Part shown: positions 1 through 64,000 of the stretch, piece after piece | Layout of the letters: the number at the start of each line of letters is the position of its first letter | Numbering within the stretch: position 1 is the stretch's first letter | Virus record (IMG/VR): IMGVR_UViG_3300032294_002797 | Location: 159,303 to 223,302 of that record | Reading direction: 5' to 3' (one strand) | DNA: 64,000 nucleotides | Position numbers and translations under genes: made by a program | Notes under the pieces: model-generated | Seen by the model: only the letters and a program-made list of their open reading frames with translations | What the model was told of the DNA's origin: nothing | Database searches by the model: none

Positions 1-477
1 CAAATTAGCAGTTGCTCCAATTGCTCCAGCATTTGTGATATTACCGTGAGTGTGACTAAGCGGAGTACGAGAATCAGATAACCTACTATCATTACCTTGG
101 CAAAAGGTATTAGCTGTAGTACCAAATGATCCTGTTGTAATAGCGCCAGCTGTTGTTGTGATAAGCGGTAAATTTGCGGTAGATCCTATGGCTCCAGCAT
201 TAGTAATATTACCATGAGTATGGCCGCTGACACTAACAGCTATGCCACCAACGCTTAAACTAGTAAAATTACCGCTACTACTACTTAATAGGGCTCCGCT
301 TATAGAAACTCCGCTATTTGGCAAGATAGCATATGGTAAACTATTCCATGTAGAAGTACCATCTCCAAACTTTATGCGTCCGGTATCTGTTTCTAAAATC
401 ATCTCTCCAGCTAATAGAACGGGATTAACCGAAGCTAAATTAGCTGCTGTACCTCTTAAATTTTGTATTTGTGGCAT
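1..477 (-). CDS. tail fibre protein, partial (runs off window start); Mtd_N-like N-terminus
   Basis: Not in ORF track. Manual translation from ATG at 477: MPQIQNLRGTAANLASVNPVLLAGEMILETDTGRIKFGDGTSTWNSLPY..., with SGHTHGNIT knots, open to position 1. Confidence 0.8.
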   Translation of the reverse strand, partial: MPQIQNLRGTAANLASVNPVLLAGEMILETDTGRIKFGDGTSTWNSLPYAILPNSGVSISGALLSSSSGNFTSLSVGGIAVSVSGHTHGNITNAGAIGSTANLPLITTTAGAITTGSFGTTANTFCQGNDSRLSDSRTPLSHTHGNITNAGAIGATANL

Positions 478-480
478 AAT

Positions 481-996
481 TTACTCCTGTAATGATCTCC
501 ACAACTCTATATCTTTAGAATATATGTAGTGTATTTTATCTAGCTCGTCAACAGATAAAGGCGTTATAGATCCGTAAGATTGATTACAAATCTCTAAGGG
601 TTTATATAAGCCCAACCATTTTGCACAATCTTGTAGCTGGGCTTCAAACAAAAAATACTTATCAAAATGTCCAGTGGGTAGTGGTTGCGGAGGTCTAGAG
701 AGCCAATAGTCAATATTATAATCTGGCTTATGTCTTAACATAGATACGAATCTATCTATTGGATTTCTAACTATAACGCATGTATTGCTCTGTGATCCAT
801 CATAAAATTCTTGTGTTGGTAAAAAAACTGCTGGATGAATATCTCTAACCGTAACGGTATTAGGCCAATAGCAATCAATAGCACACTTGGTAAAAGAAGT
901 AGATGCTGAACGATGAGTTAACACCAAAGATTTACCATTTGGCATTTTTAATATATTACTCATATTATGATCCTCCTGCCAATAGAGATATCTCAC
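481..996 (-). CDS. sulfotransferase-family (Sulfotransfer_2-like) protein
   Basis: 5'-PSB-like HRSASTS and 3'-PB-like VRNPIDRFVS motifs. Confidence 0.65.
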   Translation of the reverse strand: MRYLYWQEDHNMSNILKMPNGKSLVLTHRSASTSFTKCAIDCYWPNTVTVRDIHPAVFLPTQEFYDGSQSNTCVIVRNPIDRFVSMLRHKPDYNIDYWLSRPPQPLPTGHFDKYFLFEAQLQDCAKWLGLYKPLEICNQSYGSITPLSVDELDKIHYIYSKDIELWRSLQE

Positions 997-3484
997 TATC
1001 CGTTAATATACTATCATATATTTTTAAATTATCTATTAAGCCATTGAATGATCCGTATTTAACAGATCCTCCTATGACGAAGGATGTAAATGCTGTTTTA
1101 GCACCAGTGGGGCCGGTCATAGACGTTTCAAAAATTCCATCTATATAAATTTTCATTTGTCCAGTAGAAGAATTTCTTGTGCAAGTTACGTGCTTCCAGG
1201 TTCCCGTGTTAATTAAAGAATTAGAAAGCAATGTTGTATCAGGATTGCCTACTCCAAAAGCCACTTTATTATTTAAATAAGTGATACCAAAATCATTGAC
1301 ACTTCCGGGTGCCTCTCCGTTCACTAAAGAAACTCCATCATACCAATTGCTATATGAAGGCGAAGAAGAAGACGTATTAACAAAAAATGCTATGGTCCAA
1401 TTTGTAGATATAGATCTTGGTATTGTGACATATTTAGCCCCAGTATTTAGTTGTATAGCATTATTAACTCGACCAGTAACAAAAGACGGAGAACCAAAAG
1501 CAGTACCATTATATGATGGATTAGTACTATTCACATTAGAATCAAATGGGTAAGCAGCTAATGGGGTTGTTAAAGACGGACCTGATGGAACAATAACTCC
1601 GCAATCTATTATGCCAATACCTATTGTATAATTATTTCCACTACTAGAAACAATAATACCACTAACCCCTGATATATTAATATTAGATATACCAGAACTA
1701 TTAATAGTAAAAATTCCGCTATTATTATTTATAGATATTCCGCTACCAGCTGTTATATTTTTAACGGCAAGTAGGCCACTAACACTACTATTAAAATTAC
1801 TAATTAACGAAGAATTAATTCCAGAGCTTGATGTTAATGAACCGCCTGTTGTTGTAACAACTAATAATCCGCTAGTAGAGCCAATTTTTCCTGTATATGC
1901 TGTTTCTTGTACTGTATTATCGCTAAATATAATTGCTTCGGGGGCTAACACCATACCACCATTGGCTATATAATCACCACTAATACCAATGAAAATACTA
2001 GAGCATTCAAACTGAACATCACTATTTGCAACTAATAATCCACTATCGCTAGTAGTAATAACACGATTAGCAACACTTCCGATTTGACCAGAACTATTTA
2101 TGTTTCCGTGGGAATGAACCAAGGGAGAGGCAAATATAGAATCTCGTAATTGAATATGTACATCATTAAGGATAGCTTCTGTACCCCAAACCGGCGTGGC
2201 ATCTGAAAAAGATAGAATATCCCAGTTGTTAACCGGATCATAAAGAATTTGCGATTTTGGCGCATAATCTGTTGTTGTAATGACTCCATCGACATCAGTA
2301 ATAAGAACCTTATTTCCAGAAGCTCCTATTGTTCCACTGCTTGTGATATTTCCATGGGAGTGTACCTCTAAACCTATAACGCCACCCCCATTATCTGGAA
2401 AAGTAAAAGTACTGTTTGTCGTCATATATGGAGAAGCTACTAGTCTACAATAATTACCATTAGTAGCATTTAAGTCTATCGTGGGTGGCTCGTCTGTAGG
2501 AGCAGGAGAGACATATCCGTTAACTATAAGTTTATTTGTTGTGGTAGAGCCTGGATTAATTGCATTATATATATTTTCTGGGATTATAGAGCCGACAGCC
2601 ATAATATCTCTAAAGTTGCCAGTTCCAGCAACATCTAATTTATAGACTGGAGAATCAACACCTATCCCAACATTTCCATCAGAGCCAAATTTCGCAACCT
2701 CATACTGATAACCAAAACCTCCAGCTTCAAATACAATAGCTGCTTGAGCACCAAAGGCTAGATTACCACCATTATCTCCTTTAACGTAACATTGGGTTGC
2801 GTCTGTTGCGTCAACGAACCCTAAAGGAATTTGACTGCCTTGACTTTTAATATTTAAAATAGTAGTACTAACATCATTGCTAGTTGCTTCGAATACAGTA
2901 TGCGTGTGTCCGCTCAAACTAACACCCGTCCCATTAACTAATAAACTTTGAGTAAAATTCCCACTAGGACTAGTAATAGAACCAGTAAAAGAAGCCCCAC
3001 TTAAATTAGCCTTACCAGCCAAACTATTTGTGACCGTTGTGCTAAAGTTAGCATCATTGCCGAGCGCAGTTGCTAATTCATTAAGAGTATCAAGGGTTGA
3101 TGGGGCAGATGCCACTAGATTACTGATTTCGGTTCTGACAAATGCTGTGCTGGCAATTTGATTAGTATTAGTACCACTAGATGCTGTGGGAGCTAGCGGA
3201 ACTCCTGTCAAGGTTGGGCTGTTTAGTGGAGCATAAATACCGTTGATCAAACCACTGACACTGCTGTTAAAATCAGTAATATTCGCAGAGGTATGGGTAT
3301 GACCACTAGCACTAACCGCAACGCCATTGATTAATAATCCGCTAGACGAACTAATACTTATATTGCCACTAGCGCTAGATAAAACTAAACTATTACCTGA
3401 CAAAGCCACACTAGCAGCATTATCACTAATATTTTGGCTAAATCTAATATTACCACTAGATGGTGTTATTAATACATCTGGCAT
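965..3484 (-). CDS. tail fibre with C-terminal LamG/ConA-like domain
   Basis: SGHTH knots, APSTLDTLNELATALGNDANF fibre motif, GNVGIG repeat, LamG tail (WKHVTCT...YIDG...IDNLKIYD). Confidence 0.85.
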   Translation of the reverse strand: MPDVLITPSSGNIRFSQNISDNAASVALSGNSLVLSSASGNISISSSSGLLINGVAVSASGHTHTSANITDFNSSVSGLINGIYAPLNSPTLTGVPLAPTASSGTNTNQIASTAFVRTEISNLVASAPSTLDTLNELATALGNDANFSTTVTNSLAGKANLSGASFTGSITSPSGNFTQSLLVNGTGVSLSGHTHTVFEATSNDVSTTILNIKSQGSQIPLGFVDATDATQCYVKGDNGGNLAFGAQAAIVFEAGGFGYQYEVAKFGSDGNVGIGVDSPVYKLDVAGTGNFRDIMAVGSIIPENIYNAINPGSTTTNKLIVNGYVSPAPTDEPPTIDLNATNGNYCRLVASPYMTTNSTFTFPDNGGGVIGLEVHSHGNITSSGTIGASGNKVLITDVDGVITTTDYAPKSQILYDPVNNWDILSFSDATPVWGTEAILNDVHIQLRDSIFASPLVHSHGNINSSGQIGSVANRVITTSDSGLLVANSDVQFECSSIFIGISGDYIANGGMVLAPEAIIFSDNTVQETAYTGKIGSTSGLLVVTTTGGSLTSSSGINSSLISNFNSSVSGLLAVKNITAGSGISINNNSGIFTINSSGISNINISGVSGIIVSSSGNNYTIGIGIIDCGVIVPSGPSLTTPLAAYPFDSNVNSTNPSYNGTAFGSPSFVTGRVNNAIQLNTGAKYVTIPRSISTNWTIAFFVNTSSSSPSYSNWYDGVSLVNGEAPGSVNDFGITYLNNKVAFGVGNPDTTLLSNSLINTGTWKHVTCTRNSSTGQMKIYIDGIFETSMTGPTGAKTAFTSFVIGGSVKYGSFNGLIDNLKIYDSILTDSEISLLAGGS

Positions 3485-3512
3485 AAAAATTCCTTAAAGT
3501 TTGAATAATATA

Positions 3513-3854
3513 TTATACACTATCTGGACTTGGCGGTTGATCATCATTATTGGCTATAATACCTTGATTTTGTCCAACCTTCATAATATAGTTCATTAAT
3601 CCAACAATTATACCCCCAAGCTCTGGATCAGTAGCTGCATTAGATAATAAATTATCCATATTCATAAAAACTACTTCATTAGACACTATAGCATTGCCGT
3701 CTGGACCAGTGGCAAATTTAATTAGTGTTACTTGTGCTGAGGCGTCCCCATTGGGATTTGGTGCTCCGATATCAATACGTTGAACCCACCATTTATCGTA
3801 TACAATGGCTGGTACTGTCGTTGGATTACTTGCTGATAATATTGGTAAACTCAT
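3513..3854 (-). CDS. hypothetical tail-associated protein
   Basis: AAGGA RBS; lies between fibre genes. Confidence 0.6.
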   Translation of the reverse strand: MSLPILSASNPTTVPAIVYDKWWVQRIDIGAPNPNGDASAQVTLIKFATGPDGNAIVSNEVVFMNMDNLLSNAATDPELGGIIVGLMNYIMKVGQNQGIIANNDDQPPSPDSV

Positions 3855-3869
3855 AAAAATTCCTTATTG

Positions 3870-4517
3870 TTAAAGATTGAAACGACCCTTGATAGCATTA
3901 TAATTTTGTAAAATCTCGGAAGAAGATAAAGATCTGCTATAAATAGCTACAGGACCTATCGATCCACTAAAATATGTAGTCCCAGTTCTTCCTATCCTAA
4001 GAGGTTTAGTAGAGCCGGATCCAGTAAACGTCGTTGTTCCAATAAGTGTTCCATTTCTATATATAGGTCCAGTTCTATTCAAAACCAATTGGTTCCATTT
4101 TTGTAAATATATAGTAGATAATGATCCAATATTTGTTCCACCTCCACCAGGGTTACCCCTGCATAACATACTACCTCCATAAGGGAAAATACTCCAATCC
4201 CAAACGGCGCTATTATAACTATTGTCTCCCGCGCAAATTAATATTCTGTCTGATATAGAATTTAGATAAAACCATATTTCTATAGTTACAGCATTATTAA
4301 AGATATTATTACTTGGAAAATCAATATAATCATTAGAACCATCTAATACAACTACTCCTCTATTAGATGGAGATAATGTTGCTCCATTAGTTAAATTACC
4401 ATTACATCCATTATTAGTTAAATCAAAAATACTACTAGAAGTAGATGAAGCATATCCTGGATTCATATAAAAAATTAAACTATTTCTAGTAATACCGGGA
4501 CCATTTTGATAACTCAT
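3870..4517 (-). CDS. LamG/ConA-like lectin domain virion protein
   Basis: FSGSIGPVAIYSRSLSSSEILQNYNA motif. Confidence 0.8.
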   Translation of the reverse strand: MSYQNGPGITRNSLIFYMNPGYASSTSSSIFDLTNNGCNGNLTNGATLSPSNRGVVVLDGSNDYIDFPSNNIFNNAVTIEIWFYLNSISDRILICAGDNSYNSAVWDWSIFPYGGSMLCRGNPGGGGTNIGSLSTIYLQKWNQLVLNRTGPIYRNGTLIGTTTFTGSGSTKPLRIGRTGTTYFSGSIGPVAIYSRSLSSSEILQNYNAIKGRFNL

Positions 4518-4544
4518 TAAATTATTCTCTATCTTAATTAATTT

Positions 4545-5336
4545 TTAGTATGTTGGTAATAATAACCTATATCTAATAATAACTATTCCACTACCTCCAT
4601 ATCCAGATCTACCACCCCCACCACCACCTAAACCATCAACGCCTCTTTGGGCAGAATTTCCTCCTCCTCCTAATCCCCCGGCACCAGACGTAACAGTATT
4701 CCCATAACTATTCACCCCACCGGCACCACCACCACCATAATATTGAGATGTACCAGTAATATTCGACATTAATCCGATACCTCCATCTCCAGCTTTAGAA
4801 GTAGTACCATCCTGTCCATTCCCTCCGGCTCCACCACCACCTCCATAGGCATATAACCAAGATCCTATACCTCCACCATATCCCTGTCCCGTAGTTCCTA
4901 GCGTTCTAAAAAGCCCACAGCAACTATGTGCTAATCCTCCACCAGATGCCCCATTAGTCGGTTGCTGAGTATAGTATCCTCCTGGTCCTCCGCCAAGAGC
5001 AACAATATTATTAAAAGATGAATTATCTCCATTATTTGCCATATTAAATGTTGGATTCGAACTATTTGGAGTACCTCCTAGGCCAACTACAGCACCATAT
5101 CGTCCTTTGGATATATTCATAGACCCTGTTAAAACTCCACCACCTCCTCCTCCCCCACTATCTGCTAGAGGGGTTCCTCCACCACCACCAACTATTAAAT
5201 AATCTATATCTAGATTAGTTGTTGCAATAAAATTTGCAGTATTTTTAAATATATGTACAAAGTAAATATAATTATTTTGAATATATCTATAAAAATCTCC
5301 TCCTAATCCTAAATTTTTTCCATAAACTATTCCCAT
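4545..5336 (-). CDS. glycine-rich virion/tail protein
   Basis: YLIVGGGGG ... GGSGIVIIRY pattern typical of phage Gly-rich fibre domains. Confidence 0.75.
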   Translation of the reverse strand: MGIVYGKNLGLGGDFYRYIQNNYIYFVHIFKNTANFIATTNLDIDYLIVGGGGGTPLADSGGGGGGGVLTGSMNISKGRYGAVVGLGGTPNSSNPTFNMANNGDNSSFNNIVALGGGPGGYYTQQPTNGASGGGLAHSCCGLFRTLGTTGQGYGGGIGSWLYAYGGGGGAGGNGQDGTTSKAGDGGIGLMSNITGTSQYYGGGGAGGVNSYGNTVTSGAGGLGGGGNSAQRGVDGLGGGGGGRSGYGGSGIVIIRYRLLLPTY

Positions 5337-6040
5337 TATAATCCAAACCTTCCTTTTGAAGCATTATAATTTTGTAATATTTCGCTAGTACTTAATAATT
5401 TATTATAAATAGAAAAATTACTAATCAACATATTGCTATAACAATACCCGCAATTAACAGTATATGCCCCAAGTCTTAATAAATTAGTTAAATTAAATAC
5501 AGCTGGCATAAGATTAGAAAATGTCAATATGCCATTCCTATAAGTATAGATTATTTGAGTAGTATTACTATATGTAATAGTAAGATAGGTCCAAGTATTG
5601 ATAATACTAGTTGCATTAGAACTTATGCTCAAATATTTTGCAGTGGTGCTATTCGATCTGGCGGATACATCTAATCTATTTGTATTTCCATTAGTATACA
5701 TATTAATATAATCTCCATAGCCGCTGCTAATTTCGAAAATCATTCTAGTTGTTGGACATGGACATGAGCCGCCTCCGACTACCAAATTATTTATCCATAA
5801 ATTGATAGAAAAATCTGTATTTATTGTATAATTATTATCCGATGTAATGTATTGATTAGTTCCATTTAAAGTGAATCTTCCATTACTAAAAGAAGGATTA
5901 TTAGATAAAGTAAAATGTCTATTATTACCGCTAATATCGTACCATTTATTCCCACTTCCTGGATAACTACGGTTGTTAGCAGCGTCCAGATGTAGAGTTA
6001 AATTATTTGTAATTATATCTGGGCCGCCATATATGCTCAT
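5336..6040 (-). CDS. LamG/ConA-like lectin domain protein (start probably 6040)
   Basis: LHLDAAN..SYPGSG..WYDISGN, IYNKLLSTSEILQNYNA; ATGA overlap with upstream stop at 6037-6040. Confidence 0.8.
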   Translation of the reverse strand: MSIYGGPDIITNNLTLHLDAANNRSYPGSGNKWYDISGNNRHFTLSNNPSFSNGRFTLNGTNQYITSDNNYTINTDFSINLWINNLVVGGGSCPCPTTRMIFEISSGYGDYINMYTNGNTNRLDVSARSNSTTAKYLSISSNATSIINTWTYLTITYSNTTQIIYTYRNGILTFSNLMPAVFNLTNLLRLGAYTVNCGYCYSNMLISNFSIYNKLLSTSEILQNYNASKGRFGL

Positions 6041-8955
6041 AAGGAGTATTCTGTAACTATTTGAGGAATATCTTTTCTTAATCCGGTAAATGTCCAAAAG
6101 AAATCATATAGTCCATTAGTATCACAACCAACAGTAAACGTATTGTGTGGTATCTTAATGTCTTGTATATAAAGAATCTTATTGTGTTTATAGTTAGTAA
6201 TTTGTATATTAATACTATCGTCATCCAAAACTAAATCTTTAATATAGTCTGGTAAATTTACTACACAAACTCCATTTACAACAGTATCTTTTCCTGTTAA
6301 TCGTACTCCGTGATATGGGCTTTCTAATGAGCCGTATTCTAAAACATATCCAGGTTTTGATGGATGGCTTATTTTAAAGCTTTTAGTTGTAGCAGAAAAG
6401 GCTCCCGATACTGCCACATCTCCTACTACATCTAGTTTAACGGCTGGATTATTTTTACCAATTCCTACATTTCCTATATTATCTATTCTTAATCTTTCGG
6501 TGCCGCTAGTACTAATAGACAAGGTATTGGCTGATGGAGAAAATAAGCCTGTATCTGGATCATTGATAAATTCGAATGATGGTAAAGAAGAGGTACCCGA
6601 TCCTGCTATAAATGATCCTGTACAACTAACGTCTCCATTAAATGTACTGTTTCCAACTACATGAAATTTAGTTGAGGGTACTCCTGTTCCTATTCCAATA
6701 TTGCCGCCACTAGAAATCACAAAATCATTTTGATTAAATCTTCCTCCAATTATACTATCGTCACTAAATACTTCAAATATTGGCAAACCAGCATTATTAT
6801 TAACGCTCATTAAGCTACCGCTAAGACTGTCTACAACGCTGAATAGACTACCATTAGTACCTTCAACATTAAATACCAATTCTCCGCTAGTAGTAGAATA
6901 AACGTCTAATAAAGCATTAGGGACTAATCCAGTGGTTGAGGCAAATAATCCTGTTCCCACAACATGTAAACGTCCACTAGGAGCTGTTGTTCCTACTCCT
7001 AAATTACCAACCGACGTTAATCTCATTCTTTCGGTAGCAGCCGGAGAAAATCTGATATGTTGGTTAGCCGTTCCTGCATTATAACTATTTCCTATTTCAA
7101 CCTCTTGACTAAATGCTAAAACTCTTATTCTTCCAGCTTGACCTTCTAAATTAATTGTATTATCTCCACCCCTAACTATTAAACTATCACTAGTATCATT
7201 ATATAACCTATTATATGTTAGCGGTACTGCCGTACCTGATCGTGATATGTATAAAGAACCTTGAGAATAAGAATCTCCAAAAATATGTAAAAGACCACTT
7301 GGCGTTAATGTATTTATCCCAACAGCTCCAGCAAAATAGGCTCCTCCAGACGCATTAATATTAGAAAACATTATAGACCCATCTGCATTTCTGGTTTCTA
7401 TAGCGTTAGCAGTTTGACTGGCTACCTGTGATATGTAGATTCCTCTTCGACTAGGAATAACTGTGCTTACCTCCAATGAGGCGAGTCCGTTCCATGTTGT
7501 TTTAGAAACAGCTAATGTTGTATTATTAATAAATCCAGTTGAACCAAAAGATAAAAATCTTGTACCGCTTCCTTGACTAACATAAAAAGCATTCACGCTG
7601 TCTGTTCTAACATCTAAATCAAACGTTGGATTATTAGTGCCTATTCCTATTCTAGATGATACTATCCCGGTACCCAAAACATGTAGTTGTCCACTTGGTG
7701 TTGATGTTCCTATGCCAAAACTACCAGACGGTGTAATTCTAGCTTTTTCGCTACCGCCGGGATTAAACATAACATAAGCATTAGCAAATGCTGATCCTAT
7801 TTCGACTCCAACGCTTGATGATGACAGAACAAGTTTACCTCCATCTCCTTGTAGCTGTAAAGAATTACTTCCTCCAGCTAAAGTAAGATTTTGAGCACCA
7901 GCTCTTTGAATACTGCATCTATTTCTACTAGTGTCGGCGTAGTCTGTATCGTTTTGATTAAAATATAAAATTCCTTGAATTCTAGATTCTCCATTAATAT
8001 CCAAAACAGAGGATGGAGCAACCCGATTAACGGCTATGCCTGAAGAAAATATTCCCGTTCCTATAACATGTAATTGGCTACTAGGACTAGTTGTTCCTAT
8101 GCCCATATGTCCATTATTTCTGTTTATATGCAAAACATCAGACCAGCTTGTAGATCCTGCTCTGCGAGCAAGTCTAAGATTACCGTCAGTTGCTCTATCA
8201 AAAAATCCCCATCCATTATTTCCACTAGACAATTGAATATTATTGGTACTAGCTAAGAATGGAACTGAATCGTTATTGCCGACTCCGATGTGGGTCTTTA
8301 CTACATTGCTTGGATTACTTAAGAGTACGTAGCTATTATTAGCTACAATTCTTTCTATATGAAGTGCCCCGCTAGGATTAGTCGTTCCTATACCAACACT
8401 AGTATCATTATCAAAAATAACTCCACTAGTTAAACTATTACTTCCATTCCATCGTGAAACATAACCACTAATTCCAATTCCGGTAGTTAAATTAGCTGGA
8501 AATAGTCCACTTACGCTAGAGTTAAAATTAGTAATATTTGATGACGTATGAGTATGGCCGCTGACACTAATAGGAATATTGTTTAATAACCATGGTCCGC
8601 TAAAATTTAAAACTTCGTCGCCTTCGCTTGCTTCTATCGAGCCAGAAACATTATTACCATTAAAATATATTCTATGTATTCCATTAGAATTTATGGCTGG
8701 ATTTATTTCTATTCCACCTTCATAATAAGAAGGAGCATAAATCGATAAATTTTGAAATTGACCACTAGCTGGAGATATCAAACCAGAGGAACTAGCAACA
8801 TTTTTTAAACTATTCCAATTAGATACTCCGTCACCAATCTTTAAAATATTATTGGATAGATCATATCCTGGCTCTCCACTAGCTAGTATAGGATTGGTAC
8901 TGCTCCACTGAGATCCTGTTCCTTTTCGTATTGTAATGGCCGTATTAACTGGCAT
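6037..8955 (-). CDS. long tail fibre, Mtd_N-like N-terminus, GIGTTxP repeats
   Basis: IRKGTGSQWSSTNPILASGEPGYD..LKIGDG; repeated GNxGIGT motifs; C-terminal KSFKISHP..LESP domain. Confidence 0.85.
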   Translation of the reverse strand: MPVNTAITIRKGTGSQWSSTNPILASGEPGYDLSNNILKIGDGVSNWNSLKNVASSSGLISPASGQFQNLSIYAPSYYEGGIEINPAINSNGIHRIYFNGNNVSGSIEASEGDEVLNFSGPWLLNNIPISVSGHTHTSSNITNFNSSVSGLFPANLTTGIGISGYVSRWNGSNSLTSGVIFDNDTSVGIGTTNPSGALHIERIVANNSYVLLSNPSNVVKTHIGVGNNDSVPFLASTNNIQLSSGNNGWGFFDRATDGNLRLARRAGSTSWSDVLHINRNNGHMGIGTTSPSSQLHVIGTGIFSSGIAVNRVAPSSVLDINGESRIQGILYFNQNDTDYADTSRNRCSIQRAGAQNLTLAGGSNSLQLQGDGGKLVLSSSSVGVEIGSAFANAYVMFNPGGSEKARITPSGSFGIGTSTPSGQLHVLGTGIVSSRIGIGTNNPTFDLDVRTDSVNAFYVSQGSGTRFLSFGSTGFINNTTLAVSKTTWNGLASLEVSTVIPSRRGIYISQVASQTANAIETRNADGSIMFSNINASGGAYFAGAVGINTLTPSGLLHIFGDSYSQGSLYISRSGTAVPLTYNRLYNDTSDSLIVRGGDNTINLEGQAGRIRVLAFSQEVEIGNSYNAGTANQHIRFSPAATERMRLTSVGNLGVGTTAPSGRLHVVGTGLFASTTGLVPNALLDVYSTTSGELVFNVEGTNGSLFSVVDSLSGSLMSVNNNAGLPIFEVFSDDSIIGGRFNQNDFVISSGGNIGIGTGVPSTKFHVVGNSTFNGDVSCTGSFIAGSGTSSLPSFEFINDPDTGLFSPSANTLSISTSGTERLRIDNIGNVGIGKNNPAVKLDVVGDVAVSGAFSATTKSFKISHPSKPGYVLEYGSLESPYHGVRLTGKDTVVNGVCVVNLPDYIKDLVLDDDSINIQITNYKHNKILYIQDIKIPHNTFTVGCDTNGLYDFFWTFTGLRKDIPQIVTEYSL

Positions 8956-8992
8956 AAGAATAATCCATAGTAATTTACTTTATAATAATCAA

Positions 8993-9313
8993 CTATCTAA
9001 TAGCTAGCAAACTATTTAATTTATTTTCTAAATCATTACCAAACCTATTCAAAATCTCTTGGGTTATCTGCTCGTCTGTTAAACTATCCAAAGATTGATA
9101 ATTAGTTCCTGAGTATAAAAATATGGGTATTTTAGCCGGTTTTACCCAAACTTTAATAATACTATTTTCACTATCGTCTACCAATAATACATTTAATATT
9201 GAAGATATTTGTTCGGTATATCCACCGGAGCTATTTTGAACTTGTAGAGTAATACTTTGTTCTAAATTAATAATTAAATTTTTATTCATGTTAATATGTA
9301 CAACTCCCATCAT
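8993..9313 (-). CDS. hypothetical tail-associated protein
   Basis: Resembles 10164..10487 (LYSGTNY..I..R.GND versus LWKDTDY..RINELLGDN). Confidence 0.55.
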   Translation of the reverse strand: MMGVVHINMNKNLIINLEQSITLQVQNSSGGYTEQISSILNVLLVDDSENSIIKVWVKPAKIPIFLYSGTNYQSLDSLTDEQITQEILNRFGNDLENKLNSLLAIR

Positions 9314-10160
9314 TCACATTAGCATTAGGATCATAATTGGTGGCGAATGAATCAGTACAACCATAATATAAACACCCATAAGTATAATCTGCAACAGAAT
9401 CATAGACTGGGTTACCAATCACATTACAGCCAACTCTGTATACTGATACTAAGTCGTTCGTGAAGCCATAGGTTCTTTTAGTTTTGTAATAAATTTTACT
9501 TATTTCATCAACTGATAGTGCTCTATTATAAAGGGCCGTTCGACCTATGCTCATGCTAAAGCCGGTATCTCCTATTTGTATATTATATTCATTATCAACT
9601 ATTGTTCCTGTAGCAGCTGTTCTATAAATATACAACTTATTATCATATCCAATATATAAATAGTGATTAAAACCCGATACAGAAGAATCGTAAGAATGAC
9701 CAATAAAATTCCAACCCAACACACTAGGATGAAAGCCCATACCATTTCTCTGATCAGTATTAAAGTCTGCTAAGATAAAATTTCCTCCCATCCATTCTAC
9801 TATAAGTCCATAGTCATAGAAAGCTGGCTTGCCAAATAACGTCTTAAACGAACCGGTAAGTTCATAATCGAATTTAGCCCAAATAATTTGAGTAAAACTA
9901 TCACTCATAACTAATGAGCTATTATGATTTACAGTAATATTATTCGACTGTAGGGGTAGTGCTGGACCATTCGTAGAAACTGAGCTAGAAATAGTTCCAT
10001 GATTATTAAGTCCACTCAAATCATAAATAGTATCTGATCCATTACTATTAAAACTATTACTATTAGCAGGATCAAAATAAAGCACAAGCCCGTTACTATT
10101 AGTTAGTATGGGGTCATATAAATTACACTGATTAGCTTTAGTTTTAATTCCATTTAACAT
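9291..10160 (-). CDS. LamG-domain protein with C-terminal GCTD..NY..DGSC Cys motif
   Basis: GLVLYFDPAN, YNRALSVDEI, YGCTDSFATNYDPNANVNDGSCTY. Confidence 0.75.
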   Translation of the reverse strand: MLNGIKTKANQCNLYDPILTNSNGLVLYFDPANSNSFNSNGSDTIYDLSGLNNHGTISSSVSTNGPALPLQSNNITVNHNSSLVMSDSFTQIIWAKFDYELTGSFKTLFGKPAFYDYGLIVEWMGGNFILADFNTDQRNGMGFHPSVLGWNFIGHSYDSSVSGFNHYLYIGYDNKLYIYRTAATGTIVDNEYNIQIGDTGFSMSIGRTALYNRALSVDEISKIYYKTKRTYGFTNDLVSVYRVGCNVIGNPVYDSVADYTYGCLYYGCTDSFATNYDPNANVNDGSCTY

Positions 10161-10163
10161 TAT

Positions 10164-10487
10164 TTATCTCTGTGGTGGAACAAATAAACCTTCTAATACT
10201 CCCACAGGATTGTCTCCTAATAATTCATTTATTCGATCTTCTACCTGAGCTGTAGTATAATCGCCAATGTTGGTATAGTCGGTATCTTTCCATAAAACTA
10301 AAGGATAAGGACAAGGAACTATTCTAACCATACAGGTTTTACGCTTAATATTATCAAATATAGTATAATCTAGTTCATTAATAGTGATAGGTTTTTGAAC
10401 TCTTACTTCTCCATTAGAGCGAGTGATGGTTGGAGGTTGTATAGTTATTGGGTTGTTTAGATTCATTTTTGATTCCTTTATGGACAA
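10164..10487 (-). CDS. hypothetical tail-associated protein
   Basis: Intact ORF in the operon; resembles 8993..9313. Confidence 0.6.
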   Translation of the reverse strand: MSIKESKMNLNNPITIQPPTITRSNGEVRVQKPITINELDYTIFDNIKRKTCMVRIVPCPYPLVLWKDTDYTNIGDYTTAQVEDRINELLGDNPVGVLEGLFVPPQR

Positions 10488-11743
10488 GATGGTGGTGGGT
10501 TGGGAACAAAGGTTATGGCCGTGCCGAAGCCGGTTACGTTGCAGGCAGAGCCTGTGAAGGTGGCGGTGCCGGTCACTGTGGCTTCGTTGTACGAACTGTC
10601 GTTGAAATTCGCGTCTCCGGTGACGGTGCTGGGGTTGCCGTTGTACGAACTGTCATTAAACGTCGCGTCTCCGGTGCCGCCGCTGTAGTTGTACGCGGTG
10701 TCGTTGAATGTCGCGTCTCCGGTGACGGTGCCGTCGTTGTACGAACTGTTGTTGAACGTCGCATTGCCACTGACGGTGCCGCTGTAGTAGTTGTACGCGG
10801 TGTCGTTGAACGTCGCGTTGCCGGCGACGATCAAGGTGTTGCTCGAACTGTTGTTGAACGTAGCGTTGCCAGTGACGGTGCCGTTGTTGGACGCATTATC
10901 GTTGAACGTCGCGTCTACATTGACGGTGCTAAAGTTGCCCGAACTGTCGTTGAAATTACCGTCGCCAGATACGGTGTCGTAGTTACTCGAACTGTCGTTG
11001 AAAGTACCGTTGCCAGTGATCGTGCCGTCATTATTAGAACTTCCATTAAACGTTGCGTTGCCGTTGATAGTGCCAAAGAAGATGCTCGAATTGTCGTTAA
11101 AAGTAGCGTCTCCATTAATGGTACTGAAGTTAATAGAATTGTTGTTAAAAGTCGCATCTCCATTGACCGTACCACCATTGTTCTGCGAGTTATCATTGAA
11201 AATAGCGTTTCCATTGACCGTGGCGGTGTTGTACGAATAATCGTTGAATGTCACTTCCCCATAAGCGTAACTGAAGTTACGCGAAATATCGTTAAATGTC
11301 GGGTTGTTAGCGTCGCCTTGGTTGGACGAATAACTATTGAAAGCAGCATTACTGACGCTTCCGAAGTTTTGTGAGCTGTTGTTAAAATGCGCATCGCCAG
11401 TGATGGTGCCGACGTTGATCGAATTGTCATTGAAATTAGCGTTGCCAGTAACGGTAATGGATACGAAAAAGAAAAAGTTGCCATTAATAGTAAAGTTCAC
11501 CAGTGTCGGCTCGCTGGCACTATTGGTATTAACAGAGGCGCTCGCAATTACACTATCTATACTTCGTGGTAAATGAGTGGCAGGAACACTAAATTGATCA
11601 TCCAACCACCAATTACCCAAAGTATTCCAATCATTATCAACAGCACCATTAAAGTACAAAACCTTACTCGTTGCTACTCTTACCTTAGCAGCGCCGTTGA
11701 CTATTTTGAATTTATTTCCCCCTACAGCTCGGAAAAAGCTCAT
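10478..11743 (-). CDS. beta-solenoid repeat adhesin-like protein
   Basis: About 19 copies of a ~16-aa unit GxATFNDxSxNxGTVT; ATGA-coupled to upstream fibre gene. Confidence 0.75.
   Translation of the reverse strand: MSFFRAVGGNKFKIVNGAAKVRVATSKVLYFNGAVDNDWNTLGNWWLDDQFSVPATHLPRSIDSVIASASVNTNSASEPTLVNFTINGNFFFFVSITVTGNANFNDNSINVGTITGDAHFNNSSQNFGSVSNAAFNSYSSNQGDANNPTFNDISRNFSYAYGEVTFNDYSYNTATVNGNAIFNDNSQNNGGTVNGDATFNNNSINFSTINGDATFNDNSSIFFGTINGNATFNGSSNNDGTITGNGTFNDSSSNYDTVSGDGNFNDSSGNFSTVNVDATFNDNASNNGTVTGNATFNNSSSNTLIVAGNATFNDTAYNYYSGTVSGNATFNNSSYNDGTVTGDATFNDTAYNYSGGTGDATFNDSSYNGNPSTVTGDANFNDSSYNEATVTGTATFTGSACNVTGFGTAITFVPNPPPSCP
10545..11450 (-). repeat. imperfect ~48-bp coding tandem repeat, GC-rich
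   Basis: Recurring GGC AAC GCG ACG TTC AAC GAC AGT TCG nnC AAC nnC GGC ACC GTC. Confidence 0.9.
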
Positions 11744-13782
11744 GGGGTACCTCCATCAACAAACTGAATAATAATATTAGCAGACCCATCAAAATTAGTG
11801 CCGTTAATAGTACGAGGAGTTTGTAGTGCTGTTGCTGTACTAGCATTACCAGTTAAGGCGCCCACAAAAGTTGTACTAGATACACTAGTTAAACCGCTCA
11901 CACTAACTACCGTATCACCAAGATTAATAGCAGTTGATCCGATAGTCACACGACTATTTTCTAGTTGAGAGTTACCAACACCAGATGCTCTGATACTAAC
12001 AGCACCGCTTGTTACACTAAAGTCACCACTATCAAAACTAGCTATACCTTTGACAGTTGTACTAGCATCAGGAATTAAACCAGAAGCAACGCTGGTAACT
12101 CGTCCATAACTATCAGTGGTTACTCCAACAACCACATTACCAGAACCACTATCAGTTCTACTAACTGTAGCAAGGTCAATATTGTCAGCATTTACAACGA
12201 TTCGACTACTACTAGCTGTTCCAACATTAAGAGTATTTCCACTCTTAACCATACCATCGCCCGCTGTAATTTGACCAGCACCGCTAAACTGAGCAAAATT
12301 CAAAGCGGTTCCAACAATGCCGTTAATAGTAATAGGATCGTTTGTAGTTAAAACCCAACCGCTATCAGCATTGACAGTACCTTCTGTTACAAAAACAAAC
12401 ATACCAGCCGTAACCTCTTCGCTACTATTTGCATCAGCAGCTCTGCTCCAAGATCCACTTGCGGCTACCCAGATACCGTTAATTCTTGGTTCTGCATGAT
12501 TTTTTACCAGTACTCTATCGCCTGCTACTAATGTGACTCCATCTATAGTTTGCAAACCGCTAACACTTAAAGAGCTATCAGCTGATGTTGTAGCAACCCT
12601 AACACTTTGCTTAACGTCTAATCCTGCTCTTGCAGCATCAACATACGCTTTTGTTGCAGCATCACTATCATCTGTTGGTGTTGCTAAATTAGTGATCTTT
12701 TGGCTATTTAACGACACACTACCTGTTGGAGCTGCCATTTGATCCAAACGAGATGTTCTTACCTGAGAGTCAAAGTTATTAATATTACTAGCAACTAAAC
12801 CACTACCTACTAAAGTAAGATTACCGCTAATGCTTGCATTATTACGAACTATTAAATTATTAGTATTAATAGTTTGCGCAGCATATACTTCTCCTAAAGA
12901 GCTAACAGAAAAAACGCCATCTCCAACATCAACAGCATTAACTCGAAGTAGACCCGTGGCGTTGATACCTGTTGCACCCAGATTCCCAATATACAATCCA
13001 GATGCCCTAACTTCTCCAACGTCTCCATAAATTACTGCTTTATTGGCAACAATAGTTTCGGGAGCGGACCCATCTAGCAAATTAAGTTCGCTAGCGCTAG
13101 AAGTCAAGTCTGTAATATCCGACACTTGAATAGTTGGATCACTTAAACTTACAATATAATTACCACCAGAGTGAGACAAACTAATACCACTACCAGCAGT
13201 TAATGGACTACTAACAGTAAGAGTATTATTTCCACTATTATATACAATATCAACACCAGATCCGGCCACAATACTAGTACTAACAGCACTATCAATCAGA
13301 CTGTTAACCCCACTAGCAAAATTTGTAATATCAGACACTTGAATGGTAGGATCACTAAGACTAATGGTTGTATAACCAGTAGTATCATTATAACTAACGG
13401 CAATACCACTAACGCCAGTAACCGATACCCCAATAATATCTTGTATAGTTTCACTATTAATAAGAGTATTAACAGCGCTAGCAAAATCATTAACTTGGCT
13501 AGATTGAATACCTGTTACACTAATAGTAATAGGCACTCCGGTTACAGAAGAAAATGATAATCCAATACCACTAGCTCCTATTAAGTCTGTATTACTAGGT
13601 AATATGGATGAGTATGCTAAACTATTCCATGGAGTTAGTCCATCTCCAATTTTATATCTTTTTGTGGTGGTATCTAGTCCCCATTCACCGGCGCTTAATG
13701 TAGGATTAAGTTGGCTCCAACCACTACCATTAGGAAGAGTAAGTTCTCCTCTACGCATTTGAATTCTTGTTTGAACAGCCAT
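11740..13782 (-). CDS. tail fibre, Mtd_N-like N-terminus
   Basis: IQMRRG..NPTLSAGEWGLDT..KIGDG; DAATKAYVD; IDGVTLVAGDRVLVKN; TPRTINGTNFDGSANI. Confidence 0.85.
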   Translation of the reverse strand: MAVQTRIQMRRGELTLPNGSGWSQLNPTLSAGEWGLDTTTKRYKIGDGLTPWNSLAYSSILPSNTDLIGASGIGLSFSSVTGVPITISVTGIQSSQVNDFASAVNTLINSETIQDIIGVSVTGVSGIAVSYNDTTGYTTISLSDPTIQVSDITNFASGVNSLIDSAVSTSIVAGSGVDIVYNSGNNTLTVSSPLTAGSGISLSHSGGNYIVSLSDPTIQVSDITDLTSSASELNLLDGSAPETIVANKAVIYGDVGEVRASGLYIGNLGATGINATGLLRVNAVDVGDGVFSVSSLGEVYAAQTINTNNLIVRNNASISGNLTLVGSGLVASNINNFDSQVRTSRLDQMAAPTGSVSLNSQKITNLATPTDDSDAATKAYVDAARAGLDVKQSVRVATTSADSSLSVSGLQTIDGVTLVAGDRVLVKNHAEPRINGIWVAASGSWSRAADANSSEEVTAGMFVFVTEGTVNADSGWVLTTNDPITINGIVGTALNFAQFSGAGQITAGDGMVKSGNTLNVGTASSSRIVVNADNIDLATVSRTDSGSGNVVVGVTTDSYGRVTSVASGLIPDASTTVKGIASFDSGDFSVTSGAVSIRASGVGNSQLENSRVTIGSTAINLGDTVVSVSGLTSVSSTTFVGALTGNASTATALQTPRTINGTNFDGSANIIIQFVDGGTP

Positions 13783-13819
13783 GATCGGTGCCTTTCTTTG
13801 GGAAATTATTTATTTAACA

Positions 13820-14098
13820 TTATGGGGATCCACAATCAAATTCATATTCGTCTAAGTATTCATCTAAGCCTTCTATTCTAGCCACATCTAAATTACCAAC
13901 TATTTTACTCATAGGAATATTGTCTGGTAAGTCACTAACTAATATTTTTTCAGTATTAACTATTTCCAAATTAAAACTATCAAAAAGTTCAATTTCAATA
14001 TTATTAACAATACTACCAAAAGAAGTTTCAACTTCTAATATATTTGTTGTAGGCTCCAATATTTCTAAGATAAAATCACTCATATGATTTATACACAA
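13820..14098 (-). CDS. acidic hypothetical virion protein
   Basis: ORF in structural operon ending DCGSP. Confidence 0.55.
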   Translation of the reverse strand: MCINHMSDFILEILEPTTNILEVETSFGSIVNNIEIELFDSFNLEIVNTEKILVSDLPDNIPMSKIVGNLDVARIEGLDEYLDEYEFDCGSP

Positions 14099-14490
14099 TT
14101 AAGAGGTTGTTGAGCTTGACTAAAGCGTTTTACTATATTAACTGTGCCAAATAATAATCGCGTGGTATATTTACCACCACCAGCATACAAATCATCAGGA
14201 CTTTGTAATTCAAGATCATATTTAGCTGTATTAAAATTAAAAGAGTTTGTTGTACTTGATGGCATCATTAAGGTTAATTTGCCATTAGGATCATCTATAG
14301 TAAACTTATAAACATTATGATCAATATTGTCACTACTAAATATTTGAGTAATATTAGTATTAGTTTTCCATATTAATCTAGCACACCACCCTGTTAAATT
14401 TACTGGATTTCCACCATTGTCCTTATAAATTAATGATATTTTAAAAGATGTTCCTTGTTCGATAGTAAAATCGTATTTGCTAGCTGCCAT
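14089..14490 (-). CDS. baseplate/fibre adaptor-like protein
   Basis: TIEQGTSF..NPVNLTGW..YDLEL..RLLFG.V Ig-like phage structural pattern. Confidence 0.6.
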   Translation of the reverse strand: MAASKYDFTIEQGTSFKISLIYKDNGGNPVNLTGWCARLIWKTNTNITQIFSSDNIDHNVYKFTIDDPNGKLTLMMPSSTTNSFNFNTAKYDLELQSPDDLYAGGGKYTTRLLFGTVNIVKRFSQAQQPLNCV

Positions 14491-14621
14491 AATTTGGCCT
14501 TATTATATATAATAATACGAATGAGACAATAACTATAGATACACTAAATAGTATTAGTATTAATATGTCTGCAAACAATAGTAAAATTCAGTCGTTACTT
14601 TTTCTTTGCTATCAAAATAAT

Positions 14622-14834
14622 TTAGCCACCAACTACTGTTTGATTGCCTACTAATTGTACAAAAATACCATTATAGAATCTGTTGTCATATTTAGCTTCA
14701 ATACTACTCATAGCTGGAGTAGTTTTAACATCACGATTATATGTTTGGTATGCTCCGGTAAAAGAGGTTGATGTTACTACGGATCCATTTTTAACTGGAT
14801 TAGACGATATTGCTTTATTTATGTCATTAGCCAT
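14622..14834 (-). CDS. hypothetical protein
   Basis: ORF track; co-oriented. Confidence 0.55.
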   Translation of the reverse strand: MANDINKAISSNPVKNGSVVTSTSFTGAYQTYNRDVKTTPAMSSIEAKYDNRFYNGIFVQLVGNQTVVGG

Positions 14835-14843
14835 AATATTTTA

Positions 14844-15185
14844 TTACCTTTCTATTCTAGATTCTAAAGTTTCTAATGTTTTTGCTAGCATAGCTATTTG
14901 TACTTTCAGCTCATTCATAACATCACTATTTCTTTGAAGCGCAGAGGCAAAAGCCGCCTGGTTTTCTTTATTACTATTTAATCTTTCCATAATAAATTGC
15001 TTGTCATGTAAATAAGGACTTTGTGTTTCTATCATATGCAAAACTTCGGTTTTAGATGCCATATTACGTCCTATGGCTACCCAAAATCCCATCATAGTCA
15101 CTATTATTCCTACGCAGGTAGTTGCTAAATTTTCCCAGAAATGAATAATAGTATCACTCATAATAAATACCTCGTGGATGATCAA
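14844..15185 (-). CDS. single-TM coiled-coil protein
   Basis: N-terminal hydrophobic helix, C-terminal heptads; true start may be the downstream ATG (MSDTII). Confidence 0.55.
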   Translation of the reverse strand: MIIHEVFIMSDTIIHFWENLATTCVGIIVTMMGFWVAIGRNMASKTEVLHMIETQSPYLHDKQFIMERLNSNKENQAAFASALQRNSDVMNELKVQIAMLAKTLETLESRIER

Positions 15186-15221
15186 TATGACAAAGCAAGA
15201 GTCTTTATATACACCTTATAC

Positions 15222-15249
15222 AAAAAGAACCAGGACAACGCCTGGTTCT
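15222..15249 (-). terminator. Rho-independent terminator
   Basis: AGAACCAGG-loop-CCTGGTTCT followed by a T run on the minus strand, after 15282..15866. Confidence 0.75.
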
Positions 15250-15281
15250 CTATGTATACTCGATAGTAGTAAAACACTATA

Positions 15282-15866
15282 TTAGGTAGTTTTCCCAGAA
15301 TACCCTACGGATACCGGAGTTTTGCTGCCTAGCTTGTAGGTCAAATCACCAGGAGCCGTTCTGGTTACACTAGCAGCAACATCTGTAGAAGTTGTTGATG
15401 TACCGGTAGTGGCGCCCCAAAAATTATCTACTGCTGTAGTAGGAGGTGTAGTATATTGGCCAGTATATATGTTCCAGTATCCAGCCCTATATGCAGTAGT
15501 AAATCTGGTGCTTCTGACTTTTTCTTGGCGATGAATACTACGACGAGAAGCTAGGTCAGATGCACCACCCTTAAGAAAAGAATTGCTAACTGTACCAGCT
15601 AATACTGAAGTATATTTGATACTAATAGGTTTTTGATTATTATTAGCAAAAACACCACCACTTAATGCCGGATCGGCGTAGTCACTATTGGCATTAGAAA
15701 TTACTTTAGAGCCAAAAACGCCCAGGTCTTTTGTGCCAAGAGCGTTGTTCTGTAATACCGAAGACTTTGAACCCGCATTAGTTGCTACTCCGCGATTATT
15801 ACGGGTAGATGATTTGGTTGTCGCTGACGAACCGTCTGTTTGTACTGTAGCCATTTTAGTCTCCAT
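15282..15866 (-). CDS. Ser/Thr-rich putative virion protein
   Basis: Intact ORF followed by its own terminator. Confidence 0.6.
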   Translation of the reverse strand: METKMATVQTDGSSATTKSSTRNNRGVATNAGSKSSVLQNNALGTKDLGVFGSKVISNANSDYADPALSGGVFANNNQKPISIKYTSVLAGTVSNSFLKGGASDLASRRSIHRQEKVRSTRFTTAYRAGYWNIYTGQYTTPPTTAVDNFWGATTGTSTTSTDVAASVTRTAPGDLTYKLGSKTPVSVGYSGKTT

Positions 15867-15910
15867 AAAAAGTGGGATAGGTATTAATTACTTACCCCAA
15901 AATTTGCAGA

Positions 15911-16576
15911 TTAATGGTAATTTTGACTTTTTTTAGTAATTTTTTCTAAAGTATATATATTAGAGGTTTTGTATCCATAGATTTTGGTACTATTTAGTAT
16001 ATTATTGATTTGATCATCAGTCCATGCACTACCATTGACTATTATATTCATATTGGTATTTTTTTGACTAATTAACATAGCAGCTAGGATATTATCAGAG
16101 ATATTATCCATTAAAAAATTAGCAGATGGATAGATGGTATTAATGCCAAATTCGGTCAAAATACTAGCTGTTTTATATAGAAGTTCTGGAACAAAAATCT
16201 TATATTCTAGCACATATCTCAAATCCACTGATGATCGCTTGCATAGTTCGGTTTGCGCCTCTAGCTCTTTTCGAAATTTATCATATTTTCTATTGCATAG
16301 AATGTTTGATGGAGCTACCATCTCAATAATGTCAGTCCCATTTTGTATTGCATTTTCAATTAGTTTGTATCTAGAATCGCTGTCAGATAGTCCAAAAGGA
16401 TAATCTAAAATGGTACTTATGGGAATTTGATTTTTTAATAGAGGTTTTATTACTTTTACATAGTAAGGAAATACAGAAATAACAGTAGGATTGTAATAAA
16501 GAGATTTACTAATATTCTCTTTTGTCTCGTTTTCATTACTAGCTATATCATAGTAGCCATATTCTATAATATTCAT
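15911..16576 (-). CDS. DeoC (deoxyribose-phosphate aldolase)-like TIM barrel, apparently non-catalytic
   Basis: DYPFG, GTDIIEMV and LRYVLE match DeoC motifs, but the catalytic lysines are absent. Confidence 0.65.
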   Translation of the reverse strand: MNIIEYGYYDIASNENETKENISKSLYYNPTVISVFPYYVKVIKPLLKNQIPISTILDYPFGLSDSDSRYKLIENAIQNGTDIIEMVAPSNILCNRKYDKFRKELEAQTELCKRSSVDLRYVLEYKIFVPELLYKTASILTEFGINTIYPSANFLMDNISDNILAAMLISQKNTNMNIIVNGSAWTDDQINNILNSTKIYGYKTSNIYTLEKITKKSQNYH

Positions 16577-17247
16577 TATTTAATTTTATTTTTGAGTATA
16601 TCGATATTAGGAAACTTTCTATCTCCAAGTACACCATCAGCAAACCCATACTCTACTGCTTCATTAGATTTTAAAATCCAATCACACTTATTTGCTAATT
16701 GAGAAGTAATATGTTTTCTTGCCATCATCTTTTTCCAATTTTTATTTTTAGCCATTTCACTTTCCATGCATCTATCCGTAAAAATATCTATCATTTTATC
16801 ACACTCATCTTCGTTCCATTTTACAGAACTAACGGCGGCTTTTGAGTGTTCTCCATCCAAACTAAAAGAACCGTAGTGTATCAACATTGTAGTATTGGGC
16901 ATCAAGATTCTTAAGCATGGAGATTGGAAGAGTACGCTACTAGATGATTCTACTTTGGCATAAGCTAAAATAGCAATTTTAGATTTGGAAAAACGCACTG
17001 TATCATACATACCTAAACAATCTTGCCAGTATCCGCCGGGTAGATGCATATGTACTAGAATCGGATCGTGAGACAATGTATTGAGATATCTAATATTCTT
17101 CTCAAATAAAACAGCTGACCTATAATCAACTCCGCTTTCTTCTTCTCCATCAATATATGAATGTAGATATACTTCTCTATTTTTTAGATCTAAACCAAAA
17201 TTATGAATATGGTTCAGCTCAGAGTCCGTGTTCAATGAATGATTCAT
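16576..17247 (-). CDS. clpP: ClpP-like protease subunit
   Basis: HLPGG, AKVESSSS (Ser), MLIHYG (His), CDWILKSNEAVEYGFADGV (Asp). Confidence 0.8.
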   Translation of the reverse strand: MNHSLNTDSELNHIHNFGLDLKNREVYLHSYIDGEEESGVDYRSAVLFEKNIRYLNTLSHDPILVHMHLPGGYWQDCLGMYDTVRFSKSKIAILAYAKVESSSSVLFQSPCLRILMPNTTMLIHYGSFSLDGEHSKAAVSSVKWNEDECDKMIDIFTDRCMESEMAKNKNWKKMMARKHITSQLANKCDWILKSNEAVEYGFADGVLGDRKFPNIDILKNKIK

Positions 17248-17702
17248 AATAATAATCCAGATAGGTAAGAATATATTGTTTGATTGATATTAGATAGTGT
17301 ATCGCTAGAGTTAAATAACTGGCCTATTCCTATGCGGAATCTATATCTTGTATACACATCTAAAACTTCCACCCCTTCATTATTCTCTATGATAGCGGCT
17401 ATTTTTGGCGTTAAATCGAAATTGGTATGCCCTATCCAAAAATTAAAAGAAGACCCTATATTATATTGATCATTATATGGCATCAGACCAAATGGCGTGA
17501 TAATAGCCTTAATATGTTTTTTTGCAAAGCTGTTTTCAGGCTCATCACTATGATCATTTGGATAGTGATCATCTTCGTTTATATCATCTATAAAGTCGGG
17601 AGATTTGACAAAATCTTCTGGAGATGAATATACAGACTCATCAGAAAATGGATCCTGCCACTTCTGCCAAACTATTTTAGGCGAAACTATTTTTGCATCC
17701 AT
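17244..17702 (-). CDS. hypothetical protein
   Basis: ATGA-coupled to clpP. Confidence 0.65.
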   Translation of the reverse strand: MDAKIVSPKIVWQKWQDPFSDESVYSSPEDFVKSPDFIDDINEDDHYPNDHSDEPENSFAKKHIKAIITPFGLMPYNDQYNIGSSFNFWIGHTNFDLTPKIAAIIENNEGVEVLDVYTRYRFRIGIGQLFNSSDTLSNINQTIYSYLSGLLL

Positions 17703-17709
17703 TATTGGT

Positions 17710-18135
17710 TTATGACGGTAAAAAACTTTTAAATACTTGTGATGGTCTAACTACCGGCATATTTTTCTCTGTGTTAGATTTTTGTTTTAGATAAGAAAGC
17801 TCCGTCAATTTATAATAAACATTCTGTGCAAAAAGTATATCATATGATTTATAACTTTTATAATTTTTGATAGTTGATATAATCTCTGATTCTAATAAAC
17901 CCTCATTAATAGCATCAAGCATTAAAGCATAATTATTAGATAGAGATAGTATTTGATCTTTATTATTTTCATTAAACTCTGGCCAATAGCATATTATATT
18001 GATAGTACCATCAATATTCATTTGTATATTTAAAGAACATGCTATATTTTTATTGGTTTTTTTATTATTCTGTTGTGAAAAGTGACCGAACAAATTTTGC
18101 AGAAATTTATACATACGCCATAGCCTTCCTTGCAA
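17710..18135 (-). CDS. hypothetical protein
   Basis: ORF in operon. Confidence 0.55.
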   Translation of the reverse strand: MQGRLWRMYKFLQNLFGHFSQQNNKKTNKNIACSLNIQMNIDGTINIICYWPEFNENNKDQILSLSNNYALMLDAINEGLLESEIISTIKNYKSYKSYDILFAQNVYYKLTELSYLKQKSNTEKNMPVVRPSQVFKSFLPS

Positions 18136-18484
18136 CAGGATTTATAACTGCTAAATTCGGACTAATCAAGAAAGCGTTTTTTACTTTGGTGTCTGATGGT
18201 AGAATAGTTGTATAATTAATTTCTAATATACTTCCATTCTTTTTAACCCCCAATAAATTATAATAAGGAGTATATTTCTCTGGACTAGTAGTTATATTTT
18301 TTTCTATATGATCATATAAAAAATTAGTTAGATGATCATCTAAAGTTAGGTTGTGTGTATCTTTATCAAGATTCAAGAAAAAAGATAAAGGCATATAGTG
18401 TCCATCGGTAGATGAGACAAAATATCTATTGCTTTTATCTTTTATATAGATAGCTGCCACTAGATTACATTTAACTTCAGGCAT
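18107..18484 (-). CDS. hypothetical protein
   Basis: ORF overlapping the sigma factor stop. Confidence 0.55.
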   Translation of the reverse strand: MPEVKCNLVAAIYIKDKSNRYFVSSTDGHYMPLSFFLNLDKDTHNLTLDDHLTNFLYDHIEKNITTSPEKYTPYYNLLGVKKNGSILEINYTTILPSDTKVKNAFLISPNLAVINPVARKAMAYV

Positions 18485-19067
18485 ATTGTCTGATCCTGGA
18501 TAGACCCTTTTGAATATTTTGTCTAATTGCTTCTCTAGTGACGCTGTATTTATTACCTATCTCTAGTAATGTCTTATTATTAAAATAATATTCATAGATT
18601 TGATCTTTTTGCTTATCAGACAAGATATCTGAATTCAAAATACATTCTATATATTTTGCTATCATATCTTTCTCTTCTTGTTCGGATACAATTTCAAAGG
18701 GATCAGACACTCCCTTGGTCTCTATATTTGATATATAGCTACGATTTTCCTTGTTATCGGAGGCATATTGATCCAGAGAATAATTGGTATTTTTCTTTTT
18801 ATAACGATTAGATAAATATGTTTTAATAGCCCATAAACCGCACTGATTACGATAAGAATACTTGGTTTTCGATTTACCATTGTATCCCGTGCGAGTCTTG
18901 TCCCATTTCCAATCTGCTATCATTATAGCTTCTGCAATTTCTGATATTGCTTCTTCATTAGATAATAATTCTTGTCTTAAATTATTGTAAAATGACGGAG
19001 CAAACTTAGAAATAATTTTTTTAGCTAAATTTATATAGGTATCCAGAGTCTCAAATTGCTGTTCCAT
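18477..19067 (-). CDS. RNA polymerase sigma70-family factor
   Basis: Region 4 HTH LSDKQKDQIYEYY..TLLEIGNKYSVTREAIRQ; region-2-like N-terminus. Confidence 0.85.
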   Translation of the reverse strand: MEQQFETLDTYINLAKKIISKFAPSFYNNLRQELLSNEEAISEIAEAIMIADWKWDKTRTGYNGKSKTKYSYRNQCGLWAIKTYLSNRYKKKNTNYSLDQYASDNKENRSYISNIETKGVSDPFEIVSEQEEKDMIAKYIECILNSDILSDKQKDQIYEYYFNNKTLLEIGNKYSVTREAIRQNIQKGLSRIRQYA

Positions 19068-19096
19068 TTAATGTCCTTATAAAAGTAAATTTTGGC

Positions 19097-19537
19097 TTAT
19101 TTTTTCTGAGTCTTTTTTGTCAGTTCTTCCCATTGTTTGGGATTAGGTCTATCTTTATCTCCGGGCTTGGCTGGTCTGTATTTTTTACCCTCTCTTTCTC
19201 TTTTTTTACGGATGTTTTCCCACAGACCCGGGCGAGAACTACCAGTAGATTCATCGTCACTTTCTGTGACATACATCACAAAATCATGGATGGTTCTAAC
19301 ATAATCCTCAGTTATGGCAATTTTACCCTGAAGCCAGCTCTCTGTCAAGTTTTCTTTTACGTGCGGAGAGTCAATAGAATTTATTATATTATTGATATTA
19401 GCCACCATGGCTTTTAAAGATCCTAGACTCATTTCATAGAAATCTTCTTTGTATTCTTGTAGATCATCATTAGTCGAAGACAGTACCTGATCGATATGTG
19501 ATAGAATTTCATTCTTACGATTGGTCATTATTATCAC
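19097..19537 (-). CDS. hypothetical phage protein
   Basis: ESWLQGKI and PGLWENIRKKR motifs, which I recall from large-phage proteins. Confidence 0.6.
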   Translation of the reverse strand: MIIMTNRKNEILSHIDQVLSSTNDDLQEYKEDFYEMSLGSLKAMVANINNIINSIDSPHVKENLTESWLQGKIAITEDYVRTIHDFVMYVTESDDESTGSSRPGLWENIRKKREREGKKYRPAKPGDKDRPNPKQWEELTKKTQKK

Positions 19538-20207
19538 CTTTAGTATATTGTATTAAGTCGTTAAAAAGATTTTTTACTAATAGCACTGATGCGTCATTAT
19601 CGCTAGGAAAATGAACTCCTTGCTTAACTCTAGCTAACATTACTTTGCGAGTAGCTTCTGCTAATTCATCTTTCAAATGAGGGAATTCGACAGTTAATAG
19701 TTGTTCGGCAAGTGCCGCGTATGCTACATGACCCGAGGGATAAGCTGGCGTATGATGAGTTCCAGTGTGTATTACATCTATATTAAGATTATAGAATTCA
19801 GCTATTTGATTAGGTCTGGGTCTATTAAATAGTATTTTTAAATCAGACACAATCTCATACAATAAAGCATATAGTGTATCAAATTTGTTTTGGGGAAAAG
19901 GTAGACTATATTTTTTAAGTATCGTCTTATAAATAATTAATGGATCCTCATCTATTAAGAGAATAGTTTCTTTGATATTAAGAGGGATATTTGAAGTTTC
20001 TTTAATAAGATGCTGAATTTCTGCCTTAGTAATATCACTAGAATTACTTGGAGGACAATCTATTAGATCTATATATTTAAAAGGTAAATAAGATTCTAAT
20101 TCTGTAGGTCTACTCTTATGTATATAATTTTTATATACTAAATTATCTAAATTGGATTGTTTTTTATTAACAATAATATCTTGTATTTTTTTGATTAAAC
20201 TGAACAT
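19515..20207 (-). CDS. PAP2-superfamily acid phosphatase
   Basis: K....RPRP, YPSGH, R...GVHFPSD. Confidence 0.9.
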   Translation of the reverse strand: MFSLIKKIQDIIVNKKQSNLDNLVYKNYIHKSRPTELESYLPFKYIDLIDCPPSNSSDITKAEIQHLIKETSNIPLNIKETILLIDEDPLIIYKTILKKYSLPFPQNKFDTLYALLYEIVSDLKILFNRPRPNQIAEFYNLNIDVIHTGTHHTPAYPSGHVAYAALAEQLLTVEFPHLKDELAEATRKVMLARVKQGVHFPSDNDASVLLVKNLFNDLIQYTKGDNNDQS

Positions 20208-20212
20208 ATTTA

Positions 20213-20773
20213 TTATACTTGTAATGTTAAAAAATTATCTATTCCCATTTGTTCTATCAATTTAAGATATCCTTCATATAGTTTAATGCCATCTTCACTA
20301 CCTTGAAGTAGCGGGATCATAGTATTGGCCGTAAGTTCGTCTCCTACGGCTCGTGCAGCAACAATAGTGGCTCGTTCTGCTGTCGATGCTTCTCTAACTG
20401 AGGCTAGATTGTAATTAATCATTGCCACCATATCATGTCTTGTCCATCTTGGTAGAGATACATTAAGTGGCTGGTAATCAACATCAAAAAACTCTAAACG
20501 TGTTAAGTTTATCATAGCATGTTCATGTTCTTCCAAAGCATCAGCTTTAATAATTGCTGCTAATTTTTTATAGCCCCATCTTTCAAGATGCACTGCTTGT
20601 GCCGATAATACTGTTGTTTGTTGCCAGTGAATATTAAGAGATTTTTTAAGAAGTTCTATCACCGTTTCTGTAGAATATTTTGTGACTTCTTGAGCTTGTG
20701 TGTTTTCTGATTTGTTGTCCATATTAGATATTTTGCTTTCTTGATCTTGTAATAGTTCTGATATAGGTTTCAT
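20213..20773 (-). CDS. bfr: bacterioferritin-like protein (degenerate ferroxidase centre)
   Basis: WGYKKLA, EEHEH, GDELT, IEQMGIDNFL follow the Bfr pattern. Confidence 0.75.
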   Translation of the reverse strand: MKPISELLQDQESKISNMDNKSENTQAQEVTKYSTETVIELLKKSLNIHWQQTTVLSAQAVHLERWGYKKLAAIIKADALEEHEHAMINLTRLEFFDVDYQPLNVSLPRWTRHDMVAMINYNLASVREASTAERATIVAARAVGDELTANTMIPLLQGSEDGIKLYEGYLKLIEQMGIDNFLTLQV

Positions 20774-20777
20774 ATTA

Positions 20778-21338
20778 TCACCAAGCTTTGCATGACCAGT
20801 ATCGGGCTTTATACTTAGGTCCAGGATTATCGCAGTTGTGTCGTGCTCTAAAACTTTTACGTCTTTCGGGAATATTTTTTTTAATTTTCATATTAGGATC
20901 ACCAAATCTAACTATTATAACCTTGCCTTTTTCATTTTTAACATAAACCGCAGATTTTTTAGGTCCATCAGGAGTTCTGAAAGGTTTATTAAGAGTTACT
21001 TTCCGTCCTTGATATTCTGATGCTATCAGATGAGAAATATCATATTCTTCTATTTCTTCACCAAAGTCAATATAGTCTTCTTCTTTAGGAATCAATAGAT
21101 TTGATAATGTAAGAAGTTCTTCTGGATCATCACAATCCTCACAATCATAGGCTAGGCTGAAACCTAATATCTCCATGACCTGATCAATCAAACTACTCTT
21201 AGATTTTTTGGTTTGACCCAAACATACGGACACTCTTTGTTTGGTGTCTTTATAGTCTTTTTTCATTGTTTCGTCACTCATGCAACGACTAACAAATTTT
21301 TGACTATCTTCATCTTTTCTTGGCTTTGGAATTGGCAT
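20778..21338 (-). CDS. conserved phage protein (basic FRARH.C..YWSC domain)
   Basis: RFGDPNM..RRKSFRARHNCD..ARYWSCKAW. Confidence 0.65.
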   Translation of the reverse strand: MPIPKPRKDEDSQKFVSRCMSDETMKKDYKDTKQRVSVCLGQTKKSKSSLIDQVMEILGFSLAYDCEDCDDPEELLTLSNLLIPKEEDYIDFGEEIEEYDISHLIASEYQGRKVTLNKPFRTPDGPKKSAVYVKNEKGKVIIVRFGDPNMKIKKNIPERRKSFRARHNCDNPGPKYKARYWSCKAW

Positions 21339-21392
21339 AGAGTATCTCCTAGATAAATATTAATACACCAATAAAATAACTGAATTTGACCA

Positions 21393-22463
21393 CTAAATGT
21401 GGTTTTTTAAACAGTCTATGGTGCTGGACCAGCTAAGTTTTTTAGCAGTTTCTAAGCCATTGCTATTTGTTCTGATATTATTCTTATACACGTGTTGCAT
21501 ATAACCTATAGTCTGATCTATTTGTGATTGTCCTAATTTCGCCCAATTTCCATTACCAAAAAACCATTTATTATCTATCGCAGGTTCTTTATCTTCGATT
21601 TGCACAAGATAACTATTGTTTTCATTACAATATTCTGTATGAGCAGAATAATTCGATGCTATAACAGGTTTATTCATAGCCATAGTTTCTAATAATTCCA
21701 TATTCCAGCCTTCTCCTCTGGAGATATAGACACCACAATCTGTATAAGAAATAATTTTTGCTACATCTTTTTGTGATGGTACTCTAGGGAAAATTTTAAT
21801 TTTATCTTTTAGTTTGCATTCCATGACTTTGGTAATCCAGACATTTTCTTCTTCAGGAGTAAGAAAGCCGTTATGAGTCAACATCCATAATTCTACATTA
21901 TCATTTGTATTAAAAGCTTTATTAAAACAATCTATAATAGTATCATGTGCTTTTCTTTTTTCCCATTTTCCTATAGTAATAAAAATGTATTTATCTCGTG
22001 GTATGGCTTGATGAGTATTTAGAGCGTTGTCAAAAATAGATCTATCTACTCCTAGTTTTACTATATCAATTTTAGTTTTAATATCATTATCTATCAATAC
22101 TTGTTTGGCCCAAGATGAGGAAACTATGATTTGATCTGGAAAATTTAGATTAATTTTATCTTTATTAGACAGAGAATCCGTCTCAAAAAATGGCATAGCC
22201 ATATATTTCCCCTTGCCTATACGAGACATAAGATCAAACTGGTGCCATATTTTCAGACATGTTGCATTGTATTCTATACTGTCTAGGTTAGACATATATT
22301 TTTTTACAATGGACGCATCGTCTTCATGATCTATACTAGGATTTCCTATGGGGTATAAGCCAATATTATCTAAATTATGATCTATATAAAATCCCTTAAG
22401 AATATTTAACCCGACATAACCATATCCAGTATATCCTATTGGACTCATAATTGTAGTTTGCAT
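21393..22463 (-). CDS. GT4-family glycosyltransferase
   Basis: GKWEKRK, SRGEGWNMELLETMAMNKPVI (EX7E). Confidence 0.9.
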   Translation of the reverse strand: MQTTIMSPIGYTGYGYVGLNILKGFYIDHNLDNIGLYPIGNPSIDHEDDASIVKKYMSNLDSIEYNATCLKIWHQFDLMSRIGKGKYMAMPFFETDSLSNKDKINLNFPDQIIVSSSWAKQVLIDNDIKTKIDIVKLGVDRSIFDNALNTHQAIPRDKYIFITIGKWEKRKAHDTIIDCFNKAFNTNDNVELWMLTHNGFLTPEEENVWITKVMECKLKDKIKIFPRVPSQKDVAKIISYTDCGVYISRGEGWNMELLETMAMNKPVIASNYSAHTEYCNENNSYLVQIEDKEPAIDNKWFFGNGNWAKLGQSQIDQTIGYMQHVYKNNIRTNSNGLETAKKLSWSSTIDCLKNHI

Positions 22464-22469
22464 AGTAAC

Positions 22470-23594
22470 TTATATTCCTAATAATGGATTTTTATTATTG
22501 TGTATTGTATTCGCTTTACAAAATTGGCTGCACTTTGACATGTATTTAATCTGAGAAGCCCCTATGTAACAACAGCAGGAGCGTATGCCTCCTAACAGTT
22601 CTTGTATTACTTTGTCTAAAGAACCTTTATATTTAACTATTATTTTTGTGCCTTCACTTGCTCTATACTCTTTCACTGTATCTTCGTATAGTTGTTGAGA
22701 GTGGTGTGTGCTCATACCATAATAAGAAAATTTAACTTTACGTTTTTCTGTTGGGTATCCAGGATCATTTGGTTGATAAAAATTGCCATGACGAACTAGA
22801 TATTCATATTCCCATTCTCCGTCGCACGGATCACTTCCAGCAAAATAACCACCCAACATAACAAAATCTGCCCCAGCACATAGAGCCTTAGAAACATCTC
22901 CAGAAGTCTTATGTCCTCCATCAGAAACGATTAAGCCGAGTTTCTTGGGTCCATTTTGAAGACCATGAGCGACATAAGCATTTTCTAAACAGGCGGATAA
23001 CTGAGGCATTCCGCAGCCGGTTAGGAATCTTGTGGTACAGGCCGATCCCCCGCCTATTCCGACTTTTACTATGTCTACGCCGCCATAAATCAAAAGTTCT
23101 TGAGTAGATGATGTATTAGTGACATTTCCTGCAATAATAATTGATTCTGGAAAATGCTCTCTAACCTTATGACAATACTTAACAAAAACATCCATATGAC
23201 CATTGGGAACATCAATGCAGATATTTGGTTGTTTGCCTAGTTTTTGTTTAAGTTCTAGCAAATGAGCTAGGTCACTCTTTTTATATCCTATAGATACGAA
23301 AGTATAGTCAATATTGTTCGGATGTTTTATAAAATAATTTACTAATTCATCTACACTATGGTATTTATGTAAACATGCTATTATCTTATGATTAGCTAAG
23401 TCTTTAGCCATATCAAAACTACAAAAACTCATATTAGCACACATGATAGGTATACCAGTCCAAGTTCTTGGACTATGGTAAAAACTAAATGTTCTTTCTA
23501 AATGAATTTCTGATCGACTAGTTAGAGTGGATCGTTGAGGTACTATAAGAATATCATCAAAATCCAATTTGGTTTCATCAATAATTTTTTGCAT
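22470..23594 (-). CDS. guaC: GMP reductase
   Basis: LDFDDILIVP.RS, CIDVPNGH, KVGIGGGSACTTR, SDGG, YRASEG; no CBS domains. Confidence 0.9.
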   Translation of the reverse strand: MQKIIDETKLDFDDILIVPQRSTLTSRSEIHLERTFSFYHSPRTWTGIPIMCANMSFCSFDMAKDLANHKIIACLHKYHSVDELVNYFIKHPNNIDYTFVSIGYKKSDLAHLLELKQKLGKQPNICIDVPNGHMDVFVKYCHKVREHFPESIIIAGNVTNTSSTQELLIYGGVDIVKVGIGGGSACTTRFLTGCGMPQLSACLENAYVAHGLQNGPKKLGLIVSDGGHKTSGDVSKALCAGADFVMLGGYFAGSDPCDGEWEYEYLVRHGNFYQPNDPGYPTEKRKVKFSYYGMSTHHSQQLYEDTVKEYRASEGTKIIVKYKGSLDKVIQELLGGIRSCCCYIGASQIKYMSKCSQFCKANTIHNNKNPLLGI

Positions 23595-23600
23595 ATAATA

Positions 23601-24080
23601 TTACTTATCTTCCTTGTGAATAGTATTCTTTCCTTCTGGAAATTGATATAATACTCCGTAACTTATAAAAATTTCTTGGTTTTCTCGTATTGGTTGAGTT
23701 GCTTTACATCTACCTATAAGTTGTGTGTAATCTATTACAATCTCTGCATTGGGGTCGTCTTGATGATTATATATTCCTCCATACCCTAATCTTAGACATA
23801 AAACTTCTCCGTGTCTTTTGCATTCCTCACACTCGCATTTTTTTGCAACAGAGTACTCTAGGACTCTGGTATCTCCTTGGTAATGTGTGCGGAAATACAA
23901 CGGCACCAAAGGAAATATTTCTATCACATCGCCTATAGAAAAATTTTTCTTTGCAAAAACCCCTATACCATGAACATCCGAAGCTTTAACATAAACTAAT
24001 TCTGAGGAGCATGCTATTTCAGGTAGTTTTGTAGACTCTGGTATATTTGGTATGGCTTTGGTTTTTGTTGTATCTAGCAT
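23601..24080 (-). CDS. SET-domain protein-lysine methyltransferase
   Basis: HGIGVFA, YNHQDDPN, EIFISYG..Y. Confidence 0.85.
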   Translation of the reverse strand: MLDTTKTKAIPNIPESTKLPEIACSSELVYVKASDVHGIGVFAKKNFSIGDVIEIFPLVPLYFRTHYQGDTRVLEYSVAKKCECEECKRHGEVLCLRLGYGGIYNHQDDPNAEIVIDYTQLIGRCKATQPIRENQEIFISYGVLYQFPEGKNTIHKEDK

Positions 24081-24090
24081 TATGACTTCC

Positions 24091-24624
24091 TTATTTTAAG
24101 TTGAAAAAGCACCATCTTTTATTATGATAATCGGAATTAGTATTATTTATTTTATCTAGATATAGGATCATTTCATCCCAGTGACTAAAAATAAATTCAT
24201 GTGGCAATGTACCGAATAGCCAATCTGGCGCGTGATGTTTGCCTTGTTCCATCCTAACAAGAATCGGTTTTTTTTGTCTATTAGCCCAAAAAATTTCTTC
24301 CAAGGTTCCGCAAGGATGGGTATTGAGATCTAGATTAACTATCAAGAAATCACTGATATCCACCATCCTCAAATCTATAGATCTAATCTCTTTCATTAAT
24401 ATAGATAATTCATCGAAAGACCCTTGCTCTTTAAGAGATTTCTTTTTTGCTACGACATTCTCATTTTCGACACCAGCACCTATAGGCTTATGTATAGGAT
24501 TAAGAACATGTACTCCATAACCTACTAATATGGGACTGATATAATCTCTCCATCCTACTCCTCTGTCGGGCACTCTGTCCATAGCACCAGCCAAGTAACA
24601 TCTTTGATTAGAAAGTTTATTCAT
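24091..24624 (-). CDS. nucleoside 2-deoxyribosyltransferase-like protein
   Basis: YLAGAM, WR, NP, DLRMVDISD, GTLEE. Confidence 0.8.
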   Translation of the reverse strand: MNKLSNQRCYLAGAMDRVPDRGVGWRDYISPILVGYGVHVLNPIHKPIGAGVENENVVAKKKSLKEQGSFDELSILMKEIRSIDLRMVDISDFLIVNLDLNTHPCGTLEEIFWANRQKKPILVRMEQGKHHAPDWLFGTLPHEFIFSHWDEMILYLDKINNTNSDYHNKRWCFFNLK

Positions 24625-24630
24625 GAAATA

Positions 24631-24822
24631 TTATTTTCCTAAGAAAAAATCTATCACTGATCTATCTGAATTCTTTACAGTTTTAAAATTTGGAGAATAT
24701 AATTTTACTAAGCCGTCTATAAAACCACATATGATCATTAACAAAAAAGCAAAATAAAGCATATTTTTATTTCGAAGAGATAGGATTGTAAATAAATACA
24801 GGAATGTCATTCCATATGTCAT
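24631..24822 (-). CDS. small membrane protein
   Basis: Hydrophobic ORF; start uncertain. Confidence 0.4.
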   Translation of the reverse strand: MTYGMTFLYLFTILSLRNKNMLYFAFLLMIICGFIDGLVKLYSPNFKTVKNSDRSVIDFFLGK

Positions 24823-25324
24823 GTATCAAACATTCGATAAATTTCCATTGACCACCAGCAAGTCCGCTGCCAAATTTGGGAGCATGAATCTCTACGGTTG
24901 ATGTGTCTGATTGAGAATTAAGATTTTTAACAAGATGCTTGATATTTAACATACACATAGACAATGCTCCGTAATTTAATGGTCTTATATTTTGTTTATT
25001 AATTAAACCATTTTGAGCAATCATATTAATTACTATCAATTCATGTCCATATTGTTTATTTTTCATGACTAATATATTTTGATTCTGACCAAGTACAGGC
25101 TTGCGTAAAAGATGAAAATTTTCTTTGACTATAGGAAATGTATGAGCAATAGCATCAGCAAATCCAGCCCCAAAAGCATTAACATTATTACATACATGAG
25201 GTATAATAACTGTCGCTCCTGTAGAAGCGGATTCTACTCGGTCTTTGGTTATGGTAAAGATATTTTTGTTTAGATAGTGCAGCTTAGAAGATGAATCGGT
25301 TTGAATGGTCATTTTTTGCTCCAT
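24767..25324 (-). CDS. macrodomain ADP-ribose hydrolase (DarG/Poa1-like)
   Basis: HVCNNVNAFGAGFA, NMIAQ, HAPKFGSGLAGGQW. Confidence 0.85.
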   Translation of the reverse strand: MEQKMTIQTDSSSKLHYLNKNIFTITKDRVESASTGATVIIPHVCNNVNAFGAGFADAIAHTFPIVKENFHLLRKPVLGQNQNILVMKNKQYGHELIVINMIAQNGLINKQNIRPLNYGALSMCMLNIKHLVKNLNSQSDTSTVEIHAPKFGSGLAGGQWKFIECLIHDIWNDIPVFIYNPISSK

Positions 25325-25557
25325 TTACCTAAAGGACATTCTTGATCCGCCCAGGCTAATTTATTTAAGAATACTTTCTTTCGATTCACATTACATCCAC
25401 AGACCATACAAGTAGAATCTTTTGTATTATACATGTCACATCCTCCTGAACAAATAGCAAATCGTTCAAAAATTTCTTGCTTAGAACACTTGGGAAATCC
25501 TGCATAAATATGAAAAAACAAGGATTTCAAAAAAGTCTTAATTTTTAGTATGGTCAT
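25309..25557 (-). CDS. Cys-rich zinc-binding protein
   Basis: R..IC...C, CMVCGC, CPLGKW. Confidence 0.65.
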   Translation of the reverse strand: MTILKIKTFLKSLFFHIYAGFPKCSKQEIFERFAICSGGCDMYNTKDSTCMVCGCNVNRKKVFLNKLAWADQECPLGKWSKK

Positions 25558-25783
25558 TGCTATTATCTTGTATTGGTATTATATTCTTATCTTTATCAAT
25601 ATAATAAATTTCTGTAGATTCTACCGTAGTGTTTTCTGGTAGCCATATTCCGGCTCCGCTAGTTATGTTGATAGCATAACAATATTTATTTTTATCTCTA
25701 AACTTAAAGTCTATAGTCAAGACAAATATATTCTCTCTATAAAAGAATATGTTCCCGGGTTTTAGTTCCTCAAGATATTTCAT
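25538..25783 (-). CDS. hypothetical SH3-like protein
   Basis: LEELKPGNIF start; overlapping operon. Confidence 0.55.
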   Translation of the reverse strand: MKYLEELKPGNIFFYRENIFVLTIDFKFRDKNKYCYAINITSGAGIWLPENTTVESTEIYYIDKDKNIIPIQDNSNDHTKN

Positions 25784-25955
25784 TCTCCCAGTCTTCCCAA
25801 AGTTCTTCTGCTCTTAGTTGTTGTTTTTTTTGTTTGAACTGTTTTTTAAGTTTATTGCGATCTTTAGATTCTACAATACCGTCATCTCTAGCATCGAGAT
25901 GCTTTTTCTTAAAACTGTCTCTTCTCTGAATTTTTCTATCGTTTTCTTCGTTCAT
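25770..25955 (-). CDS. small charged protein
   Basis: First gene after the promoter at 25972-25999. Confidence 0.6.
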   Translation of the reverse strand: MNEENDRKIQRRDSFKKKHLDARDDGIVESKDRNKLKKQFKQKKQQLRAEELWEDWENEIS

Positions 25956-25971
25956 ATCGATCTTTCATATA

Positions 25972-25999
25972 ATTATACAACAACCGGGGAATGGGTCAA
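25972..25999 (-). promoter_or_regulatory. sigma70-like promoter
   Basis: TTGACC-N16-TATAAT. Confidence 0.7.
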
Positions 26000-26009
26000 G
26001 AATCGTTTT

Positions 26010-26930
26010 TTACATAGTTGGTCTAATAATACCATTACCTTCGTATCTCCTTAATCCTCTATATTTAGCATTATTTAATGGCATAGTATTTTTTTTAAAA
26101 TGATCTATGTATTCTTTTTGTTGAGGTTTTGCTAAGGGATCTTTTTTTCTCAATAAGGAAAGCCATAAAGCTGCACACCCCACAGCAAAAGGAGTAGACA
26201 TACTAGTACCAGACATTACGGCATAACTATTGCCTGGTGCTGCGCTAATAATATCTGCTCCTGGGGCTAGGAAATCCAAAGAATCACCAGTACAACTAAA
26301 TTGACAAATATCTAGACTCCGATCAATTGCTCCTATACTTATAGTCTCATCATATTTAGCAGGAAAATTTATTTCATGTTTTAATCCACTATTACCGGCG
26401 GCACAAAAAATAATCACTCCCTTACCTGTAGCATATAGCAATGCTCTTTCAATGGCTAAAGAAGGATAAGTTGATCCAAGTGACATTGTTATTATATCTG
26501 CCCCATGATCTGTCGCCCATACTATAGCAGAACCGACGTTGTTATTGGAACCCATACCACTATCATCAAGTGCTTTTATAGGCATAATTTTAACTGATGG
26601 AGCCACCCCTACTATTCCTCTATTATTATTGATAGCGGCGATAGTTCCTGCAACATGAGTTCCGTGTCCATTAACATCTATGGGATCTGTATTCGGTTGA
26701 ATAATATTGTACCCGTCAACTAGATTATCTTTAATATCATCATGATTGATATCACAACCGGTATCTATTACAGCAACAGTAACTCCTACCCCATTTGTTT
26801 TAGACCAACATGTTGGAACATCGAATAATGATATAGACCAAGGGAATATTTGTCCTGCAGAAGCTGATAATCCGTATATAGGCTCTTTAATATGCGGTAA
26901 CAGTCTACATTCTTTACGATTTCTATTCAT
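26010..26930 (-). CDS. subtilisin-like serine protease (S8)
   Basis: VAVIDTG, HGTHVAG, AAGN, GTSMSTP. Confidence 0.95.
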   Translation of the reverse strand: MNRNRKECRLLPHIKEPIYGLSASAGQIFPWSISLFDVPTCWSKTNGVGVTVAVIDTGCDINHDDIKDNLVDGYNIIQPNTDPIDVNGHGTHVAGTIAAINNNRGIVGVAPSVKIMPIKALDDSGMGSNNNVGSAIVWATDHGADIITMSLGSTYPSLAIERALLYATGKGVIIFCAAGNSGLKHEINFPAKYDETISIGAIDRSLDICQFSCTGDSLDFLAPGADIISAAPGNSYAVMSGTSMSTPFAVGCAALWLSLLRKKDPLAKPQQKEYIDHFKKNTMPLNNAKYRGLRRYEGNGIIRPTM

Positions 26931-27708
26931 GGGGAGACACTTTCTCTAATAGTTGTTTATTTGTATCAATCCAATCTATATAATAGCTGATTCTTGTGTG
27001 TCCACTCTCATCTCCATAATTAGAGTCTGTTAATCTATCTGAGGCAAATACGCACGAGTGAATACCAGCTAATTTTTTATCTATAAATAATCCACCTCCA
27101 CTATCACCAGGAGTGATTAAACACTCTAATGAGGTTTTTGGTTTGTCATCATTAGTACAAATAAGTAAATGATTTTCTATCCTATTGATTATATTGGAGC
27201 CTGCTCTTTTTTTATTTGCTGGTATATTTTTATCAAACCCTGTAATAAAATTGCCGGGGGATCCGAAACCGGCCTGACTACTAACTTTTCCTACCTCGTT
27301 AGTCTCATTATAAAGATTAGGATAAAAATTAAGCTTAATAGGGATTTCTAATTTGCCGATTGCTATGTCATAAAAACCTATCTTTCCACGCAAAAATTTG
27401 TCATGTATTATAAAAGAAGAGCAGGGATAAATATTTTTATCAAATAAAACCATAGGCTTATCTGAACCATCCAAGATGTGTGCGGCGGTTAAAAAATAAT
27501 AATCTCCAATTAACACACAAGATCCACGATAAGGAGTATGTAATTCATCTTTATAATTACCGATTATAGATAATACGCATTCATGTTGCGCCCCATAATT
27601 AAGATATTCATCGTCTGATCGCACAGGATCCATAGTAATACTATAACTAGTAGTACTATATAATAAAATAGAAATACAAATAATAATTTTTAAAATATAT
27701 GTAAACAT
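26923..27708 (-). CDS. trypsin-like serine protease (S1) with signal peptide
   Basis: LTAAH, DIAI, GDSGG; hydrophobic N-terminus. Confidence 0.9.
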   Translation of the reverse strand: MFTYILKIIICISILLYSTTSYSITMDPVRSDDEYLNYGAQHECVLSIIGNYKDELHTPYRGSCVLIGDYYFLTAAHILDGSDKPMVLFDKNIYPCSSFIIHDKFLRGKIGFYDIAIGKLEIPIKLNFYPNLYNETNEVGKVSSQAGFGSPGNFITGFDKNIPANKKRAGSNIINRIENHLLICTNDDKPKTSLECLITPGDSGGGLFIDKKLAGIHSCVFASDRLTDSNYGDESGHTRISYYIDWIDTNKQLLEKVSPHE

Positions 27709-28019
27709 TATTTACTCTTTTTAAGCTTAGCATTATATGCTAGACTATCAGATACAATATCAGGATTCCAGCTTTTCCAGTTCATTAAGTGTCCAAATAT
27801 AAAATGACAATATTTATCACAAAGAGTAATTAAATTATTAGAATCTAATTCTTTGTCACTATCTATATGAACAGGAATGATATGATGAACTTCTGGATTT
27901 TTTTTCGAACCACAAGCCATGCAATTAGGATATATTTTTAGATGCTCGTTTCTGATAGATTTCCATTTAGGGGATCTATATGCTTCACGAATACGAGTAT
28001 TTAATGGCCAAATTCTCAT
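27708..28019 (-). CDS. small HNH endonuclease
   Basis: CxxC..VHHIIP..NLITLC...CH. Confidence 0.85.
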   Translation of the reverse strand: MRIWPLNTRIREAYRSPKWKSIRNEHLKIYPNCMACGSKKNPEVHHIIPVHIDSDKELDSNNLITLCDKYCHFIFGHLMNWKSWNPDIVSDSLAYNAKLKKSK

Positions 28020-28023
28020 TGTA

Positions 28024-29022
28024 TTATAATGATGCGGCTATTAGGCATCCTTTAGCTACAGCGTGTAACGGATTAGTAGACATACTGATTTCGGATATTG
28101 CTAGTGGAAAATTACATTCTGTTAATTTTTGAGATAAACTTTCTATATAACCATCGGCTTGGGAAGTGCCTCCAGCAACTATAATTTTAATTGGTTTTTT
28201 AAACTTAGGCAAAGATTTATGATTACTTAATGCATAAGATAACTGTTTTGCTGTATATTCAACCAATCTTTCATAGTATGATGACACCGCGTTTAAAACC
28301 GGATTGTCATTGGGGTGTCCGACTTTAAATCCGCCCGCCTCCTTCTCGATCTGAACTACGCTATCGGGTTCCCCTGTGGCAACAGAACTCATTCTATCAA
28401 TCCAATCGCCGGATTTTGTTGTGGAGAATACAACGGTGGGCTCGCCGTTTAACATAACACATACATTAGTCATCCCGGCACCACAACTTATACCAATACC
28501 AGTATAATCATCTCTTTCTAATTCTGCATAACATAAAGCTTCGGCTTCGTTGATAGATTTAGCATCATATCCCACCTCTGATAGTATAGTTTTAACGACA
28601 TCTTCATGATATCCTACATCAAAATCATCATCTTCTTGATCTATCGGCTGTGCAGGAACGCAGAATACTAATTTTTCATTTGCTTCTGTGGCTTTTCCTA
28701 CTACTTCTTTTAAAATAAAGGCGAGTATTCGTTTAGCATCTTTTTCTTTTACTGACACCACTCCTCTATACATTGGTCTTCTTGCAGTTTCATTTCTTTC
28801 TACGGCTTTTTCTATAGCATCTTTACCCAATAAGATAAATGATCCATCCGTATCTCTGATAAAAATTTTGCCTTTTAATCCTTTTTCTATCATTTTATTA
28901 GCAACGGGGGTTGAAGGCTTAATAACATAAAAAGCATCTCTGAATTCTTTGAAAATTAAACCCTTAGAACCTTGTTCAGACATGACTATAAAAGATGTTC
29001 CTACGTCTAAACCTTTACTCAT
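28024..29022 (-). CDS. actin-fold ATPase (MreB/MamK/FtsA superfamily)
   Basis: Phosphate-1 GLDVGT, connect-1 INEAEA, phosphate-2 SCGAGMT, adenosine VAGGTS, connect-2 PLHAVAKG. Confidence 0.85.
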   Translation of the reverse strand: MSKGLDVGTSFIVMSEQGSKGLIFKEFRDAFYVIKPSTPVANKMIEKGLKGKIFIRDTDGSFILLGKDAIEKAVERNETARRPMYRGVVSVKEKDAKRILAFILKEVVGKATEANEKLVFCVPAQPIDQEDDDFDVGYHEDVVKTILSEVGYDAKSINEAEALCYAELERDDYTGIGISCGAGMTNVCVMLNGEPTVVFSTTKSGDWIDRMSSVATGEPDSVVQIEKEAGGFKVGHPNDNPVLNAVSSYYERLVEYTAKQLSYALSNHKSLPKFKKPIKIIVAGGTSQADGYIESLSQKLTECNFPLAISEISMSTNPLHAVAKGCLIAASL

Positions 29023-29024
29023 AA

Positions 29025-29369
29025 TTAACCTTTCATATCTTTTAATTTATTAATTGATGATATTATATCCAGAGACACTTCTTTGTTTTCTGTGATGGTG
29101 TCATATTTTTTTTCCAAACTATTGGTATTAATTGATCCTACCACTTTTGTTTCGTCGATTGATACTTTAGGAGTAGTATTTTGACCTATTTTTTTAGATG
29201 ATGTGACTCTACTCTCTATAGTTATACACATATTTTTACCAATGAAAATACCTCCAATAAACAATAATAATTGTAATGAAGAAAAAATTAAGTATAAAAT
29301 AATACTAATATTATATTCCATGAATAAATAAATTGATAAGGGTGTATATCTTATTAGATTTTTTTGCAT
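29025..29369 (-). CDS. single-pass membrane protein
   Basis: Hydrophobic IILYLIFSSLQLLLFIGGIFIG; ends 2 nt before the actin-like ATG. Confidence 0.65.
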   Translation of the reverse strand: MQKNLIRYTPLSIYLFMEYNISIILYLIFSSLQLLLFIGGIFIGKNMCITIESRVTSSKKIGQNTTPKVSIDETKVVGSINTNSLEKKYDTITENKEVSLDIISSINKLKDMKG

Positions 29370-29395
29370 TATTACTATAATACACTAAATAAGCC

Positions 29396-29728
29396 ATGCT
29401 GACTACACAAAAATCATGGGGTGAAACTAACCTGGTATTCGATAATAGTACTGTACATGTATATATGGCTCATGTCAATAAAAAAGGATATTCTTCTAAA
29501 CATTATCATAAATATAAAAAAAATCTACTTTTTGTCCATAGTGGATCTTTATTAATTAGAAGATGGGTAGATAACGAACAGATAATAGAAACCCTATTGA
29601 AGAAAGGCGAATCTATTGTTATTCCCAATGAACAATGGCATCAATTTATTGCTCAAGAAGATACAGATCTTCTAGAAATTTATTATACGGTATTAGATCA
29701 TGAAGATATTATCAGATCTATTTTTTAG
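29396..29728 (+). CDS. cupin (mannose-6-P isomerase/lyxose isomerase-like)
   Basis: KSWG, SKHYH..K, WHQFIA..D..LLE. Confidence 0.8.
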   Translation: MLTTQKSWGETNLVFDNSTVHVYMAHVNKKGYSSKHYHKYKKNLLFVHSGSLLIRRWVDNEQIIETLLKKGESIVIPNEQWHQFIAQEDTDLLEIYYTVLDHEDIIRSIF

Positions 29729-30359
29729 GAATCATTCACTCGATGTGAGTCATTTTTTTCTATTTGCTAATACAGAATATAGTAAAAATACAGAAAAACA
29801 ATTGTGGGAATCGTCTGCGTTTTTAAGCAAGAAATCTATTTGTATATTATTTAATTTAGCAAAGCCCTTGGACTACTATAGTATAGTTCAAAAACATGCA
29901 AATAAATGGATTTTTTTTCGGCTATTAGCAGACAATACAAATAATACTTATTATAGAAATTTGGATTTACTAAATTTGTATGATTTTCAAAAATTTTTTT
30001 TAATACCAGATATGTATGACGCTATCTATTTTGGCCCTAAAAAACAAGCGATATTAGAAACAATATCATATATTAAACAAAAGAATATAGACATAACAAA
30101 AATGAATCATATGGATATAAATAATAAAGTGCTGGAATCTGTCAAATCTTTATATCCAATCCAAGAAAATAAAGGAACTATGAGTAGTGGATTATGGACT
30201 TATCTATATCTGAAAACAAAATATCCCTTATCAAAATTTACTTTAATAGACTATGCTTTAAATATGAAATCTGCTTATCATAATTCGTTATTTGAACAGG
30301 GATTTATATTATCAGAAATATTGAGCAACCAATGTGAATACATTGGCGATCATTTATGA
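29700..30359 (+). CDS. hypothetical protein, possibly glycan-related
   Basis: Overlaps the cupin; MSSGL..Y..L and H...FE motifs. Confidence 0.5.
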   Translation: MKILSDLFFRNHSLDVSHFFLFANTEYSKNTEKQLWESSAFLSKKSICILFNLAKPLDYYSIVQKHANKWIFFRLLADNTNNTYYRNLDLLNLYDFQKFFLIPDMYDAIYFGPKKQAILETISYIKQKNIDITKMNHMDINNKVLESVKSLYPIQENKGTMSSGLWTYLYLKTKYPLSKFTLIDYALNMKSAYHNSLFEQGFILSEILSNQCEYIGDHL

Positions 30360-31259
30360 TGATAAAATTCTACCTTTAGACGTTCTAACAATATATCCCA
30401 TTCGTACTAAGAATGGTTCCACGGTATTTTCTATGGTCTCTACTGCTATGCCAGTCATTGCAGAAATACTTTTAACTCCTAGAGGAGAACCCTTCATCTT
30501 TTTCAGAGCATCTAGATATAATCTATCATGCATATCTAAACCATTTTGATCTATACCCTGATCTTTAAAGATTTTGTCTATATCTACAGTTTGATCTTTA
30601 TAATAAGATACATAATTTTTATACCAACTCAATCTAGCATTAAGAATACGAGGAGTACCCTTGCTTCTTTTAGCAATTTCAATCAGATGACTATCATCAA
30701 TCATTAGTCCAAGTTTATTTGCGTTCAACCTTGCAAGTTTAGCTAATTCATCGCTGTTATAATAAGATAGGTGTTCTTTAATTGTAAATCTATCATAAAA
30801 AGGCTGACTTAAGCTGCCTCCACTTGTGGTTGCTCCAGCGATAGTAAATTGTGGAAGATCGATGGTTTCTGGACGGTCTTTATCATCCTCTCCCTTTACT
30901 GTGATATTAATAGCAAAATCTTCCATTACAGGATAAAGAAATTCTTCTACAATTTTTGGTAGTCTATGAATTTCGTCAATAAACAAAAGAGATCTTGGAG
31001 CAATACCCATGAGATAAGGCAGAAGATTTTTTACGCTACGGATATTAGCTGCGTTGACTGTATAGAGATTAACACCTAGTTCATTAGATATTGCTTGTGC
31101 TATAGTGGTTTTACCAAGACCAGGAGGCCCATCAATTAGAACATGAGGTAAAACTCCGTCCGATTCCTTGCATCCGTGAATAATAATTTTTAGTCTGTCG
31201 ATAACAGATGATTGTCCAATAATTCCATCAAAACTAGACGGTCTTAGATTGTTAGCCAT
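30354..31259 (-). CDS. ruvB: Holliday junction branch-migration ATPase RuvB
   Basis: LRP..F..IIGQ, GPPGLGKTT, FIDEIHRL, GATT, DRF, GTPRI, EPFL. Confidence 0.95.
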   Translation of the reverse strand: MANNLRPSSFDGIIGQSSVIDRLKIIIHGCKESDGVLPHVLIDGPPGLGKTTIAQAISNELGVNLYTVNAANIRSVKNLLPYLMGIAPRSLLFIDEIHRLPKIVEEFLYPVMEDFAINITVKGEDDKDRPETIDLPQFTIAGATTSGGSLSQPFYDRFTIKEHLSYYNSDELAKLARLNANKLGLMIDDSHLIEIAKRSKGTPRILNARLSWYKNYVSYYKDQTVDIDKIFKDQGIDQNGLDMHDRLYLDALKKMKGSPLGVKSISAMTGIAVETIENTVEPFLVRMGYIVRTSKGRILSS

Positions 31260-31689
31260 TATTTCTTATCTCCAATAGGGTGTTTTTAATCCAAATAGAT
31301 ATATCTTCAGTAGGTTGTTTAATGTAAGCAGAAGTTAATGCATCGATAGCCTCTTGTTTTGTAAAACCAAGATCAACTAAACAAGGTATTGCTTTATTTA
31401 GTAAACTTTCATTTGGCTTTGGCTGATTAGGGTTTTTAATCTCTGGCTTTTCCGGCGTTTTGCTTGAATCATCTGGTTTCAGTAACTTGTCATCATATAT
31501 AATTTTAAGAGTTTTTATTTTTTTGGGCTTAAAAACCGTACCGCAATCACAAACAATTTTAAAATTTTTGGTTTGAGTTTCTAATAAAGACAACCAATGT
31601 TCGTATCCGCAGTTGTTGTTTGGACATCTATATTTTAGATGAACATCTAAACTAATTGGTTTTTGGTTTTTTATTGATTTTGTTATCAT
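31252..31689 (-). CDS. zinc ribbon fused to RuvA C-terminal (domain III)-like region
   Basis: CP...C and CDCG; AIPCLVDLGFTKQEA..IKNTL; overlaps the ruvB start. Confidence 0.7.
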   Translation of the reverse strand: MITKSIKNQKPISLDVHLKYRCPNNNCGYEHWLSLLETQTKNFKIVCDCGTVFKPKKIKTLKIIYDDKLLKPDDSSKTPEKPEIKNPNQPKPNESLLNKAIPCLVDLGFTKQEAIDALTSAYIKQPTEDISIWIKNTLLEIRNNG

Positions 31690-32077
31690 CTTCTTTTACC
31701 CAAAAAACGAAATCGTTCAAATCATCATCATAAGCAGATTCGATTAAGCCTCTTTTATTTAAGTTAGATAAAATATTACTGACTAGTCTTGCGTTTAAAG
31801 CCTCTAGTATATCTGTAAATATTTTTTCATTAACAATGTATCTAATTTGTTTTGTTGTTTTGTTGGTTTGCTTGCGTGTTAAAGACTCTACGATAAGCAT
31901 AGATTCTTGCTGGCTTAATACTTCGTTCATCTCAGTTTCTTCTTCACCAGATAATTGTGTAACCATATCGGTAAAATCGTCTTGTGTTTCTTCTACTGCC
32001 TTCCCGAAACCGCTAAAGACTAATCGTCTTGCACTTTCAGTAAATTCCTCCAAGTCTTTTATTTCGTATTTTGCCAT
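31652..32077 (-). CDS. hypothetical protein (paralog of 46766..47110)
   Basis: Shared C-terminus LSxL...IxxAxDD..NxxVFW. Confidence 0.65.
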   Translation of the reverse strand: MAKYEIKDLEEFTESARRLVFSGFGKAVEETQDDFTDMVTQLSGEEETEMNEVLSQQESMLIVESLTRKQTNKTTKQIRYIVNEKIFTDILEALNARLVSNILSNLNKRGLIESAYDDDLNDFVFWVKEDDNKINKKPKTN

Positions 32078-32082
32078 AATGT

Positions 32083-32490
32083 TTAATTCAGTATGTCGAA
32101 TAATCCTTTATAGTAATGGGGCTGTTTTATAAAGTGTATTGCATGAGATTGTATGTGGTTTATATATTGATGTTGAAGAGGGTCGCAAATAAAATATTTC
32201 TTTTTCCAAACCTGACTATTCTGATAGTTACTCCCCAAATACTGGAAGGTTTTATCCTTGCCAGTATTGGAGAAATAACTACTCACAGGAAACGACTCTT
32301 TTGGCAAATTACCAATATACCACACGTTTGGAGAATTTTCAACTAGGCCATCTAGAGCATCATATAGTATTTTCCCCCAAGCGTCCCATGCTTCTGGATC
32401 AAACTTGAAATAATGCTTATACTGACTCTCTAAATCGTCATGACTATCACCGTAGTCATCGTCACCATAGTTGTCATATTCTTCGTGCAT
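32083..32490 (-). CDS. hypothetical protein
   Basis: Intact ORF directly after the primase. Confidence 0.6.
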   Translation of the reverse strand: MHEEYDNYGDDDYGDSHDDLESQYKHYFKFDPEAWDAWGKILYDALDGLVENSPNVWYIGNLPKESFPVSSYFSNTGKDKTFQYLGSNYQNSQVWKKKYFICDPLQHQYINHIQSHAIHFIKQPHYYKGLFDILN

Positions 32491-32496
32491 TCTATG

Positions 32497-33546
32497 TTAA
32501 CCTATGCAAAATTTATCACTAAGTTGAGATGCGAGGTCTTTGGCAGCACTGGACAGAAACCGATTGTTGCTAAAGTACAGTGCTGTAGACGCTTGGTTTA
32601 GGTACTCGACCACCGTTTTTAAAAGTTTGGTCTGTGACCCATCAAGGTTTATATCCTCGTCTGGGAGCGACTCTAGCATATCATTCTGGTCAACAGGAAC
32701 GACAGGCATAGGATCACCATAAGAACGGGACTGTAATTCATTAAGAATTTTAGTAGCAACATCTGCTGATACTGGAACACCAGTTTCATCGGCTTGCTTA
32801 TAAGCCTTAGCATACCCCTTATACCATTCGTCACTACATTTATCGGGAATAATCTGTAGAGTTGCTGGCTGACCAGTAAGAGCACTCTTAAGATCGGCCA
32901 CATTAACTACTTGACCAGTGCTACCGGGAAGCAGACTTGTAAAGTACGGAGCCTTCTTTTCCCAGCCTTTACGCCACCAAGTATAAGGAACACGATAAAT
33001 CTGGTTAGGCTTAATTGCTCGTGGATCACCACCAAAATAGTTAACCAGTTTCTTTTGCAAGCCATTCCAGAAAGTTTTATTTGAACCAATCATTTGGCGA
33101 CTAGCATCATCAAAAATCCAGTAGCACTGATACCCATTACGAGTATCAACAACCCAACTTGGCTTGACCGGAAACTCATTAATCTTTTTGAGGAACTGCT
33201 TCTTCTTTGTCATCACAACACTAGGTTTGAAATAGTTACCTTCGTTATCTCGACCAGCATCCATATCACAAAAACAACAAGTAAACTCTTTAATAGCATA
33301 TAGTTTACGTCCGCCATTTACATAAAAATAAACATCAGAACTATTATTGATATTAGCATTAATAGCCTCGTCAAGAGTATTAGTATGATACATATTACTA
33401 ATCTTTTTACGAGGATTACCATTATGGCAAAAAATATTATTTTGCTTGAAAGAATTCAAGAAACGATTTCTCTCAATAACATTGCCATTAGCAAAAACAT
33501 TGTTATCGTTTGAAAAAGGGTTAAATCCAAGATTATCATTAAACAT
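32497..33546 (-). CDS. RepB-type DNA primase (AEP superfamily)-like protein
   Basis: YFYVN, FCDMD, PSWVVDTRNGYQCYW, GGDP....QIYRVP. Confidence 0.75.
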   Translation of the reverse strand: MFNDNLGFNPFSNDNNVFANGNVIERNRFLNSFKQNNIFCHNGNPRKKISNMYHTNTLDEAINANINNSSDVYFYVNGGRKLYAIKEFTCCFCDMDAGRDNEGNYFKPSVVMTKKKQFLKKINEFPVKPSWVVDTRNGYQCYWIFDDASRQMIGSNKTFWNGLQKKLVNYFGGDPRAIKPNQIYRVPYTWWRKGWEKKAPYFTSLLPGSTGQVVNVADLKSALTGQPATLQIIPDKCSDEWYKGYAKAYKQADETGVPVSADVATKILNELQSRSYGDPMPVVPVDQNDMLESLPDEDINLDGSQTKLLKTVVEYLNQASTALYFSNNRFLSSAAKDLASQLSDKFCIG

Positions 33547-33580
33547 ATTATTTCCAACTTTCCTGTGTACTATCTATCCA

Positions 33581-33619
33581 GATATTGGGACAGCAACCTT
33601 TACTATCATTAGCAATATC
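33581..33619 (-). other. stem-loop between the tRNA-like element and the primase gene
   Basis: GATATTG/CAATATC stem, internal loop, GATAGTAA/TTGCTGTC stem with G.U pairs. Confidence 0.55.
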
Positions 33620-33623
33620 AAAA

Positions 33624-33703
33624 AGATGGTAGAGGAATCGAACCTCTATTGTAGGATAGTAAAAACTATATAGGTACTATCTTACAAGTTCCAAACACCA
33701 CCT
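33624..33703 (-). ncRNA. unclassified tRNA-like RNA
   Basis: Acceptor AGGTGGT/ACCATCT, T-arm AGAGG-TTCGATT-CCTCT, 13-bp helix in place of the anticodon arm. Confidence 0.65.
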
Positions 33704-33716
33704 TAACTATTTAATT

Positions 33717-34583
33717 TTAGTAGTTTCCGTAGAGCCCATTGTCCAAATCTGACTCGTCTTCATCTTCTTCATCGTCAAAACTGTTCCAATAAGCATCATC
33801 ATATTCATCATACAGAGCCTCTTCTTCGTCATCATAATCGTCTTCACTAAACTCACTCTTATAGAGAGGCTTGAGAAGTTCGCCTTGATACTCGCCAACT
33901 ACTTCATAGCGACAAGTACGAAGTTTTTCACAATTACAATCATTAGGAACACTAACAACGTCCTTGGGATTAATCTTGACAATTACGATCTTGTCACCAG
34001 AATCTACGCTACCATAACTAGCAACATAGTTCAAAGCACCAGCATGAAGTCCCTGAGAGCATCCAACTCCACGATTATCATCAACCTTTGCTCGTCTCAT
34101 TTCGCAAATGCTACCAACACGGTTGTCAAATGTACCGGCATACTTATCCTTATAATCATTTCGCACAGCCTTATAAGCCAAGAAATGACCATCCTCAGTA
34201 ATAGGAAGATACTGATGCTCCAAGAAATCATACAGTTCAGTCTGACTCTGCATACTTGGATTTTCCATCAGATTATCAAGAAAATTAACAAGAGGCTGAA
34301 AAGGCAAACCCTTACTCATAAACTCCAGAATACGCTTGCTGATCGCCCCATGAACTTCTTCGCCATCATAAAGCACCTGACCATTCTTGACCTCAACCCT
34401 GCCCTGACTAAATGTAGCCACAGCAGTTTGAATATCTACAAGTTCCAGCAACTCATCTTCGCTGGCAGATTGCAGACTATCCATAATCAACCTATAGTTA
34501 ATATGATCCGGCAATACCTGATGAGCCTTATTCTTAAGGATCAGTGTAAGATTGCCATCAACCCACATAAAAGGAACGCTCAT
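33717..34583 (-). CDS. rIIB: rIIB-like protein
   Basis: ENPS...ELYDFL, ITEDGHFLAYKAV, CSQGLH, NPKDVVSVP.D...KLRTCRYEV. Confidence 0.9.
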   Translation of the reverse strand: MSVPFMWVDGNLTLILKNKAHQVLPDHINYRLIMDSLQSASEDELLELVDIQTAVATFSQGRVEVKNGQVLYDGEEVHGAISKRILEFMSKGLPFQPLVNFLDNLMENPSMQSQTELYDFLEHQYLPITEDGHFLAYKAVRNDYKDKYAGTFDNRVGSICEMRRAKVDDNRGVGCSQGLHAGALNYVASYGSVDSGDKIVIVKINPKDVVSVPNDCNCEKLRTCRYEVVGEYQGELLKPLYKSEFSEDDYDDEEEALYDEYDDAYWNSFDDEEDEDESDLDNGLYGNY

Positions 34584-34608
34584 TATATTTCTCCTGTTTC
34601 CTGTGAAA

Positions 34609-37272
34609 TTAAATTATCGAATTACCAATCAACTCTTTAAACTTATCAACATTATCAAACTTTGTTGACCAAGAACTTTTCTTGCTATAGTAACTATTAC
34701 TAGAACCAAAACTGAGAGGATTAGTTGAACGAAGTTCACGCAAATCGCCTCGACACTCTTGGCTACACACAATATACTTCAACATCGGCTGTTTGTCAAG
34801 AGCCTCTTTAATACTATTACGCAACTCATCGACTTTCGGCAGTTTATCTTTGAGCGAATAATCTGGCTTGATAAGTTTGGTCATAGATTCTTGCTCATTA
34901 GAACTACCATACAATGTAGCAACCCATCGAATGAGACTATTATAGAGAATATTATTCTGACGAATATCTTTACTATTGATTCCATTCAGCCCAATATTGT
35001 GCAACAGTTTCGTGATATGGGTAAAATAATCAACAGCCTTAAACTTTTGAATATCAAATGATGGTCTATAAATAGTGTCAGCAAAGAATTCAAGAGTCAT
35101 ACACTGATCCATTAGAGATACAAGTTGCTGATCTTTAATGTATTGACCATATTCCAGTCCAAGTAGGTTTAGAACATGAAACATAAACTGCTTATCAATA
35201 CTACCATAGTTATAGTAATTGTAATCACTACCTTTCTGGACTTTATTGTATTCAGACCTAGCGTGTTCTGTAAGACCATTATATTCGGCTAAATCCTTAA
35301 ACTTATTCTCATACAGTTTCTCTAGTCTTTCCTTAAAGAACTTATTGAAACTAATAAGGTTATAGCCCTTCTTGATTAGATCATTAGCATAACTGCTCTT
35401 TATCGCAAAGATTTTAGTATCTCCGAAAAGTTCAGTAGCAAGTGTGCTGTCCTGCTCTTTAATAAAGAGATTCAGATCATGAATACCAGGAAATCCTTCA
35501 ACAGAAGCATATCGCAAGATAGGAATGTATACGATCTCATCCTGTTCAAGAACATCGTCTCTTTCTTCCTGATCCTTAATTTCAAGAAGATACTGAGCAT
35601 CGTTCATAAGATTATCGCTTACGATAGCCCCAGCACTCTTAATCTTACCATGAATCAAGAATAGACTATCCTTACTGACAGAACCAAGAGGATCAACAGT
35701 GCGACCCTTCTTTGAAGGACTACTCAAAAGACTCTTAAAATCCGAGACCTTAAGGAGTTTATCTTCTCCCCCAATATCAGAAATAATCTTTTCAAAACCC
35801 TCAGACGAATCTTCTGGATGGTCGCTGTCGATAAAAAGATAGGCATAGCAATCGTTCTGATTACAATACTTTGTAACAATCTTCTTGGCAGACTCTTCTC
35901 CCTTAACGTCACAAACAAAGAACGCCATAGGATTACTTTTACGATTATTCTGCCAGTAATACTGACCCTTGCCATTCAATGTTTCGGAGTGAATCTTATC
36001 TGTAAGATAAACCATCCTACGAGAACGGTATCCAGAGGTTCTAAAGTTAAAGACGTACAGATTCTTACTCTTTTTAAGAGTGTACTCTAGGTCTTTTCCA
36101 GACTGCAATTCATGAACCTTATTATTAGTATCCGTCCATGATGCTCCCGCAGTCCAGCCACCAGCAAGATCACTAAGATTATAGTATGTTTGATAAGCCT
36201 CAACCAAACTCTTGGCGGTTGACAACTTATTGCTCATATCCTGCTTAAGTTCAAGATAGATTTCTTGAGTACGATCACGCAGAGTCTTGATAACATTTTT
36301 AGTATACTGCAAACCCTCGCGGCTTACATCCATCTCAAGTTCACCAATACCAAATTGGATCTCAAGATATAATCCGGCATTAAGAATCTCTCTGACTAGA
36401 CTCTTCCAATTATCAACGTCGGCTTTACCAAAAGCCCTATTCCACTTTTGAATATGGTCTGGTTGATCGGGCCTATCTTCGCCCACAATTTTACTAGAGT
36501 CTACTGGATACGCAATATTACCCATGATAGCAACAACACCACTACCGGGACTATTATGACCACTAGGATATTTGGTGTGTTCATTACTAACTCGTCCAAT
36601 CTTCCAACCCTTACCTTCGATCACAACATTGTGATGAGAATACGAGCCATCATTAATCGATGAACAAACACCACCATTGATAATAGGCTTAAGTTTGAAA
36701 TAATGGAAAATTCTCTTTGCCTTAGCAGTAAACTCATGAAAGTCATACTGCTTAACAGCAAAACTAATTTCTAGTCCATTCGGTTCCTTGGTATCTGTGA
36801 CACTAACCAAATTCAAACTAGGAACACCGCTTTCATCCATAGCCGCGATATAAGATAGTTTCTTACCATCATAATAAGAAATAGTGCTAAAACTCTTGGT
36901 ATAAGCAAAAGGACTCTTACTACCAAGACCAAGACAACCAACAAAATCATTGCTATCATTCTTGTTAGATGCCCCGTATGTTGTATACAATTCCTCCATA
37001 TCGGTCTGACTAAGACCAGTACCAAAATCTCTAACAGTAAAAGAGGGATTGGTTTGTGTGGGGAGAGTTACCCTAAAAGGGTTTTGATTTTTTGCAGCAA
37101 TATGGGCGTCATAAGCATTTGTGCTAAGTTCACGAATAACCGCCATAACCTTATCGGAATAAAGAGAATCCGAAAGGATCTTAAACATTTTGCTGGTTTG
37201 TGCGATACTAAACTGATTAGCCGACTGAATACCAACCGAATGAATCTCAACCGTCCTGTCTGCCAACTTCAT
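34609..37272 (-). CDS. rIIA: rIIA-like protein (GHKL ATPase N-terminus)
   Basis: LYSDK..RELSTNAYDAH, DFGTGL, GCLGLGSKSPFAY, SREGLQY; directly upstream of rIIB. Confidence 0.9.
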   Translation of the reverse strand: MKLADRTVEIHSVGIQSANQFSIAQTSKMFKILSDSLYSDKVMAVIRELSTNAYDAHIAAKNQNPFRVTLPTQTNPSFTVRDFGTGLSQTDMEELYTTYGASNKNDSNDFVGCLGLGSKSPFAYTKSFSTISYYDGKKLSYIAAMDESGVPSLNLVSVTDTKEPNGLEISFAVKQYDFHEFTAKAKRIFHYFKLKPIINGGVCSSINDGSYSHHNVVIEGKGWKIGRVSNEHTKYPSGHNSPGSGVVAIMGNIAYPVDSSKIVGEDRPDQPDHIQKWNRAFGKADVDNWKSLVREILNAGLYLEIQFGIGELEMDVSREGLQYTKNVIKTLRDRTQEIYLELKQDMSNKLSTAKSLVEAYQTYYNLSDLAGGWTAGASWTDTNNKVHELQSGKDLEYTLKKSKNLYVFNFRTSGYRSRRMVYLTDKIHSETLNGKGQYYWQNNRKSNPMAFFVCDVKGEESAKKIVTKYCNQNDCYAYLFIDSDHPEDSSEGFEKIISDIGGEDKLLKVSDFKSLLSSPSKKGRTVDPLGSVSKDSLFLIHGKIKSAGAIVSDNLMNDAQYLLEIKDQEERDDVLEQDEIVYIPILRYASVEGFPGIHDLNLFIKEQDSTLATELFGDTKIFAIKSSYANDLIKKGYNLISFNKFFKERLEKLYENKFKDLAEYNGLTEHARSEYNKVQKGSDYNYYNYGSIDKQFMFHVLNLLGLEYGQYIKDQQLVSLMDQCMTLEFFADTIYRPSFDIQKFKAVDYFTHITKLLHNIGLNGINSKDIRQNNILYNSLIRWVATLYGSSNEQESMTKLIKPDYSLKDKLPKVDELRNSIKEALDKQPMLKYIVCSQECRGDLRELRSTNPLSFGSSNSYYSKKSSWSTKFDNVDKFKELIGNSII

Positions 37273-37314
37273 TTTAATTCTCCAAAGTGTCGTTTTCTGT
37301 CCTGTGATCTCCCA

Positions 37315-37343
37315 AGTATACTATCGGTTGTCACGCTTGTCAA
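37315..37343 (-). promoter_or_regulatory. sigma70-like promoter (rIIA operon)
   Basis: TTGACA-AGCGTGACAACCGATAG-TATACT. Confidence 0.8.
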
Positions 37344-37596
37344 GCATGAGTTTTTTATTTGCCTCTCGTCTTGTATTAATAGCCATCAGTCCTAAACCAG
37401 CAGAAACTAAACCTAGCCAACGTATGCCCGCGATAGGTAGTAGAAAAAACCATACTCCTATAAATATTGTCAAAATACTAATTAGATATACAATAATATT
37501 TGGAATAATTTGGATCTTAGAAAGCAATAAGCATATCGGGCCACTTAATATAACGGATAGTGCTACTATTGAGGCCAATAATGCTAAACTTGCCAT
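37321..37596 (-). CDS. small membrane protein (about 3 TM helices)
   Basis: Hydrophobic helices with a basic C-tail; holin-like topology, function not established. Confidence 0.6.
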   Translation of the reverse strand: MASLALLASIVALSVILSGPICLLLSKIQIIPNIIVYLISILTIFIGVWFFLLPIAGIRWLGLVSAGLGLMAINTRREANKKLMLDKRDNR

Positions 37597-37940
37597 TAAA
37601 TATCCTCTTCATCATCATCGTCGCGGTTTTCTTCCCAATTATTTACTTCTGGAAGCCATCCTTCATTAGACTGGTATTCTTCTTCACCATCATCTTCGTC
37701 CAGAATAGATTCAGCATCTTCTATAAAGATAGTTAATGTGTTTAAAATTTCTAATACATCATCAAGTTTATTAGACAAAGATTTTACATCCTTTTTTAGA
37801 CCTTGGATTTCTCTGTCTAATTCACCGATTTCTTTAGATATTCTGTCATCTACTTTATGTAGTTCTTTATTACTTTTAATTACTTCCCTGATGATATCAT
37901 TAAATTCACGAGACATTTTTATATTCCTTAATATCGCCAT
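37596..37940 (-). CDS. coiled-coil protein with acidic tail
   Basis: Heptad pattern. Confidence 0.6.
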   Translation of the reverse strand: MAILRNIKMSREFNDIIREVIKSNKELHKVDDRISKEIGELDREIQGLKKDVKSLSNKLDDVLEILNTLTIFIEDAESILDEDDGEEEYQSNEGWLPEVNNWEENRDDDDEEDI

Positions 37941-38208
37941 TTTGTACTATTTTCTTATCTTCATACGGACTAGCCACACGACGATAATACTCTTGCTTTA
38001 TATTCTCTAATACACCAGTAATCATAGCAATATTATTGTAGGTGGGCTCACCCATTAAACTCGCTAGAATACGAGAAAAACTATAGTTAATATCGCCCAA
38101 AATTTCTTCCATAGAACCAGTATTATATCTTCCACCGTCCAAACAATGTGTGATTTCTTCTATACAAAAATTTAAACGATCTCTACGATCTTCTTTAATA
38201 TATGGCAT
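37906..38208 (-). CDS. conserved phage protein
   Basis: MPYIK..GDINY..EYYRRVASPYEDKKI..NGD motif. Confidence 0.7.
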   Translation of the reverse strand: MPYIKEDRRDRLNFCIEEITHCLDGGRYNTGSMEEILGDINYSFSRILASLMGEPTYNNIAMITGVLENIKQEYYRRVASPYEDKKIVQNGDIKEYKNVS

Positions 38209-38210
38209 AA

Positions 38211-38738
38211 TTAATCCTCACTACATCTACATTGGTATTCTTCACAGTAGCAACATTTTGGCCCAGGTTCAGACATTCCCCAAGCATTACTTATTCCGCT
38301 AAAACTTTCTTTGCCAGTATCTATACAAACCAACTTTTTTTTGTCTGCTCTTAATACTAAGCCGACATTAAACCAGTGACAATCCCAAAATTTAAGCCCC
38401 GTCTTATCTTGTATAATTTCTACAAGACTTTGAATTTTTCTCATACTACTATCAGTATGCTTAACAGGATAGGCTCTTTCTGTAATATATCCCCAATCAC
38501 TAGGTTCGTCAGGCTTATAACCATCATCTTCTGCAAATTCTAGTTTGATAATCTTACTATAAAGTTTTGGAGCAAGATCAAGACCGGCCAGTAATTTGTG
38601 GTATTTGTAAGATTCTTGGGCTTTTCTTTTATTGCGAAACTCTTTAAATACCCAGCCTTTTTTGTCCTTAATTGGATATACTTGACAATATCCACCTTCA
38701 TCACACCAGTCGCTATAGTCGATAAGATATTTAGTCAT
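38211..38738 (-). CDS. minimal protein-kinase-like fold protein
   Basis: EGGYCQVY, VFK, DCHWFN catalytic loop, IDTG. Confidence 0.7.
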   Translation of the reverse strand: MTKYLIDYSDWCDEGGYCQVYPIKDKKGWVFKEFRNKRKAQESYKYHKLLAGLDLAPKLYSKIIKLEFAEDDGYKPDEPSDWGYITERAYPVKHTDSSMRKIQSLVEIIQDKTGLKFWDCHWFNVGLVLRADKKKLVCIDTGKESFSGISNAWGMSEPGPKCCYCEEYQCRCSED

Positions 38739-38739
38739 A

Positions 38740-39066
38740 TTAGTACGAGATAATTTGAGGAATTTCTCCGGTCAAATTATAAAGAAATTCTTTGGCTGAC
38801 TCTATTGTAAAGAAATCACCAAGAAAAATTGGCTTACTTAACTTATCATCAATATATCGTTTGCCATATATTTTATAGAATGGCTCATCAATAGCGTTCC
38901 AATCATTAATTAGGAACTGCTCCGCACTTTTTACTTGTTCAAGTATAGTGCCATTCTCATAATCGTCATATTCTCGTACTGTTACCAATTCAAAATATGC
39001 TATTGGAGATTTTGGATTGTTGTTTTTGATCAAGCCATTACATAGAGTATTAGACATTCTTAACAA
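38740..39066 (-). CDS. hypothetical protein
   Basis: ORF track. Confidence 0.55.
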   Translation of the reverse strand: MLRMSNTLCNGLIKNNNPKSPIAYFELVTVREYDDYENGTILEQVKSAEQFLINDWNAIDEPFYKIYGKRYIDDKLSKPIFLGDFFTIESAKEFLYNLTGEIPQIISY

Positions 39067-39466
39067 TCATATATAGAGGAATAACTTTAGTTTGATCATC
39101 GTAGGGATTATTTTTAATGCCTATATCATAGAGCCAACCATCATCCGTTATTTTAGCGTAAGCAACTGGTTTGTCAATAAAGCCTTTTATGGAACCTAAT
39201 TCTTCCGCTACTTTCAGATACTCATTGGTTTGTTCAACAGCAGATTCGTTTGCCTTATAAACTTCTTGCACCCATTCTTTTTGTTTTTCTCTGAGTTTTT
39301 TAAGTTCGTCCTTAGCATTATTAACAAAAAATAAATCTGCTCCGCTAGCCCAAGCAAAATCAATAATAGCATCTAAAGGATTGGCAACTTTGTCCATAAG
39401 AATACTTAATTCTATAAAGGTTAAACGAGTCTCATCTTCCCAAGATAAATCTTCAAGCAAAACCAA
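39050..39466 (-). CDS. hypothetical protein
   Basis: ORF track; start uncertain. Confidence 0.5.
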   Translation of the reverse strand: MVLLEDLSWEDETRLTFIELSILMDKVANPLDAIIDFAWASGADLFFVNNAKDELKKLREKQKEWVQEVYKANESAVEQTNEYLKVAEELGSIKGFIDKPVAYAKITDDGWLYDIGIKNNPYDDQTKVIPLYMIVKNV

Positions 39467-39668
39467 TTCTCATTTTGTCTGCAAGAGTTACTTCGATTTC
39501 ATTAGGAGCAAAAGATTGGGTTGAATATGAACGACTATTCCACCAACCACACTCATACGTAACATTATTATCACCATGAATAGTGATACTAATAATTGTA
39601 CCAAAAACATCTTCTGTTAACTTAACTCTACTTCCGATCTTATATAGCTCTAGAACATTTTTGCTCAT
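39453..39668 (-). CDS. small SH3/KOW-like protein
   Basis: YKIGSRVKL..YECGWW; AAGGA RBS. Confidence 0.6.
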   Translation of the reverse strand: MSKNVLELYKIGSRVKLTEDVFGTIISITIHGDNNVTYECGWWNSRSYSTQSFAPNEIEVTLADKMRIGFA

Positions 39669-39715
39669 TATTTATTCCTTATTATAATACTACTTATTAT
39701 CTAATTACAAATTAA

Positions 39716-39989
39716 TAGGGGCTATCGGATTCGAACCGATACTGTACGGATTTTCTTACTACTATAACTTTCGTTACCATTTCTGTTTGTAGTCTGGACT
39801 TTACCTTAACCATAGTTTTCACTTTAGGTTCCTGCCGTCAAGTCTCTACACCTTCATATTTCTATGCTTGGCTCGGTATTGCCATTTTACAGGTTTCACC
39901 GAATTTGACAAGTTCTACTTTAAAGATTTCTCTCTAAGCACTCCAATTTAACTAAAAGTCCGATGACTCTGCCGTTGGTCTAAGCCCCC
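39716..39989 (-). tRNA. tRNA-Leu(UAA), short variable loop, intron-split (exons 39989-39956 and 39754-39716)
   Basis: Spliced 73-mer folds: GGGGGCT/AGCCCCT acceptor, anticodon loop CT-TAA-AA, ATCGG-TTCGAAT-CCGAT T-arm; no encoded CCA. Confidence 0.9.
39755..39955 (-). mobile_element. group I intron (IC3-like), 201 nt, no ORF
   Basis: P AAATTCGGTGAAA, Q AATACCGAGC, R GTAGAGACTTGACGG, S AAGGTAAAGTCC, terminal G; P1 ACTT/GAGT with U.G at the splice site. Confidence 0.9.
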
Positions 39990-40074
39990 ATAATAACCCT
40001 GACTACACAAACCACTGATTTGAGGTTGACTAATGTTGTGCCTCTATCATATCTGTGTAGCCAGAGTTTATTAT
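39990..40074 (-). ncRNA. long rod-like hairpin, candidate ncRNA
   Basis: ATAATAA/TTATTAT plus CTCTGGCTACACAGAT/GTTTGTGTAGTCAGGG with several G.U pairs; inner GAGG/CCTC. Confidence 0.5.
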
Positions 40075-40093
40075 AAGTTGAAATTTACAAAAA

Positions 40094-40375
40094 TCAACCG
40101 TTGCTGTGAGCCTTGAGGCGACGAACAATGTCGGCCATAGCCTCAACATTATCAACCGTCTTAATGGGCTTCGCACGTTCCATAGTGGGCAGTTCAATAC
40201 CCTTCTTAGAAAGAGCGGCCTTGGTACGAGCAAAACGAGCCATCGTACTAGCAACCTTCTGACCAGTCTTTGACGCAATTTCGGCATACGTCTTAGACGA
40301 AAAAACAGCCTCAAGAAACTGCTCGTCACTGCAACGAACTCTTGTCTGCTTATCAACCGTAGTAACTTCAGCCAT
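40094..40375 (-). CDS. small basic HTH-like DNA-binding protein (start probably 40375)
   Basis: SKTYAEIASKTGQKVASTMARF; GGAGG RBS; own promoter. Confidence 0.65.
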   Translation of the reverse strand: MAEVTTVDKQTRVRCSDEQFLEAVFSSKTYAEIASKTGQKVASTMARFARTKAALSKKGIELPTMERAKPIKTVDNVEAMADIVRRLKAHSNG

Positions 40376-40450
40376 AATCAACCTCCAAATCATTTTCCAA
40401 ACTTGTTGAGCAAGTCGATCACGCGACCGAATCCTTGCATCAACTCACCC

Positions 40451-40479
40451 ATTCTACAACACTGTATCGGCACTGTCAA
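40451..40479 (-). promoter_or_regulatory. sigma70-like promoter
   Basis: TTGACA-GTGCCGATACAGTGTTG-TAGAAT. Confidence 0.8.
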
Positions 40480-40523
40480 TAGGCTTCCTTGAAAAATTTT
40501 CCGCACCTGACCAATTTTTAGAG

Positions 40524-41345
40524 TTAGTCAACAAAAATCCCGTCAAACTCAGTTTTTAAAAACTGTCTAATAGGCTCTGCGTCCTTGTGATTTAAAAGAG
40601 CCTGTTGTAACCTATCCTGTTCCTTATTACGAAATTCTGGAACGTCCGCACCAGCACTAAAAGCCCGCTCAGACCGAATCAAATTATACTTGATAAAACC
40701 TTTAAACTGAGTATTAGTTTCCCAAAATACTGGATCATTTTCTTTTACTGCTATTGCTAACGCAGTAGCATATATGCTGAATTCTAATGCTCCAGACACA
40801 GCATTAGTTTTTTCTAATTGTCTATTTCTTTTAAAGTCATCTACAGCACACTCAGCACCAAGTACATAAGAGTTCCATTCGTCTAAAATATATGTAGGAA
40901 CCTCATCCCAATATACTAATTGATCTTCTAAATATAGTTTGTATCTTGATGATCTTAAAACTTCTGGAATATATCTTTGTATATGACGAATTTTTATATT
41001 TGGATCTTCCACAATAACACATTTGCTGTCTAAACAATAAAATCCATTCACAGATTTTTTAAGTAATGGCTTATACTTTTGTCTTAGTTCGTTGTGTATG
41101 CCGTGTGCTGTTTCATGAACATTGGTATATCGGCCGTCTTTATCTCCATGAGGCTGTTGTTTAGAATGACTTAAAACGTCGCTATATATATCGTCCCCAG
41201 ATAAATTTCTATACTTTGGTACAAACAAAAAATCTAAAGATTCATGTTTTGGCTGAACTATTTTTGGTACTATTGCAGTATAATTTTGTCCAAAATATTG
41301 CTGCTGTTGACCAAAAAAGAAAAGTAAGAAAATGGTAGGTAACAT
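40524..41345 (-). CDS. exported HEXXH metallopeptidase-like protein
   Basis: Hydrophobic N-terminus, NVHETAHG, YILDEW. Confidence 0.6.
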   Translation of the reverse strand: MLPTIFLLFFFGQQQQYFGQNYTAIVPKIVQPKHESLDFLFVPKYRNLSGDDIYSDVLSHSKQQPHGDKDGRYTNVHETAHGIHNELRQKYKPLLKKSVNGFYCLDSKCVIVEDPNIKIRHIQRYIPEVLRSSRYKLYLEDQLVYWDEVPTYILDEWNSYVLGAECAVDDFKRNRQLEKTNAVSGALEFSIYATALAIAVKENDPVFWETNTQFKGFIKYNLIRSERAFSAGADVPEFRNKEQDRLQQALLNHKDAEPIRQFLKTEFDGIFVD

Positions 41346-41406
41346 AGCATCACCATAATGTATTCTAAATTGTCCATAATATAGAATACACTATAAGCGT
41401 ATGCTA

Positions 41407-41589
41407 TTATTCTTCGTTTGGTAATATTATTGCTAACAATAAATATGCCCAAAATACCAGACTACCAGAAAAAATAGCACCTAATACAAAGGCTATTCTT
41501 ACTAATGTAACGTCTATGCCGCTCCATTGTGCTATCCCTCCACACACGCCAAAAAGCGATTTATTTTTAGACTTAACTAATTTAGCCAT
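41407..41589 (-). CDS. pspC: PspC-domain membrane protein
   Basis: LFGVCGGIAQWSGIDVTLVRIAFV..AYLLLAIILP. Confidence 0.9.
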   Translation of the reverse strand: MAKLVKSKNKSLFGVCGGIAQWSGIDVTLVRIAFVLGAIFSGSLVFWAYLLLAIILPNEE

Positions 41590-41672
41590 GTTGAAATATC
41601 CATTGGGTTATATCCATTTAACAGTAATGCTTGATATAAGCCTATCACTGGCTCTAACTCATGTATCATAAT

Positions 41673-41942
41673 TTATTCCTTATTGTTAAGAGTAACTTTA
41701 ACTATAATATAGTCTTTTTGTTCTGAGTCAATAAGATCAATTCCAATCACTTTGCCCCTACCCAAAAAGTTATGACCAATATGAACCAAAGGCCCACAAT
41801 CAAAGTCTATATAACTTATAGCATACTCGCTTTCGCCGCCAATTTTTGTATTATCTGAATTGCCTTCAATCAAAAACTGAGTATCACTAATTTGAGTAAA
41901 TGTTAATTGTTTACCACTCTTACATTTGGGTGGACTAGACAC
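41673..41942 (-). CDS. hypothetical protein
   Basis: ORF track. Confidence 0.55.
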   Translation of the reverse strand: MSSPPKCKSGKQLTFTQISDTQFLIEGNSDNTKIGGESEYAISYIDFDCGPLVHIGHNFLGRGKVIGIDLIDSEQKDYIIVKVTLNNKE

Positions 41943-42135
41943 AAATTGCCTCGCTGTCGAGAACTAAATCTGTATTATTTTCTGACGCTAGATTTATAAG
42001 AACGTCTTTGAGTCTATGGTTTTCAGACTCTAATGTATTTATAATACTCTGTGCCTGAGTTAGTGCAAATTGTAGATGTTTTACTTTATTAGCAAGTTCA
42101 TCAGCCACATAACTGTTCATACTTCTTACTACCAT
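41935..42135 (-). CDS. small coiled-coil protein
   Basis: AAGGAGG RBS. Confidence 0.6.
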   Translation of the reverse strand: MVVRSMNSYVADELANKVKHLQFALTQAQSIINTLESENHRLKDVLINLASENNTDLVLDSEAICV

Positions 42136-42184
42136 AGGTAAACCTCCTTGAAAAAAGAAGATTGGCTCACCATAATATACACCA

Positions 42185-42469
42185 CTATGATCGTAGATCT
42201 AAGCCTGATAAAAAAGTTTTAAGATCACTTAGTTGCTTATTATCTAACATTATTTGATCGGCATACGGTTTTTTGTGGAATAAAACCTGCCAACAGTACC
42301 GTAGTCTCTGCCATAATGACATCTTTGATTTATAGGCTACTTGATGTTCATAAATAGCAAAATCAGCCATTTGCATTTCATGATCATATTCTATCATAAG
42401 AATTTCACTACGACAACCACAAGGAATAAAAAGAGTCTTATTTGTTTTTAGATTTGTTGTGCTTCCCAT
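42185..42469 (-). CDS. hypothetical protein (CxC motif)
   Basis: CGCRSE..SLWQRLR. Confidence 0.6.
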   Translation of the reverse strand: MGSTTNLKTNKTLFIPCGCRSEILMIEYDHEMQMADFAIYEHQVAYKSKMSLWQRLRYCWQVLFHKKPYADQIMLDNKQLSDLKTFLSGLDLRS

Positions 42470-42566
42470 CTTTTTCTTTCTTAAAGATTCTTTCGTAGTT
42501 TTTATCCCAGGTTTCCTGAGAAATCAATCGCGGTCTTTTTTTAGAACCTTTACCGTTTTGACTCAT

Positions 42567-43265
42567 TTAATTCTCCAGAACAAAACTCCAGTACCGACTA
42601 TCTTCTTTCTTTTGAAGATCATCCCAATAAATCGAGCGGGCGATATAGGATGGAACCTTGAGTTTACCACAATTAATCATCCAATGACGCTCCATCTTCT
42701 TATAAATCGATGATCCCAACTTACTTTTATTATACTTTAGAGACTCAACATCGTAAAGTCGAAGTTGATGTATATCTCCACACAATACTCTAGCCTCATT
42801 AGGATGAATCATCTCTAGAGCAAAACTAATCTTTGCCAAACCAATACCCCTAATTTTATTCAAGATACTGTCTCGTTTCTTGACATGATACTTTTTAGTA
42901 GTAAAATAAAAGTCTTTAGGATTAGTCCAAAACTTGGTACTAAAATCCCAAATATAATTAGTGCGATTATTATGCAGTCCTACGCCGCTCTTGTGGAGTT
43001 TTGTCAAAAGAATTTCTTTGTTATCCACCCACTCGCTAAAATTCTTTATAGCATTATATCCTTTAACATTACCCTGCCAAGTGGTATGGACGCTGCAAAA
43101 AGAAAAGAGATAGCGACGGAAAATATCTTCGTCAGTCTTGGGGCGAACAGTTTCCCAATAGTCTTTATAGGCAACCACCTTATCCTTTGGGAAGTTCTTA
43201 AAGAACTCGTCAGCCTTGCTCGTACTCATAACAACGGGTTTTTTCTCAACAACAATCTCTGTCAT
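42567..43265 (-). CDS. HhH-superfamily DNA glycosylase/lyase-like protein (start probably 43265)
   Basis: IRGIGLAKISF (HhH with Lys), CGDIH; the upstream extension overlaps a promoter. Confidence 0.7.
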   Translation of the reverse strand: MTEIVVEKKPVVMSTSKADEFFKNFPKDKVVAYKDYWETVRPKTDEDIFRRYLFSFCSVHTTWQGNVKGYNAIKNFSEWVDNKEILLTKLHKSGVGLHNNRTNYIWDFSTKFWTNPKDFYFTTKKYHVKKRDSILNKIRGIGLAKISFALEMIHPNEARVLCGDIHQLRLYDVESLKYNKSKLGSSIYKKMERHWMINCGKLKVPSYIARSIYWDDLQKKEDSRYWSFVLEN

Positions 43266-43302
43266 ATTGTCCTCAAAGGTTAGTTCCAAAGTGTATGCTG
43301 CT

Positions 43303-43331
43303 ATTCTACACTTATCGTATCGTCTTGTCAA
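43303..43331 (-). promoter_or_regulatory. sigma70-like promoter
   Basis: TTGACA-AGACGATACGATAAGTG-TAGAAT. Confidence 0.8.
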
Positions 43332-43403
43332 GACCCGTTTCTTTAGGTTTTGTAGCCAACTGGTGTATAAAAGTGTAAGGTTTCATATTACGAGGATTGA
43401 TCT

Positions 43404-44042
43404 ATGAAAAAACAATGTGCTAAATGTCTAAAAAAATTTCCCGCTACAAATGAATACTTTTATAAAGATAAAAGAGCATCGTCTGGCTGTTGTTCTAGAT
43501 GTAAAAGATGTCATAATAAACAAAGAAAAGAATATTTAATGAATCAAGATAACTCTAATAAGCATAAAGAAAGATGCAAAAAATATTATCGCGCACATAA
43601 AAATAAAATAGCAGAATATTATAAAGATAATAGAGATCAAATACTAAAAAGAAAAAAAGAATACAGACATAAAAATAAAAAGAAAATTGCTGAATATAAA
43701 TATTGGTATCATAAAAATAGGTATAAAAATGATTTACAGTATAGGCTATTGCATAACTGTGGAAATCATATAAGAAAATATCTAAAACAAAATAAAAACG
43801 ATAAACGGTCAACAGAATTGTTGGGATGTTCTACACTAGAATTGAAGGCATATCTAGAAAAACAATTTGATAATAAAATGTCATGGAAAAATTATGGTAC
43901 TTATTGGCATATCGACCATATCATTCCATGTTCTAGTTTTGACTTTACCGATCCCATACAACAACAACAGTGTTTTCATTATACAAATTTACAGCCATTA
44001 GAGGCAAAAGCAAATATTAAAAAAGGAAATAAAATACTTTAG
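43404..44042 (+). CDS. free-standing HNH homing endonuclease-like protein
   Basis: CxxC/CxxC N-terminus, WHIDHIIP..HYTNLQPL...N. Confidence 0.85.
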   Translation: MKKQCAKCLKKFPATNEYFYKDKRASSGCCSRCKRCHNKQRKEYLMNQDNSNKHKERCKKYYRAHKNKIAEYYKDNRDQILKRKKEYRHKNKKKIAEYKYWYHKNRYKNDLQYRLLHNCGNHIRKYLKQNKNDKRSTELLGCSTLELKAYLEKQFDNKMSWKNYGTYWHIDHIIPCSSFDFTDPIQQQQCFHYTNLQPLEAKANIKKGNKIL

Positions 44043-45352
44043 ATATCTCTGTTATCTCCATATATGTATGCCAGTGTGGGAAATCTTAGGGATGTTGTTC
44101 CGTCTTGGTTCTTCGTTTCTTCAAAATAGTTAACTCGAATAATTTTACCCAAAATATCTTGTGGATTTTCATAAAAGTACTGTCTTTGTTCAATATTAAA
44201 TCCGCTTCCTACCCTCACCTTATATCCTTTATGTTCGATAGTTACACATGACAGCATCTCTTCCTCACACTCTGCACCATCTTTAACATATCGAAATGGC
44301 CCCATCTCAACTTCAAGTACAGAATATTCTGCGTCTTGAAATTCCTTAAACTTTAGCAAATCTTTGCTTCTTTTTCCCTTATAAGGCTCATCTGCTCGTA
44401 GCATAAGTCCTTCATACCCATAGTCTTTGCTCTTTTTAATCCACTCTTGAAAATGATCGTCATCTTTAATCAATTCTTGACCAAGAACACTAAGACAAAC
44501 ACAAGAATTATTCTTCATAACTTCTCGTAGATTATTATAGCGATGGGTATAAGTTTTATTTTTATCACCCTTCTTGCTATAAAATTCGTCATGAGAGATC
44601 ATATCAAAAATTTTGTAAGAAGGATTAGGAATGGTATGATCCTTCTTTTTAAGTTGCTTCATGATTCCTTGGAAATCTTCATTACCATCATCATCAACCA
44701 AACAAAGTTCGCCATCAAATACTACATTAGATACGCCAAGAGCCTTAATACCACCGCGAACAATATCCAAAGTATCAAATTCTTTTCCCGTGCGGGAATA
44801 AAAAGTAGCGTACCCATTACTATCAACAATAGCGATACATCTAGCACCGTCAATTTTACGGCTAACATACCATTCATCCTTCCAGTCTACAAGTTTAGGC
44901 TCGTATTTATCTGCCAAGGCAACGCTAAACTCTGGAATATGGTCAGGAATAGCCTTGTTGATAATCTTATCACCAGCACGGGTTTTCAAATCCTTGTCAA
45001 TAATACAATGGATAAGTTCCTCGTATTCAGAATAGTGTTCAATAAAACTATTAACAGCAGATATAGCATCATGCCCGGTAATCTGTCTGCTTTTAAGAGC
45101 ATCAAGAAGATCAAAGAAGTTTTTATATTCATTCTTTCTGGCTACAAGATGATTCTTCTTCTTGAGATTGTCGCTAGTGACATTGTATTGCCACAACGGA
45201 TGATAGGTATACAACAGAATATTCTTCGTAAAACTAGCAGCGGCACTACTATGATTACAATAGTCCTCAATAATGCCCTGCTTATCAATAGTGCTGCTGG
45301 TGGCTCTAAGATCACGAACCATTCCCCAAACATAATCAAAATCGTGAATCAT
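44039..45352 (-). CDS. lig: ATP-dependent DNA ligase
   Basis: KIDGAR, SRTG, FDGE, FD, EGLMLR, LLKFK, VGSGF, SLRFP. Confidence 0.95.
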   Translation of the reverse strand: MIHDFDYVWGMVRDLRATSSTIDKQGIIEDYCNHSSAAASFTKNILLYTYHPLWQYNVTSDNLKKKNHLVARKNEYKNFFDLLDALKSRQITGHDAISAVNSFIEHYSEYEELIHCIIDKDLKTRAGDKIINKAIPDHIPEFSVALADKYEPKLVDWKDEWYVSRKIDGARCIAIVDSNGYATFYSRTGKEFDTLDIVRGGIKALGVSNVVFDGELCLVDDDGNEDFQGIMKQLKKKDHTIPNPSYKIFDMISHDEFYSKKGDKNKTYTHRYNNLREVMKNNSCVCLSVLGQELIKDDDHFQEWIKKSKDYGYEGLMLRADEPYKGKRSKDLLKFKEFQDAEYSVLEVEMGPFRYVKDGAECEEEMLSCVTIEHKGYKVRVGSGFNIEQRQYFYENPQDILGKIIRVNYFEETKNQDGTTSLRFPTLAYIYGDNRDI

Positions 45353-45376
45353 CTTTTTTCTCCGGTGTGTCCTACC

Positions 45377-45405
45377 ATTCTACACTACACAGTCGCCTTT
45401 GTCAA
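45377..45405 (-). promoter_or_regulatory. sigma70-like promoter (ligase)
   Basis: TTGACA-N17-TAGAAT. Confidence 0.75.
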
Positions 45406-45668
45406 GTATCGTCAATTCGTGATCGTTTCTTGAATACAGAAGCCAGCATTTTGACCAGATCGCTACCAGCGGTTTGATAAAAACATGGGAATATTGCATG
45501 AATTAATAGATATATAGATGCAAGAAAACATAAGCCACTATATAAAAGAGCAAAAAACATATGCTCAAAATAACTCATGCTATTTTCAGTTAAATGTTTA
45601 ATCCATAAGTTCTTAAATTTAGTTAGCATTTTTTCTATTTCTTGACTTGACAAAATAATTAAACGCAT
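45402..45668 (-). CDS. small membrane protein (H..SYFEH..HAIFP family)
   Basis: HLTENSMSYFEHM..IHAIFP...TAGS. Confidence 0.65.
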   Translation of the reverse strand: MRLIILSSQEIEKMLTKFKNLWIKHLTENSMSYFEHMFFALLYSGLCFLASIYLLIHAIFPCFYQTAGSDLVKMLASVFKKRSRIDDT

Positions 45669-45972
45669 TAACTATGCCCTGTAAATTATCTCCCAATTTT
45701 CCTATACCAGTATTACACTTAGTACAGAGCCATCCTCTAAAAGTATCATCAGAATGATCGTGGTCTAATGCCCATTGTATAGGGATTTTACCACAGCACT
45801 CACAAACTTCTGGTCTTGGAGGGGCTATTTTATGCAGACCACTTCTGATCTTAGAATGTTTCTTGACACATTTTTTACATCGTGTATCAAGATTATCTTT
45901 ATACATACTGTGCTTAGGGAAACTCCCCTTGTTTTTTCTTTTTCCACAGTAACTACAAATTTTTCTATTCAT
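45619..45972 (-). CDS. endonuclease VII-like protein
   Basis: CECCG, LDHDH, RGWLCTKCNTGIG. Confidence 0.85.
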   Translation of the reverse strand: MNRKICSYCGKRKNKGSFPKHSMYKDNLDTRCKKCVKKHSKIRSGLHKIAPPRPEVCECCGKIPIQWALDHDHSDDTFRGWLCTKCNTGIGKLGDNLQGIVNAFNYFVKSRNRKNAN

Positions 45973-45979
45973 AATATAA

Positions 45980-46335
45980 TGGAGGCGGCGGGGTACTGCC
46001 CCCCGCGTCTTGTTATATTGTCCACAATATTTTCTACAAGTTTATTTTGTTCATAAATTTTAAACAAGATTAAAGAGCAAACAACATTCATCTTGTCGTA
46101 CCAACTAGTCTCAGGCTAGAACCCGTTGGCTATTCTAGCAGCCGAAGGATTTTACGACAATCTTTTGAACGCTACCTTCATCGCTTTCTAAGATTGTTAC
46201 TGCTTTTTATTAAGCAGCAAGGGCTAACTGAGTATTGCCAGTTAAAGCACTTGATATGATGATTAAAGAGGCCAACATATCATCCTCTACTTGCTTATAT
46301 GGTTTCTAATATTCAATCGATTCTAATTCGCCCCC
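45980..46335 (-). ncRNA. ssrA: tmRNA; tag (A)GNTQLALAA at 46239-46210
   Basis: GGGGGCG/CGCCTCC-A acceptor with G3.U70; TTAACT upstream of the resume codon; tag ends LAA-stop; 356 nt. Confidence 0.92.
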
Positions 46336-46353
46336 CATTCTTTTAGAATACAC

Positions 46354-46602
46354 CTATTCGTACTTTGTATTTTCTAATCTTTTAATTTCTTCTACTATTC
46401 TCTGGTATTCTAAAGGAGTAACCCATCTATTACGTTGAATACTACTCTCTAGTCTTTGCACTGACTGACTCAGATGCCAATTATATCCCAAAGAAACTAA
46501 AAGGCAACCGGCCAAAATTACAAAAAATGTTAGTTCTTTCTTTCTGTGTATCATACTTTTCCTTTTGATAGTAAGGTTAAATATTCTTCTGTACTCAACC
46601 AA
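46354..46602 (-). CDS. small TM/coiled-coil protein
   Basis: Hydrophobic helix. Confidence 0.5.
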   Translation of the reverse strand: MVEYRRIFNLTIKRKSMIHRKKELTFFVILAGCLLVSLGYNWHLSQSVQRLESSIQRNRWVTPLEYQRIVEEIKRLENTKYE

Positions 46603-46765
46603 ATGTCATCATACAAAACATCTCCACCGGCAAATATAGGATACCATATTTTTTTGCGTCCTCTATACGCCCATGCAAATTTAATCGGCTTACCGCTGAT
46701 ATAACAATGTCGTTTTAAAAAACTAAAACGATGACTCCAAGCCCTATGTTTTAGAATTTTATCAA

Positions 46766-47110
46766 TCATTGTTTTGAACTTGTTTCGTTATACCAGAAAA
46801 CCATACAATTTTGTTCATCGTCCCAAGCACACTGAATTTTATCTTCTGCTGCCAATTTAGATAGTCCGGAATTAATTATCCAGTTGGTTACTTCATCAAA
46901 AATAGTATTGTACTGATCCTCATCCATTATAATATTGTTTTCCTCGTCTTTGTCAGTATTCTCCAATATAACACTCTCTACTTGAGAGATACTCACAAAA
47001 GTATCCAAATCTTCATTTTCTGTATCCCCAACACTCATAGCGGCATTTTTACGAATACTAGACGCCAAATGAGTTAGATCGTTCACAACATATCTGTCGT
47101 TCTCGTTCAT
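46766..47110 (-). CDS. hypothetical protein (paralog of 31652..32077)
   Basis: LSKLAAEDKIQCAWDDEQNCMVFW. Confidence 0.65.
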   Translation of the reverse strand: MNENDRYVVNDLTHLASSIRKNAAMSVGDTENEDLDTFVSISQVESVILENTDKDEENNIIMDEDQYNTIFDEVTNWIINSGLSKLAAEDKIQCAWDDEQNCMVFWYNETSSKQ

Positions 47111-47385
47111 ATATACTTTTTCAACCCCTTATCTACGGATTCGCCATTTTTATCTAAAAGCCTAACGATAGTATGTTGCATAGTCTGTTCGCCTCTAGGC
47201 AACCATCTATCGTCTACATATAATGCTGTGGTAATTTGAGGGATATAGTGTTGATAGGCTACTTCAAATTCTTCTGGGAAATATACTTTAAGTATACGTT
47301 CTATATGAAATAGACTATCAGTTATTTGATCTCTATACTCAATGAGTTCGTTTAATTGATGTTTTTGTTCGTTAGTAAAAGTCAC
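47107..47385 (-). CDS. hypothetical protein
   Basis: Overlap-coupled ORF. Confidence 0.6.
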   Translation of the reverse strand: MTFTNEQKHQLNELIEYRDQITDSLFHIERILKVYFPEEFEVAYQHYIPQITTALYVDDRWLPRGEQTMQHTIVRLLDKNGESVDKGLKKYI

Positions 47386-47795
47386 GACACAACTTCCCTT
47401 GGTTTAAGTTTCAACAGTTTATGGGCCGTTTTCCAAACGCCAGTTTCCTTATTCTGTATATCTCCATTCATATAAATATGACAGAAACCAGTGTGCTTAT
47501 CAATACCATAAGCACGAATACCATGTTCATCAAGACTTTCAACAATGAATCGACCTCTATATCCCATAGGAATAAATTCGCCGCGAGAAACATAGTACGG
47601 GCCACCGGCAACCTTAATTCTGTCACCCTTGACCAGTTCACGCCAATTAAAGTCACGCACAATCTTTGTATTCTTTGCTTCCTTACTCTTAGCCTTAAAT
47701 ACGAAAGGAGTATTGCAGTTCTTGCAAAAATAGGCACGGGGGCCGGTTATTGTTCCGCACTTAGGACAAGCCTTTTTACCTTTTCCAATACCCAT
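47382..47795 (-). CDS. zinc-ribbon protein
   Basis: CPKCG...CKNC; first gene after a promoter. Confidence 0.7.
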   Translation of the reverse strand: MGIGKGKKACPKCGTITGPRAYFCKNCNTPFVFKAKSKEAKNTKIVRDFNWRELVKGDRIKVAGGPYYVSRGEFIPMGYRGRFIVESLDEHGIRAYGIDKHTGFCHIYMNGDIQNKETGVWKTAHKLLKLKPREVVS

Positions 47796-47833
47796 AATCT
47801 AATCTCCTGTGATTGAGTAACTGATATGCTCTA

Positions 47834-47861
47834 AGTATAGCATACTAATCGGCGTTGTCAA
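47834..47861 (-). promoter_or_regulatory. sigma70-like promoter
   Basis: TTGACA-ACGCCGATTAGTATGC-TATACT. Confidence 0.75.
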
Positions 47862-47871
47862 GCAGTGTTCT

Positions 47872-48297
47872 TTAAGAATTTCTATGAGCCTCACAACGAG
47901 TCGAAATCCAACCCTGTTTATTGGCTTCTCCTTTGTTGCCACAAACATCACAAATCTTATAACTCATGGCTTCTGCCATACTCACTAAACCTTCTATATA
48001 TTGATCGCCACCACTAAAATAGACTCTAAGCCCGCCATATTTTTCTTTTATTTGATCAAACTTTACTGGAAAATAATCCGACTTATATTCTGGATTTGTT
48101 TTTTGATTCCATTCTGTTTGCCAAATAATGCTATCTTCATACTGTTTAATCATCCAACAAAGAGAAGACAGTATTTCATACCAACCTTCGCCTGTCTCTA
48201 TGCCGAAACACATACAACTTTGCATAGGGGTTTTATCTTTGTTAACAAAAAGTTGAGGATACTTTTCGTATAATTTATTTTGTAGTTCGCTATTCAT
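47872..48297 (-). CDS. conserved phage protein
   Basis: GEGW, QIKEKYGGLRVY, CDVCG..GW...C..H. Confidence 0.7.
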   Translation of the reverse strand: MNSELQNKLYEKYPQLFVNKDKTPMQSCMCFGIETGEGWYEILSSLCWMIKQYEDSIIWQTEWNQKTNPEYKSDYFPVKFDQIKEKYGGLRVYFSGGDQYIEGLVSMAEAMSYKICDVCGNKGEANKQGWISTRCEAHRNS

Positions 48298-48957
48298 AGT
48301 CTTTGTTTCTTCTTAAGTTCTGGACTCTTATAATCTGGTTCTGGAATAATAGTTAGTTTACCAGAATTATAATGGCAAAAATAACTACTTTGTATTTTAC
48401 GCTTAATCAAGCCTTCTTCTTCTATTTCAACATATACATTAACCCTATAGCGAGTATCCCACAAGTTTATAACCTTAGTCATAAAATGATTTTTGGGCTT
48501 TTCGACTTGTTTAAACAACAAACTTTCGATTTCTATATCCATTAGTTATCCTTACTATGATTAATAATTAAAACAAGTCCATCATTCTCAGACTGTGAAT
48601 AATAAGTATCACAATCGCATAATTCTCCGGTAGCGTTGTCAAATACTTTAACTCTTTTATTCCAGTCAAAAGTTCCTACAGCATTAACGTTGTTTGCTCT
48701 TTCGTGTAGAAAGTTATATAGATCAAGCCAATTCATATTTACCTCGCACGACGATTTGCTCTATCAAGAATACGAATAGTTTGAGTAGCATTAGATGGAA
48801 CCATTACTAAACTAGGAGCAGTTTTATGAGACCAATCAAGAAAGCCCACAGCCTTATTTTCTACGCTACATTCCTTACAAATTATATTACGACCAGTTTC
48901 AACAAGAAATTCGTAACGATCAACACCAACACAATTTTTGCAGTAAATACAATTCAT
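48294..48957 (-). CDS. three small hypothetical genes (48294-48542, 48542-48736, 48739-48957, the last a zinc finger)
   Basis: Tightly coupled ORFs; the last has CxxC..CxxC and a GGAGG RBS. Confidence 0.6.
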
Positions 48958-48976
48958 AGTATCCTCCGTTGAACGA

Positions 48977-49004
48977 ATTATACCATACTCATCGGCATTG
49001 TCAA
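48977..49004 (-). promoter_or_regulatory. sigma70-like promoter
   Basis: TTGACA-ATGCCGATGAGTATGG-TATAAT. Confidence 0.8.
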
Positions 49005-49436
49005 CTCGCCCACTGCAACCTTTTCTCCCAAACTGTCACAAAAATCACCATCGTCTGTGCTGTAAAAAACAGTGTTAAGTCCAACAGCACTCAATAGTTT
49101 ACTACAGTTTTCGCAAGGTCTACTTCCTAAGATTAATCCTCTTCTGTTAATTCGCATAACAACAATTGACCAATTAGGATCAATGGTATTGTAGCGATCA
49201 AGCAGTTTAGATATAAGATGAGACTCGGCATGGTAAAATGGGTGTTCCTTATATTTGGGTAAGTTAAAATCTTCGCCTATTTTATAAGCCCCTGTGTGTG
49301 TTTTAATAGGATTGTTTTGGGTAAATCCTATAAGTTTTGTTCCATCAAAAGCCGCAGAGTAATGGTAGCAACGAATTTCCCTACAAGGATTCCAATTATT
49401 GTATGCTTTCCGAATTGTCTTTTGAATTATTTTCAT
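48978..49436 (-). CDS. zinc-dependent cytidine/dCMP deaminase-fold protein
   Basis: HAE and SRPCENC. Confidence 0.85.
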   Translation of the reverse strand: MKIIQKTIRKAYNNWNPCREIRCYHYSAAFDGTKLIGFTQNNPIKTHTGAYKIGEDFNLPKYKEHPFYHAESHLISKLLDRYNTIDPNWSIVVMRINRRGLILGSRPCENCSKLLSAVGLNTVFYSTDDGDFCDSLGEKVAVGELTMPMSMV

Positions 49437-49574
49437 GTTCCAAAGGTTTTATAGCAGTAATATATCCGTAATCGTCGTAAAGTAATTTTATAGGTTCCAA
49501 AGGAATCTTTTGTACTGTTTTTGAGGACGGGGCATCTGTTAATTTAATTTTAACTGGTTCTTTCATAAGTATCC

Positions 49575-49721
49575 TTACTTACTAGCAAGCATATATAATC
49601 CAATATTAGCACTAGCATATCCTAGATATGTTATAAGCATACCAATATTTCCTTTATAACCTTGCTCGGCAGCAACATATAAGTATATTACTCCCGTTAA
49701 TGCTATAAGCCATGCACTCAT
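49575..49721 (-). CDS. 48-aa membrane protein (below the ORF-track cutoff)
   Basis: MSAWLIALTGVIYLYVAAEQGYKGNIGMLITYLGYASANIGLYMLASK. Confidence 0.6.
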   Translation of the reverse strand: MSAWLIALTGVIYLYVAAEQGYKGNIGMLITYLGYASANIGLYMLASK

Positions 49722-49860
49722 ATTATTTAATTTTTGTTGATAGGAATATAACGAGTACCATCCGGTAGTACTTCTTCTTTACCTATAGTAACTTTAGGAT
49801 CGGTTTTGGCTAGTTCAATGAATTTAGCAACATTAATATTTTCAGAAATAACAATAGCAC

Positions 49861-50805
49861 CTATTTGAGACATTCTGTAACTCCTTTAGTAAAAAAATCC
49901 GGATAAAGTTTATTATAATGATTAATGGCAGAACATTTGCCTTTGAGTTCAAAATCAAGATCAAATTCTAAGTCATAAGTATTAATAGGCTTATCTGCAA
50001 ACTCCGCATGAGCCCTTGGATTATTTCCTTCCCTACTTTCGCTATAATGAAATAGTGGGCGGGTTTGCCAAGTATCATAGCACATATTAATTGCTTCAAC
50101 TTCTGTAGTATTGTTAGGATGACATTTGTGGTGCAAGTAATCAAAGCAAATCGGAATACGAGTAATAGGATGAAAAATATCTACCAGTTCTCGTACACTC
50201 CAACAGTTTAGTTTATCGTCATTTTCTATGGTTACTCTGGCCTGACAATTCTCATCCAATTTTTTGAAGTTTTCATAAAAACGACGAGAAATTTCTTCTC
50301 TAGTACCATTATTATTATGAATATGAAAATTCATTGGAGCATTTGTATTTGCTGGTAAGCCAATTCTGTCAAAAAAACTACTGTAAAAATTAAGTTCTAT
50401 AATAGTCTTATCAACAACTTTAGGAGATAGGCTAGATAAACTGTTAAACTCCGATGGATGGGCTGAGACACGCACATTAGTATCCTTAATGGTTTGTTCT
50501 ATATTGTCAAACTCATCTTGAATTTCATCATGCTGGGGCAAATCTTCTAAACTTATATTAGCCTCATCATAAGTAATTAGTGGGAATATATCAGATGATA
50601 CTCTATAGACCCAATTATTCTCACCGCAAAATCTGATGGTTTCGCTGGTGGTTTGAAGGTTATTAAGAATCCTACCCCCTAGAATCTCTAGGGCTTCATT
50701 ACGAGGCAGGGATGAAAATCTTTTGTATGTCATAGTCTGAAATTTAACCGGAGGATCACGCTCTTGCAAACTCAAACTGATGCAACAAAGACCGGGACGA
50801 ACCAT
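49861..50805 (-). CDS. uvsE: UV damage endonuclease UvsE/UVDE (start probably 50805)
   Basis: GLCCIS, YRVSSDIFP, SAHP, IENDD, FDYLHH, HYSE, AHA, ELKGK. Confidence 0.92.
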   Translation of the reverse strand: MVRPGLCCISLSLQERDPPVKFQTMTYKRFSSLPRNEALEILGGRILNNLQTTSETIRFCGENNWVYRVSSDIFPLITYDEANISLEDLPQHDEIQDEFDNIEQTIKDTNVRVSAHPSEFNSLSSLSPKVVDKTIIELNFYSSFFDRIGLPANTNAPMNFHIHNNNGTREEISRRFYENFKKLDENCQARVTIENDDKLNCWSVRELVDIFHPITRIPICFDYLHHKCHPNNTTEVEAINMCYDTWQTRPLFHYSESREGNNPRAHAEFADKPINTYDLEFDLDFELKGKCSAINHYNKLYPDFFTKGVTECLK

Positions 50806-50825
50806 AAAACCTCCGTAGTGAGCCA

Positions 50826-50853
50826 ATTATACAGTGTATCGTCGTTTTGTCAA
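50826..50853 (-). promoter_or_regulatory. sigma70-like promoter (uvsE)
   Basis: TTGACA-AAACGACGATACACTG-TATAAT. Confidence 0.8.
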
Positions 50854-51500
50854 CCGACACTTGAATTTGTTTCGTATTCTTGCAAAAGAGCGTTTTTAAT
50901 TTCTGGGGTCAAATTATTTTTATCTAGATAATAGTTCAGATTAGAGTTAAAAACATTTGGCATATAAGGCAATACTCTGTCTGAATATATGGGATTTTTT
51001 GGTCTTATTCTTAACTCTCTATTAATATGATATGACCATAAATAGGCGTTAACAGCCTTGATGTATTTGTCCGTATCAAAATTTTCTATAGGATTATTTG
51101 CTACTAATTTTAGAACTCTTTTTTCACAATCATGTTCTATTTCTAATATATCATGTAAACTTTGGTCTAGTTGTTCATTTGTATATTGGCAGTCTTTAAT
51201 ATCTTCGCAGTATTTTAAAGATGGAAAACTGATCCAATCAAATAAAATATCATAAGTTGATGTGCTCTTCTCCCATAACTGTCGATCATGCTTCCACTGT
51301 AAAAAATGACAGTATTCATGAATAAGTATTTCAAAACCCATGTGATGTTTCATAGCCACCACAAATTCTTCCTCGCCTTCGTCTGTGCCAAACCAGCCTC
51401 CATACCCATCTATACTTTCTTTGTTATGAAGAAATACGGAGAAATTATGACTTAATAGTTCTTTAACTACTTTGGTTGTAAAACTGAGTTTAGTATCCAT
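50850..51500 (-). CDS. HEXXH metallopeptidase-like protein
   Basis: LIHEYCHFLQW and downstream EHDCE. Confidence 0.65.
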   Translation of the reverse strand: MDTKLSFTTKVVKELLSHNFSVFLHNKESIDGYGGWFGTDEGEEEFVVAMKHHMGFEILIHEYCHFLQWKHDRQLWEKSTSTYDILFDWISFPSLKYCEDIKDCQYTNEQLDQSLHDILEIEHDCEKRVLKLVANNPIENFDTDKYIKAVNAYLWSYHINRELRIRPKNPIYSDRVLPYMPNVFNSNLNYYLDKNNLTPEIKNALLQEYETNSSVG

Positions 51501-51798
51501 ACTATATTGGTTCTACTGAGTAAATTTTTATAACTTTATGAGTGGGTTCAAAATATTGCTGAAAAGCAAGTTGTGCTTCCAATTTAGTTGCCGTAAAAAA
51601 TGTTTCATGCAGCAAAATAGTTTGCTTATATTCATCATTCTTTTCGTATCCCTGACCAGTAACAAGATATTCTTTAGTCATATTATTCCTCATTGTTTCC
51701 TATAAACCATTCCCACCAAACTTTAAGCCCATAAACAGTACACTCCAATACCAATATCGCTATTGGCATAAAAATAATAATACTTAGTGGAATATCTG

Positions 51799-52434
51799 TC
51801 ATTTCCATTCTAAAGCCTCACTAATTGTAGGAAATTGAGATACGAAAATAGATTTACATTCATTAGCAATATCCATGTGCTCTTTTTGAGTACCGTGTGC
51901 TGATCGTAAGTTTATATAATGAATCCATGATCGTATACTACCAGAGACATAAATTCTAGTAGGGGTTGCCAATGGCAATACAAACCTAGCACACTCTTTA
52001 GCAACTCCATCTGCTATCATGCCGTCATAAATACTCTTGGCTTTTGAGAAGTGTTCTCTGATTTTCATATTCCATTTAGCTTTAATCTCATCGTCAATAT
52101 CATTGATACTATTTTGACGATTTTTATTATCTTGACGCCTTAATTCAAAAGTAGGAATATCTTCTGCTAAAAGTGTGGCATCGGCATATCTTTGGCTAAA
52201 TTCTTGAAAGGTAAACGATCTGTGTCTCAGAATTTGAGCAGCGATTCCTCTGGTAGTATTAATCTCAAGAGTTAAAAACGCCATTTCAAAAATAGACCAA
52301 TGTTGATGATCTATACAGTATTTTAGAAGTTTAGAATAGTTATCGCTATCTTGCCCTTTTGGATTGGATACTCTAGCACAGTATGCCATTTGTTTTTCTG
52401 CGTCTGGAGTTAGACTAATTAATTTTACATTCAT
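51799..52434 (-). CDS. thyX: flavin-dependent thymidylate synthase
   Basis: RHRSFTFQEFSQRY signature, HWSIFE, ECARFVLP. Confidence 0.97.
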   Translation of the reverse strand: MNVKLISLTPDAEKQMAYCARVSNPKGQDSDNYSKLLKYCIDHQHWSIFEMAFLTLEINTTRGIAAQILRHRSFTFQEFSQRYADATLLAEDIPTFELRRQDNKNRQNSINDIDDEIKAKWNMKIREHFSKAKSIYDGMIADGVAKECARFVLPLATPTRIYVSGSIRSWIHYINLRSAHGTQKEHMDIANECKSIFVSQFPTISEALEWK

Positions 52435-54148
52435 AATTGATCCTCAGTATATGATATATCAAACTCTTCTAGAGGGCAAAGTTCTTCATCCCAAAAATTA
52501 TTTCTTAAACCTCTTCCTAAGATATGTCCTGCTTTTATCCATACATTCTCGTAATTTTCTTTAGTCATTCTTTTCAGAGTCCTTCCCCAATCACACATAG
52601 TAGCGTCAAAAACCTCTGTTCCAGAATCAAACCATTCGTCTGGTTTTGATATGAATTTGACATACATTATTCTTTTTCCCAATATTTAGTAAGTTTTTGC
52701 CACAATGGTCTAAAAAAGTATACAGCAACGTATGCTACTATACCATTAATAGCAGAAGAAATTATACTACCTAAAGTAACAGTAACAGTTACGCACTGAC
52801 TTTTGAAACTTTTATCGGAATCCGAATCCTTGGTCATGGATAATATCTTCTATATTTTGTTGGTATGACTGTTGATACTCTACATGAGTATTATCTGTCA
52901 TATGATTATAAACAGCAAATGCCAATTTACTAACACTACTAGCCTCGCCAGATACAACAGGATCGTCCATTTTAGACCAAGTATAATGATATGAATTAGT
53001 AGACCCTGTTACCTTAGTTCTATCTGTTTTGTAGCCCTTTTCTTTCGACCAAGACTTAATTTCTTTCCAGAGCATATATCACTTCCTTTAGAGTTCCACT
53101 TAGTATCATATAACTTAGTAAGTACAGAATTAATATCACTAATTTGTTGCTGGTTCAAACTGGTTGATCTTAGTGCTTGATAACAAATATTTATTATTAG
53201 ATCAATATCTTTATGGTCTAAGCAGTTCATTTTTGCATCATTTCTTGGTAACGCATATTTCTTTTATATTCATAACCATTGGCAAAAGCAGCAATATAGG
53301 CTTGTCTAATCAAGTCTAAATCTGCATCTATAAGAATATCTTTATTAGATGAGGCCCAATAAACCCAAGATGTTTCTTCGTCGCTTTCGTCTGTCATCTT
53401 TTCAAGATAAAGATCAGCATAATTATACTTTAAACCTACAGATTCTTCCACAAGAAATTCAATATTGTCTAATCTGCCAGAAAGATTATAGAATTTTGTT
53501 TTTCCCACAACCTTAAGTGGCTCTCTAAAACAATTATATACTATATCTCCAGCATTAATACCTTCTGCAATATCTAATCTCATGGTAGTATTTTTTCTTC
53601 TGATGTAAGGGGAGAGTCTTGTTTAATTTTACCCGTGCTGTAGTCTGTATAAGTGAAATTAGCCCTACAAACGTCAATAGATTCGTATACGGCAGCATTG
53701 AGATTGCTAGGGTTCTTTAGACTACGCTCAAGTAATGATCTAACAGTTGCTATAGCCTTAGTTAGTCTAGCATTTTTATCGACCATATCTGCGATAGTTT
53801 GTTCGCTATCTCTTTGATAGGCCAGAATATCTCCTATAACATTATTCAGGGAATCCATTGTACCCATCCAACTGTAAAGCCTGAGTAAAAGTATCAAACA
53901 AAACTCTTTCGTGAGAATCTATCAGTATTGCCAACCCCTCAAGAGCATTGGCTATTTGGTCTATTGACATACCATCTTCTAGAACATTATGGCTCAAATC
54001 TCGTAGATGTTCAGCAAAAGTTCCAGTAAAGTTTATCTTTTGTTCAAGATCAAATCGGTCTTTCATGCTTGCTCCTATTCAACAGTATATTGTTCTGGAA
54101 AAAGATCCAGATAAAGATCACCAAACGGTACGAACTCACCGTCTGCGT

Positions 54149-54177
54149 ATTCTACCCCATAGATCGGCAGATTGCAA
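54149..54177 (-). promoter_or_regulatory. sigma70-like promoter
   Basis: TTGCAA-TCTGCCGATCTATGGGG-TAGAAT. Confidence 0.65.
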
Positions 54178-54542
54178 GACTCTTCTGAACTATTTTTAGT
54201 TTGTTCTTCACTATTCATGGTTTGGATTTATTAAAAAACTTACTGGATATCCATCATCATCATACTCATAAGTCATACTCATTTCTTCTTTGTGCCACTT
54301 AATAACCTCTTCTAATGCCTCATCTAAAGAATCATAGTAGTGGGTTCTATGAGGCCCAAATACATAAGAGCCTATGCAAACTCCTTTAATTTTACACTCA
54401 CAATTAGGATCGCTCCAATAGTCTCCAAATTCTAGACTAATAAAACCTTCGCCACTTTTACAGTGTCCATCTGAATGTTTAAAATAATGATCGTATGCTT
54501 CTTTTAAAAGACGACGAATTTTAATAAGTTTTTCTTTGTTTG

Positions 54543-54713
54543 TCATACGAATAACCTATCTTGAAGTAATTCTTTAACAATTGTTGTTACATTAATTCCA
54601 TCAACAGTAATATTATCACCACCATCCTTAATGGGATTTGGAGGTATAGTTTTAGCCACTCTATTATAGAGCCAGAATATAACAAACTTTTGTTCAGGCG
54701 TTAAGTTCGTCAT
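54543..54713 (-). CDS. 56-aa protein paralogous to the C-terminus of 57710..58105
   Basis: Manual translation MTNLTPEQKFVIFWLYNR..ITVDGINVTTIVKELLQDRLFV. Confidence 0.65.
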   Translation of the reverse strand: MTNLTPEQKFVIFWLYNRVAKTIPPNPIKDGGDNITVDGINVTTIVKELLQDRLFV

Positions 54714-55046
54714 TTAGTCCTTTCTCCTTCATTAGATCCGCTACAAATGATATCAAATTAAATAAATCCACAGTCTTTATTTTTTCTCCGTCTGATACTT
54801 GTAAAAAACTTCTACCCTTATCGTTCACTCCAAAAACTAAATTATGAGCTTTTGGATTTATAGAATTATGTCTAATACTAACCCCGGCATAATCAAAAGA
54901 TGGACTAATTTCTAAACCTATGGTATATTTATCTGTTTTTAGCCAAGCACATTTCTTATCTTCTCCTTTTGTCCAAGTTTGAAATATATTTCCAAAATTT
55001 GTATGAAAGTTATGATCATCATTATTAAAAGTTTTTGTTGTCATCA

Positions 55047-55595
55047 TTATTCTCCTTTTTTAAGTTTTTCTTCTTGTTCATATTCTTCTTGAGTGTACCA
55101 TTTATTTGTTTTGGGATTTTTACTTAATATTTGAAATTGACCAGCACCCATACATTTTCCGCACATTGTTTTCTCAAACTTTGATCCTTCTTTTTCATAG
55201 TCTTTGAAAAAACTGTCATATTTTTCTTTTACTTCATCGCAATAATCATATTCACCATTGGGTAGTTTCTCACACTTTTCGCATTTGTCAACCATCATAT
55301 GTTTATTAAAATAAAGTTGTACCTTTGCCATAAACATGAGTTTATTTACATCTTCAATTCTTTCTCCAGTGCCCTTACAATAGATGCAGGTTAATAGTGG
55401 GGGTTTATGTTCTTGATTATAAGATTCTAGTCTTTTTGCTTTAATATAATCGTACAAGTTATACTTATCTGGAATAAAAAAAGACAATACGAATAATATT
55501 ATTGTTACTACTATAAGCATTTGTTCGTAAGGTTTTAATGGTATATTCACGATATTAACTCCACAAATTTCCATATTCCTAGTCCAATCAAACAT
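55047..55595 (-). CDS. membrane-anchored DnaJ-type zinc-finger protein
   Basis: TM helix; CIYCKGTG and CGKCMGAG (CxxCxGxG). Confidence 0.6.
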   Translation of the reverse strand: MFDWTRNMEICGVNIVNIPLKPYEQMLIVVTIILFVLSFFIPDKYNLYDYIKAKRLESYNQEHKPPLLTCIYCKGTGERIEDVNKLMFMAKVQLYFNKHMMVDKCEKCEKLPNGEYDYCDEVKEKYDSFFKDYEKEGSKFEKTMCGKCMGAGQFQILSKNPKTNKWYTQEEYEQEEKLKKGE

Positions 55596-58500
55596 AATGC
55601 CGTTATTACTCCCAATACAGCAAAACTGGCTACGAAAAAAACCACAAAAGTAGTTACTGGATCAGTATAGTTTTTAAAGTCCATAATCAAAACACTCTAC
55701 TTTCTTAATTATTTTACGTTTATCGTATTTTATATCATCATTAATATGTTTTTGTGCTTGTTCTATATTAGAGAATTTATCAATGGTTCTAAGCGGCCCA
55801 ACTCCTGTATACGATGACATATAAGACCAGAATAACCATCCCTTTTTTAAAATTTGATACCATTCTTCATCGTTATCATTAACAAATTTACATATTTTAT
55901 ATTTATTCATATCTTGTTTCCCATATAACATCATTAAATTCCATTAATCCTATTTCGCTATGTATCATGGGGTAATATCCCCATAAGTATACAGCATGAC
56001 CTCTTGTCCAACCTAGTTCATCTGGTATGCAAAACCATACTGGAGTATTATGCTGTAAAGTATAGTGTTGACCAATAGGTATTAGTAATAGAATCAATGA
56101 GTAAATATATTTCACTCCATTCCTCCCATCAACCACTTCTTAACATTAATAGGATGGTCATTACTAAATTGTGGAGTTGAACTAATATAGCCAGCAGCCA
56201 TAGATATTACTACGTTTTGTTTTTCAATAACTCGTTCCAGATCTATATTTCTAGATTTAAGATTGTAGTAATCTGTTTGGCATTTTTGAATTTCTTTATT
56301 GGCTTTCGCCATAGTATCTATTAGTCTATCAATTTCTTTATTTTTTTCTTGTTCCAGTTTTTCTAACTTTTCTTCTAATTCTTTATAACTTTTACCTGGA
56401 GCATAAACTCTTGCTGTACATTTATTGTATTCTTCTTGTTGTTTTTTGAAATTTTTTAGATCAGCAATTTTATATCTTAGTTCTTCATTTATTTGAACTA
56501 ATTCATCATAACTTAATTTATTATAATCGCTCATTTAACATCCTTTTCAATTTCTTAATAGCCATAGTTCTGCTATCTTTCATAAGTTCATCAATAAGAT
56601 CATCAACCCTCTCATCCAGCGTCAATTCTGCTGGTTTAGGCGGTACAGGCGGGTTTATCAAATCTGTAAATATTGATCTTAGATTCGTTATCATACCATT
56701 GTCATACAAACCTATGTTATACATTTGTGCTGAAAAACTATCACAATTGGTGATAAAATAGTTGTTCTTGAAAAATAAGTCATGCTCACTATCTGTTGTA
56801 TGCTTATCGGTTTTATGAACCATAATAAACTTATCAAAGATGGTAATTTCATTATTAAGGTTGAGCGTTAAAATATCGTTTTTAGCATCATGCTTATCAT
56901 AAGTTAGTGGATGATTAATAAAATCAGATTTCTTATAGCGATTCAAAGTAACAAAACTATCAGTGTGCTGTTCATGACTGAACTTGATATCTGAATCATA
57001 ATAATAATGATGACCATAATCTAATAAATTTGATGGGCCGTATGTTTGAAACGATTGTATAGAGTAGATGCGATCATTAATAACCCAGCGATACTTTATA
57101 TCATAAAAGTCGCTGCCCGGTTTTTGTGCAAAATTTAAGCAATATGGTATTATATCTTTAAGTCTCATCTTATTCCCTTAGCTAAAATACATAGTATCTA
57201 GTTTCTTGATAATATTAATATAAACTTCTGGCTTATCATATATTTCAATACCTTCTGGCCCATTATCTATTTCTTTAAGTTTATCTTCTAATAATTCTAT
57301 TAGAATATCTAAATCTTGATTAGTTAGTTTCATTTTTCTTAAAACCCCTTAGCGGTAATGTGATATCTATGATTATCTTTTTTATCTCTATGAGCATGAA
57401 AGAGTATTTCACTAAATGAGACTGAATAGAATTGGTTAATCATTTCTTTATGAAAATACTGTAGCAAGTCTTTTGGGGTGAACTCCCTATCATCTTTCCA
57501 GTAAACGGCATAACCGTAATCTTGTTTATCTACTTCAGCCCAACCATATACCTCGTTCATATTTTCTGTTTCGAGTGTTTTTGCTGTAAAAATACTAAGA
57601 CTGTTTATTTGACCAATACTCTCTTTGTTTAAAGACGGTAGTAGTTTAGTAAAACCCAACATAAATTCTGCGTAGGCTTCTGGTATACTGTTAACAATTA
57701 TTTTTGTTGTCATATGAATAATCTATCTTTTAGTAAGTCTCGTATCGTGTCTGTAATATTAATTCCATTAACTATAATACTATCTTTATCTGGATATCTT
57801 CCAGCCTCTCTATCATACAGCCACCAAATAGCAAACTCTTGGTCTCTGGTTAATTTAATATTGCTTTTAACATTCTTGTTCATATCCAGCAACAACTGAT
57901 TCATAGTCTCTTTGCTAGCATAAATAACTTCTGACGATGATGGATCGGTAGAAGTGATATCTATAGCCATATTAAACGCCCCAGTATTTGGATATGCAGC
58001 ATATTTTCCCCAACCCATTTTATCATATAGTTCTTGCATACTATCATCAAGAGTTTTAGGAAACATCCAATCAAATAAACTTAAAAAGCCATTTAAAAAA
58101 CTCATGACTCTACCTCTTCTGGTCTTAATACTTTTAGTTCTAGTGCTGATGTTAACAGCAAGTGTTTATTATTGATATTGCTGTCTTTTTTCCAATCTAT
58201 AATTTTTTGTTCAACTCTGTGATAAGTTTCAGCACTTAGTTTATCTACAGTAGAGAATACTAGAACATCGTCTGGTTTTAAACTCATTACTGATATTTGT
58301 GGTAAATCATTCATTTTGATAATATCCATAGCGTTGTGATAAATAAAGATGCTTGAACTATTGGAAAAACAGCAACATAAAGCGACCAACGATTAAGAGC
58401 CACAGGAATAGCTGAACAGATAAAACAAACAACGGGAAAAGTTAATATAATCCACATCATTATATGAGCCAATATACTATCTTGTGCTTGAGGACTATCC

Positions 58501-60690
58501 ATGCTCATTAGTCCTGCCATTAAACATGGAAGAAAACTAACCACACCCAATACTAAATTAAAGAAGCACAATACTTTTGTTAGAAGAATCATTTTCTAAC
58601 TCCTGCTCCACCAGTAACTAATCCAGTAAGCCACAAGGTTGCTAAATATGTCCATATATTCATTGGGATATTAGTATGGAACAAAGTATTCATCGCCCAT
58701 ATAGTGATAAATGGACAAACTATAACAAGTATAACGATAAAAATTAAGAACCAAACAAACATATCAGTTTTCATTATTTTGCTTTCTAATTTGATATAAA
58801 TTTATACCCTTTTTAATGTTTTTAACAACAGTACATATCTTTTTTATAATATCTGTACCTGATATAGTTTTACCATCAATTATAGTATACGAATCACCAA
58901 CATAAATGGCTAACTGCTCAGACGCTTTAATCATATCATCTGTGATCTGGTTGTCAAGATATTCTAGATCGTGGCTTAGTCCTTTAATTGTCCAGCCTTT
59001 GAGTTTAAGTTCATTTCTGAGTTCTATATTTTCTTGTCTAGTTTGAGAAGTAGGTTCAACCCAAGGAAAATCTCTGACAATCCTTTTATAGAATTCTAGA
59101 TTCTTGCGGTGCCTTTTATTGCTGGTTTGAAGTTTCTTAATCTTTTTTTCTAGTCGTTGAATTCTAATTTGTTCTGGTGATGGTGTTGAATAATTTTTCT
59201 CATCTCTTTTATCAGAGAAAACGGGCCATTCTAATGCTAGCTCCTTTAAAAGATCATGAGGTTTTTTGTGAAGTATATCAAAATAAAAGGTGTCTTCGTA
59301 TGAACCAGTAATTTGATGATATTTTTGCGGCCAGACTTTAGACAATTCATCCAATATAATTTGGCCGTACCTTAATCGTTCAGACTCAGGTTTATCACCT
59401 TGATCCGCATAAATCTTCTCAATATTGTCAATAAACTTTTTAAATGTCATTTACATCACCATTAAAAAATACTTCATTTCCTAAAAATCCTAGTATAAAC
59501 CCCATAGAAAGCATAGCCGCGAATGGATCATTCCACCATAAACAAGAAAGTATAAAAATAACAGCAGCACTATATGCTATAATAAGTTTTTGAATTTGTG
59601 ATTTAGTCATTATTATAATATCCATTCTCTTAGGTCAATTATATTAAACCAATCATATGTTTTATCAGTATTGATGTGCAAATATTGTATTTCTGGTTCT
59701 TTTTTGTATTGAATCCCATTTAGATCAAAAGTTCCGCGTTCTTTAGTTATAACTGTGAAAGAATTTATCGCTTCCTCTCTTGAGGAAAAGGTTCCTATCC
59801 AATTCTTATCGCCAGACTGAGGATAATAATCATTACCCATAGTTAATAGATAAAATTTCATCTTCCCAAAATCCTTTCCTCTAAGAACATAAAATATCCA
59901 TTATAAAATACTTTGCACATTATATGCAATATTTCTTCATCGTTTTGTGCGTTCTTGATACTGTATAGTAGATATTCTCTTTTGTTAGAAAATTTCGGAC
60001 TACTCCAATCTATTTCGTCTAAAAAAGTTTCAAATTTTTCTCTAATACTCTTACTCATATCAATATATAGACTCGATAGGAAAAGGTTTGTTATGTGTTT
60101 CTGGTTGTTGAACTTCTTTAAGAAATTGTTCTCCAGAAATTTTTCTTGTTATTGCTGTAAAGTTTCCATTAAATGTATAAGAGTTACCACTATAGTCCAT
60201 AAAAGTATTGTTGCTTAATTCATAAAGATTTCTGTATGTTTTCCCACTACTATCAGTAACATCAACAACAGTATATATTTTTTGAGGATCTATTACTCTG
60301 CATGATTTAATTCCTGACCCAATAGTAATTATCAGAAATAAAATGGACAATCCAACAACTGTTCCATGAATGAATGTAAAAAGATAGTGGTTAAATTTTT
60401 CCATTATTTTCCTACCTTAACTATTTCAAAACCCCAACCAAAAATTCTAAAATTAAAACCCTTCCCCCAATCGTATGTATAATAATACATTTCGGTAGTT
60501 AAATTTAAAGATATACCATATTCATAAAGATCATCGCTGGGATGCCAGTTTTTATCTAAAAAATTAGGCATTTTAAAAAACAATAAATCAAAAGGATGAA
60601 AAAATTTAATAGATATCATTGCTGGTGTACTTATACTTATAAGATAAATGTCTGTCGTGGGATATTTATTTTTACAAAACAACTTATCGT

Positions 60691-60719
60691 ATGATAACAG
60701 AAGCCTATGGGTTTGTCAA
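60691..60719 (-). promoter_or_regulatory. sigma70-like promoter
   Basis: TTGACA-N17-TATCAT. Confidence 0.55.
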
Positions 60720-60763
60720 CCACGACTGACACTCCTATGGGCTTTTTGTTTTGAGGTTTAAAA

Positions 60764-61435
60764 ATGCTTATCATAGTCAAAAAGTGCCCTAAATGCAAAG
60801 AGCATAAAATATTAGATAGTTTTTATAAAAGTAAAACACATTTATTTGAAAGAACATCTATATGTAAAATTTGTTGGAATAAATCTGGTAAAAAATATGT
60901 TCAAAAAAATAAAACAAAAGTTAAAGAATATAAAAAAGAGTATTATCAAAAAAATAAACAGAAAATAAAAGAAAAATATGAAGAACGACTTGTATCTAAT
61001 AAAGAAAAAATTTTAGAAAATAAAAGAAAATACTATCATAATAATAAAAAAATCCTAAAGAAAAAAATTAAATACTATCGACAAAATAATAAAGAAAAAA
61101 GAAATGCTCATGAAAGGAATAGAAGAAAAATAGATATTGTTTATAGAATCAAATTAAATTATAGATCTAGAATTTCTGGCATCATTAATGGAATAGGAAG
61201 AAAAAGCAAAAAAACAGAAGAAATGTTGGGTTGTTCATGGGAAACTTTTGTTAAATATTTAGAACAAAATTTCAAAAAAGGTATGAATTGGAATAATTAT
61301 GGGGATTGGCATATAGATCATGTGATACCTTTATGTACAGCAAAAACAGTGGATGAACTAAATAAATTAACTCATTATACTAATTGTCAACCCCTTTGGG
61401 CAGAAGAAAACTTGAAGAAGGGTGCAAAAATTTAA
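60764..61435 (+). CDS. free-standing HNH homing endonuclease-like protein
   Basis: CPKC/CKIC, WHIDHVIP..HYTNCQPLWAEEN; same family as 43404..44042. Confidence 0.85.
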   Translation: MLIIVKKCPKCKEHKILDSFYKSKTHLFERTSICKICWNKSGKKYVQKNKTKVKEYKKEYYQKNKQKIKEKYEERLVSNKEKILENKRKYYHNNKKILKKKIKYYRQNNKEKRNAHERNRRKIDIVYRIKLNYRSRISGIINGIGRKSKKTEEMLGCSWETFVKYLEQNFKKGMNWNNYGDWHIDHVIPLCTAKTVDELNKLTHYTNCQPLWAEENLKKGAKI

Positions 61436-61443
61436 TAACTTAG

Positions 61444-63283
61444 TTAAGTAAGAAATTCATCTTGACAATCATTACAAACCCAAAGACCACCAACAGACTC
61501 TACTCCATTGTTATGACTTTTGACTGGACAAAGATAACTATCATTAACAGATTCTTTTCTTTCACAAGTATAGATATATCGCCCACAAACCATACAAGTT
61601 TCAGTAGGAGCATCTGGATCGCAACATTTAATATTATTAGTCATAGAGTTTGCTTTTATAAATGTCTGGGTGAAAATTAACAATATTTGCAGTGGTATCC
61701 TCTATACCTAGAGCATACAAGACGTATGTGAAAAAAGCAAGACCTTCGTATCTATGTTTTGGATATTCTCCACAGCGTTTATCATAGTCTATAATCAATG
61801 GTCGTAGCTTGTCTAAAAATTCTTGATTAGTCATATCTATATTGTAAAAATTATGAGTTTAAAGTACCATAATATAAAAATTAACACTGGTATACCAGAA
61901 ATTATTGTTGCTAAAATTTCTGATCCTAATGTCAAATTACTACCAAATCTTAATAGTAAAGTAAAGAAATATAAAAATGCCCAAGCAAGTATGCAAATGA
62001 AACTAAAAGCAATATAAGATATAGATATAATCATAGAACTTCTGTAAGAATTCTCCAACTTTTAAGTTTGAGTCCTTCATTAATAACTTCTATTGGTTTA
62101 CCTTGAAGTTCATCAATAGTTTTAACTTTAGCATCTTTTAGTAACTGGTTGATCTTTTTGACCATCTCTGCTCTTTGTATTTGACGATCTTTTTCTGTCC
62201 ATTTAGTATATTTATCAACTTGAACCGTTTCGCCCCACCCACCACTAATAAAATCGAAAGAGCCACACCCACCAAAACTTAATTCCACAGTTAAACCAAA
62301 CTGAGCATCTTGGTATCCGCCATATCCAAAATATACCTTTTCAATTTTACCAAGTTCTTTTTTAGAATTCATCTTCTGTTACCTCTCTAAAGTCACTAGT
62401 ATGTCTCATAACCTCAATTCTGCCATTATCTAAGTCTGCCAAAACACAATGACCAGGAGCGTTTTTAATTTCGGTTAAGAATACAAAAAACTTTTTCTTA
62501 TTTGATCCATATCCCAACGAATCATAATATTTAATTTTATCTTGGTCTGATAATTGATTCCAAAAATCTGGATTAAAATTTTTTGGTTCAAAAACAACTA
62601 CTGTGCCGGGAGTAAAAGTATTCATATTTAGTCTTCTTTTGCTGCTTTAATTACATCTTCTCTTGAGATAATTACTGTAACACGATAATGATTTGACTTC
62701 CATTGTTCCCAAGCCTTACATAATACGCATCTAGGCTCATAGTCTGTACAAGGTTCTCCATAAATATCAATCATTTCATTCATAGTTAAAGGCAATGTAA
62801 CTTCAACAAAATTTAAACTAAATCCATAATGTGCTTTTAGATTTTCTAATTGATCTTTTTGAGTTAGTGGACTTTTATACATCTTATTTATCTAGTGTAG
62901 AATTCCACTTAAATTCAACTTTTCCTGTGTCATCCACTATTATCCAATGAGCCGCTCTATTGATAATGGCTTGTCTTTTAAATTTATGGTCTGTCCAGTT
63001 TGTTCCACAACCCCAGCCTATAACAAAACCAACTAATAGTATTAATGCTGCTGGTATAAAAAGTTCATTATACTTATCATCTATCATATTATTGTTGTCC
63101 TATAAAATTCCATTCAAATTCTACTGTTCCATCTTCATTAAGAGTCCAATGTGCGGCTTTATGTTCAATCGCTTGTTTTTTAAACTCTTGCGATGTTATA
63201 TGATTGCCCAATAAGACGCCTAACACCAAAAAACATAAACACATAACAGCACAAATACATCCAGCACCTTCATGTTCATACAT
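61444..63283 (-). other. cluster of small hypothetical genes including a tandem paralog pair (62884-63087, 63089-63283)
   Basis: FKxQAIxxxAAHW...GxVEFxWN shared by the pair. Confidence 0.65.
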
Positions 63284-63288
63284 ATTGT

Positions 63289-64000
63289 TTACTCTTTAAG
63301 TAAGAAATCATTATTTATGGCTTTGAAACTAATTTCTCCACATATACTACGAATAACAATCCCCTCACGATCCTGAGATTCTTTTGCAGAAGGGAAGTGA
63401 GTTTTATACTTGCCTCTCGCCATTTCCAGTAGATCGGTCTTAGTATAAGCGAAACTTGAGCCTTTGTCAACTATAGGAACAAAATTCAAACCAAGTTGAG
63501 AGGTTACAATTAAAGATTTATCTAAACATAATTTTTGACCTGTTCTAATATCTACCACATTAAATATATAAAGATCAACATGAGATAATCCTAATGGGTT
63601 TTTTTGAATACCCGGCCCAACAACTTCTCCCTGTAATGCTAGTCTGTGACCTTTTTCCCAAAAATTCCTTAAACCCTGCTCAATATTGTATTTTCTACTT
63701 AAGACCCAAAAGTTATGGGTGTCGTTTTCTTTATAGGAGAAATTTCTTCCACAAACATGATAAGTTTCATCTTTGGGATCAATTAAAAATGTACTAGAAG
63801 TTCCATCTAATTTAAGACTAATATAGTAAGACTTTCCAGTTAATCTTTCAATAAATCCATACTCATCGTCTAATTGAACACGTACTTCATCTGTTTTACT
63901 TATGGGCCAGTTAAAACTTCGTGCATCTCCTACTATTTGTACTGGAATTGGTGGTTCGTATTTTTCAATACCTAATAGATCAGTAACATCAGCCCCAGCA
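63289..64000 (-). CDS. RNA ligase (Rnl2/DRB0094-like), partial; 5' end outside the window
   Basis: Frame open to the window end: KTDEVRVQ, KLDGTS, CGRN, LQGEVVGPGIQKN, REGIVIR, SFKAINNDFLLKE. Confidence 0.9.
   Translation of the reverse strand, partial: AGADVTDLLGIEKYEPPIPVQIVGDARSFNWPISKTDEVRVQLDDEYGFIERLTGKSYYISLKLDGTSSTFLIDPKDETYHVCGRNFSYKENDTHNFWVLSRKYNIEQGLRNFWEKGHRLALQGEVVGPGIQKNPLGLSHVDLYIFNVVDIRTGQKLCLDKSLIVTSQLGLNFVPIVDKGSSFAYTKTDLLEMARGKYKTHFPSAKESQDREGIVIRSICGEISFKAINNDFLLKE

What the first reader, a model, noticed from the sequence alone, without database searches (positions are those of the whole stretch)
39716..39989. Phage tRNA-Leu(UAA) interrupted in the anticodon by a self-splicing group I intron
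Seen: a 201-nt ORF-less intron between U34 and A35, with P/Q/R/S cores, a P1 helix (ACTT/GAGT) and a terminal G. Known: this is the site and class of the cyanobacterial/plastid tRNA-Leu(UAA) intron; characterised phage group I introns mostly sit in protein genes. Inference: TTA is very common in this AT-rich genome, so splicing could gate supply of a tRNA needed for late genes, or protect the precursor from anticodon nucleases.
Basis: partly seen in the sequence, partly recalled or inferred. Interest (0 to 1): 0.75.

Follow-up and report, generated by a model that had tools for sequence, protein, structure and literature searches.

The report
Group I intron splitting a phage tRNA-Leu
A T4-like freshwater phage carries a leucine tRNA gene split in its anticodon by a small self-splicing-type intron from the family long known in cyanobacteria and chloroplasts; the same intron turns out to be common but unreported in phage tRNA genes, and the tRNA it interrupts lacks the long arm that leucine tRNAs normally have.

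Summary
On the minus strand, 39989-39716 holds a tRNA with anticodon UAA, split between U34 and A35 by a 201-nt ORF-less group I intron (39955-39755).

- Rfam scores the intron above threshold.
- An alignment of 39 relatives supports every core helix by covariation, including the P3/P7 pseudoknot. The window's copy forms all 61 consensus pairs.
- It belongs to the cyanobacterial tRNA-Leu(UAA) intron family.
- It is not a one-off: at least 100 viral contigs and the cultured Agrobacterium phage Atu_ph07 carry it at the same site. I found no paper reporting it.
This short-arm form keeps the E. coli leucine identity elements and is widespread in phages, mostly without an intron.
- Relatives hold an intron-less short-arm, intron-bearing short-arm or intron-bearing long-arm gene at the same locus. 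Intron and exon trees conflict, and some introns encode HNH endonucleases.

Most likely this is an optional, mobile, roughly neutral intron in a working tRNA. Splicing and charging were not shown.

The parts
40070..40097 (-). Sigma-70-like promoter (TTGATT, 16-nt spacer, TATAAT) about 80 nt upstream of the tRNA
   Evidence: Consensus scan, 10 of 12 matches. The -10 box lies in an insertion that related loci lack, so relatives are probably transcribed by read-through. Function is inferred only.
39997..40066 (-). Conserved ~70-nt leader hairpin ending a few nucleotides before tRNA position 1
   Evidence: MFE -29.1 kcal/mol, z = -5.4. Present in all 26 syntenic loci, with a conserved inner motif and an outer stem that changes sequence but keeps pairing. 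No Rfam family matches. Role unknown.
39956..39989 (-). 5' exon: tRNA positions 1-34 (acceptor 5' strand, D arm, anticodon stem 5' strand, C32 U33 U34)
   Evidence: ARAGORN with intron search; exon comparison.
39755..39955 (-). Group I intron, 201 nt, ORF-less; first base 39955, terminal (omega) G 39755
   Evidence: Rfam RF00028 56.3 bits; consensus structure and covariation; 0 of 61 consensus pairs broken in this copy.
39941..39958 (-). P1: last exon bases C-U-U plus the first intron base (39958-39955) paired with internal guide GGAG (39944-39941); the U.G wobble marks the 5' splice site (U at 39956)
   Evidence: U.G is invariant in 39 of 39. The adjacent pair is A-U in most relatives but U.G in the window.
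39916..39940 (-). P2 hairpin with GAAA loop
   Evidence: All 10 pairs show changes on both sides across relatives; coordinates.
39796..39912 (-). Catalytic core. P3 39912-39907/39836-39831; P4 39902-39897/39878-39873; P5; P6 and P6a 39872-39850; P7 39846-39840/39801-39796, a pseudoknot with P3 that contains the invariant G-C pairs of the presumed guanosine-binding site; P8 39830-39808
   Evidence: P3 has 6 of 6 pairs with compensatory changes. The one variable P7 pair shows AU, UA, GC and CG.
39758..39793 (-). P9 (ACTAC/GTAGT) enclosing a small hairpin and P9b (TAAC-GAAA-GTTA)
   Evidence: P9b has 4 of 4 pairs with compensatory changes.
39716..39754 (-). 3' exon: tRNA positions 35-73 (A35 A36, anticodon stem 3' strand, 5-nt variable loop ACAGT, T arm, acceptor 3' strand, A73)

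Best explanation
Window 39989-39716 (minus strand) is a phage gene for a tRNA that reads UUA/UUG, interrupted between anticodon bases U34 and A35 by a compact ORF-less group I intron of the tRNA-Leu(UAA) family.

Proposed mechanism, all of it inferred from structure and from what is established for this family:
1. The precursor is transcribed from a promoter upstream of a conserved leader hairpin.
2. The intron folds into P1-P9. A guanosine bound in P7 attacks after the U of the U.G pair in P1 (U at 39956).
3. The freed exon end attacks after the terminal G (39755), joining ...GGACUU to AAAAUCC....
4. Host RNase P and the host CCA-adding enzyme finish a 73-nt tRNA, which host LeuRS most probably charges with leucine.

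The tRNA supplies TTA, the phage's commonest Leu codon, alongside nine other phage tRNAs that read mostly A/U-ending codons. The intron itself is best read as an optional, horizontally exchanged, near-neutral genetic element rather than a regulator. The tRNA belongs to a short-variable-arm lineage that arose once and is widespread in phages.
For: Intron identity and integrity:
- Rfam score above threshold.
- RNAalifold, with no prior input, recovers P1, P2, P3, P4, P5, P6, P6a, P8, P9 and P9b plus the exon-exon anticodon stem; 39 of 55 pairs are compensated.
- With P7 added: 96.9% of cells paired, covariation 0.54 against about 0.08 for slid controls, 0 of 500 shuffles as high.
- The window copy breaks 0 of 61 pairs and keeps every invariant base.

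Family: cyanobacterial tRNA-Leu(UAA) loci (L155, L185, L208, L231) align throughout.

Junction: the same site is used in all 152 family members. Intron-less short-arm genes read exactly GGACTTAAAATCC. One of them (L314) is identical to the joined exons of intron-bearing L085.

Working tRNA:
- 16 unique short-arm exon sets show compensatory changes in all four stems, with invariant U8, A14 and A73 and a 15:48 pair that switches from A:U to G:C.
- A73, A15-U48 and G18G19 are the E. coli leucine identity elements; the long arm and the anticodon are dispensable (PMC9976931).
- TTA/TTG codons align with Leu in homologues as often as CTN codons do.
- The phage has no LeuRS-type domain and no CCA-adding enzyme.
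- TTA is 41% of Leu codons.

Optional and mobile intron:
- In 34 syntenic intron-bearing loci, 20 hold long-arm and 14 short-arm genes. At least 15 further syntenic loci are intron-less.
- The window's intron is 96% identical to one in a long-arm gene and sits in a 97-99% supported clade whose other members are all in long-arm hosts.
- The AU test rejects a single clade for introns of short-arm hosts (p = 3e-5), whereas short-arm exons form one group (99.9 support).
- About two dozen related introns carry ORFs, and 5 of the 10 tested scored above Pfam's HNH cut-off.
Against: - No experimental or RNA evidence for splicing of this gene. Four metatranscriptome runs held only relatives of the intron core and no exon-exon joint.
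- The window copy has a second U.G pair directly after the splice-site U.G, which could allow some mis-cleavage.
- It also has a U27.U43 mismatch at the top of the anticodon stem, unique among the 16 short-arm sequences. Exon pairing in that stem is reported to matter for the Anabaena intron; I know this only from the title of a paper cited and did not read it.
- Leucine charging is inferred from E. coli rules, and the host is unknown.
- The AU-test group was named after I had seen a first tree.
- The exon tree rests on only 69 columns.
Confidence: 0.8

Rival explanations
1. One reading: the intron is kept because it does something useful. Either splicing times the supply of tRNA-Leu(UAA) for TTA-rich late genes, or the interrupted anticodon loop shields the precursor from host anticodon nucleases.
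For: - TTA use is very uneven: 42-56% of Leu in the large structural block, but under 15% in about 23 genes clustered next to both tRNA loci, including the RIIA homologue with 2 of 79. A TTA-poor versus TTA-rich gene partition therefore exists.
- tRNA-cleaving defences countered by phage tRNAs are documented (PMC13096335).
Against: - Close relatives carry the same tRNA at the same locus with no intron, so the intron is dispensable.
- The codon split is a general GC3 difference (0.35 against 0.23). Control A-ending codons with no phage tRNA drop about as much as tRNA-matched ones.
- A precursor cannot translate, so shielding it protects nothing once the tRNA is mature.
- Nothing in the sequence suggests regulated splicing.
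Confidence: 0.07
2. The short-arm, G1.U72 tRNA(UAA) is the adaptive part. It would be a phage-evolved substitute for host tRNA-Leu(UAA) that escapes host nucleases recognising the long variable arm or acceptor end, and the intron would be a passenger.
For: - The short-arm form arose once and is conserved with covariation.
- It occurs in at least 119 intron-less viral contigs and in cultured phages of many hosts.
- No convincing example appeared among the 51 bacterial intron-bearing genes: 50 are long-arm, and the single 75-nt call (L205) does not share the family's anticodon loop and was treated as an ARAGORN artefact.
- G1.U72 is found in 17 of 17 short-arm viral genes, 21 of 48 long-arm viral genes and 3 of 47 bacterial genes.
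- Retron-Eco7 and Septu cleave the variable loop of long-arm tRNA-Tyr, and T5 tRNA-Tyr resists through a different variable loop.
Against: - No nuclease aimed at tRNA-Leu's variable arm was identified here.
- Intron-less bacterial tRNAs were not surveyed, so restriction to phages is not shown.
- The short arm could simply be tolerated because LeuRS does not need it.
- This idea adds to the best explanation rather than excluding it.
Confidence: 0.2
3. The gene is decaying: an inactive intron stuck in a tRNA pseudogene, giving no functional tRNA.
For: - The window's tRNA has a U27.U43 mismatch and G1.U72.
- The intron has no endonuclease gene.
- The gene sits far from the phage's main tRNA cluster.
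- Splicing is unproven.
Against: - 0 of 61 intron pairs are broken, against a median of 1 and a maximum of 10 among relatives, and all invariant bases are kept.
- All tRNA tertiary and identity positions are intact.
- G1.U72 is the family norm, not damage.
- A promoter-like site and the conserved leader hairpin lie upstream.
- This is the phage's only tRNA for its commonest Leu codon.
Confidence: 0.05
4. The short-arm tRNA(UAA) is not a leucine tRNA. It would be charged with another amino acid and so recode UUA/UUG.
For: [quoted passage not shown] ARAGORN names it from the anticodon alone.
Against: - TTA and TTG codons in conserved window proteins align with Leu in 62-75% of positions, the same as CTN codons (65-75%), whether the homologue's phage has a short- or long-arm tRNA.
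- A73, A14, A15:U48 and G18G19 match the leucine identity set.
- Most other synthetases that accept A73 read the anticodon, which is my general knowledge and was not tested here.
Confidence: 0.04

Closest known systems
[quoted passage not shown]
   Same: Same insertion point between U34 and A35, and the same flanking exon sequence GGACUU|AAAAUCC. Same helix set, P1-P9 with the P3/P7 pseudoknot, and the same conserved core blocks. Cyanobacterial loci found here (L155, L185, L208, L231) align throughout.
   Different: - The host gene is in a virulent-type T4-like phage, not a cell or organelle.
- The exons are a short-arm tRNA.
- Sequence identity to a cyanobacterial intron is about 63% (L185), and the cyanobacterial introns form their own 100%-supported clade.
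- The window copy is smaller: cyanobacterial copies carry extra sequence in the P5 loop region.
- The IC3 label was not formally tested.
The same intron in other phage tRNA-Leu(UAA) genes: Agrobacterium phage Atu_ph07, huge-phage assemblies LR756501 and LR756511, and at least 100 IMG/VR contigs
   Same: Homologous intron at the identical site. The nearest are 92-96% identical (L106, L015, L083). Many contigs share the window's flanking genes.
   Different: About three quarters interrupt ordinary long-arm tRNA-Leu. About two dozen carry ORFs, several confirmed as HNH endonucleases. None is annotated or, as far as I could find, described; in Atu_ph07 the gene is unannotated and a hypothetical CDS overlaps its 3' part.
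Other bacterial tRNA group I introns: tRNA-Ile(CAU) of Azoarcus, tRNA-Arg(CCU) of Agrobacterium, tRNA-fMet of cyanobacteria
   Same: Small ORF-less or endonuclease-bearing introns in anticodon loops, with exons that pair as the anticodon stem (review PMC3984707). My genome scan with the shared core motif also returned ARAGORN calls for split tRNA-Met(CAU) and tRNA-Arg(CCU) genes.
   Different: Different tRNA hosts and insertion points. I did not compare them in detail, and ARAGORN's intron mode also gives false calls, so those counts are only indicative.
Classical phage group I introns: T4 td, nrdB and nrdD; SPO1 DNA polymerase; Twort; Cluster J mycobacteriophage capsid and tail genes
   Same: Self-splicing-type introns in virulent phages, often with homing endonucleases. 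They show presence/absence polymorphism among relatives.
   Different: All of those sit in protein-coding genes; this one sits in a tRNA gene. Related intron cores do split the capsid genes of Pelagibacter phage HTVC120P and KM23-C739 and a crAss-like DNA polymerase gene.
Animal mitochondrial tRNA-Leu(UUR)
   Same: A leucine tRNA with anticodon UAA and no long variable arm, recognised through A73 and A14.
   Different: An unrelated lineage with degenerate structure. The phage tRNA keeps a full canonical cloverleaf, G18G19 and the T-loop.

Membership tests
Group I intron (Rfam RF00028) | Covariance-model score at or above the curated gathering score | tested here: met
   56.3 bits against 50, full-length match.
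Group I intron (Rfam RF00028) | P1 helix in which the last exon base is a U paired with a G of the internal guide | tested here: met
   U at 39956 pairs with G at 39943. The pair is U.G in 39 of 39 relatives.
Group I intron (Rfam RF00028) | Conserved core P3-P8 including the P3/P7 pseudoknot | tested here: met
   All helices are supported: 96.9% paired, 40 of 61 pairs compensated, controls far lower. 0 of 61 pairs are broken in the window.
Group I intron (Rfam RF00028) | Terminal guanosine (omega G) at the 3' splice site and a G-C pair in P7 for guanosine binding | tested here: met
   G at 39755 is invariant, and the P7 G-C pairs are invariant in 39 of 39. Actual binding was not tested.
Group I intron (Rfam RF00028) | Self-splicing with guanosine and Mg2+ | not testable with these tools
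   No RNA run holds this phage; only relatives of the core were seen.
tRNA-Leu(UAA) anticodon intron family (cyanobacteria/plastids) | Insertion between positions 34 and 35 of a UAA anticodon | tested here: met
   ARAGORN with intron search and exon alignment. An intron-less twin confirms the junction within the family.
tRNA-Leu(UAA) anticodon intron family (cyanobacteria/plastids) | Sequence and structural homology to the cyanobacterial introns | tested here: met
   Aligned with four cyanobacterial loci across all helices; about 63% identity to L185.
tRNA-Leu(UAA) anticodon intron family (cyanobacteria/plastids) | Subgroup IC3 assignment | not tested
   No subgroup classifier was available. 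The layout is consistent, which is a lead only.
Bacterial-type tRNA-Leu (class II tRNA) | Leucine anticodon after splicing | tested here: met
   UAA; anticodon loop CUUAAAA.
Bacterial-type tRNA-Leu (class II tRNA) | Long variable arm of 10 nt or more | tested here: not met
   The variable loop is 5 nt (ACAGT) and the spliced length is 73 nt. By shape it is a class I tRNA.
Bacterial-type tRNA-Leu (class II tRNA) | E. coli LeuRS identity set: A73, A14, A15-U48, G18G19 and D/T-loop contacts | tested here: met
   All are present in the window and in 16 of 16 short-arm sequences; the 15:48 pair is A:U in 14, G:C in 1 and G:G in 1. The rules come from PMC9976931.
Bacterial-type tRNA-Leu (class II tRNA) | Charged with leucine | tested here: inconclusive
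   Indirect only: TTA/TTG align with Leu as often as CTN codons do. No biochemical test was possible.
Mobile (homing) group I intron | Intron-encoded homing endonuclease | tested here: not met
   The window's intron has no ORF (201 nt). About two dozen relatives carry ORFs, and 5 of the 10 tested scored above Pfam's HNH cut-off.
Mobile (homing) group I intron | Presence/absence polymorphism at one site, with intron history differing from exon history | tested here: met
   Syntenic intron-less and intron-bearing alleles. AU test p = 3e-5 against a single exon group.

The most novel reading that the evidence does not exclude
The locus would be a hot spot of phage-host and phage-phage conflict over one tRNA. 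The short-arm, G1.U72 tRNA-Leu(UAA) would be a phage-specific version that evades host tRNA-cleaving defences aimed at the long-arm host tRNA. The intron, spread by HNH endonucleases among co-infecting phages, would then be retained in ORF-less form because it destroys the endonuclease's target in the anticodon region of the DNA and so protects the gene from cleavage.
Probability: 0.15. Interest if true: 0.8.

Novelty: new member of a known kind. Interest (0 to 1): 0.55.

Why it matters
- **Gap in the record.** Phage group I introns have been textbook examples for decades, but a 2014 review said all of them sit in protein genes despite the many phage tRNA genes. This window, with at least 100 viral contigs and a cultured Agrobacterium phage, shows that the classic tRNA-Leu(UAA) intron is common in phage tRNA genes and has been missed. 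Standard tRNA finders skip it: ARAGORN's default mode returned nothing, and the Atu_ph07 gene is unannotated.
- **Annotation.** Phage tRNA counts are too low, and spurious 'hypothetical proteins' get called over split tRNA genes.
- **Intron history.** Phages become plausible carriers of the tRNA-Leu intron between bacterial phyla, which bears on the long debate over that intron's age and spread. I did not test direction of transfer.
- **The short-arm tRNA.** A short-arm leucine tRNA that is widespread in phages contradicts the general statement that tRNA-Leu always has a long arm outside animal mitochondria. It is also a ready candidate for the current work on phage tRNAs that evade tRNA-cleaving defences.

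Tried and rejected
- **Default ARAGORN** on the window found no tRNA. Only intron mode works, and that mode also produces many false split tRNAs with other anticodons, so I used only genes with the ...CTT|AAAA... junction.
- **Rfam at gathering threshold** missed the homologous introns in L001-L003. Absence of an Rfam hit is therefore not evidence of absence in this family.
- **RNA evidence.** No run holds this phage's RNA. The one read-laying run showed contigs of related intron cores only (39747-39943), mostly under 95% alike, with no exon-exon joint. A single 'goes back' joint came from a different organism's contig. I rejected this as evidence for or against splicing.
- **Codon test for a tRNA-specific early/late partition.** Low-TTA genes also avoid AGA, ATA and AAA, but control A-ending codons fall about as much and GC3 is higher. 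I rejected the signal as tRNA-specific.
- **T4-type RNA ligase search (PF09511)** was uninformative because the control genomes also gave nothing.
- **Megablast of 20 kb of the window** against cultured phages found only the intron itself, so there is no close cultured relative and no host assignment.
- **Contamination by cyanobacterial or other bacterial DNA** was considered and rejected. The record is estimated 100% complete, has a T4-like RIIA gene, and shares synteny around the tRNA with dozens of viral contigs.
- **A one-base shift of the 5' splice site** to the second U.G pair was considered unlikely, because the guide G is invariant in all relatives. It cannot be excluded without RNA data.
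Full report
**What is there.** The reverse complement of window 39989-39716 reads as the 5' half of a tRNA, then 201 nt, then the 3' half.
- Rfam's group I intron model matches 39965-39774 on the minus strand at 56.3 bits (gathering score 50, E = 1e-11, full model length).
- ARAGORN in default mode reports no tRNA anywhere in the window. With intron search it reports a tRNA with anticodon UAA and a 201-nt intron. The joined exons fold into a 73-nt cloverleaf.
- Exact parts, all on the minus strand: 5' exon 39989-39956, intron 39955-39755, 3' exon 39754-39716 ending in A73. No CCA is encoded.

**Genome context.** The window is the last 64 kb of a single 223,302-bp viral record estimated 100% complete.
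- The genome is 35% G+C. An RIIA homologue lies at 34609-37272, so the phage is T4-like.
- It was assembled from freshwater or aquatic metagenomes. It has no close cultured relative.
- It encodes nine intron-less tRNAs in a cluster about 180 kb away: Lys-UUU, Glu-UUC, Ile-UAU, Ser, Asn-GUU, Gln-UUG, Thr-UGU, Asp-GUC and Arg-UCU. This is its only split tRNA and its only group I intron.

**Is the intron real and intact?** I aligned the intron plus 8-nt exon flanks with 38 diverse relatives (alignment A1).
- RNAalifold, with no guidance, returned P1, P2, P3, P4, P5, P6, P6a, P8, P9 and P9b plus the exon-exon anticodon stem. Of its 55 pairs, 39 are kept through changes on both sides.
- I added the P7 pseudoknot by hand. 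Its single variable pair shows AU, UA, GC and CG.
- Scoring the full 61-pair structure gave 96.9% of cells paired, against 30-42% when partners are slid by 1-3 columns. The covariation score was 0.54 against 0.07-0.11, and 0 of 500 shuffles reached the observed values.
- The splice-site U.G pair, the terminal G and the P7 G-C pairs are invariant in all 39 sequences.
- The window's copy breaks none of the 61 pairs; the median among relatives is 1 and the maximum 10.
- On sequence grounds it is a complete ribozyme. Actual self-splicing is inferred, not shown.

**Which family?** A scan of bacterial genomes with the conserved core motif returned at least 120 loci.
- ARAGORN found 51 tRNA(UAA) genes split at the same place. 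They come from Cyanobacteriota, Pseudomonadota, Acidobacteriota, Vulcanimicrobiota and others.
- The cyanobacterial ones are the classical tRNA-Leu(UAA) intron. They align with the window through every helix, at about 63% identity to L185.
I did not formally test the IC3 label.

**It is common in phages.**
- Blastn against cultured and uncultured phage records found the same intron in Agrobacterium phage Atu_ph07 and in two huge-phage assemblies. All are in tRNA-Leu(UAA) at the same site, with introns of 278, 205 and 700 nt.
ARAGORN confirmed 102 split tRNA(UAA) genes among them.
- In Atu_ph07 the gene is unannotated, and a 'hypothetical protein' is called across its 3' part.
- Seven further literature searches returned no report of a group I intron in a phage tRNA. 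The library lacks most subscription journals, so this is not proof.

Its variable loop is 5 nt, so by shape it is a class I tRNA. [quoted passage not shown]
- Of the 102 viral split genes, 25 have this short form.
- Across 16 unique short-arm sequences there are compensatory changes in the acceptor, D, anticodon and T stems.
- U8, A14, C13xA22, G1.U72 and A73 are invariant. The tertiary 15:48 pair is A:U in 14, G:C in 1 and G:G in 1.
- This is the signature of a working tRNA, not a relic.
- The elements the review lists as decisive for E. coli LeuRS are A73, A15-U48, G18G19 and the D/T-loop contacts. The long arm and the anticodon are dispensable. All the decisive elements are present.
- As an independent check against recoding, TTA and TTG codons in conserved window proteins align with Leu in homologues 62-75% of the time. 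CTN codons do so 65-75% of the time.
- The phage encodes no LeuRS-type anticodon-binding domain and no CCA-adding enzyme, so host enzymes must act on the tRNA.
- The window's copy alone has a U27.U43 mismatch at the top of the anticodon stem.

**The short-arm tRNA does not depend on the intron.**
- A scan for the uninterrupted form hit at least 119 further viral contigs. These gave 120 tRNA(UAA) genes of 73-79 nt, 95 of them unique, and 48 with an encoded CCA.
- Cultured phages carry similar genes annotated 'tRNA-Leu'. Hosts include Prochlorococcus, Synechococcus, Bacillus, Lactobacillus, Streptomyces, Mycobacterium, Pseudomonas and Myxococcus. Only some of these matches were full-length, and I confirmed the short arm directly only in P-SSM7.
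- In P-SSM7 the gene is 73 nt and sits beside tRNA-Ile(AUA), tRNA-Arg(AGA) and a gene annotated 'tRNA ligase'.
- I found no paper commenting on the missing arm.

**The intron is optional and has moved.** Many of the viral contigs are relatives of this phage, with flanking proteins 55-93% identical.
- In 34 loci a homologue of the window's neighbouring genes lies within 400 nt of the split tRNA. Twenty of these have a long-arm gene and 14 a short-arm gene.
- At least 15 more syntenic loci hold an intron-less short-arm gene.
- One intron-less gene (L314) is identical to the joined exons of an intron-bearing one (L085). This also confirms the splice junction independently.
- The window's intron is 96% identical to one in a long-arm gene (L106), closer than to any intron in a short-arm gene. 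It sits in a 97-99% supported clade whose other five members are all in long-arm hosts.
- An AU test rejects a tree that keeps the introns of short-arm hosts together (difference in lnL 166, p = 3e-5).
- A tree of the exons with the variable region removed puts all 16 short-arm genes in one group (99.9 support, one change).
- Reading: the short arm arose once, and introns have been exchanged between the two tRNA-Leu lineages, which share little beyond the anticodon stem-loop.
- About two dozen related introns (480-945 nt, all in long-arm hosts) carry ORFs. Five of the ten I tested scored above Pfam's cut-off for HNH endonucleases. The window's intron has none.
- Caveats: I chose the AU-test group after seeing a first tree, and the exon tree has only 69 columns.
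- A further caveat concerns sampling. The bacterial scan could have found phage-type introns, yet only 3 of 49 were of that type. Phage-type introns therefore look rare in the sampled bacteria. The reverse was not tested.

- TTA is the commonest Leu codon: 41% of Leu, 33 per 1000 codons, eighth most used codon overall.
- Its use is uneven. It makes up 42-56% of Leu in the large structural block. It is under 15% in about 23 genes clustered beside both tRNA loci, including RIIA with 2 of 79.
- That fits a split between genes tuned to the host tRNA pool and genes that rely on phage tRNAs. However, those genes simply have higher GC3 (0.35 against 0.23). Control A-ending codons with no phage tRNA drop about as much. 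The signal is therefore not specific.
- The intron is dispensable in close relatives, so a required gating role is unlikely.
- Shielding a precursor from anticodon nucleases protects nothing once the tRNA is mature.
- I could obtain no RNA evidence. Four metatranscriptome runs contained only relatives of the intron core.

**A more interesting but untested possibility.** Retron-Eco7 and Septu cleave the variable loop of long-arm tRNA-Tyr. Phage T5's tRNA-Tyr escapes because its variable loop differs (PMC13096335).
- A short-arm tRNA-Leu, with a G1.U72 pair found in 17 of 17 short-arm viral genes, 21 of 48 long-arm viral genes and only 3 of 47 bacterial genes, could be a comparable escape form.
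- An ORF-less intron could likewise be kept because it removes the endonuclease target from the gene. That idea is my inference from general knowledge of phage homing systems.

**Flanks.**
- A sigma-70-like site (TTGATT, 16-nt spacer, TATAAT; 40097-40070) lies upstream. It sits in an insertion that relatives lack.
- Between it and the tRNA is a 70-nt hairpin (40066-39997; -29.1 kcal/mol, z = -5.4). All 26 syntenic loci examined have it, with a conserved inner motif and an outer stem that changes sequence but keeps pairing.
- It matches no Rfam family, and its role is unknown.

**Verdict.** The identification as a group I intron in a phage tRNA(UAA) gene is right. The functional speculation is unsupported.
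- It is a new member of a well-known intron family, in a setting (phage tRNA genes) that appears unreported although it is abundant in public data.
- The intron sits in a tRNA whose missing long arm is itself noteworthy.
- Splicing, charging with leucine and any benefit of either feature remain to be shown at the bench.

Noticed in passing
window 39997-40066 (minus strand): A conserved ~70-nt hairpin RNA lies immediately 5' of the tRNA (-29.1 kcal/mol, z = -5.4). All 26 syntenic viral loci have it, with a conserved inner motif (GAGGCACA ... CAACCTCAAATCA) and a covarying outer stem. It matches no Rfam family. It could be a processing signal, a small RNA released by RNase P, or a terminator-like element.
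   Followed up: partly
window 45977-46335 (minus strand): A phage-encoded tmRNA: Rfam RF00023 at 100 bits, full length. The ARAGORN tool did not call it. Read by eye from the Rfam alignment, the tag frame looks like G-N-T-Q-L-A-L-A-A followed by a stop. Neighbouring ORFs are shared with related viral contigs.
   Followed up: no
loci L247-L365 (IMG/VR); L366 = Prochlorococcus phage P-SSM7 117190-117262: An intron-less tRNA-Leu(UAA) with a 5-nt variable loop is widespread in phages: at least 119 contigs and 95 unique sequences. Cultured phages of cyanobacteria, Bacillus, Lactobacillus, Streptomyces, Mycobacterium, Pseudomonas and Myxococcus give similar matches annotated plainly as tRNA-Leu; the short arm was confirmed directly only in P-SSM7. 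I found no paper noting the missing long arm.
   Followed up: partly
exons of loci L007-L245: A G1.U72 wobble pair at the top of the acceptor stem is found in 17 of 17 short-arm viral tRNA-Leu(UAA), 21 of 48 long-arm viral ones and only 3 of 47 bacterial ones. The reason is unknown.
   Followed up: partly
genome G000:C1 about 17-32 kb and 191-207 kb (the latter is window about 32-48 kb): About 23 genes, clustered next to both tRNA loci and including the RIIA homologue (window 34609-37272; 2 TTA among 79 Leu codons), have a distinct codon style. They have higher GC3 (0.35 against 0.23) and almost no TTA, ATA or AGA. The structural block uses TTA for 42-56% of Leu. These could be early genes tuned to the host, or acquired genes.
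   Followed up: partly
L003 = Agrobacterium phage Atu_ph07 (MF403008.1), about 113251-112890: This published jumbo phage has an unannotated tRNA-Leu(UAA) gene split by a 278-nt group I intron. A 'hypothetical protein' CDS (AUZ94936.1) is called across its 3' part.
   Followed up: partly
L002 (LR756511.1) and about two dozen IMG/VR loci such as L030, L047, L065 and L080: Longer versions of the same intron (480-945 nt) carry ORFs, all of them in long-arm tRNA hosts. Five of the ten tested scored above Pfam's cut-off for HNH endonucleases. Two distinct N-terminal types are visible (MKYKYTKEEL... and M..YGPY...).
   Followed up: partly
L004 (Pelagibacter phage HTVC120P), L005 (KM23-C739), L006 (crAss-like cr116_1): Related intron cores interrupt protein genes. 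The capsid gene is annotated in two pieces in HTVC120P and KM23-C739; the latter has two Rfam-positive group I introns at 77-78 bits. DNA polymerase I is annotated in pieces in cr116_1.
   Followed up: no
genome G000:C1 47946-62018 and 75495-91670 (outside the window): Two very large open reading frames of 4,691 and 5,392 aa lie on the plus strand of the structural block. They came from my own crude ORF call and were not characterised.
   Followed up: no
genome G000:C1 19924-20009 (outside the window): ARAGORN calls one of the phage's clustered tRNAs tRNA-Ser with anticodon ACT. An A at position 34 is unusual. I did not check it.
   Followed up: no
window 39747-39943, in RNA runs X21-X24: Freshwater, lake, wastewater and estuary metatranscriptome assemblies contain many contigs 85-99% similar to the intron core, some at word depth around 100. 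Relatives of this intron family are therefore abundant in environmental RNA libraries. Their host genes are unknown.
   Followed up: no

What the first reader, a model, noticed from the sequence alone, without database searches (positions are those of the whole stretch)
39990..40074. 85-nt rod-shaped hairpin abutting the 5' end of the intron-containing tRNA
Seen: about 23 bp of outer helix containing multiple G.U pairs (which favours RNA-level structure on the minus strand), internal loops and an inner GAGG/CCTC stem. Its 3' end is the nucleotide just before tRNA G1. It has no U-tract and no SRP GGAA motif. Inference: RNase P cleavage of the tRNA would release it with a precise 3' end as a stable small RNA, or it is an RNase III site or protein sponge.
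Basis: partly seen in the sequence, partly recalled or inferred. Interest (0 to 1): 0.6.

Follow-up and report, generated by a model that had tools for sequence, protein, structure and literature searches.

The report
Phage 3'UTR hairpin carrying an anti-RBS
The 85-nt hairpin is a real, conserved RNA structure, but it belongs to the small early gene upstream rather than to the tRNA: its tip carries a sequence complementary to that gene's own ribosome-binding site, so it probably shuts off translation of its own mRNA.

Summary
The hairpin at 40074..39990 (minus strand) is real. It folds at -33 kcal/mol (z = -6.6), and the sense strand folds better than the antisense.

It is conserved in more than 70 distinct sequences from uncultured T4-like phages. 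In these, 94.9% of cells are paired, 18 of 23 pairs show compensatory changes, and G.U pairs outnumber A.C mismatches 229 to 12. It is therefore a sense-strand RNA structure. No Rfam family matches it, and the window holds only one copy.

It always follows one small, highly conserved helix-turn-helix gene (40375..40094) that is driven by a conserved early promoter. A tRNA with anticodon UAA usually follows 5-8 nt later, but four variants lack the tRNA and have a U-run instead.

The new result is that the conserved apical strand, consensus (CAUAA)UCAACCUC-AAAUCAUU, is antisense to that gene's own 5'UTR, Shine-Dalgarno and start codon. A median of 18 of 20 positions pair, up to 13 perfect Watson-Crick pairs occur, and there are compensatory substitutions and one compensated indel.

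The best model is a 3'UTR stabiliser hairpin that presents an anti-RBS. RNase P (or termination) makes the 3' end, and pairing with the RBS represses translation, as in S. aureus icaR. No function has been tested.

The parts
40451..40479 (-). Early sigma-70-type promoter of the small gene: TTGACA-N17-TAGAAT, preceded by an A-rich tract.
   Evidence: scores it 11 of 12. One search shows the -35 box, the spacer motif GCCGATA and the -10 box conserved in 61 distinct upstream regions.
40405..40444 (-). Stem-loop at the 5' end of the 5'UTR.
   Evidence: Predicted. The alignment shows compensatory changes, for example GGTCGCGTGACC, GATCGCGTGATC, AATCGCTTGATT and GGTTGCGTAACC.
40375..40392 (-). Target of the hairpin apex: 5'UTR, SD and start region UGAUUU(G)GAGGUUGAUUA. 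GGAGG is at 40386..40382 and AUG at 40375..40373.
   Evidence: There are 17 pairs with 40032..40016, including one G.U, plus one bulged G. The duplex energy is -20.2 kcal/mol.
40094..40375 (-). Small early gene of 93 aa. The predicted fold is a three-helix HTH plus a C-terminal helix. It is very conserved: 682 clusters, all named hypothetical.
   Evidence: weak Sigma70_r4_2 match; pLDDT 80.5; only weak matches, all to HTH DNA-binding domains.
39990..40074 (-). The hairpin, a 3'UTR element. Outer-stem arms are 40074..40051 and 40012..39990. The conserved 17-bp core is about 40066..40051 with 40012..39997.
   Evidence: 82.8 bits on the sense strand, 25 on the antisense, single copy in the window; 71 distinct sequences, 94.9% paired, 18 of 23 pairs with double changes.
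40041..40053 (-). 5' interior strand GAUAUGAUAGAGG, an imperfect copy ('mimic') of the RBS region. It pairs locally with part of the anti-RBS strand (UGAU/AUCA and GAGG/CCUC).
40016..40032 (-). Anti-RBS strand UAGUCAACCUCAAAUCA. It comprises the 3' part of the loop and the 3' strands of the apical and middle stems. The invariant UCAACCUC is at 40029..40022.
39716..39989 (-). tRNA with anticodon UAA and a short variable loop, interrupted by a group I intron (39955..39755) between U34 and A35. No CCA is encoded.
   Evidence: RF00028, 56.3 bits, with P1 placing the U.G pair after CUU; the spliced form is called tRNA-Leu(taa); homologous introns in canonical tRNA-Leu(UAA) genes of other phages.
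40070..40097 (-). Promoter-like TTGATT-N16-TATAAT that overlaps the stop codon and the base of the hairpin. It is specific to the window and L025.
   Evidence: scores it 10 of 12. It is not conserved in relatives.

Best explanation
The hairpin is the structured 3'UTR of a small, strongly expressed early gene of an uncultured T4-like jumbo phage.

The proposed sequence of events is as follows.
1. Transcripts start at the conserved early promoter. They run through a 5' stem-loop, a strong RBS, the 93-codon ORF and the hairpin, and usually on into a tRNA(UAA).
2. The RNA 3' end is made a few nucleotides after the hairpin. RNase P does this by cutting at tRNA +1; where the tRNA is missing, termination at a U-run does it.
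3. The 17-23-bp outer helix then protects the mRNA from 3' exonucleases.
4. The apex carries a roughly 20-nt strand antisense to the gene's own 5'UTR, Shine-Dalgarno and AUG. Half of this strand is exposed in the loop. The other half is held by an imperfect internal copy of the RBS.
5. The antisense strand pairs with the real RBS, either within the same molecule or from processed 3' fragments acting on other copies. This blocks ribosome binding and probably creates a duplex that RNase III can cut. The amount or duration of synthesis of the HTH protein is thereby limited.

Shown: the structure, its conservation, its strand, its fixed association with the gene, the complementarity and its covariation, and the favourable energetics.

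Inferred: the transcript ends, cleavage by RNase P and RNase III, and the repression itself.
For: 1. The fold is real and better on the sense strand.
2. The family comprises 71 distinct sequences. 94.9% of cells are paired against 85.2% in shuffles (0 of 500 reach the observed value). 18 of 23 pairs show compensatory double changes, and sliding the partner columns drops pairing below 43%.
3. G.U pairs outnumber A.C mismatches 229 to 12.
4. A motif scan that made no use of the gene (filtered with model R1) found the element only directly after this gene.
5. The window holds one copy.
6. The invariant loop/stem octamer UCAACCUC is the exact complement of the RBS GAGGUUGA. In the window the only other minus-strand GAGGTTGA lies about 33 kb away, at 7097-7104.
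7. The longest perfect complement to the RBS region is 13 nt in 15 distinct loci, 12 nt in 10 and 11 nt in 6.
8. In a 20-position helix model a median of 18 positions pair. Cognate pairing (78.3%) exceeds every one of 1000 partner shuffles (75.2 +/- 0.55%).
9. Compensatory changes: L057 and L309 have RBS GAGGUUUAUUAU with apex AUAAUAAACCUC. L328 has 5'UTR GAUUGGAGG with apex CCUCCAAUC, a compensated indel.
10. In the long-range helix G.U pairs outnumber A.C mismatches 68 to 20.
11. In the window, opening the anti-RBS costs +8.3 kcal/mol and the duplex with the RBS gives -20.2.
12. The promoter and 5'UTR are conserved.
13. The tRNA-less variants have U-runs after the stem.
14. A precedent exists: in icaR, a 3'UTR anti-SD motif pairs with the SD, blocks initiation and creates an RNase III substrate (PMC3868564). 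The hbs mRNA has a 14-bp 5'/3'-UTR interaction (PMC5737220).
Against: - There are no expression or RNA-end data. The phage is uncultured and has no relative among 50,697 deposited phage genomes.
- RBS-to-apex pairing crosses the outer stem, so it is a kissing interaction. Standard folding cannot evaluate it, and its topology is untested.
- SD-like and anti-SD-like sequences pair trivially. The apex also resembles a 16S rRNA 3' end.
- Sliding 24-nt windows against the whole apex find a second site near the 3' end of the ORF with similar energy in many loci.
- The complementarity is weak in L310 (two uncompensated mismatches, -11 kcal/mol) and nearly lost in the L058/L385 lineage (z about 0).
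- The excess of cognate pairing over shuffles is small in absolute terms, and relatedness among the sequences inflates such tests.
- The RBS varies in few lineages, so independent compensatory events are few (about 3).
Confidence: 0.55

Rival explanations
1. The hairpin is a plain 3' end element. It acts as an intrinsic terminator or attenuator and as an exonuclease block for the upstream mRNA, and the complementarity to the RBS has no function.
For: - An A-rich tract, a long stem and a U/A-rich tail are present in all variants.
- The four tRNA-less variants have true U-runs directly after the stem.
- The element always sits at the gene's 3' end.
Against: - Terminator and stabiliser hairpins do not need conserved loops. 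Here the unpaired loop bases (A/U)UCAA are near-invariant while the stem drifts and covaries.
- Those loop bases match the RBS and covary with it.
- In 67 of 71 loci a tRNA follows within 5-8 nt with no room for a promoter. In some relatives (e.g. L040) no promoter-like sequence is evident before the next gene either. Transcription must therefore read through the hairpin.
Confidence: 0.2
2. The hairpin is a tRNA 5'-leader element: an RNase III processing site, or a stable leader-derived small RNA or sponge released by RNase P, acting on targets other than its own mRNA.
For: - The conserved coaxial helix of 17 bp or more, plus the interior stems, is long enough for RNase III.
- The tRNA follows directly.
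- External transcribed spacers of tRNA operons can act as RNA sponges (my own knowledge: 3'ETS-leuZ in E. coli).
Against: - The hairpin persists without any tRNA in 4 distinct loci.
- The same tRNA plus intron exists without the hairpin in L003.
- Homologues of the gene at 49% identity have the tRNA but no hairpin.
- No other complementary target lies nearby. The one other minus-strand GAGGTTGA, at 7097-7104, was not examined.
- No 5' end for a separate small RNA can be inferred.
Confidence: 0.15
3. The feature acts at the DNA level. The RBS region and the apex would be inverted repeats flanking the gene, serving as an operator pair for the HTH protein or as the ends of a mobile cassette. The hairpin arms would be a palindromic protein-binding site.
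For: - The gene encodes an HTH protein.
- The region downstream is a hotspot of mobile DNA: a group I intron and HNH-like ORFs.
Against: - The strong excess of G.U over A.C, 229 to 12 locally and 68 to 20 long-range, is expected for RNA pairing on one strand and not for duplex DNA sites.
- The covariance model scores 82.8 bits on the sense strand and 25 bits on the antisense.
- Stem sequences drift freely while pairing is kept.
- The gene sits in conserved synteny and is single-copy.
Confidence: 0.05

Closest known systems
icaR mRNA 5'UTR-3'UTR interaction in Staphylococcus aureus (PMC3868564)
   Same: An anti-SD sequence in the 3'UTR of an mRNA encoding a small transcription factor pairs with the SD region of the same mRNA. 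In icaR this blocks initiation and creates an RNase III substrate.
   Different: - There is no sequence relationship. The icaR motif is UCCCCUG in a 3'UTR of more than 100 nt.
- Here the antisense stretch is about 20 nt, reaches the AUG, and is displayed at the tip of a long covarying hairpin together with an internal RBS mimic.
- A tRNA follows it.
- The host is a phage.
- Function is untested.
B. subtilis hbs mRNA 5'/3'-UTR interaction (PMC5737220)
   Same: A long-range (14 bp) pairing between the UTRs of a short, highly expressed mRNA for a small DNA-binding protein. It modulates ribonuclease access.
   Different: In hbs the pairing protects the leader from RNase Y and does not occlude the SD. 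There is no hairpin presentation and no tRNA.
Phage lambda sib retroregulation of int (my own knowledge)
   Same: A hairpin downstream of a phage gene controls that gene's expression from the 3' side. It overlaps a terminator, and its effect depends on how the 3' end is made.
   Different: sib acts only as an RNase III entry site for 3'-to-5' decay. It has no complementarity to the RBS.
T4 early-transcript RBS sequestration (genes e, soc, 49, I-TevI; my own knowledge, review PMC3014915 listed but not read)
   Same: A T4-type phage uses RNA secondary structure that covers the RBS to control translation.
   Different: In T4 the inhibitory strand lies just upstream of the RBS, and late promoters remove it. 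Here the inhibitory strand lies about 350 nt downstream, in the 3'UTR.
Intrinsic (Rho-independent) terminators
   Same: A stem followed by a U-rich tail at the end of a gene. The tRNA-less variants look like functional terminators.
   Different: This element is 85 nt, branched by internal loops, and has a conserved loop sequence. In most loci the tail is a poor U-tract (3-5 U in 8), and essential downstream RNA (the tRNA) must be read through it.

Membership tests
Any Rfam 15 family | A covariance-model match at the gathering score, or at least E < 1. | tested here: not met
   (gathering thresholds, whole window) found only the tmRNA and the group I intron. (E up to 1 and 10) found nothing over 39990-40074. 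The only nearby match is a chance-level ROSE_3 hit (14.6 bits, E = 2.2) over the 5'UTR.
Intrinsic terminator | A G+C-rich stem with a short loop, followed immediately by a run of U. | tested here: inconclusive
   The consensus scan did not call it. The tail has 2-6 U in the first 8 nt in tRNA-linked loci (mean U fraction 0.48). It has 6-7 U in the tRNA-less L032 and L065, and the tRNA-less L006 and L017 also carry a U-run after the stem. The hairpin is 85 nt with a 15-nt loop.
icaR-type 3'UTR anti-SD element (a mechanism class, not a sequence family) | The 3'UTR contains a sequence complementary to the SD region of the same mRNA. | tested here: met
   There are 8-13 perfect pairs, a median of 18 of 20 positions paired, and compensatory changes in L057, L309 and L328.
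icaR-type 3'UTR anti-SD element (a mechanism class, not a sequence family) | The pairing lowers translation and yields an RNase III substrate. | not testable with these tools
   This needs reporter, toeprint and RNase III assays.
RNase III processing site | About two turns (20 bp or more) of near-continuous double-stranded RNA, cleaved by RNase III. | tested here: inconclusive
   The conserved helix is 17 bp (23 bp in the window), followed by internal loops. Cleavage cannot be tested.
tRNA 5'-leader-specific element | Co-occurs with the tRNA and is absent without it. | tested here: not met
   Four distinct loci have the hairpin but no tRNA. L003 and L181-L184 have the tRNA but no hairpin.
Dispersed repeat (PeSL- or REP-like intergenic hairpin) | Many copies per genome. 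| tested here: not met
   Model R1 with filters off finds one copy in 64 kb; the next best hit scores 12.9 bits. Every related locus has one copy. The remaining 159 kb of the contig was not available.

The most novel reading that the evidence does not exclude
This would be a phage 'self-limiting early gene' module. tRNA processing by RNase P (or termination) releases an mRNA whose 3'-terminal hairpin then folds back, or acts in trans as a stable 3'UTR-derived small RNA, onto its own ribosome-binding site. Translation of a host-takeover transcription factor would then be confined to a short window after infection. The internal RBS mimic would act as the setting of the switch. This would be the first conserved, covariation-supported 5'-3' UTR translational switch in a virus of bacteria, and the first coupled to tRNA maturation.
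Probability: 0.25. Interest if true: 0.75.

Novelty: new variant of a known kind. Interest (0 to 1): 0.62.

Why it matters
[quoted passage not shown] This element would add the following.
- It would be a whole family, with more than 70 sequence variants in abundant uncultured freshwater-type T4-like phages.
- It already has natural compensatory mutations.
- It has a simple, clonable architecture of about 500 nt: promoter, 5'UTR, 93-codon ORF, hairpin and tRNA.

These features make it a convenient system for testing how long-range anti-RBS pairing, RNase P and RNase III processing, and mRNA stabilisation are combined. It also flags a very conserved early HTH protein, and its persistent linkage to an unusual tRNA(UAA), as likely important for infection. 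If the complementarity proves to have no function, what remains is an ordinary, though unusually large and well-conserved, 3' stabiliser or attenuator hairpin.

Tried and rejected
- ARAGORN on the raw window finds no tRNA because of the intron. The tRNA was recovered only after in-silico splicing.
- The repeat finder missed the hairpin because the exact seeds are shorter than 9 nt.
- No close phage genome or protein homologue exists in the deposited-phage collection. Only the intron matches there.
- My query was one base out of frame. It still retrieved homologous loci, and the correct frame (40375) was used afterwards.
- The metagenome scan with a 14-base coding pattern was almost all noise: 2 true hits in 120.
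- Scanning the whole upstream RNA with 24-nt windows against the full 45-nt apex did not discriminate. A second site in the ORF scored similarly, so position-specific pair counts were used instead.
- The middle stem of the hairpin is only 67-75% paired and its register is uncertain.
- The window's internal promoter-like site TTGATT-N16-TATAAT is not conserved.
- I considered and dropped the following:
  - a Cas12a-repeat-like RNA anti-CRISPR (only a UGUAG resemblance);
  - a T-box or specifier element;
  - a RegB site (the motif is GAGG, not GGAG);
  - a boxA/boxB or put antiterminator;
  - a small ORF in the loop.
- The protein fold search gave only weak, generic HTH matches (E > 0.1). The PDB sequence search gave nothing significant.
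- Complex prediction was not used, because no protein-protein claim is made.

Full report
**Observation**

On the minus strand, 40074..39990 reads AUAAUAAACUCUGGCUACACAGAUAUGAUAGAGGCACAACAUUAGUCAACCUCAAAUCAGUGGUUUGUGUAGUCAGGGUUAUUAU. It folds into a rod of 7 A-U pairs, a bulged A and 16 further pairs that include 4 G.U. Inside are internal loops, a UGAU/AUCA stem, and a GAGG/CCUC stem capped by a 15-nt loop. The MFE is -33.0 kcal/mol against -13.9 +/- 2.9 for shuffles (z = -6.6). The complementary strand reaches only -25.7. The description and the coordinates are correct.

**Surroundings**

The window is part of a 223-kb viral contig (L004). Nearly all its genes are on the minus strand, and it has an rIIA homologue and T4-type tail-fibre and ligase genes. 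It is therefore an uncultured T4-like jumbo phage. It has no close relative among 50,697 deposited phage genomes.

Directly 3' of the hairpin lies a tRNA interrupted by a group I intron (RF00028, 56.3 bits).
- The P1 alignment and the 7-nt anticodon loop place the splice sites after U34 (39956) and before A35 (39754).
- The spliced RNA is called tRNA-Leu(UAA) by ARAGORN.
- G1 is 39989 and the discriminator A is 39716.
- Homologous introns sit in canonical long-arm tRNA-Leu(UAA) genes of other huge phages. The window's tRNA has a short variable loop.

Directly 5' of the hairpin is a 93-codon ORF, 40375..40094. It has a strong RBS (uuGGAGGUUGAUUAUG), a structured 5'UTR and a TTGACA-N17-TAGAAT promoter.

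**Conservation of the hairpin**

Relatives of the ORF in IMG/VR were fetched; the query was one base out of frame but retrieved homologous DNA. All of them carry the hairpin between the stop codon and a tRNA.
- A 24-sequence alignment gave a consensus structure with compensatory changes and was used to build a covariance model (R1).
- The model finds a single copy in the window: 82.8 bits on the sense strand, 25 bits on the antisense, and 12.9 bits for the next best hit.
- Further scans, filtered with R1, raised the family to 71 distinct sequences.
- On these, 94.9% of cells pair (85.2 +/- 0.4% in shuffles, 0 of 500 reaching the observed value), and 18 of 23 pairs show changes on both sides. 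Sliding the partner columns drops pairing to 27-42%.
- Even the near-invariant CUACA/UGUAG box covaries in some lineages (U-A to C-G, C-G to U-A).
- G.U pairs outnumber A.C mismatches 229 to 12. The structure is therefore selected in the sense-strand RNA, not in duplex DNA.
- No Rfam family matches.

**Which gene it belongs to**

The apex-motif scan made no use of the gene, yet every true hit lay right after the same small gene. Downstream of the hairpin the 71 distinct loci differ:

| What follows the hairpin | Distinct loci |
|---|---|
| Intron-less, short-arm tRNA(UAA) | 30 |
| Intron-containing tRNA | 28 |
| Intron-less, long-arm tRNA-Leu(UAA) | 9 |
| No tRNA | 4 |

- In tRNA-less loci the stem is followed by a U-run and a converging HNH-like ORF (seen in L006, L017, L032 and L065).
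- Conversely, another phage (L003) has the same tRNA and intron directly behind a promoter, with no hairpin.
- Homologues of the gene at 49% identity have a tRNA-Leu(UAA) right after the stop, with no hairpin.
- In relatives, 5-8 unpaired U/A-rich nucleotides separate the conserved 17-bp stem from tRNA +1. Only in the window and L025 does an extra A-U helix extend the stem to the tRNA.

The hairpin is therefore a 3' element of the small gene, and the tRNA is a frequent neighbour.

**The new finding**

The outer stem drifts, but the apex is conserved in sequence, including unpaired loop bases.
- The invariant octamer UCAACCUC (40029..40022) is the exact complement of GAGGUUGA in the gene's own RBS (40385..40378). 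In the window the only other minus-strand GAGGTTGA lies about 33 kb away, at 7097-7104.
- The complementarity extends on both sides. The consensus apex strand (CAUAA)UCAACCUC-AAAUCAUU pairs with AAUGAUUU(G)GAGGUUGA(UUAUG), leaving one bulged G and covering the SD and the start codon.
- In the window there are 17 pairs (one G.U) between 40392..40375 and 40032..40016.
- Across the 71 distinct loci the longest perfect Watson-Crick run is 13 nt in 15 loci, 12 nt in 10 and 11 nt in 6.
- In a fixed 20-position model a median of 18 positions pair. Per-position pairing is 97-100% for the four bases after GAGG and 66-96% elsewhere.
- Cognate RBS and apex pairs fit better than any of 1000 partner shuffles (78.3% against 75.2 +/- 0.55%).
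- Natural compensatory changes exist. L057 and L309 have RBS GAGGUUUAUUAU with apex AUAAUAAACCUC. L328 has lost a U in the 5'UTR and an A in the apex, and has gained the C that pairs the otherwise bulged G.
- G.U pairs exceed A.C mismatches 68 to 20 in this helix too.
- The 5' interior strand of the hairpin (AAAUGnUUGAGG) is an imperfect copy of the RBS region. It holds part of the antisense strand locally.
- In the window, freeing the antisense strand costs 8.3 kcal/mol and the duplex with the RBS yields -20.2.

There are exceptions. L310 has two uncompensated mismatches. The L058/L385 lineage has a different apex with only an 8-nt match just 5' of the SD.

**Transcription unit**

The promoter (A-rich tract, TTGACA, spacer GCCGATA, TAnAAT) and a covarying 5'UTR stem-loop are conserved in 61 distinct upstream regions.
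- The TTGATT-N16-TATAAT site that overlaps the hairpin base in the window is not conserved.
- There is no room for a promoter between the hairpin and the tRNA.
- The tRNA must therefore be made by read-through. The mRNA 3' end would be produced by RNase P, or by termination where a U-run replaces the tRNA. This step is inferred.

**The regulated gene**

The protein is 82-100% identical across the 120 best-scoring of 682 clusters, all named hypothetical.
- It has a weak Sigma70_r4_2 match.
- Its model shows a three-helix HTH plus a C-terminal helix (pLDDT 80.5).
- It has only weak structural matches, all to HTH DNA-binding domains, and no significant PDB sequence match.
- It is most likely an early DNA-binding regulator.

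**Interpretation**

The best-supported model is a 3'UTR hairpin with two roles.
- It is a stable terminal helix that defines and protects the mRNA 3' end.
- It presents an anti-RBS strand that pairs with the gene's own RBS, in cis or in trans, to repress translation and possibly trigger RNase III cleavage.

This is the logic shown experimentally for icaR (PMC3868564), and it resembles the hbs 5'/3'-UTR contact (PMC5737220).

The rivals are a plain terminator or stabiliser, a tRNA-leader RNase III site or small-RNA sponge, and a DNA-level repeat or operator. Each is weighed in the report sections. None of them explains the conserved, RBS-matched loop as well. No experiment exists, however, and the number of independent compensatory events is small.

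**Verdict**

It is misattributed, because the element belongs to the upstream gene. The element is an undescribed RNA motif family that most likely works like a known but rare mechanism.

Noticed in passing
window 45977-46335 (-): A phage-encoded tmRNA. Rfam RF00023 matches at 100 bits over the full model, but ARAGORN did not call it.
   Followed up: no
window 39716-39989 (-); loci L024-L061 and others: The tRNA has anticodon UAA and a group I intron at the classical U34/A35 tRNA-Leu site, but a short variable loop (a type I body). At the same locus, relatives carry short-arm or canonical long-arm tRNA(UAA), with or without the intron: 30 intron-less short-arm, 28 intron-containing, 9 intron-less long-arm and 4 with no tRNA. 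The amino-acid identity of the short-arm form is unclear.
   Followed up: partly
window 40405-40444 (-): A conserved stem-loop at the very 5' end of the small gene's 5'UTR. Its apical stem shows compensatory changes among relatives. It may be a 5' stabiliser.
   Followed up: partly
window 40451-40500 (-): The early promoter is unusually conserved beyond its hexamers, in 61 distinct sequences. It has an A-rich upstream tract followed by TTCAAG, and the spacer motif GCCGATA.
   Followed up: partly
L181-L184 (metagenome contigs): Homologues of the small HTH gene at 49% identity, in a more AT-rich phage, are still followed immediately by a tRNA-Leu(UAA), with no hairpin and a weak SD. The linkage between the gene and the tRNA is older than the hairpin.
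   Followed up: partly
L003 5290-5400; L006, L017, L032, L065 downstream of the hairpin; L056, L061 downstream of the tRNA: Ends of converging ORFs with a CxxCH motif, which look like HNH endonucleases, abut the tRNA or the hairpin. Together with the intron, this marks the site as a hotspot for mobile elements.
   Followed up: no
window 40070-40097 (-): A good sigma-70-like promoter, TTGATT-N16-TATAAT, overlaps the stop codon and the 5' base of the hairpin. It is seen only in the window and L025. If it is active, its transcripts would start inside the 5' arm and lack the complete hairpin.
   Followed up: partly
window 34612-37272 (-): An rIIA homologue (phrog_612, E = 1.9e-109). Together with the tail-fibre and ligase genes, it places the contig among the T4-like phages.
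   Followed up: no
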